Of a stretch of DNA of 24,000 bases, positions 1-24,000 are shown piece by piece. The translations under genes and the position numbers were made by a program. Positions within the stretch are counted from its first letter, which is position 1, and each line of letters opens with the position of its first letter. The stretch spans positions 686,865 to 710,864 of the forward strand of contig NZ_CP139303.1 of NCBI RefSeq assembly GCF_034092465.1, in the 5' to 3' direction. Under the pieces are notes generated by a model, which worked only from the letters and a program-made list of their open reading frames with translations, searched no databases and had not been told where the DNA came from. The stretch is from Prochlorococcus sp. MIT 1223. Its GTDB lineage: Bacteria; Cyanobacteriota; Cyanobacteriia; PCC-6307; Cyanobiaceae.

Positions 1-3000
1 TGAATATCTTTTATATGGTTCTTTGATATCCCTCTAAAGTAATAACTATTCCACTCTTCATAACCCATCCCCAATGATTGTGTAAAATCACTAATTGAAT
101 CTTCAAATCGTCCAATTTGCCCTTTTGCTAAACCTCTCCAATAATAATGACTTCCTTCTTCAGGTTTGATATCTATTGACTTTGAATAATCATCTATCGC
201 TTCTTGATAACAACCACTTTGAAACTTTGCGTATCCTCTATTTGCATAAAGCAGAGCATCATTAGGGTCAGTTTCTATTGCAGTATCAAAATCCTTAATC
301 GCCTCTTCATAATTTTCTAAATTATATGAGTTTACTGAACCACGACTATTAAGAGCATATTTATTTGAAGGGTTTATTTCTATTGCCAATGCATACTCTT
401 CTATTGCTCCTTCGATATCTCCAGATTCTTCTTTTGCTCTACCAATTTTCCATACATGATTATCTTCTTTAATATATTCTGCTGCCTCAAATTGAGTAAC
501 GAAACCAATCTGCTCTTCTAAGGTTAAATCTTTTGGATCTTCTTTTTCTTCTAGTGGACCTTCCCTACATATATAAGCATCAACCCAATCAGAACAGGCA
601 CCTTGAAAATCACCTAGTTCGTTTCTTGAATTGCCACGAAGAACATATGAACTGCAATCTTTTCTATTAACACTAATTGCTTTTGTATAATCTTCAATTG
701 CTCCTTGATGATCATTTAATTCTGATTTCTTATAAGCAATTAACTTATGAATTTTCAAAGAATAATCGTCCTCATCTTTAAGCGACTTTGCTATTAACAA
801 ATCCTTAAAAAAATCATCTATATTATTATCTCTTGCATGCAATAATCCCCTATTGAAATAAAAAACCGGATCATCATTACTGTTCTCAATACATATATTT
901 AAGTCACTTATAGAACCTTTCAAATCACCTATATCGGACCGGCAAATTGCTCTCTTGTAATAAGCATCATATTGATTTGAATTCAGATCTATCGCCTTAT
1001 TATAATCTTCGATTGCACCTTTTATGTCAGGAATATCAAAACTATTTTTTGTTATACCTCTAGAAAAATAAGCATTTGGTGAATCAGGATTTAATTCAAT
1101 TGCCTTAGTAAAATTCTGAATTGCGCTTACATATTGACCCAATTCAAACATTATTTTTCCTCGCCAATAATAAGTAGTCGATTCCTTAAAATCTTCTTTC
1201 TCATCCTTCAGTTTAATTATCATATCTATTGCCTTATCTATTTCAGATGCACTTGCTTCACCCCATGAGTCTTTTAAATATATTTCTTTAGCATCATTAA
1301 ATTCTTTTACTGAACCTTTGTAGTCCCCTAAAGCAAATCTAAAAGTTCCTAGGTCGTGTTTTAACCTTGCTTGAAAACTACTATTGTCTTCCATATGATT
1401 TGCCGTCATATCAATTGCCTCTTGATGATTGCCTAACAGTGACTTACATCTAATAACATCGAATGGAATGTCAAAGTCTTCATCTTTTTCGTAATCAGCA
1501 ATTGCGCCTTCATAATCACCCAACATCTCTTTTAATTGCCCTCTCTTTTCATAAGGTTTTTCACAAAACAAATCAGGGTCAATTTCTATTGTTTTATCAA
1601 AGTCCGCAAGTGCATCTTTATAGTCTCCTAAGCGTTGTTTAATGATTGCTCGATTGAAATATGCTTTTGCACAGTTAGGGAAAAGACCTAATACTTTATT
1701 GCAATGTTCAACTCCTTTTATATATTCTCCATTATCACAAAAATCATTTGCTAAATCAGCAAAATAATTATCATGATTTTCTATTTTATTTTTTGCTGAT
1801 TCAACTTGATACTTATCAAACTCGTTTCCAGTCTTATTATATTTTTTTAAGTATAAAGTAGATTCTTGTTCCCAATCAGAAAAAGCACCTTCCAGATCAT
1901 CTATTTGTTTTCTTGTCTCAGCACGAAGACCGAATAGGTCTGGATCTTCTTGATCTAAATCTATTGCTTTATCAAAGTCTTTGATTGCTCCTTTATTACT
2001 ACCTAACCTTCTTATCATCAATGCTCTTTCTCTATAAGCAAGTGATCCATCCTCAGGTTTATATTTTGAATCAAGTTGTATTGACTTCGTAAAATCTCTA
2101 AGTGCACTTAATGGATCTGTAAACCTATTTTTGTCCGCCCTTGCATAGTAATCAGCGGCAGTTTTCAGATCATTTCCTAATAATATATTATCTTGCGTGC
2201 TTGTATCTACAACGTTCTTCAAGTTTTCTGCCAGTAATTTATCGGCATCTTTATTACCCAGTTTTGATGCTTCCTGCCAGTCATCACAAGCACCATTGAG
2301 ATCACCAGATTCTTTTTTTGCCTTCCCTCTATTTAAGTATGCTTCAGCATATTCTTCATCATCTAGTTCATCTTTTTTTAGAACTCTGCTGAAGTTTATA
2401 ATTGCTTCTTGATAGTTTTTTAATTCATATTGAATTAACCCTCTCCTGCTATATGCACGACCAATGGATGGATCAATACGTATTGCTCTACTTAATTCAT
2501 CCAATGCTCCTTGTGTATCTCCCAGTTGGTATTGGATATCAGCAATACTGAGTCTCAAACCATTGTGCTCAGGGTGCAGACCAAGATGTCTACGATAACT
2601 TCTTATTGCACCTTTTTTATCTTCTGTGAACCATTGTAGTCGTGCAAGGGAGACGTATACATTATTTTCTGCACAATCATCAGGATCAAGTTCAAGAGAT
2701 TTTTTATAGTCACTAATTGCACCTTGGTGATCACCTAAAGAATTCTTTGAATCTGCCCTGCATTGATATGCGACCTCATCCTCAGGTCTAAGTTCTATTA
2801 CTTTGCTCCAATCATTAATTTGTTCTTGATGGTCAACTTCTAAATTCGATTTAATTAATGCTCTGTATTGATAAAAGTCAGGATTCTTGGGGTCAATTGC
2901 TATTGCTTGGTTGTAATCATCTAATGCTTCTTTATAATTTTGTGCCATATATTTATCAAAACCACTTTTCGCAAATTCCTCCGCAGTAGATTTTTCTTGC

Positions 3001-3236
3001 ATTTCTGAACCAATTGTTTTCTCATTCAGATCAATTATATTTCGATCAGAATTTTTATCTTTAGGGACATTGTCTGAAGTTATCCTTTCTCGCTTTATAG
3101 GTCCATAATCTCTGTAATCAACTTTTGATGAACGAGAGTCAATTCTCGACGAATGAGAACTATTTCCCTGAGTGCCTACCTTGATTAAATACCATATAAA
3201 CCAAATGATAAAAACTAAGGCGATAAATTCTCCCAT
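1..3236 (-). CDS. Giant TPR-repeat protein with an N-terminal membrane anchor; 5'-complete, truncated by the window edge (>=1078 codons)
   Basis: Hand translation from the ATG at 3236 (minus) gives MGEFIALVFIIWFIWYLIKVGTQGNSSHSSRIDSRSSKVDYRDYGPIKRERITSDNVPKDKNSDRNIIDLNEKTIGSEMQEKSTAEEFAKSGFDKYMAQNYKEALDDYNQAIAIDPKNPDFYQYRA... This is a hydrophobic helix, a Ser/Arg/Lys linker, then canonical TPR units (A..Y..AI.IDP.N). Translating the same frame at bases 3-180 still gives TPR-like sequence (...GLAKGQIGRFEDSISDFTQSL...) with no stop. The ORF track has no complete minus-strand ORF here, consistent with one ORF running off the edge. Confidence 0.8.
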   Translation of the reverse strand, partial: MGEFIALVFIIWFIWYLIKVGTQGNSSHSSRIDSRSSKVDYRDYGPIKRERITSDNVPKDKNSDRNIIDLNEKTIGSEMQEKSTAEEFAKSGFDKYMAQNYKEALDDYNQAIAIDPKNPDFYQYRALIKSNLEVDHQEQINDWSKVIELRPEDEVAYQCRADSKNSLGDHQGAISDYKKSLELDPDDCAENNVYVSLARLQWFTEDKKGAIRSYRRHLGLHPEHNGLRLSIADIQYQLGDTQGALDELSRAIRIDPSIGRAYSRRGLIQYELKNYQEAIINFSRVLKKDELDDEEYAEAYLNRGKAKKESGDLNGACDDWQEASKLGNKDADKLLAENLKNVVDTSTQDNILLGNDLKTAADYYARADKNRFTDPLSALRDFTKSIQLDSKYKPEDGSLAYRERALMIRRLGSNKGAIKDFDKAIDLDQEDPDLFGLRAETRKQIDDLEGAFSDWEQESTLYLKKYNKTGNEFDKYQVESAKNKIENHDNYFADLANDFCDNGEYIKGVEHCNKVLGLFPNCAKAYFNRAIIKQRLGDYKDALADFDKTIEIDPDLFCEKPYEKRGQLKEMLGDYEGAIADYEKDEDFDIPFDVIRCKSLLGNHQEAIDMTANHMEDNSSFQARLKHDLGTFRFALGDYKGSVKEFNDAKEIYLKDSWGEASASEIDKAIDMIIKLKDEKEDFKESTTYYWRGKIMFELGQYVSAIQNFTKAIELNPDSPNAYFSRGITKNSFDIPDIKGAIEDYNKAIDLNSNQYDAYYKRAICRSDIGDLKGSISDLNICIENSNDDPVFYFNRGLLHARDNNIDDFFKDLLIAKSLKDEDDYSLKIHKLIAYKKSELNDHQGAIEDYTKAISVNRKDCSSYVLRGNSRNELGDFQGACSDWVDAYICREGPLEEKEDPKDLTLEEQIGFVTQFEAAEYIKEDNHVWKIGRAKEESGDIEGAIEEYALAIEINPSNKYALNSRGSVNSYNLENYEEAIKDFDTAIETDPNDALLYANRGYAKFQSGCYQEAIDDYSKSIDIKPEEGSHYYWRGLAKGQIGRFEDSISDFTQSLGMGYEEWNSYYFRGISKNHIKDI

Positions 3237-3515
3237 GCTTTTTTCTCTTAGGACTCATTGCAACTGATTTACTCATTTTAGTTAAGTCATTTTTTTCTAC
3301 CAAGACTCAATTTTTACAAGTAACACTTCAGAATGCAGTTCAGGGTTATTGCCACACTTTATAGCGTACTAAAAACTGGAGGGTATATATCACATCATTG
3401 ATAGCATTTAAAACTAATTGAAAATCCTCAAATTTGCTTCTATCTTTGTATCAATAAGGGTGTTTACTTCATTTAAGGGTTAGAATACTATTAACAGTGA
3501 TGGTTTCTAGCACAA

Positions 3516-4097
3516 ATGAATAAAATCATCGGTTACTCAAGAGTTTCTACTGGAGGACAGACCACAGATACCCAAGTTGCTGCTCTTAAAGAGGCAGGAT
3601 GTGAGGTTGTCTTTGAGGAAACCGTAAGCAGTAGAAAAGCAGAGAAAGATAGACCTCAACTTCAGGCAGCACTCACAGCACTTAGATCTGGAGATGAATT
3701 AGTCATAACCAAATTGGACAGGTTGGGAAGGTCTCAGGTTGAGGTTGTTAATCGACTTCACGAATTACAGGCACAAGGAATCAATGTTCGGACTTTGGAT
3801 GGTCTTGTTAATACAGCAGGTCTAGGTCAATTCGCACCAATCCTTATTGGACTCTTGTCTGGTCTTGCTGAGGTTGAAAGATCCCTAATTCAAGAACGCA
3901 CAAGAGAAAGCGTTGAGTTCAGAAGAAAGACAGGAGGAAATCTTGGAGGAAGACCTAAGACAGCACCTAAGAAAGAAAAGTTGGTATTGCGTCTAAGAGA
4001 AGAAGGTGAATCACTCAGGGGTATTAGAGAGCAAACAGGATTAGCAGTTGCAACTATCAGAAAAATCCTTGAGAGGAATAAAGAGGTGGCAGCATGA
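3516..4097 (+). CDS. Small serine site-specific recombinase (resolvase/DNA-invertase family, Hin/Gin-like, 193 aa)
   Basis: N-terminal catalytic motif GYSRVSTGGQ (nucleophile Ser), KLDRLGRS, LAEVERSLIQERT, GGRPK linker and a C-terminal HTH (LRGIREQTGLAVATIRKIL). Collinear with my recollection of Hin/Gin/gamma-delta resolvase. Hand-counted GC is 42-47% on two sampled 60-nt lines, versus 28% on a TPR-gene line. Confidence 0.9.
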   Translation: MNKIIGYSRVSTGGQTTDTQVAALKEAGCEVVFEETVSSRKAEKDRPQLQAALTALRSGDELVITKLDRLGRSQVEVVNRLHELQAQGINVRTLDGLVNTAGLGQFAPILIGLLSGLAEVERSLIQERTRESVEFRRKTGGNLGGRPKTAPKKEKLVLRLREEGESLRGIREQTGLAVATIRKILERNKEVAA

Positions 4098-4267
4098 CAA
4101 AGGTAATGATCGAATGGTTAGATCACCAAAATCGTTGGAGACATTATTCGAGTAGTCATCACGAACCCACTGCATATAAAACTGCACAGACTCGTGCAGA
4201 GAGGACTGGGAAGAGACACAGGATCACTTCTGAAGAAGGGTCTCTGATCGATGTATTTGAACCTTGA
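4094..4267 (+). CDS. Hypothetical 57-aa protein, translationally coupled to the recombinase (not in the ORF track, below its size cutoff)
   Basis: ATGA overlap with the recombinase stop (ATG 4094-4096 / TGA 4095-4097). GAGGTG Shine-Dalgarno-like motif ~6 nt upstream. Translation: MTKVMIEWLDHQNRWRHYSSSHHEPTAYKTAQTRAERTGKRHRITSEEGSLIDVFEP. No family recognised. Confidence 0.4.
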   Translation: MTKVMIEWLDHQNRWRHYSSSHHEPTAYKTAQTRAERTGKRHRITSEEGSLIDVFEP

Positions 4268-4273
4268 TTAGAC

Positions 4274-4465
4274 ATGTTCAAATTCATTCTTCTTGGACTT
4301 CTTTTCTTCAGTCCCTCAGTTGCATCTGCTCATATGTTGACCATTGAGGAGTACTGCGAAGACGTGACTCATAAGAATGTCGATCACACGAATATCTGTT
4401 ATCGGATCGTTTGGAATTATTGGAAAGAGTTCCACCAACACACACATGAAAAACCCCACCTGTGA
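4274..4465 (+). CDS. Hypothetical small secreted His-rich protein (63 aa)
   Basis: Sec-type signal peptide MFKFILLGLLFFSPSVASA|H. The mature part has 8 His and 2 Cys. It competes with an antisense ORF (4316..4507), and its 3' end contains a minus-strand terminator, so coding status is uncertain. Confidence 0.35.
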   Translation: MFKFILLGLLFFSPSVASAHMLTIEEYCEDVTHKNVDHTNICYRIVWNYWKEFHQHTHEKPHL

Positions 4466-4476
4466 AGAAGGTGGGG
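4449..4476 (-). terminator. Rho-independent terminator for the minus-strand micro-operon 5297->4538
   Basis: 8-bp GC-rich stem CCCCACCT (4454-4461) / AGGTGGGG (4469-4476) with a 7-nt loop. On the minus strand it is followed directly by TTTTT (complement of A4449-4453). It lies 62 nt downstream of the 4538 stop. An outer CACATG/CATGTG pairing (4443-4448 / 4477-4482) can extend it. Confidence 0.6.
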
Positions 4477-4537
4477 CATGTGAGTAGTGAGTTTTCTCCT
4501 TAATCAAAGTGATTGTTCAACACCTTGAAGTTCCAAT

Positions 4538-4696
4538 TCAAAACCCCTGCATAGGAGTCCAACCAATTCGAACTTTATTGAGTGTTCCTTCCTCACTTTT
4601 CCTCCAAAGAATCTCCTCGATTTCTTTTTGGAAAAGTTTGACTTCACTCGAGTCGTTGTATTCAACGATTAGTTGAAACTCAGCAAAGTCACTCAT
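4538..4696 (-). CDS. Hypothetical 52-aa protein (not in the ORF track)
   Basis: ATGA overlap with the upstream gene stop (ATG 4696-4694, TGA 4695-4693). GGAGG Shine-Dalgarno 10 nt upstream (complement of 4706-4710). Translation: MSDFAEFQLIVEYNDSSEVKLFQKEIEEILWRKSEEGTLNKVRIGWTPMQGF. Confidence 0.45.
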   Translation of the reverse strand: MSDFAEFQLIVEYNDSSEVKLFQKEIEEILWRKSEEGTLNKVRIGWTPMQGF

Positions 4697-5025
4697 ATGT
4701 TTTCATCCTCCAGTAGTCCTCTCTCTTCATCCACCCCTTCTAAAGATCCCCAAACATATTCATAGGTTGAACCCCAATGAATGCATTTAGTTTTGAGAAT
4801 TCTTTTATAGGGAATAATCGAAGAAATTGCATCTATAAATTCTTCAGTACCTGGATATTCATCAAACCAAAGTCTAACCTCGATCACCTGATTCTCTTCT
4901 TTAAAGGAGGGGGAAGGTAATTCACATAAAACGTGAAACTCTGGTTTAGAAGCAGCACTTTTCAAAATATCTGGATATCCATTATCCAAATAAAGGTCTG
5001 AATCAAATTCTGCACAGTAAGTCAT
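4693..5025 (-). CDS. Hypothetical 110-aa protein; start re-assigned from 5073 to the internal ATG at 5025
   Basis: The ORF-track ORF 4693..5073 overlaps the upstream gene by 52 nt. The internal Met (MTYCAEFDSD...) instead forms an ATGA overlap with the upstream stop (5025-5022) and has a GAGGG motif ~7 nt upstream. No family recognised. Confidence 0.55.
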   Translation of the reverse strand: MTYCAEFDSDLYLDNGYPDILKSAASKPEFHVLCELPSPSFKEENQVIEVRLWFDEYPGTEEFIDAISSIIPYKRILKTKCIHWGSTYEYVWGSLEGVDEERGLLEDENI

Positions 5026-5297
5026 TTGTTTCCCTCTTGAGTTGTTGGATAGAGTTCGTTCATGACAATCCAAAAGGAATCTGTGATGAATCTGACGTGT
5101 TTAGTTTCATAAGGAGTAAGTAGTTCAAAGAACACTCTTATCAATTCACTTTTAACCTTCACTTCCTCTAATTTCTTCTCACGATATTTTTGAATAAAGT
5201 TATAAGGAGATTGATGTTCGTATGTACGAATCCTAATTGGTTTTGGTCTGAGTTTAGGTACAGGTTTAATCTGTACTTGTTGAGTGGTTGTAGTCAT
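5022..5297 (-). CDS. Hypothetical 91-aa basic protein, first gene of a 3-gene coupled micro-operon
   Basis: ORF-track ORF starting MTTTTQQVQIKPVPKLRPKPIRIRTYEH... Its position and coupling to the downstream genes support it; no recognisable domain. Confidence 0.5.
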   Translation of the reverse strand: MTTTTQQVQIKPVPKLRPKPIRIRTYEHQSPYNFIQKYREKKLEEVKVKSELIRVFFELLTPYETKHVRFITDSFWIVMNELYPTTQEGNK

Positions 5298-5694
5298 AAT
5301 AAAAAGTATGGTATACAGTTTCCTGTCTCTTTGAAAGAGGAGTTTAGTGACAGTCAGGCATTGTCAAAAAGAGTAATTAACTAATTAATTTTCTTTACTT
5401 ATATCGCAGATTGAAATTGTTCGATTCATTCCGTTTCGATGAATATAGTATAGCACAGCAGAACAGGATATGGCGCGTATCTTTAGGATTTCTTTAGTAT
5501 TAGATCCCTTTTATATCAAAGGATCTAAAGCAGTATTTCTATTTAATTAGTATTAATATCTAATATACATTAATTGTTAATTGTAATCAACCTATAGGAG
5601 TAATTTTTATCCTGGAAAATATTTTGATATGGATTATTTCTCTCTTTCGATTTTGGTTCGTTGTAGGTTATGCAATTAATCAATTTAAATACAC

Positions 5695-5835
5695 TTAACC
5701 ATTCACATATCTGCGATTAATGTTGTCTATAAAGAACACCTGTATCTCTTTTGGATTGAAAGGGCGTTTATCTCTTCTCATCACTTCCTTGAGTTGTTCT
5801 AGTTGAACCTTGTTCAGTTTGAGGTTGATATTCAT
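5695..5835 (-). CDS. Hypothetical 46-aa protein (not in the ORF track)
   Basis: ATGA overlap with the stop of 5832..6023 (ATG 5835-5833 / TGA 5834-5832). Translation: MNINLKLNKVQLEQLKEVMRRDKRPFNPKEIQVFFIDNINRRYVNG. No obvious Shine-Dalgarno. Confidence 0.3.
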   Translation of the reverse strand: MNINLKLNKVQLEQLKEVMRRDKRPFNPKEIQVFFIDNINRRYVNG

Positions 5836-6023
5836 TTGGATGGAAACAGCAGTTGGTGACGTTCTGATCGGAGAGTCTTATACATCTGACTTTTATTCCA
5901 TCCGTAATGCCGCATTAGTGCCAACTCCTCTCTCTTTGTTCTCTCTTCTTCCCACTCGTGATAGGAGATCGTGGTCTTCCTTCTGGTTCCTTTAGTCCAC
6001 TTGGGTTGTGTATTGGTCTTCAT
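5832..6023 (-). CDS. Hypothetical 63-aa basic protein, possible stand-alone Hin/resolvase-C-terminal-like HTH DNA-binding protein
   Basis: The segment KGTRRKTTISYHEWEEERTKREELALMRHYGWNKSQMYKTL follows the pattern of serine-recombinase C-terminal domains. Basic G-x-R-x-K linker, then helix, then G-x-x-x-S-x-[LM]-Y-[KR]-x-[LF]; compare Hin ...GIGVSTLYRYF, from memory. By-eye resemblance only. Confidence 0.4.
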   Translation of the reverse strand: MKTNTQPKWTKGTRRKTTISYHEWEEERTKREELALMRHYGWNKSQMYKTLRSERHQLLFPSK

Positions 6024-6142
6024 GGGTTTACTTACTTTGTAGGGGCGTCAAGAGGTCTCTGGCGATCCTTTCTTGAGAGGATGCAGTCTGAGATACATCA
6101 CTCAACTACATTTCTAAATGTATTTATAATCATTTTTCTCCC

Positions 6143-6169
6143 CTAAAGTTACTCTAAAGCACCTCTAAG
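6143..6169. repeat. Three 11-bp-phased copies of CTAAAG/CTAAAG/CTAAG
   Basis: Copies start at 6143, 6154 and 6165 (cCTAAAGttact CTAAAGcacct CTAAGtaatcc). Confidence 0.6.
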
Positions 6170-6340
6170 TAATCCTTCAAAGGTTCTAATGGGGTTCCGA
6201 AAACCGACAGAGTTATTTATACAGTTACGTACAAATTATGGTCACTAGTTAATAATTATTTACAAAGAGTTTTGCTCTTCAGTTTAACTTAGCAATCAAG
6301 TCTTTAGGCACCTGTTATAGGAAATGATTACCCAAGTAAA

Positions 6341-6383
6341 ACCCGAACACATTTGCAAAAAACCCGAACACAACCCGAACACA
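6341..6383. repeat. Three exact copies of the 11-mer ACCCGAACACA (spacing 21 and 11 bp)
   Basis: Exact copies at 6341-6351, 6362-6372 and 6373-6383. The last two are directly tandem. The first two are each preceded by an A-run. Confidence 0.85.
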
Positions 6384-6504
6384 AATATTCCGAAGTTGAA
6401 CTATCCTGAATGCTTCGGGATAGTTCTTGTCTCTAAAACGTCTGTCATAGACCCATCTCGGGTCACTATAACTACTCAGGAGTAATCCTGATCAGTTAAA
6501 AATA

Positions 6505-6589
6505 CGGAGAGGGTGGGATTCGAACCCACGAACAGTTTCCTGTTAAACGATTTCGAGTCGTTCGCTTTCGACCACTCAGCCACCTCTCC
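6505..6589 (-). tRNA. tRNA-Ser (anticodon CGA), 85 nt, class II long variable arm, CCA not encoded
   Basis: The reverse complement folds by hand. Acceptor GGAGAGG/CCTCTCC plus discriminator G. Anticodon stem AACGA/TCGTT with loop CT-CGA-AA. Variable arm ACAG-GAAA-CTGT. T arm GTGGG-TTCGAAT-CCCAC. Confidence 0.9.
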
Positions 6590-6659
6590 TTAGCCTTAGC
6601 CTTAGCTAAGAGTAATTATTATTAATTGAAATTTCAAAAATATATTTTTTTCCTGAAGC

Positions 6660-7688
6660 TTAATCCCAAGAAGCCTCTGCCATAAGCTTTATAGCTTTCT
6701 TATTATTTTCACCTAATTGATTAATCGTTACTTTATCTGGGATCACAGCTCCAAACCTTTTAACTTCCTTAGAGTCATTGAACCCAATTAAGGGATGTTC
6801 ATAAGTAGGAAAAGCTAAACCTTTACTACCTTTAGGTGAAGCTAAAAATTCCAGTAGTTTAATAGCTTCTTCTTTATTCTCAGCATATTTAGCAATACCT
6901 CCAGCACTTACATTTACATGAGCTGGGTTAGGGGTAATTACTTTAACTCTGCTCGCTAATCTTCTATCTTTAAGACCATTAACTCCACCAAGCATTCTTG
7001 CTACATAATAATGATTCACTATTCCTATTCCACATTTATTTTGTGCAACTGCTCTAATTACTCCAATATCACCAGGGAAATAAGGTTGAGAAACGTTTGA
7101 GATCATACCTTTTAACCATTTTTTCGTCTCTTCTTCACCTCTTATAACCAGTTGATTAGCAACTAAAGATTGATTATATGGACTATTCCGCTTTCTCAAG
7201 CAAACTTTTCCTTGCAAAGATGGATCAGCAAGATCCGAATAATCTTTTATTTTTGAAATATCAACTGACTTAGGGTTTGCAACCATAACTCTTACTCTTC
7301 TCGTTAGCGCATACCACTTGCCATTAGGGTCTTTATATTGACTAGGAACAGCTTTGTCTAACTTGGCAGAACGATAGCTCTGCAATAAGCCTTCCTTCGC
7401 AGCATTGCTGATTCGAGCAGCATCGACAAGCAAGATAACATCAGCTTTCGAGTTAGCGCCTTCTCTCTTCAATCTTTCTACAAGTGATATACCAGTTGCT
7501 TCAATTAATCGAACTTTAATACCTGTATCAGCTGCAAATTTTTTATATATTTGTCGGTCTGTATTGTAATGCCGACCAGAATAAACTCGAACTTCGCTAG
7601 CAATAGACCTGCTAGAAAAAATTAGTCCTGAACCCATAGCAAAAGAAGTTGCAATAACTGAAGAGGCAAAACGTTGAAATAAAGGCAT
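6660..7688 (-). CDS. futA: Fe(3+) ABC transporter periplasmic substrate-binding protein (FutA/IdiA/AfuA family)
   Basis: 342 aa with a signal peptide. VYSGRHYNTDRQIYKKFAADTGIKV...ADVILLVDAARI is typical of cyanobacterial FutA/IdiA iron-binding proteins. Confidence 0.88.
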   Translation of the reverse strand: MPLFQRFASSVIATSFAMGSGLIFSSRSIASEVRVYSGRHYNTDRQIYKKFAADTGIKVRLIEATGISLVERLKREGANSKADVILLVDAARISNAAKEGLLQSYRSAKLDKAVPSQYKDPNGKWYALTRRVRVMVANPKSVDISKIKDYSDLADPSLQGKVCLRKRNSPYNQSLVANQLVIRGEEETKKWLKGMISNVSQPYFPGDIGVIRAVAQNKCGIGIVNHYYVARMLGGVNGLKDRRLASRVKVITPNPAHVNVSAGGIAKYAENKEEAIKLLEFLASPKGSKGLAFPTYEHPLIGFNDSKEVKRFGAVIPDKVTINQLGENNKKAIKLMAEASWD

Positions 7689-7834
7689 TCTTAATCAAGC
7701 AAAATCAAGTCAATATATAGATTATCTAGCAAAAAAAGAAGTAGAAAAAAGTTGGTACTTTTATACGTGGACTAGTATCAATTGTTTAGGATAAGTAGAT
7801 AGGATGATTAATTGATGACAGATTTTCTAAAACC

Positions 7835-8500
7835 ATGGATTACTTAATCCATAAACTACTAGACAAAAAAACTGCGCAAAAAATAATTAGAGAGATTCTA
7901 AGTAATCAATCGGACTGGAAAGACGGGAAGAGAACGGCTGGATCATTTGCCTCAAAAGTAAAAAACAATTTACAACTTGATCGGAATTCTGAATTATCTA
8001 TAAATGCAAGCGATGAAATAACATCACATATGCTTAAAGATCCGCTTATAAAAAGTTTTTCTCTGGCAAAAATTATCCATGGGTTGATGTTTAGCAAAGC
8101 AGGATTAGGTCAGGGGTATGGAACACACATTGACAATCCATATATGAGCTCTGGAAGAAGCGACCTTTCATTCACTCTTTTCTTAAGTGAGAAGAATAAT
8201 TATGAAGGAGGTGAACTTTGCATTCAAACCATGCAAGGAAGCAATAGTTTTAAATTAGATATGGGAGAAATAATTATTTATCCTAGTACAAGCCTTCATT
8301 CAGTAGAGAAAGTCTCAAGTGGCCAGAGAATTGTTTGCGTAGGTTGGATTGAAAGTTACGTTTCTAGCAATGAAGAAAGAAGTTTTTTATTTGGACTTGA
8401 GGCTGGAGCAAAGGGGTTACTTGCAAAATATGGACAGTCACCAGAGTTAGACTTGATATTTCAATCATATGGGAACCTTTTAAGAAGGATGGGGGACTAA
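7835..8500 (+). CDS. piuC: Fe(II)/2-oxoglutarate-dependent PKHD-type hydroxylase (PiuC/YbiX family)
   Basis: 221 aa, collinear with my recollection of E. coli YbiX. Shared features: ...WKDGKRTAG..A..VKNN.Q.D, H.D motif in GTHIDNP, LSFTLFLS....YEGGEL, YPSTSLHSV. Confidence 0.85.
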   Translation: MDYLIHKLLDKKTAQKIIREILSNQSDWKDGKRTAGSFASKVKNNLQLDRNSELSINASDEITSHMLKDPLIKSFSLAKIIHGLMFSKAGLGQGYGTHIDNPYMSSGRSDLSFTLFLSEKNNYEGGELCIQTMQGSNSFKLDMGEIIIYPSTSLHSVEKVSSGQRIVCVGWIESYVSSNEERSFLFGLEAGAKGLLAKYGQSPELDLIFQSYGNLLRRMGD

Positions 8501-8593
8501 AATATCATTTGATACATTGACTAGTCATTTTTTTTGAAGGGTTCAGAAAAATGCCTATTTGATATATAAGATTGGATTAATGATTTTTAAAAA

Positions 8594-8839
8594 ATGGGAA
8601 AAAAGTCACCCGTTGCAATATTCATGGCAGCAACTGCATTACTTGCAACAAGCAGCCTAAATGCAAATATCAGTCACTCAGCCCCAAAAGATAAAGATAT
8701 TGGTGGCTTAAAGGAATGGACAACAGATCAATCTATTGAAGATGAAAGTAAATTAGATGAAGCAGCCAAAAAAGCAAAGAAAAAAGCAAAGAAAAGAAAT
8801 CTTTGCATACCAGTAGGAGAAGGAGAAAATTGCTGGTAG
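8594..8839 (+). CDS. Hypothetical small secreted Lys-rich protein (81 aa) ending in C-x8-C-W
   Basis: Signal peptide MGKKSPVAIFMAATALLATSSLNA, a KKAKKKAKKR tract, and C-terminus NLCIPVGEGENCW. Followed by a strong terminator. Confidence 0.6.
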   Translation: MGKKSPVAIFMAATALLATSSLNANISHSAPKDKDIGGLKEWTTDQSIEDESKLDEAAKKAKKKAKKRNLCIPVGEGENCW

Positions 8840-8883
8840 ATAAAGGTTTTTATTTTATTTAAAATATAAAAATTAAAAAAAAA

Positions 8884-8904
8884 AGCGCTCACTTTGTGAG
8901 CGCT
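8884..8904. terminator. Bidirectional rho-independent terminator between the convergent 8594..8839 (+) and porin (-) genes
   Basis: 9-bp stem AGCGCTCAC / GTGAGCGCT with a TTT loop. Flanked by an A-run (8871-8884) and a T-rich tract (8904-8915). Confidence 0.8.
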
Positions 8905-8927
8905 TTTCCTTTTTAATTAGGTAGTTG

Positions 8928-10442
8928 TTAGAACTTTAAAGTTGTCAAAACTACATAACCATTTGCATCGTCGTTAGTTCCAGTGTTTGGATCTGAACTT
9001 CCGAAGAAAGCAGGAGTAACTGACACATTGTCATTAACTTGGAATGTGTAGTAAGCCTCCCATGTGCTGTTGTCCTTAGCACCCTCTGATTGAGCAGTTG
9101 CTGTCTCATCAAGAGTCGCATGGTAAGTGTTAGCGGTCATTCTTGAACCGATAGCAAAACCAGCTTTGTTACCTTCAGAACCTACGTCATCCCACATTAG
9201 GCCGATCATCCAGCCGTCAGCTTCCTTAACGTTGACGTCGTTGTTGTCGATAGTAGTTGTGTCATACCCAATCTGAATAGCTGGGATAGCACCTACTTCT
9301 TCAGGCTTCCAGTAAGCTCTTAAACCGTAAGCTGTTTCATGAGCATGAGTAGCTCTTTCTGCAGCTTGATTTGTTGCGAAGTAAGTATCTGTCCAACCAC
9401 CACTCTTATAAGCAGTAGCTAGAGATACCTGCCATCTTGGAGAACCATACTCAAACTTGACAAGAGTTCCTCTCTTACCTGTTTCACCAAATATTCCGCT
9501 GTCAACAGCTGCAGACTCACCACTCTGTTGAGTATAAGCAAGAGATACAGCGAAGCGTGCAGCAGATGGATCATCCTTTTGCTGAGTCCAGGCAACACCT
9601 AAACCAGGGTTAGTGCTTGAACCGTAAACAGGACCATTACCACCAAGTGCGAATTGCTTCATCACTGGCTTATAAATAGATGGAGAGCTAGCTAGCATGT
9701 AGTAGTTCTCAACCTTTGGACCAATCCAAACTTTGAACTGTTCAGCAACTGGGAATGAATACCATAGCTTGTCTACCTTTAAGTAGTCATAAGCGGTAGC
9801 ACTGCTACCACCTGCCTCGGCAGAACCTGCACCATGAGCAGATAGGTATGTAGCAGATGTTCTGGTGCCGAAATGACCTTGAACGTTACCAGTCTTGATG
9901 CGAACATAAAGATTGTCTCTACCAGAGAAGCTGGAGTTCAAGTTCATCTGATAGCTGTACTCCATAGTTGTGGAGTCAGATGTATCAGCATCACTATCAA
10001 CCTGACCAACGATGATGTTGGCCTTACCGTCTAGCTTTGTTGTATTAGAGAATTGACCGGCTTCGAATTCGCCAACGCGAGCTTCAAGACCATCAATTCT
10101 ACCTTTGATTACAGCAAGCTCAGGAGCGAACTCATTGATAAGACGACGCTCTTCCTCGTTAACCTGAGCAACATTGCCAAGGCACTTGTTTAACAAAGAA
10201 GCAGCTTCGTAACGAGTGATGCTTCCAGAAGGATTAGCAACAGCACATCCGTGGCGCTCAGCCAAAGAAGTTAGAGCTTGATAAGCCCAATCTGTTGGAT
10301 AAACATCAGAGAAGCTCTGAACTTCTGAACCAGAAGTGTAGTCAGAGATTCCATCAATGTTTAAATCAGCAGCGTTTGCTGCCAATGGTGCCATTAGGCC
10401 CAATGCAGCAGGAGCTACCAGCAATTGCTGGAAAAGTTTCAT
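8928..10442 (-). CDS. som: Outer-membrane porin, N-terminal SLH domain plus OprB-like beta-barrel (Som family)
   Basis: 504 aa. Signal peptide MKLFQQLLVAPAALGLMAPLAANA, SLH motif DVYPTDWAYQALTSLAERHGC, coiled-coil linker, Gly/Tyr-rich beta-barrel ending in F. Typical picocyanobacterial Som porin. Confidence 0.88.
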   Translation of the reverse strand: MKLFQQLLVAPAALGLMAPLAANAADLNIDGISDYTSGSEVQSFSDVYPTDWAYQALTSLAERHGCAVANPSGSITRYEAASLLNKCLGNVAQVNEEERRLINEFAPELAVIKGRIDGLEARVGEFEAGQFSNTTKLDGKANIIVGQVDSDADTSDSTTMEYSYQMNLNSSFSGRDNLYVRIKTGNVQGHFGTRTSATYLSAHGAGSAEAGGSSATAYDYLKVDKLWYSFPVAEQFKVWIGPKVENYYMLASSPSIYKPVMKQFALGGNGPVYGSSTNPGLGVAWTQQKDDPSAARFAVSLAYTQQSGESAAVDSGIFGETGKRGTLVKFEYGSPRWQVSLATAYKSGGWTDTYFATNQAAERATHAHETAYGLRAYWKPEEVGAIPAIQIGYDTTTIDNNDVNVKEADGWMIGLMWDDVGSEGNKAGFAIGSRMTANTYHATLDETATAQSEGAKDNSTWEAYYTFQVNDNVSVTPAFFGSSDPNTGTNDDANGYVVLTTLKF

Positions 10443-10447
10443 TTAAT

Positions 10448-10456
10448 TCCTCACAC
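10448..10456 (-). promoter_or_regulatory. Putative Yfr1 sRNA target site overlapping the som ribosome-binding site
   Basis: The mRNA-sense 5'UTR reads ...UUCUGUGUGAGGAAUUAA-AUG. GUGUGAGGA is complementary to the conserved Yfr1 motif ACUCCUCACAC, which is recalled from the literature. Confidence 0.5.
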
Positions 10457-10483
10457 AGAAATACCCAAAACTTGGGCTCGCAC

Positions 10484-10489
10484 ATTATA
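10484..10489 (-). promoter_or_regulatory. Candidate -10 box (perfect TATAAT) for the som porin
   Basis: On the minus strand, ...GATTAGCATCTATAATGTGCGAG... lies ~40 nt upstream of the ATG. No convincing -35 element. Confidence 0.45.
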
Positions 10490-10525
10490 GATGCTAATCA
10501 AGCTAAACACCAGTAAAAACCAATT

Positions 10526-10589
10526 AATTACTTCCACCTATGCATCGAATGTAACAATTCTCACATTCGATGCATAGGTGGAAGTAATT
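10526..10589 (-). terminator. 27-bp perfect inverted repeat (10-nt loop); probable glyQ terminator or insulator upstream of the som promoter
   Basis: AATTACTTCCACCTATGCATCGAATGT (10526-10552) pairs base-for-base with 10563-10589; all 27 pairs checked by hand. It lies 47 nt after the glyQ stop. On the minus strand it is followed by AATTGGTTTTTAC. Confidence 0.6.
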
Positions 10590-10635
10590 TGGAATCCTAT
10601 TAAAAACAACCTGGCAGAAAATAATTGTTTTCCTT

Positions 10636-11511
10636 TTAGTTTCTATCTTTTAAAAGAGGGAAGTTCAATTCCTGCCTTTTTGCAAGCCAACTTTCAGCTA
10701 CTTCCTTAGCAAGACTCCTAATACGTGAAATAATGCTAGTTCTCTCTGTAACAGATATAACTCCTCTTGCTTCAAGCAAGTTGAACGTATGACTGCACTT
10801 TAAAACAAATTCTAAAGCCGGTGCAGCTAAGTTGTTTTGCATTAAAGATTTTGCCTCAGCTTCATATATTTCAAAGAGTTTTTTTAATTTTTGAGGGTCA
10901 GATACTTCGAAATTATATTTACATTGATCTTTCTCAAATGGAAGCCAAATATCTCCATAAGTCAAATTTTTATTCCAATTAAGGTCCCAAATACTTTCTA
11001 CATTTTGAAGATACATCGCTAATCTTTCTATCCCATAAGTAATTTCAATGGAAACTGGGCGGCAATCAATGCCACCACATTGCTGGAAGTAAGTAAATTG
11101 AGTCACCTCCATGCCATCAAGCCAAACCTCCCAACCCACTCCCCATGCGCCTAAAGTTGGTGATTCCCAATTATCCTCAACAAATCTAATATCATGTTCT
11201 TTCTGGATAATTCCTATGGCTTCCAAGGAGGAAAGATAAGTTTCTTGTATTTCATCGGGAGAGGGCTTTATTAAAACTTGATATTGAAAATAATGTTGAG
11301 CTCGATTTGGATTGTCTCCATATCTACCGTCAGTAGGCCTTCTGCATGGTTCTGGGTAGGCAACTGACCATGGTTCTGGCCCTAATGCTCTAAGAACAGT
11401 ATGTGGACTCATTGTTCCAGCCCCTTTTTCAGTATCAAATGGCTGCAAAATCAAGCACCCTTGTTCACTCCAAAATGAATTAAGGCTAGAGATTATGTCC
11501 TGAAAGTACAT
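10636..11511 (-). CDS. glyQ: Glycine--tRNA ligase alpha subunit
   Basis: 291 aa. [19 protein letters not shown]...[37 protein letters not shown] is unmistakably GlyQ. Confidence 0.95.
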
Positions 11512-11558
11512 ATGCCTATCCTCTCCAGTCGCAGCAAGTGTTCTTAGCAGTCATATTC

Positions 11559-11578
11559 ATTGATAGGTTATTGATAGG
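11559..11578. repeat. Tandem direct repeat ATTGATAGG x2 (11-bp period) ~50 nt upstream of the glyQ start
   Basis: ATTGATAGG at 11559-11567 and 11570-11578 (cATTGATAGGttATTGATAGGca). Confidence 0.7.
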
Positions 11579-12329
11579 CAGGAAACTGCATATTTCATTA
11601 TCTCAAAAATTAGTGCTATCAACAGGGTGCATAGGTGAATCGAAACGACAATCTATTCATTCAACATTTAATCCTTTCGCCTTAGGAAAATAAAACTTAA
11701 AATCCAACAAAATATATTTATTCAACTTCTTACTACAAGAAGCTATAATTATATTCTTAATCAATGTAATCTAAGCTATATCTAACCATGAAAATTATTG
11801 TCATATGATTTAAATTTTAAAGGAGGAGCTATAGGAAATCACTTCGGATAGAAACAAGAAAATTAGATTTGAATCTTGTTAATTTAGCTATTCTTACTCC
11901 AAGAGTAAAAGCTCTATTTCTATAGACTTAATCTTTTCTTCATTATTTTTAATTAAATTAAGACTTGCTTTTTAAGTTTGACATATTGGATTAGTAATTA
12001 CTATTTCATAGCTATTCATAGATGTAAATAGATATTGGATTCGAAAGACCTAGTACTAAAAGTACTTTTAAAACATGTAAGTAATTCGAATCCTCTACTA
12101 TAATATTTACCAGATAAGGCATCTAAATTACCATTTAAATAGCTTAGAGTATTACTTTTGCCAAGTTCATAACGTACATAACCTCTATCTGTTAAATATC
12201 CTCCATCTATTGGCATATATATTATTGATCGAACAACATAACTCTATATGAAAATGCTCTGGTTTTTTTCGGAATAAAAAGTAGCTTTTTCTGATTAAGT
12301 AACTATATTTAGAAATATTAGAAAAAATC

Positions 12330-12479
12330 ATGGTTATTTCTACGAATCTAGAGATTGAGTCACTTGGAAATGAAACCAAAGAAACCCTTGGCTTTAAAAC
12401 TGAAGAAGAAATGGAACTCGCTCTTAAACCTCTAATGGAAAAATCTAATGTTTCATTAGAAAATGTATATGCTATATAA
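12330..12479 (+). CDS. Possible 49-aa acidic protein (not in the ORF track)
   Basis: MVISTNLEIESLGNETKETLGFKTEEEMELALKPLMEKSNVSLENVYAI reads more protein-like than the antisense low-complexity ORF 12185..12496. No RBS or homology support. Confidence 0.25.
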   Translation: MVISTNLEIESLGNETKETLGFKTEEEMELALKPLMEKSNVSLENVYAI

Positions 12480-12492
12480 TCTATTCTTAAAT

Positions 12493-12744
12493 TCAATTCA
12501 TCATTTTATTATATAAAAATAATCCAATTAGAATAAACAACCCTGATATCAAAATCAAGCTTATTAAAGAAATAATGTTCTGATTGAATAATAAGTATGT
12601 TGCTATAAAAAGTATTGAAGGTGCAAGTATTAAAGTTTTTGAAAATAAATCTTTATTCCATTTTGGAGATTCAGAAAAGTCATCTTCAGTTCTTAACTCT
12701 TTGAGACGCTCTTCTAAAGTCTTTTGATCAAAATTCTTCATCAA
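12493..12744 (-). CDS. Hypothetical small membrane protein (83 aa, two predicted TM helices)
   Basis: Charged N-terminus (KTLEERLKELRTEDDF), then two hydrophobic stretches: LILAPSILFIATYLLF and IISLISLILISGLFILIGLFLY. Confidence 0.55.
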   Translation of the reverse strand: MMKNFDQKTLEERLKELRTEDDFSESPKWNKDLFSKTLILAPSILFIATYLLFNQNIISLISLILISGLFILIGLFLYNKMMN

Positions 12745-12962
12745 TTGAATTCATATAAGGTATTAAACATAATGCAATAATTTTAGAACTAAATAAAGAC
12801 TCTAGACCTCAATCAAAAGCATTTTTACAAATCTATCTTTCAGCTGTTTCTTAAAATGAACTCTACGGCCTTAACCGTTAAATATTGTTTTAAAGATATC
12901 AGTAAATTAGGTGGTCAATGTAAAAAGTAGTATATTACAAGTATAAATAATCACTAATAGAA

Positions 12963-13076
12963 ATGTCTTCAGAGGAAATTCAATTAATTGGGAATTCTCT
13001 TGCAGCTCATCCTCCAATTATCATAGGGGCTCTATGCCTATTCATGTACATAAGAAGACGCTTTCTAGCTACTTAA
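12963..13076 (+). CDS. Possible 37-aa single-TM micro-protein (not in the ORF track)
   Basis: MSSEEIQLIGNSLAAHPPIIIGALCLFMYIRRRFLAT. Followed by the small hairpin AAAGCA-GCTT-TGCTTT (13076-13091), shared with the convergent gene 13116..13712. Confidence 0.3.
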   Translation: MSSEEIQLIGNSLAAHPPIIIGALCLFMYIRRRFLAT

Positions 13077-13115
13077 AGCAGCTTTGCTTTTATTAAATAA
13101 ATGACTAATTGCCTT

Positions 13116-13712
13116 TCAGCCAAAAGGATTAGTACCTTTTAAAGGACCTACAAATAAGAATTCCATGAAAGCTCCAGTTATGGCCATTGGGAATACCCAA
13201 ATCGCCATAAATCTGAATCCAAAAAATCTCATTTTTTCATTTCCTTCAAAGACATTCTTAGTATTGGTATAAATAGTTTCATCACCTTTAATTAAATAAG
13301 TAGATTTGTTATTCTCATCTATTGGTTTAACAATCTCATTAGTTTTTCTAGAAGTAAATCTTCTTATTGTATTTATAGCAACTATTGGTAAAACCCATAG
13401 AGCAAAGTCTCTCTTGCTAATATTTTTTCTAAATCCTTCCTTGCTAGGAATGGCACTTTCAATTAGAGAGTAAATGTATTCTGGTTCATTCATTTCTTTA
13501 ATATTAGTTGGATCTAACTCGCCTCCATTATCTAAGCTATCTTGATTTTCTAGTTCTTTATTTTCTGATGTTATAACTGCAACTGAGCTGTTTTCTTGAT
13601 CATTATTCAAATCAGCTCTATTAGAAGAATCAAATCCTCCTTCATTTAAATCTATATTTTCATTATTACTTACTGAATCAGATGAATCAGTATTTAAGTT
13701 TGGATCTTCCAT
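13116..13712 (-). CDS. Hypothetical membrane protein with an acidic, Asn/Ser/Asp-rich disordered N-terminus (198 aa)
   Basis: ORF-track ORF. The N-terminal ~80 aa are low-complexity acidic. Hydrophobic segments are FALWVLPIVAINTI and FMAIWVFPMAITGAFMEFLFV. No family recognised. Confidence 0.6.
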   Translation of the reverse strand: MEDPNLNTDSSDSVSNNENIDLNEGGFDSSNRADLNNDQENSSVAVITSENKELENQDSLDNGGELDPTNIKEMNEPEYIYSLIESAIPSKEGFRKNISKRDFALWVLPIVAINTIRRFTSRKTNEIVKPIDENNKSTYLIKGDETIYTNTKNVFEGNEKMRFFGFRFMAIWVFPMAITGAFMEFLFVGPLKGTNPFG

Positions 13713-13816
13713 TAAGAAATACTATTCTATTAAAATTATAATGAATCAAACTCTCAATAATCAAAATTAGATTGAATTGTATAAGTTTATATAAAAACTC
13801 TTAATAAAAAGTTTAC

Positions 13817-14125
13817 CTAAACTCCTATTACACCCCTACGGATGAACTGCATAGCAAATATTGCTCCTAGAAAAAATACAGTTGGTATTCCTAATGCGTT
13901 TACAGCCAGCGTCCTAACTGTAAAAACTGGATAGCCTCTTTCTGGCCTGCCTTGTGTAGCGACTATTGCAGTGTCTTCCCAAACTTGATAGTTCTCTAAA
14001 GTAGGAAAACCTGGAGCTACTTTGTTATCCCACTTTAATACTTCCCACTTCGTTAGCCAGAAGACTGTAAATACTAATGAAAAAATGATGGGTGTAAAAA
14101 CAAGAATTAGTCTGAAGTCCATCAA
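13817..14125 (-). CDS. Two-TM protein with a C-terminal cytochrome b559 beta (PsbF)-like domain lacking the heme-ligand His
   Basis: C-terminal [33 protein letters not shown] aligns with canonical PsbF YPIFTVRWLAVHTLAVP(S/T)VFF(L/V)GAIAAMQFIQR, recalled from memory. Asn replaces the axial His. The extra N-terminal TM helix is [21 protein letters not shown]. Confidence 0.65.
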
Positions 14126-14299
14126 AAACCAAAAATTTATGTACTAATCGTTGCATTGATAGAGCCAAAAAAGACGATTACATTAAACAGCATGACAATT
14201 CTGTAACTAATCTTATTCTGAGGCGTAGTAATTGAAGCTTTTCAGTGGACTATCAATTACATCTGTTAGGCTTAAAAAACTGCAGTTAGCAGGTTATTT

Positions 14300-14701
14300 A
14301 TGGAATTCGGTTTCAAAGAAGTTCTTTTTGGGCTTGCTGGGGTCAGCATGATTGCATGGGCCGCAGTCATTGGTCTTTGGCACACTTATATGTTTCCAAG
14401 ATTTTTCAGCGAAGACTCATCAAGGAATCAAAGCGTCTCAGATTCATCCATCGCTCCACTATCAATCGCCAATGCAAATGGATCTAATTTAGGAAAAGGC
14501 GAATTAAGGCCAAGCACCCAAACTATTGGTCTCCCTAGTAGAAATAAATATTCAAGGCAGTCAATTGTTTTAGCTGACTTCAGCCCTGTTGAGCCTGGAT
14601 ATGGAGTAAATAGATTGTATACAATTATTCTACTTGGCCTTGGAATTACCTCTTTTGTATTAATAACCTTTGGCCTTCAAAGTGGCTTTAACTTAATCTA
14701 G
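14300..14701 (+). CDS. Hypothetical membrane protein (133 aa, TM helix at each end)
   Basis: ORF-track ORF. Hydrophobic LFGLAGVSMIAWAAVIGLW and LYTIILLGLGITSFVLITFGL flank a Ser-rich hydrophilic loop. Confidence 0.55.
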   Translation: MEFGFKEVLFGLAGVSMIAWAAVIGLWHTYMFPRFFSEDSSRNQSVSDSSIAPLSIANANGSNLGKGELRPSTQTIGLPSRNKYSRQSIVLADFSPVEPGYGVNRLYTIILLGLGITSFVLITFGLQSGFNLI

Positions 14702-15025
14702 AATATCAAAAATCCTTTGTTTTTAATGTTTTATGAGGTATTTTATAAATACTTATAGTTTTATTTTGATTGGTAATATATAAATTTATATTTTTTTAAA
14801 ATAATTAAAATTAATATAGGTAAAACTTTAAATCAAATAAATAATTAACTTTAAATGGCTTTAAAATGATGCTTAATTCGATTAAACCATTGGTTAGAAA
14901 GGAGCCATTGTGAATCAACAAAAAAATGAGACCTATAGTTGTATAAAAAAAAATAGCCTAAAGAAGATAATCTCGGTCTAATTGATCAAATTTGGACTAA
15001 TATATATCTGATTTTCAACCATACA

Positions 15026-15547
15026 ATGACAGTAGGAATCTACTTTGCTACAACAACAGGCAAAACTGAGGATATAGCTGAAAGGCTTCACGGCTTACTT
15101 GACTCAGCAGATGCTCCAAAGGATATTTCTGACGTTGATGACCTAAGTGAATTTGGTGGTCACGATGGAATTATTTGCGGAATTCCTACCTGGAACACCG
15201 GTGCTGATTCAGAAAGATCTGGCACTGCCTGGGATTCAATTCTTGAAGATATTGGAGAATTAGATCTTGGAGGAAAAAAAGTTGCGATTTTTGGACTAGG
15301 TGACTCCTCTACTTACACAGAAAACTACTGTGATGCGATGGAAGAACTTCACAGGTACTTCAAGCAAGCTGGCGCCACAATGGTTGGATATGTCAGTAAA
15401 GGTGACTATACATTTGACGAGTCAAAAAGTGTCGTAGGAGAAGATTTCTGCGGCCTGCCTCTAGATGAGGACAGCGAATCAGACATGACTGATTCACGAA
15501 TTGCTACTTGGGCAGAAAAGTTAAAGCAAGAAATCCCAGGACTTTAA
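15026..15547 (+). CDS. isiB: Long-chain flavodoxin
   Basis: 173 aa. The FMN-binding N-terminus GIYFATTTGKTEDIAE, plus GIPTWNTG and FGLGDS..Y..N(Y)CDA, is a classic cyanobacterial IsiB. Confidence 0.93.
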   Translation: MTVGIYFATTTGKTEDIAERLHGLLDSADAPKDISDVDDLSEFGGHDGIICGIPTWNTGADSERSGTAWDSILEDIGELDLGGKKVAIFGLGDSSTYTENYCDAMEELHRYFKQAGATMVGYVSKGDYTFDESKSVVGEDFCGLPLDEDSESDMTDSRIATWAEKLKQEIPGL

Positions 15548-15603
15548 AGGGACATAAAGCTATAAAGGGTATTTAACTTTTATAGCTTCTATCATTCTTG
15601 AAA

Positions 15604-15647
15604 AAATAGTTTCTCTCCTTTAACGCCTTAAGGGAGAGGAACTATTT
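15604..15647 (+). terminator. 20-bp stem (two G-U wobbles, CGCC tetraloop) downstream of isiB; plus-strand-specific terminator or stable RNA end
   Basis: 15604-15623 pairs with 15628-15647, checked base by base. The two non-Watson-Crick positions are U-G on the plus transcript but would be A-C mismatches on the minus transcript. Followed by TCATATTTT. A weaker AT-rich 10-bp hairpin precedes it at 15557-15587. Confidence 0.65.
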
Positions 15648-15699
15648 CATATTTTCAGAAACCAAGACAATTGGACTAAAATGTCTTAAGGTTTTCTTT

Positions 15700-15939
15700 A
15701 TGAACTCAAGACAGTCTTCTGGGGATGAGGTTTTATTCCCGGTAACCATTTCGATAAAAGCTGGAACAGCTAAGCTTTTATCGCAAATGGCTATGGATAT
15801 GGGGATTAGCATCGACGATGTATTGAGCGTCTTAGCCGAAGATGCAGCTATTGACCTCGAAAATGATCTACCATATTTCCATAAAGATTCAATTCCAGAT
15901 AAATGCAGTAAAGATGACTTACTAAAAGCCCTTGAATAA
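15700..15939 (+). CDS. Hypothetical 79-aa acidic protein, possibly ribbon-helix-helix-like
   Basis: ORF-track ORF. VTISIKAGTAKLLSQMAMDMGISIDDVLSVLAEDA has a strand-helix-helix pattern by eye only. Confidence 0.5.
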   Translation: MNSRQSSGDEVLFPVTISIKAGTAKLLSQMAMDMGISIDDVLSVLAEDAAIDLENDLPYFHKDSIPDKCSKDDLLKALE

Positions 15940-15995
15940 TAAAAAATAAGAAGACAAACTATTAAAATTATTTTGTAGCGAACAACAAAACACTT

Positions 15996-17828
15996 CTAAA
16001 GTCTCTCAGGTCTTGGATTTTGCCAATCTGCATTAACTCCTTGATTCTGCAATTCTTTAGCACGAAGATCTAGATCTCTTCTATTTAATCTCCAAACTTT
16101 ATATACACTAAACTCCCCAAGCAATTCTGGATTCAGGTCTTTCCAGTGATTATAATCACTCGTTTGCTTATCAATTACCATCAAAAATGTATTTTCATTA
16201 CCACCTGGTTCTCTAGGAGATCCTTCCCAACTATCCCTTTTCTCAATAGATAATCTTTCAGAAAGATTAACTAATGCCACAACATCATTTGATTCATAAA
16301 GAACTACTTTATTAATATAAAAATGAATTGATGGCTTATTAATTCCAACCATTGCTACAGCTTCATAAGTTTTTTTGCTGGACTTTATCAACTCAGAAAC
16401 TTGACGTAAAGGCAGTTGTCTCAAATAATCTCCGGTTTTCCACATTGGATTTATTATGTATAGTTGAAAAATAAATAATGGTATTTGTATTAAAAGTAAT
16501 CTGCCATTTTTGAATCTTAATCCTATTAATATTGCAGCAATAGATGAGAAAAAGAGGAGATTAAAAGCCTTTTTCCCAATTGCAATATCAATCAAAGTCT
16601 CTCCTAAATTTGGCATTTCTGGGTCATTAATAAATTCCACCCAAATTGGCAGGAGTAAAAGAACTAAAGAAATAAAAATACAAATCGTACATGTCAATAT
16701 CCAAAGTAGATTTTGAGACTTTGACTTGTTTTCTTTATTTATAGAGTAATGTGCTATTAATATTGAAGCTGCAGGGGTAGCTGGCAACCAATAACTAGGT
16801 AACTTAGTAGCGGCAAATGTGAATAATATAAAAACAGAGATAAGCCAACAAAAAGCAAAGTTGGTTAAAGATTCCTCTGGTATAGGAATGGATCTTTTAT
16901 CTAATCTAATAATATTCTTTAATTCTTTATACAGGCTAAATAGTAAAAAGGAAGAGAAAGGTAATGAACCAATTACAAGAATTAAGCAAAAAAACCACCA
17001 CGGTTGCTGATGACTATTTACAACAGAAGTAAATCTTTGAAAATTATGATAACCAAAAAAACTTTCTCCAAAAGATTTACCTTCTATTAATAGTTCTAGT
17101 AGGTACCAAGGAGAACTTAAAACCAAAGTTAGTAAAATTCCCTTGATAGGTTTTATTCGATTAATTAATCGTCCATAATCATTTTGAAATAATCCAAAGA
17201 AAAAAAGCACCATTCCAGTAAGAACTACTGCTACTGGTCCCTTAGCAAGAACTGCCAAAGATAAAAATATCCATGCTGACCACCAATTTTGATTACAGGG
17301 ATTTGAATATCTTTTCCATTGCAAAAGCAAATTAATTCCAAGAGTGCTACAAAGAAGTGCATCGCTTACAGCAATTCGACTCCAAATTAAAACTAAAGGT
17401 GAAAGGGCAAAAGCAAGTGAACCTATAAGAGCAGTTCTACGCGGATAAAGATCAAATTTTAATGGATTTAGTATTAATATTTTGCCTATTGCAAGCATCA
17501 TCAATAGTGAAGAGAATGCTGAGGGGAATCGAGCAGACCAAGTCCCAAGGGGATCCCATATATCTTGAAAAGGTAGTGCATAAATTATTCCCATCAACCA
17601 ATAAATTAATGGGGGCTTATCAAAACGAGGCAAGCCATTAACTCTTGGTGTAAGCCAATCCCCAGTGATATGCATAGCCCTTCCCGCTGCTGCAAATAAA
17701 GGAGGAGTTTCATCAAATAAGCCTGTAGAACCTAACTCCCAAAAAAATAAAATAATTCCTATGAAAAGAATAAATAGTAATCCTCTTTTTCTTGATTTAT
17801 TTTCCAAGTAAATTCTTTCTTCTTCCAT
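15996..17828 (-). CDS. Polytopic membrane glycosyltransferase, family 39 (ArnT/PMT-like)
   Basis: 610 aa with ~12 or more hydrophobic segments. The N-terminal loop motif FDETPPLFAAAGRAM...RFDKPPLIYWLMG is typical of GT39/ArnT-type enzymes. Confidence 0.75.
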   Translation of the reverse strand: MEEERIYLENKSRKRGLLFILFIGIILFFWELGSTGLFDETPPLFAAAGRAMHITGDWLTPRVNGLPRFDKPPLIYWLMGIIYALPFQDIWDPLGTWSARFPSAFSSLLMMLAIGKILILNPLKFDLYPRRTALIGSLAFALSPLVLIWSRIAVSDALLCSTLGINLLLQWKRYSNPCNQNWWSAWIFLSLAVLAKGPVAVVLTGMVLFFFGLFQNDYGRLINRIKPIKGILLTLVLSSPWYLLELLIEGKSFGESFFGYHNFQRFTSVVNSHQQPWWFFCLILVIGSLPFSSFLLFSLYKELKNIIRLDKRSIPIPEESLTNFAFCWLISVFILFTFAATKLPSYWLPATPAASILIAHYSINKENKSKSQNLLWILTCTICIFISLVLLLLPIWVEFINDPEMPNLGETLIDIAIGKKAFNLLFFSSIAAILIGLRFKNGRLLLIQIPLFIFQLYIINPMWKTGDYLRQLPLRQVSELIKSSKKTYEAVAMVGINKPSIHFYINKVVLYESNDVVALVNLSERLSIEKRDSWEGSPREPGGNENTFLMVIDKQTSDYNHWKDLNPELLGEFSVYKVWRLNRRDLDLRAKELQNQGVNADWQNPRPERL

Positions 17829-18938
17829 TTAAGTAGATTGATAGTTATTTAAATCTTCAGACAAGCCTTCTAAAATCCACTTCTCTATTTTCTTTGCGAA
17901 AACCTCTTTTGATGCAGATTTTTCTACCCAAAGCCTACAATTTCTCCGATCAATTGAATTAACTTTAGATACTGAAAGTATCATTGAATCAATATCATCA
18001 GGTGGAACCAAAAAACCATTAAAACCTTGATCTATTAATTCGCCTGGTCCACCTCTATCATATGAAACCACTGGAACTCCGCAAGCCATAGCCTCAATAA
18101 GAACATTTCCATAGGCTTCTTTCCATTTAGGAGTATTTATTAATGCTCTACAAGTACCAATCTCTTTTTGCAAAGAATCAGTTGAAAGAAAACCTCTATA
18201 ATTAATTATCTTTTTAGGGAATAATGAGTTAACTCTATCCGCATAATTTTTATCCTCCATTAATCCCCAAACTAAAAGTTTTTCACCAAGTGCTTCCGCT
18301 ACTCGTACCGCATCTTCTAGACCTTTTTCTGGAGCAACTCGCCCAATCCAACCAAGAGGTCCTTCTGTTTTAGATTGAAATTTATATCGAGCTAAATCAA
18401 ATCCATTACCCACAATGGTTGGATGATCTTCTAGTTCGTAATCTGAAGCTTGACGACTAGAATGAAAAGCCAATCTATGTAAATGAGTTTTTGATAAGTC
18501 TTTAATAATATTTTTCATTACATCAGATTCGTTACTCATACTTATTAAATGAAAAATCTTTAGATCTACAAAGCGCGTAATCCACAAAGGAAGCCAATCA
18601 TATCCAAAATTCAAGATAGCATCTGAATTGTGAGCTATTTCAAAAGTTTTTTCCCACAATTTCGGCAAAACACCACCTAAGGGGATCTCAATTGGTCCTT
18701 CTTTTTGTTGATGTTGCCAACTTAATTGATCTCTGCCTATCACATATTTAATTTCGACACCCAAGCAATCTGATGGTAAATAAGATTTTTCAGGTGCTAC
18801 TAAAGTTACTTTATGGCCTAAGGAAATAAGTCCTCTTATCAATGAGATTAATGTAAGTTCAACTCCTCCTCCTTTGCCACTCCCTATGTAGCCTATTGGA
18901 GTACTAACTAAAACTATATTTAAAGACTTTGAGTTCAT
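17829..18938 (-). CDS. Glycosyltransferase family 1 (GT-B fold, GT4-like)
   Basis: 369 aa. N-terminal GG.....L...L...GH.V and a C-terminal E.YG.V.IEAMACG.PVV......G..E.I..G.NG motif. Its stop abuts the GT39 start (17829/17828). Confidence 0.8.
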   Translation of the reverse strand: MNSKSLNIVLVSTPIGYIGSGKGGGVELTLISLIRGLISLGHKVTLVAPEKSYLPSDCLGVEIKYVIGRDQLSWQHQQKEGPIEIPLGGVLPKLWEKTFEIAHNSDAILNFGYDWLPLWITRFVDLKIFHLISMSNESDVMKNIIKDLSKTHLHRLAFHSSRQASDYELEDHPTIVGNGFDLARYKFQSKTEGPLGWIGRVAPEKGLEDAVRVAEALGEKLLVWGLMEDKNYADRVNSLFPKKIINYRGFLSTDSLQKEIGTCRALINTPKWKEAYGNVLIEAMACGVPVVSYDRGGPGELIDQGFNGFLVPPDDIDSMILSVSKVNSIDRRNCRLWVEKSASKEVFAKKIEKWILEGLSEDLNNYQST

Positions 18939-19930
18939 TAAGTAATACCTTCTTCTAAAGATTTATCCAAAGAAGCTTGTTTTCCCCAAAAACGATTTCT
19001 CTGGCTTACTAAAAGAACTGAAATAAATATCATCACGACACCTACCCATTGTAAAAGTTCAAGCCTTTCTCCTAGCCAAATCCCTCCTGTAAAAAGAGCA
19101 AATACAGGTGTTAAGAAAGCTAAAGTACTAAAACTAGTAAGCTCTAATTGATTCGCAAACCAGAAAAACAAACCATACGCAAGAGCACTACCAAATAAAC
19201 TTGCGTAAAGCATCAATAGCCAGTCGAAAGAAGTCCAATCAGGCCAAATAGACCCAACAGTATTAAAAGAATGCCAAGCAATTATTGGCAAACTTCCTAA
19301 AGCCATATGCCAACCAGTAACAGCAACTGGATCACTTTCTTTACATGCAAACCTAATTAGAACTGTTCCTAAAGCCATAGCCAATGCCGCAGCAAGCATC
19401 CAAAGCTCTCCATGACTCAATAAAATTCCATCCGAAACAGCATTACCTAGCAACAACCAATGATTAAGAAAATTTGCAGGCACTCCTAAGCAAATAATCC
19501 CAGCCAAGCCAAGAATTAACCCTATCCATCCAATAGGGTTAATTAAATCACCAAAAATTGCCCTCGCCAAAAGAGCGACCATTAATGGCTGAGAATCAAT
19601 TAAAACCGATCCAAGGCCAGCACCAGTTTGAGAAAGTCCTTTAGCTAAAAAAATCTGAAATAGACTTGCATCAACGAGAGTAAAAACTAAAAACCAAAAC
19701 AAATCTCCTTTAGAAATAATTATTTTTCTTTTTAAAATTACAGCGGCAAAAATCACCAATAGACCTGCAGGCAGAAGTCTGAGAAAAGCTACTATTTCTG
19801 GGCCTCCGGAATTTACCAATGGGGCCATTGCGGCCATAGAAGTGCCCCATAATGCAAATGGGAGGACCATCAAAAACCAGCGCCAAATTACAAACATGAG
19901 GTCATATGGCAAACTCCTTTTTAAGATCAA
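18938..19930 (-). CDS. EamA/DMT-superfamily transporter (10 TM)
   Basis: 330 aa with two EamA-like halves. TAATG 1-nt overlap with the GT1 start at 18938. The start is uncertain: Met12 at 19897 is an alternative, because the annotated start lies only 20 bp from the divergent sppA start. Confidence 0.75.
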   Translation of the reverse strand: MILKRSLPYDLMFVIWRWFLMVLPFALWGTSMAAMAPLVNSGGPEIVAFLRLLPAGLLVIFAAVILKRKIIISKGDLFWFLVFTLVDASLFQIFLAKGLSQTGAGLGSVLIDSQPLMVALLARAIFGDLINPIGWIGLILGLAGIICLGVPANFLNHWLLLGNAVSDGILLSHGELWMLAAALAMALGTVLIRFACKESDPVAVTGWHMALGSLPIIAWHSFNTVGSIWPDWTSFDWLLMLYASLFGSALAYGLFFWFANQLELTSFSTLAFLTPVFALFTGGIWLGERLELLQWVGVVMIFISVLLVSQRNRFWGKQASLDKSLEEGIT

Positions 19931-19950
19931 AATAAATTTGCATAAGTTGA

Positions 19951-20760
19951 ATGATCTGGCCTTTTAGAAGAAAATCAAAAAGAAGGATGGCACGGATCAT
20001 CATTGAAGGAGCCATCAATGGTGCAACACGTAAGCTAGTCCTTAAAGCTATTAAGCAGGTCGAGGAAAGAGAGTTCCCTGCACTATTGCTTAGAATAGAT
20101 AGTCCTGGGGGCACTGTTGGGGATAGCCAGGAAATTCACAAGGCTCTGCTAAGGCTTAGAGAAAAAGGCTGTCGAGTGGTAGCAAGTTTTGGGAATATAT
20201 CAGCTTCTGGAGGCGTTTACGTGGGAGTTGGAGCAGAGAAAATAGTTGCCAATCCTGGAACCATTACTGGCTCAATCGGTGTAATTCTAAGAGGTAATAA
20301 TCTGTCAAAGTTGCTTGAAAGAATAGGTATCCGCTTTGAAACAATAAAAAGTGGCACTTATAAAGATATTCTCTCGCCAGATCGTCCACTAACAGAAGAA
20401 GAAAGGGGATTACTTCAATCCCTAATTGATAGCAGCTATGAACAATTTGTTAATGCAGTCGCCGAAGGTAGAAACCTAAAGCCGGAAGAAGTGAAAAAAT
20501 TTGCAGATGGAAGAGTTTTCACTGGAAGTCAGGCTAAGGATCTTGGATTAGTTGATGAGATTGGCGATGAAGATCACGCAAGGATTGTCGCTGCCAATCT
20601 GGCTGAAATAGACGACAAAATTGAACCTATTACACTTGGTAAACCTAAAAAGAAAATCCTTGGATTTCTTCCAGGAAGTAGTTTTTTATTCAATTTAGCT
20701 GAACTAATAAATATGGAACTGTCATCTAATGGACAAATACTTTGGCTTTTTAAGCCTTAA
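19951..20760 (+). CDS. sppA: Signal peptide peptidase SppA, 36K type (peptidase S49)
   Basis: 269 aa with LRIDSPGG, ASGGVYV and GSIGV motifs. An alternative start is MARIIIEG at 19987. Confidence 0.88.
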   Translation: MIWPFRRKSKRRMARIIIEGAINGATRKLVLKAIKQVEEREFPALLLRIDSPGGTVGDSQEIHKALLRLREKGCRVVASFGNISASGGVYVGVGAEKIVANPGTITGSIGVILRGNNLSKLLERIGIRFETIKSGTYKDILSPDRPLTEEERGLLQSLIDSSYEQFVNAVAEGRNLKPEEVKKFADGRVFTGSQAKDLGLVDEIGDEDHARIVAANLAEIDDKIEPITLGKPKKKILGFLPGSSFLFNLAELINMELSSNGQILWLFKP

Positions 20761-20763
20761 CTT

Positions 20764-21138
20764 ATGAACAATAGTGAAACCTTAGTTCTCCAAGCTTTAA
20801 GGGGAGCTATTACATGCAGCAAAAACTCAACTGAATCAATAGCAAATGCTGTCAATGAACTTATAGATGAATTAGTCGTCAGAAATAATCTCAAGCCCGA
20901 ACAAATTGTGTCAATAACCTTTTCAGTAACTAGAGATCTTGATGCATGCTTTCCAGCTTCAATAGCTAGAAAACAACCTGGTTGGGAAAAAATCGCCTTA
21001 CTAGATTGCCAACAAATGTATGTAAAAAGTGATCTTGAAAATTGTATAAGAATTCTTGCTCATACATGGCTACCATCTGAACAAACTCCAAAACATCCTT
21101 ATCTAGGAAAAGCAACTACACTTCGTCCAGACAGATAA
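20764..21138 (+). CDS. aroH: Chorismate mutase, AroH class
   Basis: 124 aa. LRGAITC near the N-terminus, plus ITFSVT.DL.A.FPA and the overall size, match monofunctional AroH-type chorismate mutases. Confidence 0.8.
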   Translation: MNNSETLVLQALRGAITCSKNSTESIANAVNELIDELVVRNNLKPEQIVSITFSVTRDLDACFPASIARKQPGWEKIALLDCQQMYVKSDLENCIRILAHTWLPSEQTPKHPYLGKATTLRPDR

Positions 21139-21238
21139 AAAGTAATCTAAAAATGAATTAACGCTATATGAACTTAATTTTCTTTAAGTCATAGGCTGCA
21201 TACTAAACTTAATTCAAAACAACCAGAAAAATTTTAAA

Positions 21239-21823
21239 ATGCTTTCCATTAAAAAAATTTTAAGAAGAAAGAATATATTAAAGGTTGGTATAGCAGCTGG
21301 TTTACTAGTTTCTTGTTTTTATTTTGAAGCAATAAATAAACAAGAAGCTGCTATTGCCTCAGGAATGGCCGAGTTCCGCTGGGGTGGGAATGATAATTAT
21401 AAACCTCTCAAATTCCTACAAAGAGGAGATGAAAGATTAGAGCGTGCTACTTATTTTTTCTTTCTAAAAAAGAATCAAAGAAAAACTGCAATATTAAAAC
21501 TATCCTTAAAGTTTCCAGAACATTTTAAGGCAAGAATAAAACCAAAAAATATTCGAGTTTGTCAGGTTAGAGTTGGAGGCTTTACTGAAAAATCAAAGTG
21601 TTTAAAAAACGTTCCTGCCACAATTGAAATTGACAAACAAATGAAAAATATAGATATATTTCCTGATACTCCAATTCCAGCGAATAATAAAGCTTATGCA
21701 GTAGTTCTAAAAATCTTCAATCCAAGAAAAAGTGGAATGTATCAAATAAATGCTTTCTCTCAATCTCCTGGCGAACTTCCTGTTTCACTATATTTAGGAA
21801 GCTACGTTATTACGATTAAGTGA
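21239..21823 (+). CDS. Hypothetical lipoprotein or secreted protein (194 aa)
   Basis: Signal sequence with a lipobox-like LLVSC. No confident family; possibly a cyanobacterial DUF, which I cannot verify. Confidence 0.6.
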   Translation: MLSIKKILRRKNILKVGIAAGLLVSCFYFEAINKQEAAIASGMAEFRWGGNDNYKPLKFLQRGDERLERATYFFFLKKNQRKTAILKLSLKFPEHFKARIKPKNIRVCQVRVGGFTEKSKCLKNVPATIEIDKQMKNIDIFPDTPIPANNKAYAVVLKIFNPRKSGMYQINAFSQSPGELPVSLYLGSYVITIK

Positions 21824-21878
21824 ACTGGTACATTACTCTTATTAACTAGAGTCAACCTAAAGAAGACGAGAACTAAAA

Positions 21879-22016
21879 ATGACAAAAAGAACACTCGGTG
21901 GGACAAGCAGAAAAAGAAAAAGAGTTTCAGGATTCCGAGTAAGGATGAGGACTCACACTGGTAAAAGAGTTATTAGGTCTAGGCGTAAAAGAGGAAGGAC
22001 TCGCATAGCAGTTTGA
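21879..22016 (+). CDS. rpmH: 50S ribosomal protein L34 (not in the ORF track, 45 aa)
   Basis: Hand translation: [45 protein letters not shown]. This is the canonical L34 sequence, in the canonical position upstream of rnpA. Confidence 0.95.
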
Positions 22017-22055
22017 CAGAGTATATATTCAAATAATTTCCTCAAAAGCTATTGA

Positions 22056-22451
22056 ATGGTTCTAACGAAATCCCTAAGGCTTAGTGGCTATAAGTGTTTT
22101 GACTATTTGCATCAACAAGGTTTTAGGTTTCATGGAAAGTTAATGACACTTAGAACCGTTACTCCAAAACCAATTTTGCTAAAAAAGAAAAATCGCCAGT
22201 CCCAGTCCGCTCAAAGCAAATTTAAATGTGCAATTTCAATAAGTCATAAGGTAAGTAAGAAAGCCGTTACTAGAAATAAGCTAAGGAGACTTTTGCATGA
22301 TCATTTAAGAAATAAAATTAGTAGAATCAAAAATCAACCTAATGCTTGGGCACTTATTACTCTTAAACCTAGTAGCGCTCCATACGAAAGTCATGAATTT
22401 TTGCTAAAAGAGTGCGACAGGCTACTTTCTAAAGCGGGATTGTTTCGATGA
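22056..22451 (+). CDS. rnpA: Ribonuclease P protein component
   Basis: 131-aa basic protein immediately after rpmH, with a KAVTRNKLRR RNR-like motif. Confidence 0.85.
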   Translation: MVLTKSLRLSGYKCFDYLHQQGFRFHGKLMTLRTVTPKPILLKKKNRQSQSAQSKFKCAISISHKVSKKAVTRNKLRRLLHDHLRNKISRIKNQPNAWALITLKPSSAPYESHEFLLKECDRLLSKAGLFR

Positions 22452-22855
22452 AGAATTCTTCAGAAAAGACTTTTTATGAAGGTGGGCCCTCTAAAGCTGA
22501 TCTAATTATCAACCTTTTAGCGGGATTTACTTTAATAGGTCTTCCTTTTACTGTTGGAGCAATAGTAAGAGCTTTATGGCTTCGTTTTAAAATTACAAAT
22601 AAAAGGATTTCTGTAACTGGAGGATGGCTAGGAAGAGATAAAACGCAACTTGTTTATAGTCAAATTGCAGAAGTCAGATCAATCCCAAGAGGTCTAGGGT
22701 CTTATGGGGACATGGTTTTAGTCCTTAAAGATGGAGCAAGACTAGAAATGAGGTCAATTCCAAATTTTCGTGAAACAGAGGCATTTATTATCGGAAATTT
22801 AAAACAACCAATTAGAAAAGCTGAAGAAGAAAATGCAAAAGGCTTCTCGGCCTAA
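22448..22855 (+). CDS. Membrane protein with a bacterial PH domain (YdbS/DUF304-like)
   Basis: 135 aa. ATGA overlap with rnpA. TM hairpin LIINLLAGFTLIGLPFTVGAIVRALW, then ...YRITNKRI...-type sequence (FKITNKRISVTGG). Conserved position between rnpA and yidC in cyanobacteria. Confidence 0.7.
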   Translation: MKNSSEKTFYEGGPSKADLIINLLAGFTLIGLPFTVGAIVRALWLRFKITNKRISVTGGWLGRDKTQLVYSQIAEVRSIPRGLGSYGDMVLVLKDGARLEMRSIPNFRETEAFIIGNLKQPIRKAEEENAKGFSA

Positions 22856-22857
22856 TA

Positions 22858-22890
22858 AAATCACCAAAGAAAATACAGCTTTGGTGATTT
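22858..22890 (+). terminator. 12-bp hairpin between the PH-domain gene and yidC (terminator or attenuator)
   Basis: AAATCACCAAAG (22858-22869) / CTTTGGTGATTT (22879-22890) with a 9-nt loop. The T-rich 3' side runs into TTTTGC. Confidence 0.6.
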
Positions 22891-22939
22891 TGCTATTTCA
22901 AACTGGAATAACCACACCATCAACACTTAATAAATCATC

Positions 22940-24000
22940 GTGATCGGTTACATCTCAGACAATTTACTAATTCCTATTCTAGATTTCTTCTATGGATTGG
23001 TACCAAGCTATGGCTTAGCCATAGTCGCGTTAACAATAGTTATTAGACTGGCATTATTTCCTTTAAGCGCTGGTTCTATAAGAAGTGCTCGTCGTATGAA
23101 AATAGCGCAGCCTGTCATGCAAAAGCGTCAGGCTGAAATTAAAAGTCGTTATTCCAATAACCCTCAAAAACAACAGGAAGAACTTGGCAAATTAATGAGT
23201 GAATTTGGAAGTCCTCTTGCAGGTTGTCTTCCTCTATTAGTTCAAATGCCGATTCTTTTTGCATTATTTGCAACACTTAGAGGATCGCCCTTCGCAGATG
23301 TTCCATATTTAGTAAATTTAAAAATTCTTCCTTCCGATCAAATTGCTGCAGTAGAACCAAAACCTTTTAAGACTGCAAAACACTCCATATTCATAACAGA
23401 AAAGGATCATTTCCCAGTTATTGCTTCACTTCCAGGTGGAACAAAAATTGGCACTGGAGATACAGTTAACATAAATCTTCAAACTCTAAGTGGAGAAAGT
23501 TACTCAAAAGCCCTTACTAAATATGAAAATGGCAAAAAGTTTCAAGCAAATTGGCGAGTAACCAAAGGAGAGGGTCTAGTAAAAGTAAATTCAGATGGGA
23601 CAGTAAATGCTATATCACCAGGAGATGCAACCATCGAAGCCAAAATACCTGGATTGGCAGCTAAGAGTGGATTTCTTTTTATAAAAGCGCTAGGTCAAGT
23701 TGGGTTTTATGTTAATGGTTCAATTAATTGGGATATTGCAATACTAGTTGGAGGCTTTGGATTAACTCTTTTACTTTCTCAAACCCTTTCAGGGCAAGGG
23801 ATGCCAGCAAATCCCCAGCAATCAACTGCCAATAAAATTACTCCTATAATGATTACAGGGATGTTTTTATTCTTCCCTCTACCCGCCGGTGTACTTTTGT
23901 ATATGGTTATTGCAAATATCTTCCAGGCACTTCAAACATTTTTATTAAGCAAAGAAGCTTTACCAGATAACTTGCAGAAGATTCTAGATGAACAAATTGC
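22940..24000 (+). CDS. yidC: Membrane protein insertase YidC/Oxa1/Alb3 family; 3'-truncated by the window edge
   Basis: Hand translation from GTG 22940 gives [71 protein letters not shown]...[18 protein letters not shown]... An in-frame stop lies at 22931-22933. Absent from the ORF track because it runs off the edge. Confidence 0.9.

Follow-up and report, generated by a model that had tools for sequence, protein, structure and literature searches.

Positions 3343 to 6504 of the window (the whole 24,000-nucleotide stretch of DNA analyzed here) probably make up the tRNA-side part of a small integrative element of Prochlorococcus that belongs to the cryptic_A kind. In this element class, the small serine recombinase (SR) is better regarded as a passenger, with insertion probably carried out by a tyrosine integrase. 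The initial annotation had interpreted the region as a compact cassette of possibly mobile origin at the 3′ end of tRNA-Ser(CGA). The mobile origin is supported by the comparisons below; the "undescribed type" also envisaged is not, as the class had already been cataloged as cryptic_A (Hackl et al., bioRxiv 10.1101/2020.12.28.424599). The features of the window are collected in Table 1.

Table 1. Annotated features of the window, in order of position
Feature	Position	Strand	Evidence or remarks
Giant membrane-anchored TPR gene	1..3236	-	At least 1078 aa; runs off the window
Conserved SR-associated site, three related half-sites	3343..3399	+	Half-sites a (3343-3357), b (3363-3376), and c (3383-3396); alignments, matrix scan, inverted-repeat scan
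Conserved motif AATAAGGGTGTTTACTT	3453..3469	+	-35 position of the putative SR promoter
-10-like TAGAAT (3481-3486) and 5′-leader palindrome CTAxxAAC..GTTTCTAG (3488-3511)	3481..3511	+	Conservation
Small serine recombinase, 193 aa ("SSR" of Hackl et al.)	3516..4097	+	Pfam Resolvase, E 3.4e-33
57-aa ORF, variable slot	4094..4267	+	ATG within ATGA overlap with the SR stop codon
63-aa ORF, signal-peptide-like N terminus, His-rich C terminus	4274..4465	+	Translation
G+C-rich terminator-like hairpin	4453..4477		Between convergent gene blocks
Packed three-ORF operon	4538..5297	-	91 aa (5022-5297), 110 aa (4693-5025), 52 aa (4538-4696); overlapping starts and stops
A+T-rich intergenic region	5298..5694		GC 0.285; short repeats and hairpin
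Conserved small-gene pair, 63 aa (5832-6023) and 46 aa (5695-5835)	5695..6023	-	Common to integrase-bearing relatives
Three iterons AACCCGAACAC	6340..6382	+	123 to 165 nt from the tRNA end
Hairpin, 13-bp stem	6398..6426	+	Between iterons and tRNA; order iterons, hairpin, core as in the attP of L009/L080
tRNA-Ser(CGA)	6505..6589	-	3′ end, the attachment point, faces the cassette

The tRNA-Ser(CGA) gene is a true variable insertion hot spot, and the cassette is located on its integrative side. Among the futA/tRNA-Ser(CGA) loci compared, futA and the onward genes are syntenic, in keeping with their initial designation as core genes, and the sequences part ways no more than 5 nt past the tRNA 3′ end. 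The picocyanobacterial contigs proved to be empty (four loci, in which a 213-aa TPR-like gene begins 91 to 98 nt past the tRNA), occupied by unrelated islands (four other loci, with insertions of 0.45 to 6.9 kb), or integrase-first (three loci, with a tyrosine integrase straight after the tRNA and iterons before the integrase). The SR was found in none of these compared loci. The cassette is accessory, as first proposed, being missing at futA/tRNA-Ser(CGA) in 16/16 metagenomic contigs in which the DNA past the tRNA is readable.

Relatives of the SR reside in elements of 4 to 10 kb. These encode a tyrosine integrase and an Xis/AlpA protein and also have iterons and an attP whose core is identical to the 3′ end of a tRNA. 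The layouts are SR ... AlpA-Int in L009 and L010, Int-Xis-attP-SR in L080 to L087, with an apparently circular 6.0-kb form, and SR at one end with Int at the other in L088 and L004. In L009 and L080, the attP includes 12 to 20 nt from the 3′ end of tRNA-Thr(GGT), bordered by GGAAC iterons and a hairpin, and a tRNA-Asn(GTT) core, CCGCCCGGGGAGTT, is common to a tRNA junction (L092), attP (L089 and L094), and a distal junction (L088). The window is collinear with L009 through the SR, two coupled ORFs, a convergent block, a homologous gene pair (44/56 aa in L009), iterons, hairpin, and core; by tblastn, the gene pair of the window is 61% and 50% identical to the adjacent pair in L009, L010, and L011. 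Neither an integrase, an Xis, nor an integrase pseudogene remnant was detectable across the whole window, which likewise holds no partial tRNA-Ser copy, and so membership in the integrase class rests on the shared architecture and three shared genes.

The tRNA-side arm is part of this architecture. The iteron triplet, which was matched in 0/100 shuffles, may serve a tyrosine integrase as arm-type sites. In L039 and L066, equivalent iterons precede the integrase gene at +110 to +165, and they also occur in the scar of L067. The iterons of same-tRNA loci differ in sequence from those of the window; the latter sequence was not seen together with any integrase and had no counterpart in viral contigs.

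All seven ORFs of 46 to 110 aa noted initially are present between the SR and this arm. Calling them orphans was too strong, because three of the seven have homologs; it holds insofar as Pfam, PHROGs, NCBIfam, and PADLOC gave no match to any of them. At the DNA level, homology with all relatives stops precisely at the ATGA after the SR, and at least seven unrelated ORFs fill the position of the 57-aa ORF among the relatives. No homolog was found for the 63-aa ORF at 4274 to 4465. The 110-aa ORF has one homolog at 97% identity and one at 54% (P0147), and a contig from another sample (L098) is 99.3% identical to window positions 4640 to 5217.

The extent of the element to the left is less constrained than that description of a compact 3.3-kb cassette implied. 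This size is not secure: the element may extend farther left, across the giant TPR gene, as L001, a relative of 10.1 kb, does. The TPR gene is present as initially described, but position 3237 is simply its start codon, and since a close homolog is absent among 5.8 billion proteins (best identity, 29 to 34%), the gene is not a demonstrated core flank. Its GC3 of 0.21 is host-like, and TPR genes repeatedly adjoin SR modules (L001, L016, L079, and L015); it may belong to the element or to the flank. No integrase or second att copy occurs within 6.5 kb left of the tRNA. The higher GC content noted initially for the recombinase part amounts to a modest excess (0.375 for the cassette versus 0.354 for the window), and the SR gene, at 0.43, is below a core porin gene, at 0.45. 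A candidate att copy at 3370 to 3384 (TAAAAA..GGAG..GGT) was rejected: it is the center of a palindromic site that is conserved ahead of the SR gene in all homologs, whatever tRNA is nearby.

The Hin/resolvase-type recombinase was correctly recognized in the initial annotation. Alignment to the Gin invertase and the Tn3/gamma-delta resolvase shows an intact Ser nucleophile (GYSRVST) and an intact KLDRLGRS motif; the Pfam HTH_7 match is weak (E 3e-4; 21.2 bits versus a cut-off of 23.8). The gene is under strong purifying selection, with dN/dS of 0.03 to 0.11 against nine relatives, and belongs to a very abundant marine family (2388 matches at E<1e-20). When placed relative to invertases and resolvases, the SR is slightly more similar to the former (Gin, E 4e-29; Tn3 resolvase, E 3.5e-24). 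The closest solved homolog is an invertase, whereas the role that we infer is that of a resolvase-like accessory enzyme rather than an integrase.

The SR-associated site upstream of the gene is a putative SR binding or res-like site. Its a-b and b-c half-site pairs form imperfect palindromes, which an inverted-repeat scan found to be weak in the window copy (≤8/12). In a position-weight-matrix scan, the site at 3363 scores 47.4, against a maximum of 13.5 in shuffles, and each of 17 loci scanned on both strands has one copy. Closer to the gene, AATAAGGGTGTTTACTT is almost invariant across 24 SR upstream regions and may be a further half-site or operator, and a 9/12 palindrome recurs at -30 in most SR loci; TAGAAT and the motif at the -35 position are the presumed promoter elements, judged from the sequence. 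In one SR subfamily, homology breaks off beside half-site b, next to at least four different left neighbors, an arrangement that a passive resolvase model does not predict.

Under the cryptic_A reading, the element would enter the 3′ end of a tRNA gene via a tyrosine integrase, using a short core shared with the tRNA. The window would then retain the intact tRNA-Ser(CGA) junction, the arm with its three iterons and hairpin, the conserved small-gene pair, strain-specific small cargo ORFs, and, at the far end, the SR module consisting of palindromic site, promoter, and 193-aa SR. Either the element runs on through the giant TPR gene past the window edge, like L001, or it is an integrase-less remnant that would be mobile only with a related integrase in trans. 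The SR most likely binds the three half-sites, approximately 120 to 170 bp upstream of its own gene, and probably represses its own promoter; purely by inference, it would serve as a resolvase-type accessory that resolves multimers of the excised, replicating circle.

Four other explanations were weighed. That the region is inert debris, a decaying fragment beside the tRNA without current function, would account for the missing integrase and second att copy and for its location at a gene where scars and remnants are frequent (e.g., L067 and L064). This is rather unlikely given the intact SR ORF and its dN/dS, compact overlapping small-ORF operons devoid of frameshifts, and the nearly identical copy of 4640 to 5217 in another sample. 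It is unlikely, too, that the SR and its site form a cargo-exchange module that captures or swaps neighboring cassettes, leaving a conserved ∼760-bp module amid ever-changing DNA. SR modules that are 97 to 99% identical (L088 to L097) do have at least four left neighbors (a 367-aa ORF, an Mrr endonuclease, a 549-aa ORF, and a tRNA-Asn arm), each stopping 10 to 30 nt before half-site b; homology in the window group ends at the SR stop codon, ahead of the variable slot; and most metagenomic contigs with the SR are ∼1 kb, the length expected were assemblies to fail to either side of the gene. However, no reciprocal, second, or cassette-borne site was found, ordinary mosaicism with selection likewise yields gene-end breakpoints, a short shared RBS-ATGA motif at the post-SR junction could support simple microhomology exchange, and islands growing at a tRNA are expected to have variable distal flanks (Hackl et al.).

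An inversion switch, also suggested initially, would have a Gin/Hin-type SR flip its own block with cargo, or a neighboring segment, and so switch gene expression. We consider this quite improbable. The match to Gin and one to PHROG 125 "DNA invertase" (E 3e-50) favor it, as does the orientation of site, SR, and cargo relative to att/Int, which is opposite in L080 and L092 to that in L009 and the window; but a second site was not found, the alternative orientation within a subfamily occurs in 0 of >24 contigs spanning three SR subfamilies, integrases from elements of opposite orientation share just 59% identity, which fits an old rearrangement, and the NCBIfam invertase equivalog (Mpi) score is 64.8 against a cut-off of 272. 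Scarcely credible is a miniature autonomous element, the ∼3.3-kb cassette, that relies on the SR for both its integration at tRNA 3′ ends and its excision. In the window (Ser-CGA), L001 (Cys-GCA), and L002 (Thr-GGT), the SR and tRNA indeed share one layout, the tRNA 3′ end pointing toward the cassette with no canonical integrase in between, and the homology boundaries of the SR module are sharp, which together with the purifying selection would suit such an element. Nevertheless, a distance of 3.1 kb separates the tRNA from the SR site, which is at the opposite end, no motif is common to the tRNA-side ends of these loci, neither a hybrid nor a second SR site exists, and in L001 the boundary is a partial tRNA-Cys copy located 10 kb away, beside a probable divergent tyrosine recombinase. 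The window iterons are placed where those of same-tRNA relatives precede an integrase gene. An integrase role for the SR is very unlikely, given that relatives have tyrosine integrases and that the attP cores of these match tRNA 3′ ends.

Among known systems, the Gin/Hin/Cin invertases share with the SR a site adjoining the recombinase gene, and among solved structures Gin is nearest to the SR in sequence (∼45% identity, estimated by eye across the first ∼100 residues of the alignment); unlike them, SR loci have no second inverted site and no orientation polymorphism within a subfamily. Resolvase/res systems (Tn3, gamma-delta TnpR, Sin, beta, and RK2 ParA) resemble the SR in size, in the catalytic domain followed by a C-terminal HTH, and in having several related half-sites grouped immediately upstream of the gene for the enzyme, with a single site per replicon; a circular form of the element would benefit from multimer resolution. 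They differ in that the SR element has no transposase or plasmid backbone, its putative subsite architecture is weak in the window copy, and the SR is slightly closer in sequence to invertases. P4-like and PICI-like islands with lambda-type att sites likewise have a core inside a tRNA 3′ end and iterated arm-type repeats within ∼150 bp of the core, and SR relatives have an Xis/AlpA-Int operon and circular attP forms in metagenomes; however, SR elements are much smaller (4 to 10 kb), carry an additional serine recombinase, and lack recognizable replication, packaging, or capsid-interference genes.

Tycheposons sensu stricto are also tRNA-integrating builders of Prochlorococcus genomic islands whose remnants pile up beside the tRNA. 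They use seven other tRNA/tmRNA genes (Pro-tgg, Ser-tga, Ala-ggc, Thr-ggt, Arg-tct, Met-cat, and tmRNA), leave behind partial tRNA duplications of ∼40 bp, and contain modules for replication, regulation, or capsid interference (10.1101/2020.12.28.424599); neither such a duplication nor such modules are seen in the window. Hackl et al. defined the cryptic_A groups by integrase and took them no further, so that neither a mechanism nor a role for the SSR is on record for comparison. Cryptic_A, with integrase groups YR_2, YR_4, and YR_6, is characterized by SSR and xis2, location at tRNA-Ser[cga/gct] and tRNA-Thr[ggt], and ∼20-bp repeats beside the tRNA (10.1101/2020.12.28.424599, Supplementary Table 5). 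Although without a visible tyrosine integrase or xis2, the window is at a listed target, tRNA-Ser(CGA), and has the SSR signature gene, short direct repeats adjoining the tRNA, and otherwise small genes of unassigned function.

As the initial annotation had proposed, the cassette between the giant TPR gene and tRNA-Ser(CGA) is an accessory segment, derived from a mobile element and located at a tRNA hot spot; loci with empty sites or other content, none of them bearing the small serine recombinase (SR) of the cassette, bear this out. A FutA scan of metagenomic contigs yielded 62 loci, in which futA, the 221-aa gene, the 81-aa gene, and the porin gene are ordered as in the window and tRNA-Ser(CGA) follows futA. 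All of the futA/tRNA-Ser(CGA) loci diverge within 5 nt beyond the tRNA end. The site is empty in four loci, where a conserved 213-aa TPR-like gene lies 91 to 98 nt past the tRNA, together with a ferredoxin-like gene; in four others, 0.45 to 6.9 kb of unrelated DNA separates the tRNA from the 213-aa TPR-like gene, and in three a tyrosine integrase gene starts ∼180 to 310 nt past the tRNA. Neither SR nor any other cassette ORF was present in the metagenomic futA/tRNA-Ser(CGA) loci compared, among which the best FutA identity was 75 to 84%, so that the comparison includes no close relative of the window strain. The Rfam search returned nothing besides the tRNA.

The DNA occupying tRNA-Ser(CGA) in the comparison contigs (designated L001, L009, etc.) ranges from a 0.45-kb gene-less scar that has kept its iterons (L067, 386-925) through inserts of 1.1 kb (L064), 4.7 kb (L037), and 6.9 kb (L022, 3727-10660) to an integrase element followed by larger cargo ORFs (L066, 575-4167). 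The ORFs of the 6.9-kb insert are, presumably, sugar-nucleotide/glycosyltransferase-like, as judged by eye. The GC excess noted earlier for the recombinase part of the cassette is present but weaker than claimed: 37.5% for the cassette versus 35.4% for the window, with 43% in the SR gene and about the same (43 to 45%) in the core porin gene. Adjoining the porin gene, the 81-aa ORF contains a perfect 12-nt tandem repeat (AAAAAAGCAAAG, 2.3 copies, 8768-8795) that encodes a Lys/Ala-rich stretch.

The arm of the cassette next to the tRNA carries three copies of AACCCGAACAC at 6340-6382 (+123 to +165 from the tRNA), a number of copies reached in 0 of 100 shuffles, and a pair of 22-nt repeats at 6330-6351 and 6362-6383. 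A hairpin with a 13-bp stem follows these iterons towards the tRNA. Two or three iterons are likewise located at approximately +110 to +165 from tRNA-Ser(CGA) in two integrase-bearing elements (L039 and L066) and in the gene-less scar, each with an iteron sequence of its own. The order of iterons, hairpin, and core in the window is that found in the attP of L009 and L080, two integrase-bearing relatives. An eighth ORF (6324-6485) is probably merely the translated DNA repeat. No copy of the tRNA-Ser 3′ end was found in the window, either when as many as 3 mismatches were allowed or in a short-word BLAST search.

The 193-aa product of the SR gene is a serine recombinase with intact catalytic motifs, confirming the initial annotation (see the table for the Pfam match). 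Small serine recombinases of the resolvase/invertase family have ∼180 to 200 aa and begin with a catalytic domain that contains the Ser nucleophile and conserved Arg/Asp residues, and SR agrees with them in size and in its catalytic domain. It aligns to Gin invertase (E value of 4e-29), to Tn3 resolvase (3.5e-24, extending through residue 189), and to gamma-delta resolvase; against Gin and Tn3 resolvase, neither the serine nucleophile (GYSRVST) nor the KLDRLGRS motif is disrupted. The C terminus, where the family has a helix-turn-helix DNA-binding domain, matches HTH_7 with an E value of 3.3e-4 and 21.2 bits, below the cut-off of 23.8. Purifying selection on SR is strong (dN/dS of 0.03 to 0.11, with dS up to 1.25). 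At the DNA level, what the window shares with any relative is limited to positions ∼3294/3343-4097, that is, the SR gene and ∼170 bp upstream. Within the 175 bp upstream of SR are three half-sites and a further conserved motif; the half-sites pair into palindromes that are weak in the window copy.

Features of the tRNA-Ser(CGA) locus and the SR module (window coordinates)
Feature	Position	Strand	Remarks
Half-site a	3343-3357		Upstream of SR; a-b pair forms an imperfect palindrome
Half-site b	3363-3376		Upstream of SR; pairs with a and with c
Half-site c	3383-3396		Upstream of SR; b-c pair forms an imperfect palindrome
Conserved motif AAGGGTGTTTAC			Upstream of SR, at the -35 position
TAGAAT box and leader palindrome			Upstream of SR
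SR ORF, 193 aa	3516-4097	+	Pfam Resolvase (PF00239), E value of 3.4e-33, residues 4-141
tRNA-Ser(CGA)	6505-6589	-	ARAGORN and Rfam; 3′ end towards the cassette

A position-weight matrix of the b-c region scored 47 in the window, compared to a maximum of 13.5 in shuffled sequences. Scanning both strands of the window and 16 related loci with this matrix located exactly one SR site in each of the 17 sequences and no second one. SR is conserved and constrained, with a private conserved site that occurs once per element. The resemblance to the tRNA 3′ end that had been noticed at 3370-3384 is the center of this conserved site rather than an att copy, because it is equally present beside SR genes at tRNA-Cys, tRNA-Thr, tRNA-Asn, and non-tRNA places. 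In the collection of viral contigs, the window iteron had no match, SR relatives were absent, and the 82 matches to a 15-mer of the SR site were chance matches, none of them with an SR gene.

Downstream, the homology extends precisely to the ATGA in which the stop codon of SR and the next start codon overlap, and at least seven unrelated ORFs occupy the slot that follows. The homology ends in ...GGAGGTGGCAGCATGA (4080-4097 in the window), at the same place in L001, L009, L015, L016, L079, L080, L005, and L006. The junction GCAGCATGA is found again between the ORFs that come next in L009 (at 2362-2385) and L005, an indication that modules are shuffled at a short junction common to them.

Homologs of SR are abundant: 2388 were found at an E value of <1e-20, mostly on marine contigs of ∼1 kb, and SR is also present in Prochlorococcus single-cell genomes. 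The exact protein was found only on two ∼1-kb contigs. Several longer contigs place the gene in elements with a tyrosine integrase. L009 and L010 encode SR, small ORFs, AlpA, and a 418-aa tyrosine integrase; L080 to L087 encode an integrase, Xis, and then SR; and L088 and L004 have SR at one end and the integrase-Xis pair at the other. In L009 and L080, the attP is located upstream of Xis-Int and consists of 12 to 20 nt of the tRNA-Thr(GGT) 3′ end with GGAAC-type iterons on both sides and a hairpin. L080 itself (1-6155) carries the integrase, Xis, an attP with a 20-nt tRNA-Thr(GGT) core, five AAAGTTCCATAC iterons, and SR. Because a 52-nt repeat is present at its positions 59-110 and 6094-6145 and contig L085 links its end to its start, L080 (with L081 and L085) apparently represents a circular or tandem form of 6.0 kb. 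For the tRNA-Asn(GTT) subfamily, the contigs include each of the three att forms, with the 14-nt core CCGCCCGGGGAGTT in common: an intact tRNA-Asn(GTT) joined to an arm leading to SR (L092, 635-1300), the attP form (L089, 2180-2884, and L094), and the distal junction (L088, 4985-5145). Elements of this class integrate via a tyrosine integrase at tRNA 3′ ends.

Two further contigs deserve mention. The SR C terminus encoded by L006 (NHEF01000009.1, labelled Gammaproteobacteria bacterium TMED78) is 100% identical to that of the window; the contig also shares 75% DNA identity with the DUF1651 gene region of L009 over one stretch and encodes an integrase with 46% identity to the one in L079, and it is probably Prochlorococcus DNA placed in the wrong genome bin. 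L003, a 9-kb Prochlorococcus contig, bears two divergently oriented serine recombinase genes 7 kb apart (338-883, minus strand, and 8001-8573, plus strand); identity to the SR of the window is 70% for one product and 39% for the second.

The window is collinear with L009 over SR, two translationally coupled ORFs, a convergent block, the conserved pair of small genes at 5695-6023, iterons, hairpin, and core. Remnants of an integrase or Xis were not detected in the window when seven integrases and four Xis proteins served as tblastn queries. The view of the cassette as a compact 3.3-kb unit is not supported: its left boundary is open, and the related element in L001 runs for 10.1 kb through a TPR gene. 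In L001, a 24/26-nt partial copy of tRNA-Cys(GCA) lies 10.1 kb from that tRNA and is followed by iterons of the GGGGAAGG type, a 465-aa ORF (2005-3635), the TPR gene, two genes, the SR module, small ORFs, iterons, and the tRNA. Searches of Pfam, PHROG, and PDB returned no match for the 465-aa protein. Its family comprises 90 clusters of ∼460 aa with invariant R, K, R/H, R, and Y residues and a nearly invariant His, and a profile comparison with the element integrases gave a probability of 57% (E value of 1e-4) over the catalytic region; judged from these residues and profiles, the protein probably belongs to a very divergent, unannotated clade of tyrosine recombinases. This presumed integrase is 8.5 to 10 kb from its tRNA, and the stretch visible to the left of the tRNA in the window is 6.5 kb. 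By analogy with L001, the TPR gene of the window may be part of the element, with the integrase beyond the window; just as well, the cassette may represent a remnant without an integrase, comparable to the smaller scars at the same tRNA.

The TPR gene (1-3236) encodes a membrane-anchored protein of >1078 aa for which no homolog with >34% identity was found among 5.8 billion proteins; therefore, it is not usable as a core flank. The 213-aa flank gene and the TPR genes found in related loci were considered as its orthologs and rejected, the similarity being only at the level of the repeats, and the leader upstream of the TPR gene has no significant similarity to the empty-site leader. Unrelated TPR genes also adjoin SR modules in several other loci.

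The seven ORFs of 46 to 110 aa listed in the initial annotation are present in tight packing, so that starts and stops overlap, and the convergent blocks are separated by a strong hairpin. None of them matched Pfam, PHROGs, NCBIfam, or PADLOC. Homologs were found for three of the seven, namely, a conserved pair (5695-5835 and 5832-6023; 61% and 50% identity to two neighboring genes of L009, L010, and L011) and the 110-aa ORF, which has one copy with 97% identity and one 71-aa relative with 54% identity. Window positions 4640-5217 recur with 99.3% identity in a 578-nt contig of a different sample. Structure predictions for the 110-aa ORF (pLDDT of 44) and for the 91-aa ORF (a helical hairpin, pTM of 0.34) were too poor for fold searches. 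A 63-aa ORF next to the arm was evaluated as Xis-like and discarded (profile comparison probability of 0.2%). Another 63-aa ORF (4274-4465), for which no homolog was found, has a signal-peptide-like N terminus (MFKFILLGLLFFSPSVASA) and a His-rich C-terminal half, residues from which it may be read as a small secreted metal-binding peptide.

We propose that SR would act as a resolvase-type accessory enzyme on its own upstream site, where it would resolve multimers of the excised element circle and would probably also regulate its own promoter. In resolvase/res systems, several res subsites lie directly in front of the recombinase gene, and the enzyme resolves directly repeated sites in multimers or cointegrates; the half-sites upstream of SR may form a comparable region, and related elements do occur in circular or attP form. 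The earlier idea that the recombinase might drive integration or switching finds no support, given one SR site per element and att systems that belong to tyrosine integrases. A DNA inversion switch with SR as the invertase is suggested by the similarity to Gin and by the SR block of L080 and L092, which is oriented opposite to that of L009 and the window; however, no second, inverted site exists on either strand of the window or the 16 related loci, no orientation polymorphism occurs inside any subfamily among >24 contigs, and integrase identity between the elements of opposite orientation is only 59%. A role for SR as the integrase of the cassette is contradicted by the position of the SR site, by tRNA-side ends that are unrelated among loci, and by the tyrosine-integrase att systems of the relatives.

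It is improbable, in our estimation, that the ∼760-bp SR module (palindromic site plus recombinase) is an active cargo-exchange device, and similarly doubtful that unrelated genes are swapped at a fixed point directly left of half-site b; the ATGA junction after the gene would perhaps be a second exchange point. The idea derives from SR modules that are 97 to 99% identical (L088 to L097) and yet have at least four different left neighbors, namely, an Mrr-type restriction endonuclease, ORFs of 367 and 549 aa, and the tRNA-Asn arm, each of which ends 10 to 30 nt short of half-site b (compared in L088:1-1344, L090:1-1138, L093:1-1660, and L092:709-1271). Since these differing neighbors fit neither a resolvase, an invertase, nor an integrase comfortably, there is room for such a role, and the left flank of the SR module may be a cargo or defense hot spot. 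If true, the SR module would be the serine-recombinase counterpart of the integron platform, inside Prochlorococcus islands.

To our knowledge, Prochlorococcus is without plasmids, prophages, and conjugation; therefore, small integrative elements are its main known route of gene gain. The window and the related loci supply an anatomy for the “cryptic” half of these elements, so far catalogued without analysis: a core in the tRNA 3′ end, iteron arms with a hairpin, a Xis-Int operon, and a strongly conserved SR module with a palindromic site. They also provide additional tRNA targets for the class, Asn-GTT and Cys-GCA. The cassette itself is one more copy, probably incomplete, and the specialist interest lies solely in the role of the abundant small serine recombinase in elements of the cryptic_A type, a class of small Prochlorococcus integrative elements.

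Compared to known systems, SR is unlike the serine integrases and serine transposases (large serine recombinases and the IS607 family), which are either >400 aa with recombinase and zinc-ribbon domains or have an N-terminal MerR-type HTH with TnpB, whereas SR has 193 aa with the catalytic domain first; its scores are far below the cut-offs of the XisF, CcrC, and IS607 equivalogs. Tycheposons sensu stricto use seven tRNA/tmRNA targets, duplicate ∼40 bp of the tRNA, and carry replication, regulation, or packaging-interference modules (Hackl et al., bioRxiv 10.1101/2020.12.28.424599); in the window, by contrast, the target Ser-CGA is outside these seven, no partial tRNA copy is present, and the cargo ORFs have no family match. 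The same paper lists cryptic_A in its Supplementary Table 5 with the signature genes SSR and xis2 at tRNA S[cga/gct] and T[ggt] and “~20bp repeats next to tRNA,” gives tRNA-Ser(cga/gct), tRNA-Thr(ggt), tmRNA, or a fixed non-tRNA site as its locations, and defines its groups by the tyrosine recombinase (YR_2, YR_4, or YR_6), xis2, an AlpA/HTH_17-type excisionase, being a feature of the YR_2 group; cryptic elements were left out of further analysis (10.1101/2020.12.28.424599). Neither tRNA-Asn(GTT) nor tRNA-Cys(GCA) is named among the seven targets in the body of the paper or in the Supplementary Table 5 notes (10.1101/2020.12.28.424599). The window differs from cryptic_A in that xis2 is absent (no tblastn match). 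No tyrosine recombinase, even as a remnant, was found in positions 1-6504, which reach 6.5 kb from the tRNA; one may lie farther out, as presumed for L001. It shares the location at the 3′ end of tRNA-Ser(CGA), the repeats beside the tRNA, and the SSR signature gene, whose homologs reside in integrase-bearing elements. The association of SSR with integrase elements at tRNA genes being already listed as cryptic_A, the undescribed type that had been considered for the cassette is not supported, and the cassette is probably a new, and probably a partial, member of a catalogued, uncharacterized element class.

Follow-up and report, generated by a model that had tools for sequence, protein, structure and literature searches.

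It is textbook knowledge that heterobivalent tyrosine integrases use arm-type sites; in phage lambda, the N-terminal domain of Int binds those of attP (P1, P2 and P′1–P′3). Directionality factors also often bind phased direct repeats in att arms, the sites of serine recombinases consist of inverted-repeat half-sites around a 2-bp crossover, and iterons form a cluster of roughly 17–22-bp direct repeats by a rep gene or an AT-rich unwinding element. The role of integrase arm sites has been summarised elsewhere (PMC2951348), and in the KplE1 IntS/TorI system at the E. coli tRNA argW, integration takes place at the tRNA 3′ end, the int gene adjoins attL, the excisionase is a small AlpA/TorI-like HTH protein, and the int promoter region contains both the P′ arm-type sites and those of the directionality factor (PMC2951348). 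In Prochlorococcus, tycheposons and cryptic elements form islands by tRNA genes, with Pro-tgg, Ser-tga, Ala-ggc, Thr-ggt, Arg-tct, Met-cat and tmRNA as targets; they encode a site-specific tyrosine (or large serine) recombinase and an excisionase, have a complete tRNA at one end and a partial copy of the tRNA 3′ end at the other, have a small serine recombinase listed as a recurrent gene, and can stand in tandem, separated by partial tRNA copies (Hackl et al., 10.1101/2020.12.28.424599). According to the same preprint, mitomycin C induced tycheposon genes in MIT 0604. The terms “arm”, “attP” and “binding site” do not occur in the preprint version of that text (10.1101/2020.12.28.424599), so that an arm-site architecture and family-specific codes are not described there, and a literature search returned no paper joining “tycheposon” with “arm-type”.

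The 24,000-nucleotide stretch of Prochlorococcus sp. MIT 1223 DNA analysed here (hereafter the window) is low in GC, at ~32–38% around the repeats considered below, and has the appearance of such a Prochlorococcus-type island by a tRNA. From left to right, it contains a very long ORF with TPR repeats (more than 1,084 aa; minus strand, from 3254 to beyond position 1); a small serine recombinase of the DNA-invertase type (193 aa, plus strand, 3516..4097; Pfam Resolvase, 3e-33, together with HTH_7, and PHROG 125 DNA invertase, 3e-50); several small ORFs without a family match on both strands (4097–6023), including a 46-aa/63-aa pair on the minus strand (5695–6023); a non-coding stretch of 481 bp (6024–6504); a tRNA-Ser(CGA) gene on the minus strand (6505..6589; ARAGORN; Rfam tRNA, 63 bits); and the gene of a periplasmic solute-binding protein (minus strand, 6660–7688). 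Unlike the described tycheposons, the window itself encodes the 193-aa small serine recombinase alone and no tyrosine or large serine recombinase; neither a tyrosine integrase nor an xis gene is encoded in it, and an Rfam scan of its whole length returned the tRNA only, the sub-threshold matches being tRNA look-alikes.

Within the non-coding stretch, the 11-mer ACCCGAACACA occurs in three exact copies on the plus strand, at 6341–6351, 6362–6372 and 6373–6383, the third abutting the second. Exact searching thereby confirmed the start positions and the 21- and 11-bp spacing given in the preliminary description; it found no fourth exact copy on either strand of the whole 24-kb window, whose next-best matches carry two mismatches and lie far from the array. 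Base-composition arithmetic gives an expectation of ~0.005 per window for one 11-mer of this composition, so that three copies within 43 bp are not due to chance, as had been claimed. Comparison with related elements indicates, at a probability of roughly 0.85, that the trio represents P-arm arm-type sites of a lambda/P4-type (heterobivalent) tyrosine integrase, belonging to a tRNA-Ser-targeting tycheposon-like or cryptic element. This reading is put forward because the relatives combine matched motifs on both arms, fixed distances from the core and integrases of the lambda/P4 type.

The interval 6024–6504 had also been correctly delimited as non-coding: the homologous arms preserve neither its sole ORF (6324–6485, 53 aa) nor any other open frame over the P arm. 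RNAalifold, applied to seven P arms, predicted no structure for the repeats and counted 0 compensatory pairs, and a hairpin at 6398–6426 (z = −2.0), which overlaps a TGAAC/TGAAT pair described below, is specific to the window and not conserved. The want of a conserved open frame or a conserved structure argues against a peptide-coding or RNA reading of the array.

A scan of one genome per species (185,579 genomes) for two copies of ACCCGAACACA yielded 50 matches, the sole relevant one being the attL of Prochlorococcus sp. AG-363-N20 (L059; also L062/L063). The motif is thus not a dispersed repeat, which would have spoken against the preliminary description, and the search for related arrays proposed there led to this contig. 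The other two-copy matches fall in non-Prochlorococcus, mostly high-GC genomes; two of them, L044 and L047, were inspected, and the whole set was attributed to chance or to unrelated tandem repeats. Matches in viral contigs were likewise set aside: L003-8 and L010 contain 33-bp repeats in a repeat-rich, seemingly coding stretch, L011 belongs to a different repeat system, and L009, a 17-bp × 7.5 array by TerS/TerL of an unrelated phage, was treated as coincidence.

On the AG-363-N20 contig, a 12-nt copy of the tRNA-Ser 3′ end (ACGGAGAGGGTG) is followed by two abutting ACCCGAACACA copies at +83/+94, with arm positions counted here and below from the C of the core CGGAG. Downstream, a promoter close to consensus (TTGACT-17-TATAAT) is followed by the genes of an AlpA/HTH_17 excisionase (73 aa) and a tyrosine integrase (431 aa), and by cargo, TPR proteins included. 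Tracing homologues of this integrase to the contigs that encode them provided further loci, all of them with a tyrosine integrase; no integrase relatives were found in viral contigs. In L064-66 and L073, whose integrase is 74% identical to that of L059, both arms are present on one sequence: three copies of TCCAGAACACA precede a stretch homologous to window positions 6384–6504, which leads to the core and an L059-like arm with two further TCCAGAACACA copies at +83/+94, xis and int.

One of these loci, L065 (4,738 bp), has an exact terminal overlap of 55 bp, indicating a circular or tandemly repeated element, and encodes xis, int, a resolvase and four other ORFs to which no function is assigned (one of 350 aa). 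Its gene content bears on the idea that the 11-mers are iterons of the element’s replication origin: the repeats are direct and phased by about one helical turn, like plasmid and phage iterons, and tycheposons often carry replication genes (10.1101/2020.12.28.424599). L065, however, has no Pfam-recognisable replication gene, no rep gene lies in the window’s element, and the 11-bp units, unlike iterons, occur as 3+2 copies split symmetrically around the recombination core at fixed distances with no initiator gene nearby, which makes an origin function barely plausible.

The layout recurs with other 11-mers in place of ACCCGAACACA, which itself occupies −164/−143/−132 on the P arm (the window) and the P′ positions given above (L059/L062). 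In L064-66 and L073, TCCAGAACACA stands at exactly the same positions on both arms; ACCAGAACACA is found at −165/−143/−132 in L088, next to a full tRNA-Ser(CGA), and at +82/+94 in L067-69; TCCCCATCACA at −166/−144/−133 and +83/+94 in L077/78, a tandem of two non-identical elements; CC[CA]TAAGACA at −165/−143/−132 and +84/+95 in L081-85; and ATCACAGAGAC at +81/+92 in L090, whose P arm was not captured. Counterparts of the first site of the window lie at −164 to −167 in L064, L077, L081 and L088, and those of the second and third at −143 to −145 and −132 to −134 in the other families. Two complete integrated elements, each flanked by a full tRNA and a partial 3′-end copy, carry their motif at both attL and attR: L074, of 6.1 kb, lies at tRNA-Ser(TGA) of Prochlorococcus MIT 0604, one of the seven targets of the preprint, and has two TCCCAAACACA copies at +83/+94 and four on its P arm (−200/−187/−165/−154), and L089, of 9.85 kb, lies at tRNA-Ser(GCT) and has a TTCCTCCCCTA-type motif in three P copies (spacing 22/12) and two P′ copies. 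The four shifted P-arm copies of MIT 0604 mean that the geometry is not absolutely fixed. Partial tRNA copies also separate the tandem elements of L077, L069 and L080, as in tycheposons, and departing from the list of seven targets are the tRNA-Ser(CGA) of the window and L088 and the tRNA-Ser(GCT) of L089.

An unsupervised local repeat search recovered 3 (or 4) + 2 copies in every intact arm. The 11-mer differs between families, but the two arms of any one element share theirs, as can be read from one contiguous sequence in L064-66/L073, L077, L081, L074 and L089; the motif varies between integrase families of 36–74% identity, and alignments of the arms (A3, A4) show flanks that are homologous across families and motif columns that change in blocks. 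At homologous junctions, where the preliminary description had proposed to look for conservation, the repeats are accordingly kept in position and not in sequence.

The integrases of these elements are of the lambda/P4 type and, as judged from profiles and a structural model, have a predicted N-terminal arm-DNA-binding domain. The related proteins carry Phage_integrase and Phage_int_M, and Arm-DNA-bind_3 (PF13356) is matched in 12 of 55 aligned family members (best E-value 6e-11); in the closest ones, P0001 of the ACCCGAACACA type and P0002 of the TCCAGAACACA type, this match is below the Pfam threshold, and more distant members match, P0007 of the TCCCCATCACA type weakly. The AlphaFold model of the L059 integrase (pLDDT 89.8) shows an N-terminal β-sheet plus helix domain (1–91) and a disordered linker (102–107), and its best structural matches found with Foldseek are full-length lambda Int (1z1b, 5j0n and 1z1g; ~410 columns), which also ranks first with the sequence profile. 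Because Xis, the serine recombinase and other element proteins diverge between families too, covariation is in itself no proof that the motif is read by Int.

Directly upstream of int, the elements encode an AlpA/HTH_17 Xis of 66–73 aa, and directionality factors commonly bind phased direct repeats in att arms, an example being the TorI sites of KplE1 (PMC2951348), which lends some appeal to the excisionase, rather than the integrase, as the ligand of the 11-mers. The HTH of Xis (GVSRSTITRxEKxN), however, is nearly identical in L062, L064 and L077, whose 11-mers differ at 2–5 of 11 positions, so that Xis is unlikely to read the motif; moreover, the 11-mers stand on both arms at fixed distances, and a better candidate for Xis is the TGAAC/CTGAAC pair, which is distinct from the 11-mers, lies on their core-facing side and is better conserved. 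Recognition of the 11-mers by Xis is therefore considered very unlikely. In the window, the pair in question consists of TGAAC (6397–6401) and TGAAT (6407–6411) on the plus strand, 10 bp apart; TGAAC...CTGAA is kept across P arms (alignment A3), and CTGAAC pairs of a similar kind are found between core and arm sites on the P′ arms. These pairs may represent accessory sites for Xis or a host factor.

Closer to the tRNA, a conserved block, CCTGATCAGTT (plus strand, 6487..6497), has five bases (C, T, A, T, T) that are invariant in seven P arms of five motif families, and is a putative core-proximal protein site. It is followed by the core, or identity segment, ACGGAGAGGGTG (plus strand, 6504..6515), which comprises the final 11 nt of the tRNA and one more. 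Read directly, the core ACGGAGAGGGTG(TCCGT) is without similarity to the arm motif ACCCGAACACA; the 12-mer itself separates the P arm from the P′ arm in L064-66, L073 and L077, and stands at attL in L059/L062, L067-69, L081-85 and L090. The three copies of ACCCGAACACA are 164, 143 and 132 bp from the core, 121 bp separate the array from the tRNA-Ser(CGA), and the 3′ end of the latter points at the repeats. [quoted passage not shown] The tRNA is complete, and no second copy of its 3′ end or of the core was found within the window. Over 6339–6515, the window is 76% identical to L064-66, and another conserved P-arm block, GGGTCACTATRACTACTCAGGA, matched one metagenome contig (L073, of the same type as L064) and no viral contigs.

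On the P′ arm, the 11-mers lie ~59 bp upstream of the TTGAC-17-TATAAT promoter of xis-int, whose −35 and −10 elements are conserved in the P′-arm alignment. In KplE1, the int promoter is repressed by way of Int arm sites and TorI sites lying across it (PMC2951348), and the 11-mers could by this token be chiefly transcriptional operators or activator sites, either for xis-int or for the 63-aa gene. The copies in the window, however, are ~320 bp from the start of the 63-aa gene and in a different module; no sigma-70 promoter reaches the tool threshold between 5800 and 6620; and the P-arm copies are fixed relative to the core, even though the neighbouring gene differs in L064, L077, L081 and the window. 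A mainly regulatory function is accordingly held to be highly improbable. An operator role would at the same time be compatible with arm-site function, rather than exclusive of it. Among the options of the preliminary description (iterons, recombinase arm sites, operators), the core-fixed 3+2 layout strongly supports the arm sites for ACCCGAACACA, and speaks against the other two.

The non-coding stretch contains a second array, which the same description had presented together with the first. Its units CTAAAG, CTAAAG and CTAAG (plus strand, 6143..6170) start at 6143, 6154 and 6165, as had been noted, with an 11-bp period; what they share in register is CTAA alone, the CTAAAG hexamer occurs 25 times in the window, and a pattern as loose as this arises in 8.5% of Markov-simulated windows, although the probability of an in-phase triple CTAA within a given 481 bp is about 0.005. 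The array is real and marginally non-random, a separate and much weaker feature than that of ACCCGAACACA. Metagenome contig L088 is 98–100% identical to window positions 5797–6265, all three units included; past 6265, identity falls to 37%, then runs at 55–65% across the arm, where L088 has a different P arm with ACCAGAACACA-type sites at the standard positions by its tRNA-Ser(CGA). This break places a module junction after ~6265, between the two arrays, and delimits, together with the homology to L064-66, a P-arm module (attR arm, plus strand) at 6266..6504. The CTAAAG array travels with the 63-aa gene and the ACCCGAACACA array with the att arm, as two separate systems.

The module boundary also argues against the ligands that had been proposed for the repeats, namely the 63-aa protein and the serine recombinase. 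The 63-aa gene (minus strand, 5832..6023; 86% amino-acid identity in L064/L065) is the nearest to the array in the window, and resolvase or invertase genes occur in most of these elements (L064, L074, L077, L079-84, L089 and L090), which could suggest res/hix-like accessory sites. But the 63-aa module, 98–100% identical in L088, is joined there to a P arm with a different 11-mer, and its product, which had been called HTH-like, matches neither an HTH nor any other family in Pfam or PHROGs, and retrieved its own cluster alone in an exact look-up and homologue search. As for the serine recombinase, all copies of the 11-mer are direct and on one strand, rather than inverted half-sites as in res or hix; its gene moves independently, as a module with other flanks in L001/L002, and none was seen in the available parts of L059/L062 and L067, possibly incomplete elements. 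Binding of the 11-mers by either protein is consequently regarded as extremely unlikely, the architecture being that of a tyrosine integrase; the small serine recombinase is a recurrent passenger gene of these elements.

The CTAAAG array could nevertheless be a functional protein-binding array of its own, for example operator or −35-proximal sites of the minus-strand 63-aa/46-aa operon. In line with this, L064-66, L087 and L088 retain the interval 6082–6221, which comprises the array and its surroundings, along with the 63-aa gene. The three units are identical in L087 and L088; L064-66 have two units, and the difference amounts to exactly one 11-bp unit, so that the phase is kept. Such a difference is compatible with a variable number of binding sites, but equally with simple replication slippage; taken together with the four bases common to the units, the frequency of the hexamer and of similar patterns in simulations, a consensus promoter that was not detected near the array, and a 63-aa protein that, by Pfam and PHROGs, bears no sign of DNA binding, this makes a regulatory array rather unlikely.

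Under the arm-site reading of ACCCGAACACA, which by analogy with lambda Int and KplE1 IntS (PMC2951348) can be drawn out step by step, the N-terminal domains of the integrase would bind the phased 11-mers, three on the P arm and two on the P′ arm, and its C-terminal domains the core. The bridged and bent DNA would form an intasome that joins attR with attL and carries out integration, AlpA-type Xis would bend the arm for excision, and the 11-mer would constitute a code particular to each family, varying in step with its integrase. Binding itself, and the use of the sites in integration versus excision, are postulated on this analogy. The cognate integrase is deduced from the relatives, none being encoded in the window; considering that L059 carries exactly the same motif, and TPR-type cargo as well, the int end of the element likely lies past the left edge of the window, in an arrangement like that of L059 (attL, xis, int, cargo, TPR genes). 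The integrase gene could also have been lost, leaving the ACCCGAACACA array as an orphan.

Compared to lambda attP, the elements have five short non-core putative binding sites distributed over both arms, with adjacent sites about one helical turn apart, a three-domain integrase and an xis gene beside int; unlike in lambda, there are 3 + 2 rather than 2 + 3 sites, the 11-mer is unrelated, all five copies are on the same strand, and the elements target a tRNA-Ser 3′ end through an identity segment of only ~12 bp. With KplE1 they share integration at a tRNA 3′ end, int next to attL, an AlpA-type excisionase and P′ sites in the promoter region, and they differ in that these sites are upstream of the −35 of the xis-int operon instead of overlapping the promoter, in their cyanobacterial host, and in being cargo carriers of 4.7–10 kb and not prophages (PMC2951348). 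Whereas arm-type sites are known as a mechanism, what is new is their documentation in this little-studied element family, with eight motif families and a conserved geometry.

In summary, the analysis accounts for the repeats next to the tRNA and sets out the att-site layout of elements that build Prochlorococcus islands, consisting of a core, 3+2 arm sites, candidate accessory sites and an xis-int promoter. It also corrects the annotation of the locus by treating both the serine recombinase and the 63-aa ORF as passengers that do not act on the repeats, and makes it possible to delimit element ends in fragmentary marine data, even with the integrase off-contig. The eight matched motif/integrase pairs constitute a data set on how P4-type arm-binding domains read DNA, and allow testing whether arm codes keep co-resident elements independent. 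Tentatively, and with more doubt than confidence, the 11-mers may be private arm codes that make elements competing for an identical or almost identical ~12-bp tRNA-Ser core mutually orthogonal. If so, each integrase would assemble an intasome on its own arms only, heterologous tandem elements (L062, L069, L080) would be excised individually, orphan arms such as that of the window would depend on the arrival of an element with a matching code for their mobilisation in trans, and the family would provide a natural specificity code linking variants of the Int N-terminal domain to at least eight DNA motifs.

The integration target of the window element is the tRNA-Ser(CGA) gene at 6505-6589, a (TTAGCC)x3 microsatellite lying directly 5' of it (6590-6607). 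The element on metagenome contig L088 also targets tRNA-Ser(CGA), while tRNA-Ser(GCT) is the target in L089 (19315-19405); both isoacceptors are missing from the list of seven tRNAs that the tycheposon preprint (Hackl et al., 10.1101/2020.12.28.424599) associates with islands. In the related element of Prochlorococcus MIT 0604 (L074), the target is tRNA-Ser(TGA) and the core differs by one base (ACGGAGGGGGTG).

On the P arm of the window, a hairpin with a 13-bp stem (GAACTATCC...GGATAGTTC, 6398-6426), flagged as terminator-like, shares positions with the conserved TGAAC pair; its z-score reaches just -2.0, and homologous arms do not conserve the stem. The 11-mer of the window's putative arm-type sites also recurs in L009, an unrelated phage contig of 32% GC, within an array of 7.5 tandem 17-bp units that contain it (ACCCGAACACATGAAGC; 5242-5369). 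This array lies directly upstream of the small and large terminase genes, with further 13-bp arrays nearby, and might act as a signal for packaging or replication; the shared 11-mer was judged coincidental.

Among the genes of the window, the small serine recombinase gene behaves as a discrete module. The gene and the roughly 150-180 bp upstream of it share 91-94% DNA identity (window 3337-4101) with two short marine metagenome contigs (L001 and L002), and the 193-aa protein is identical in all three. Homology runs from about 3337/3371 to the stop codon (about 4097-4101), and on either side of it the flanks are different. The orientation of the gene relative to the tRNA also varies by element, being plus in the window, L064 and L077 and minus in L074 and L089. 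A TPR-repeat-rich ORF of >1,084 aa occupies window positions 1-3254 on the minus strand and continues past the left end; TPR proteins are recurrent cargo in related elements, where they adjoin the att arms (L059, L067 and L077). Elsewhere in the window, the 9000-10500 stretch, which includes a 504-aa ORF (8928-10442, minus strand), has 45% GC vs a background of roughly 32%, and a near-perfect intergenic palindrome of 64 bp (10526-10589) consists of 32-nt arms, 94% complementary, without a spacer.

Because the termini of the 4793-bp contig L065 overlap exactly over 55 bp, the whole contig indicates a minimal element of 4,738 bp that is circular or tandemly repeated, with the order xis, int, resolvase, 71-aa ORF, 46/63-aa ORFs, 350-aa ORF and attP. 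In L067 (9369-9520), only 139 bp, crowded with (T/G)GGCAC repeats, separate two core copies; this mini-remnant looks like a fully decayed element of which only the fused arms are left, with yet another arm motif. Finally, P arms of other elements, bearing the different motifs TTTCCC(C)TAAC, CCGCCAACACA and TCTCCCAACA/CTGACAC, are found left of the attL cores in L062 (about 170-200), L069 (about 660-690) and L080 (about 500-700), arrangements that are heterologous tandem stacks sharing one tRNA site.

Follow-up and report, generated by a model that had tools for sequence, protein, structure and literature searches.

A PsbY-PsbF fusion protein with asparagine at the heme-ligand position is the sole PsbF-type gene product found in the genome of Prochlorococcus sp. 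MIT1223

Introduction

Cytochrome b559 is treated as an obligatory component of every photosystem II (PSII), and the purpose of its heme has been open for decades. Its PsbF subunit runs from the cytoplasmic side of the membrane to the lumen, and the small subunit PsbY has its N terminus in the lumen and a basic C terminus on the cytoplasmic or stromal side. Heme-less b559 mutants, in which the His ligand provided by PsbE or by PsbF was replaced, have been engineered in Thermosynechococcus and Chlamydomonas. Within PSII, PsbY adjoins PsbE (PMC10889353), and a 2025 review found no consensus on any physiological redox role of the b559 heme (PMC12661325).

The chain F sequence (99 aa) deposited for the PSII-Pcb complex of Acaryochloris marina (7ymi and 7ymm) is a PsbF-PsbY fusion, which shows that the two helices can tolerate being joined covalently. 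In that protein PsbF comes first, the join is lumenal and the heme His is retained, an arrangement that is also compatible with the known topologies of both subunits; the paper on the 7ymi structure does not discuss the chain F fusion, and density for PsbY was not seen. In sequence databases, a "long form" of the b559 beta subunit is recognized by NF002717 and NF002720, and UniProt holds a "PsbF-like protein" from strain NATL2A (Q46JP5). The protein described in this work is a member of that family and does not differ from it at the sequence level, but the database names are silent on its PsbY domain, on the lost heme ligand and on its status as the sole beta-type gene in some clades. The family is hence already named, and what is new is the existence of genomes that carry it without a normal psbF and a normal psbY. 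In a full-text literature search we found no paper on the make-up of the long form and none on the loss of psbF or psbY in the LLI, LLVIII or HNLC clades; the account of the HNLC clades by Rusch et al. 2010 was outside that search.

Here we analyze a long-form gene of Prochlorococcus sp. MIT1223, the first cultured LLVIII-grade member, which was sequenced at 236x and shows an unusually low photosynthetic quantum efficiency (Becker et al. 2024, PMC11559063); psbF and b559 are not mentioned in that paper. The genome is closed, 100% complete and 1,795,922 bp long, with 35.7% GC. All coordinates below, unless stated otherwise, refer to the window, a stretch of 24,000 nucleotides (positions 686,865 to 710,864 of contig NZ_CP139303.1). 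An earlier, sequence-only reading of this DNA had pointed to a PsbF-like paralogue with an extra N-terminal helix and without the heme His, and had suggested that it might replace PsbF when iron or heme is scarce.

Results

The long-form gene encodes a two-helix protein that lacks the PsbF heme ligand

The open reading frame listed at 13817..14125 on the minus strand opens at a TTG codon (14125) that is directly followed by an ATG (14122). Because of this adjacent ATG, and because the closest relatives are also 101 aa long, ATG 14122 is the likely start codon and the product has 101 aa. The gene and its parts are as follows.

13817..14122, minus strand: PsbY-PsbF fusion gene ("cytochrome b559 beta, long form") for a protein of 101 aa, with its stop codon, matched by NF002717
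14027..14122, minus strand: PsbY-like N-terminal transmembrane helix (tblastn, hhalign, Pfam scans of relatives, alignment with 7ymi chain F)
13937..14026, minus strand: predicted cytoplasmic linker (about 30-40 aa) that carries the conserved ENYQxWED...GRP motif (conservation)
13835..13936, minus strand: PsbF-type transmembrane helix (PF00283 and TIGR01333 above cut-off, alignments to solved PsbF chains)
13910..13912, minus strand: codon ACG for Thr72, aligned with the conserved Trp of PsbF (sequence and HMMER alignment)
13898..13900, minus strand: codon AAC for Asn76, aligned with the PsbF His that ligates the heme (sequence and HMMER alignment)

The protein matched NF002717 ("cytochrome b559 subunit beta, long form") with 158.3 bits (cut-off 153, E 4.3e-47), residues 2-100 aligning with positions 1-95 of the 97 in the profile. 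It also exceeded the cut-offs of Pfam PF00283 (37.7 bits versus 30, E 1.3e-9, residues 63-87) and of TIGR01333 (cyt_b559_beta; 63.2 bits versus 61.15, E 1.2e-17). Two AlphaFold runs predicted two helices, 3-25/33 and 69-96/101, separated by a low-confidence loop of about 40 aa, with a pLDDT of about 65 and a pTM of 0.35-0.38 that give no confident packing of the helices. Canonical PsbF is a single helix of about 40-50 aa, and the profile matches and predicted helices bear out the proposal of a PsbF homologue of about twice the usual size, with an additional N-terminal transmembrane helix and a loop of some 40 residues.

The C-terminal 35 residues correspond to the PsbF helix, are 83% identical to PsbF of strain SS120 and keep the YP.FT.R motif. 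In HMMER alignments this helix pairs column for column with the solved PsbF chains, and Asn76 and Thr72 fall in the columns of the heme-ligating His and of the conserved Trp, respectively. Both substitutions had been noticed in the sequence-only reading by comparison with a PsbF sequence that proved to equal the psbF products of other cyanobacteria. When the spread of the His-to-Asn change was surveyed, Asn was found at the ligand column in 121 of 121 homologues, and Thr at the Trp column in 120 of the same 121. The fusion protein contains neither His nor Cys, and the family has 25 invariant columns, the Asn among them; its sequences are under strong purifying selection. Given the invariant Asn in the ligand column and the lack of any His in the protein, the usual alpha-beta bis-His heme bridge is impossible with this subunit.

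Among 53 diverse members of the family, N44 and W48 of the linker are invariant and D50 and R59 nearly so, and the linker is therefore more than a passive tether. It would sit on the side of the membrane on which the heme is usually located. A further difference from canonical psbF is that the fusion gene lies outside the psbE operon, some 174 kb from psbE. The only evidence of expression that we found concerns the orthologue of strain MIT9312 (PMT9312_1176), which is transcribed and whose expression is lowered by plastic leachate.

The N-terminal helix resembles PsbY

The fusion protein itself gave no match to Pfam PsbY (PF06298, gathering score 24 bits) at E<=1. Nevertheless, when the genome was searched with PsbY by tblastn, the N terminus of the fusion was the top match of the entire genome, and the similarity ran on past the helix into a W..W segment. 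A profile of 114 N-terminal parts compared by hhalign with a profile of 30 PsbY sequences gave a probability of 94% (P 8.4e-8). When the N-terminal segments of 24 diverse relatives were each scanned against all Pfam, PsbY was the only recurrent family, with sub-threshold matches in 11 of them (best E 0.0031). The PsbY of marine Synechococcus (MDARLLLVVTPILLAAGWAVF) resembles the N terminus of the fusion, and a stand-alone PsbY of 35 aa encoded in another genome of the survey, G022 (MDFRVLIVLSPIVFSVVWTAFWLARWGVFKFDSAS), both passes the Pfam cut-off (25 bits) and matches the profile of the fusion N terminus at E 9e-15. Fusion and PsbY share the motif MD.R..LV..P....... and the W..W/QW region that follows it; they differ in that the helix is fused here rather than free, and in that the linker takes the place of the basic C-terminal tail of PsbY. 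On these sequence comparisons, the extra helix is derived from PsbY. The helix that the sequence-only reading had described is thus present, but it is not the anonymous addition that it was taken for, since it derives from PsbY and a stand-alone psbY is missing from the genome (see below).

Both halves of the protein also match A. marina chain F, so that the same two subunits are joined in the two proteins, in the opposite order and with a different fate of the heme ligand. A PsbY-then-PsbF fusion joined on the cytoplasmic side is compatible with both helices occupying their normal places.

MIT1223 has no canonical psbF and no stand-alone psbY

Scans of the whole MIT1223 genome with PF00283 and TIGR01333 found only the fusion gene and psbE, with no canonical psbF, and tblastn with three canonical PsbF queries (word size 2, E up to 100) gave no further match. 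Where psbF is present, its coding sequence takes up about 140 nt between psbE and psbL. In the psbE locus of MIT1223 (G000:C1, about 874.27-874.88 kb), a spacer of only 34 nt separates psbE from psbL, and psbJ comes next. The gene had been read as a paralogue next to a genuine psbF elsewhere in the genome; this view has to be abandoned for MIT1223, where the fusion stands in the place of psbF and not beside it. Neither the Pfam PsbY search (0/1) nor tblastn found a stand-alone psbY, and the fusion is the sole PsbF-type gene and the sole PsbY-like sequence found in this genome.

Genes as small as psbF (about 45 codons) and psbY (35-40 codons) are easily missed, and the PsbY proteins of Prochlorococcus score low, at 26-38 bits. 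The two absences could on these grounds be artefacts of assembly, annotation or searching, and the fusion an ordinary extra paralogue. We regard this as very improbable. The junction of psbE with psbL was read at the level of single bases in the closed 236x genome and in three closed genomes of LLI, searches by six-frame HMM and by tblastn are independent of annotation, psbF-less junctions recur in 41 independent assemblies, and the Pfam PsbY search does find psbY in 42 of 47 HL genomes and in all SS120-type and MIT9211-type genomes.

Local alignments of the psbE-psbL spacers revealed no significant remnant of psbF (p about 0.12 for HNLC, and >0.7 for MIT1223 and NATL2A), and for this reason we claim the loss of psbF without proposing a mechanism for it.

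psbF and psbY are missing together in lineages that keep the fusion

The distribution of the three genes was determined in 395 Cyanobiaceae genomes at least 90% complete; for stand-alone psbY, 263 genomes at least 98% complete were considered. The main groups gave the following counts.

MIT1223 (LLVIII): canonical psbF absent; fusion present; stand-alone psbY absent
LLI genus (g55, including NATL2A): canonical psbF 0/18; fusion 16/18; stand-alone psbY 0/9
HL genus (g18): canonical psbF 90/93; fusion 56/93; stand-alone psbY 42/47
SS120-type (g11, n=3) and MIT9211-type (g56, n=2): psbF in all; fusion in all; psbY in all
Synechococcus genus g61: psbF in nearly all, none of the 8 fusion-bearing genomes lacking it; fusion in 8 (about a quarter); psbY 30/30
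Synechococcus genus g4: psbF in all; fusion in 1; stand-alone psbY in all

In the LLI genus, TIGR01333 gave a single match at the long-form score in 15 of the 18 genomes and none in three drafts, and Pfam PsbY, which was found in 245 of the 263 genomes overall, was found in none of the nine LLI genomes at least 98% complete. The order psbE-psbL-psbJ was read directly in three closed LLI genomes, NATL2A among them. In an independent orthologue table, psbF of MIT9312 has no counterpart in NATL2A, whose psbE and psbL carry consecutive accessions (PMC6517427, supplement). In 31 species-representative genomes, all from Prochlorococcus and including MIT1012 and MIT0916, psbL begins 20-45 nt after psbE, and psbF-less psbE-psbL junctions were counted in 41 independent assemblies in total.

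Within the HL genus, the genomes HNLC1, HNLC2 and G311 gave a PsbF match at the long-form level only, and in them an AT-rich, non-coding spacer of about 105 nt separates psbE from psbL. This spacer pattern retrieved HNLC1, HNLC2, seven AH-287/AH-321 SAGs and one MAG, and all ten genomes contain psbE and psbL and lack psbF. No stand-alone psbY was found in HNLC1, HNLC2 or G311, where the sole PsbY-like match is the N terminus of the fusion; the PsbY of ordinary HL genomes, with a score of about 38 bits, would have been detected by the Pfam PsbY search, and the absence of psbY from the HNLC clades rests on these three genomes, which are only 90-95% complete. Not one closed genome lacks both PsbF types; one of the two is always kept.

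Taken together, the gene contents indicate that psbF and psbY disappeared jointly on at least two occasions, in each case from a lineage that retains the fusion. In a Ycf48 tree, HL, the pair formed by MIT1223 and AG-435-K18, and LLI form an unresolved trichotomy, and consequently only the HNLC loss is clearly independent, and LLVIII and LLI may represent one loss or two. The paired losses are a strong, though indirect, argument that the fusion fulfils the structural roles of PsbF and PsbY alike. The proposal that the protein may substitute for PsbF gains strong support from comparative genomics. The condition attached to it, scarcity of iron or heme, is not upheld for MIT1223; with neither a canonical psbF nor a stand-alone psbY in this genome, the substitution there would be constitutive.

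The fusion might instead be an accessory or assembly factor, or a placeholder in times of stress, that binds PsbE or D2 transiently, so that mature PSII of the psbF-less strains would contain PsbE alone or a heme-binding PsbE homodimer. The fusion does occur beside canonical psbF and psbY in most genomes that carry it (HLII, SS120, MIT9211 and CRD1), as would be expected of an accessory paralogue, and it is dispensable in some HL genomes, since it is present in 56 of 93. A transient role nevertheless seems quite unlikely to us, because the joint loss of psbF and psbY occurred two or more times, and in fusion-bearing lineages only, and because the PsbF helix, which apart from the two heme contacts shares about 83% identity with canonical PsbF, has preserved its packing surface. 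Moreover, no PSII without a beta helix is known, and PsbE bears no sign of adaptation to a homodimer.

PsbE of psbF-less genomes and the fate of the heme

A b559 with the fusion as its beta subunit could still bind heme through PsbE. His23, Arg18, Tyr19 and Trp20 of PsbE are kept in all 30 of the psbF-less LLI and LLVIII genomes from which the gene was recovered, and in HNLC. This conservation of the heme side of PsbE counts against the absence of heme, since these residues might be expected to drift in a PsbE that binds none, although the test is weak, PsbE being so conserved overall. Thr26 of PsbE, one helical turn from His23, is replaced by Ala in 30 of 30 LLI/LLVIII genomes and in 0 of 30 others, HNLC not sharing the change, which hints at a remodelled pocket in genomes that are phylogenetically non-independent.

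One way to accommodate these observations is that the fusion occupies the PsbF and PsbY positions and the heme is kept with an unusual ligation and with altered potential and chemistry, PsbE-His being its sole protein ligand (a five-coordinate heme or one with water as the sixth ligand) and Asn tuning it by hydrogen bonding. The unchanged R18, Y19, W20 and H23 in every psbF-less genome examined would fit such a heme, as would the LLI/LLVIII-specific Thr26-to-Ala change; moreover, the ligand column holds an invariant Asn and not merely any residue other than His, which suggests a specific role. We nonetheless consider a retained heme unlikely. Asn is not known as an axial ligand of b-type hemes, and this counts in favor of heme absence. 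For a complex that evolves oxygen, a high-spin heme with an open site close to QB would be a liability; the heme-packing Trp is lost as well, and the low-iron ecology of HLIII/IV and CRD1 is better suited by loss of the heme. The absence of heme is therefore favored, on account of the missing heme-packing Trp and the low-iron lineages concerned.

Genomic surroundings and the link to iron

The genes and the promoter region around the fusion gene are listed below.

13116..13712, minus strand: gene for a 198-aa protein with a conserved hydrophobic C-terminal region, downstream of the fusion gene (ORF list)
14123..14299, no strand assigned: divergent promoter region of the fusion gene and the 133-aa protein gene, with blocks conserved in NATL2A (..AGAGCCAAAAA.G.. 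and AATTCTGTAAC)
14300..14701, plus strand: gene for a 133-aa membrane protein, divergent to the fusion gene and syntenic in MIT1223, NATL2A and SS51
15026..15547, plus strand: isiB, flavodoxin (NF006738, FldA; 290.7 bits versus a cut-off of 172)

The distance of about 900 bp to isiB that was read from the sequence proved accurate, the start of the fusion gene lying 901 bp from the isiB ATG at 15026, with the gene for the 133-aa membrane protein in between. This adjacency was observed in MIT1223 and NATL2A and not in SS51 (HLII), SS120, MIT9211 or the CRD1 Synechococcus. The 198-aa gene adjoins the fusion gene, in varying orientation, in MIT1223, NATL2A, SS51, SS120 and MIT9211; its product is limited to some Prochlorococcus genera and does not follow the fusion cleanly. 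Neither the 133-aa nor the 198-aa protein matched Pfam or NCBIfam.

No Fur box of the E. coli-type consensus was found near the fusion gene, and Rfam gave no match in 12500-16000. The divergent promoter region holds one copy of the composite word TGGACTATCAATT, at 14246. In the form TGGACTA(N0-4)TCAATT or in the inverted arrangement, this word has eight copies in the genome, of which three are intergenic, and these three all lie in the window, at idiA/piuC (7768), in the fusion promoter (14246) and at isiB (14980). The word was considered as a shared element of iron regulation and was rejected, as it is not conserved in the orthologous regions of NATL2A or SS51.

Three of the Synechococcus genomes that carry the fusion could be assigned to named strains, MIT S9220, BIOS-U3-1 and BIOS-E4-1, and all three strains belong to clade CRD1. 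Low-iron and HNLC waters are dominated by HLIII/IV, LLIB and CRD1 (PMC10119275); LLI and LLVIII are not strictly low-iron lineages. The suggested connection with iron thus holds in part: HLIII/IV, with the fusion as sole PsbF-type gene, and the fusion-bearing CRD1 strains are low-iron organisms, but the adjacency to isiB is limited to LLI and LLVIII and the locus has no Fur-type box. Because of these two limits the link is circumstantial, and it rests mainly on ecology and not on local regulation.

Discussion

The comparison of genomes suggests that the fusion fills the positions of both PsbF and PsbY in PSII, and that b559 in the strains that depend on it is without bis-His ligation and probably without heme, a reading that we consider likely. 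One polypeptide would supply two neighboring transmembrane helices of PSII: the PsbY-derived helix would have its N terminus in the lumen and its C terminus in the cytoplasm, the conserved cytoplasmic linker of about 40 residues would join the two helices, and the PsbF-derived C-terminal helix would lead from the cytoplasm back to the lumen. In MIT1223, LLI and HLIII/IV the fusion would be the constitutive occupant of the b559 beta and PsbY positions beside PsbE. The heme is most likely absent from this assembly, where the tethered PsbY helix and the linker may give the brace that normally comes from the heme, and its absence would spare one Fe per PSII. We infer that economy of iron may have been the selective driver. 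The stronger proposal, that LLI, LLVIII and HLIII/IV all run a PSII with a single PsbY-PsbF polypeptide and no b559 heme at all, is one that we put forward tentatively, as a possibility with slightly less in its favor than against it.

The closest experimental counterparts of such a state are the engineered heme-less mutants mentioned above. As in those strains, the alpha-beta pair would be unable to ligate heme on both sides, but those are point mutants made in the laboratory, whereas the state described here would be natural, ancient and fixed in whole clades, and would come with a tethered PsbY.

Whole ocean lineages appear, from their gene content, to run PSII without the normal form of a supposedly universal cytochrome. 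The annotation label "cytochrome b559 subunit beta", taken literally, is probably wrong for the fusion. If the beta-side ligand is naturally missing from cultured strains such as NATL2A and MIT1223, the role of the heme could be tested directly in wild-type cells, and, if the heme is indeed absent, these clades would offer a natural, clade-wide demonstration that it is dispensable. MIT1223 has no PsbV above the Pfam threshold; were the b559 heme gone as well, with PsbV absent by that threshold, its PSII would be down to one iron atom. The fusion might also have some relevance to the low quantum efficiency of photosynthesis that has been reported in MIT1223 (PMC11559063). If this reading is true, the fusion would be an overlooked iron-sparing adaptation common to these Prochlorococcus and to CRD1 Synechococcus, and an addition to the ways in which the picocyanobacteria dominant in iron-poor oceans economize on iron. 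As the sole PsbF-type gene of MIT1223, and the carrier of the only PsbY-like sequence found there, it makes the cytochrome b559 region of PSII in this strain a natural variant.

Substitution in PsbE near the heme ligand

The psbE gene of MIT1223 lies outside the window:

G000 (the whole MIT1223 genome), contig C1, about 874.63-874.88 kb (1357-1605 of the excised locus L001): psbE

Its product carries Ala instead of an otherwise invariant Thr three residues past the heme His (HAVALP versus HxxTxP). This Thr-to-Ala replacement was present in all 30 psbF-less LLI/LLVIII genomes recovered, versus 0 of the 30 psbF-containing cyanobacteria, and the Thr is retained at the same position in the HNLC genomes. 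As for cytochrome c550 (PsbV), no match reached the Pfam threshold anywhere in G000, the best one (18.7 bits; a 119-aa frame at 9832-9939) falling below it.

Surroundings of the fusion gene

Two conserved membrane-protein genes without an assigned function flank the fusion gene, which encodes a PsbY-like helix, a linker and a PsbF helix:

13116-13712, minus strand: 198 aa
14300-14701, plus strand: 133 aa

The 198-aa gene, which is confined to some Prochlorococcus genera, adjoins the fusion gene in MIT1223, NATL2A, SS51, SS120 and MIT9211, its orientation being variable. A composite word, TGGACTA(N0-4)TCAATT or its inverted form AATTGA(N0-8)TGGACTA, occurs eight times in the 1.8-Mb MIT1223 genome, and the only three intergenic copies are all within the window:

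7768-7783: upstream of idiA/piuC
14246-14258: divergent promoter of the fusion gene and its 133-aa neighbour
14980-14999: upstream of isiB, the flavodoxin gene

The word was not conserved in NATL2A or SS51.

In HL genomes, an ORF of 62-64 aa (MMDIRFLIVVAPFLIAFFYTLFWLKKWGAFNS...) is found in tandem directly 3' of the fusion gene:

L180 (SS51 locus, HLII), 3190-3378: tandem ORF

It encodes a second PsbY-like helix and the beginning of the linker, without the PsbF part. The survey of fusion-gene loci revealed the SS51 arrangement in most HL genomes; the ORF was not found in MIT1223, NATL2A or the HNLC genomes, and its protein had no exact match in a collection of 15 billion proteins.

Variants and possible origin of the fusion

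PsbF and a PsbY-like helix are also joined in chain F of the Acaryochloris photosystem II structures (PDB 7ymi and 7ymm), which is 99 aa long as deposited, bears the title 'Photosystem II protein Y' and consists of PsbF (residues 4-47, His kept) followed by the PsbY-like helix (62-83). In the structure paper this chain was handled as PsbF, and PsbY was reported as not found in the map.

A variant of the long form was detected in genome G015, which is 90% complete and whose assembly lacks psbE:

L033 (G015, contig C11), 12295-12555: long-form variant

Its product (YPVFTVRWLAINALGIP...) still ends in the canonical IAAMQFIRR and has kept the Trp, yet Asn already stands in place of the His, and it is possibly an intermediate. 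The fusion gene adjoins a gene for a pentapeptide-repeat protein of about 190-200 aa in genome G045 (L187) and in fusion-bearing Synechococcus (L183, L189 and L184), and a gene for such a protein also adjoins the stand-alone, long-form-like psbY of MIT1307 (L185, about 1578-1682). This shared neighbourhood suggests that a psbY locus was the birthplace of the fusion.
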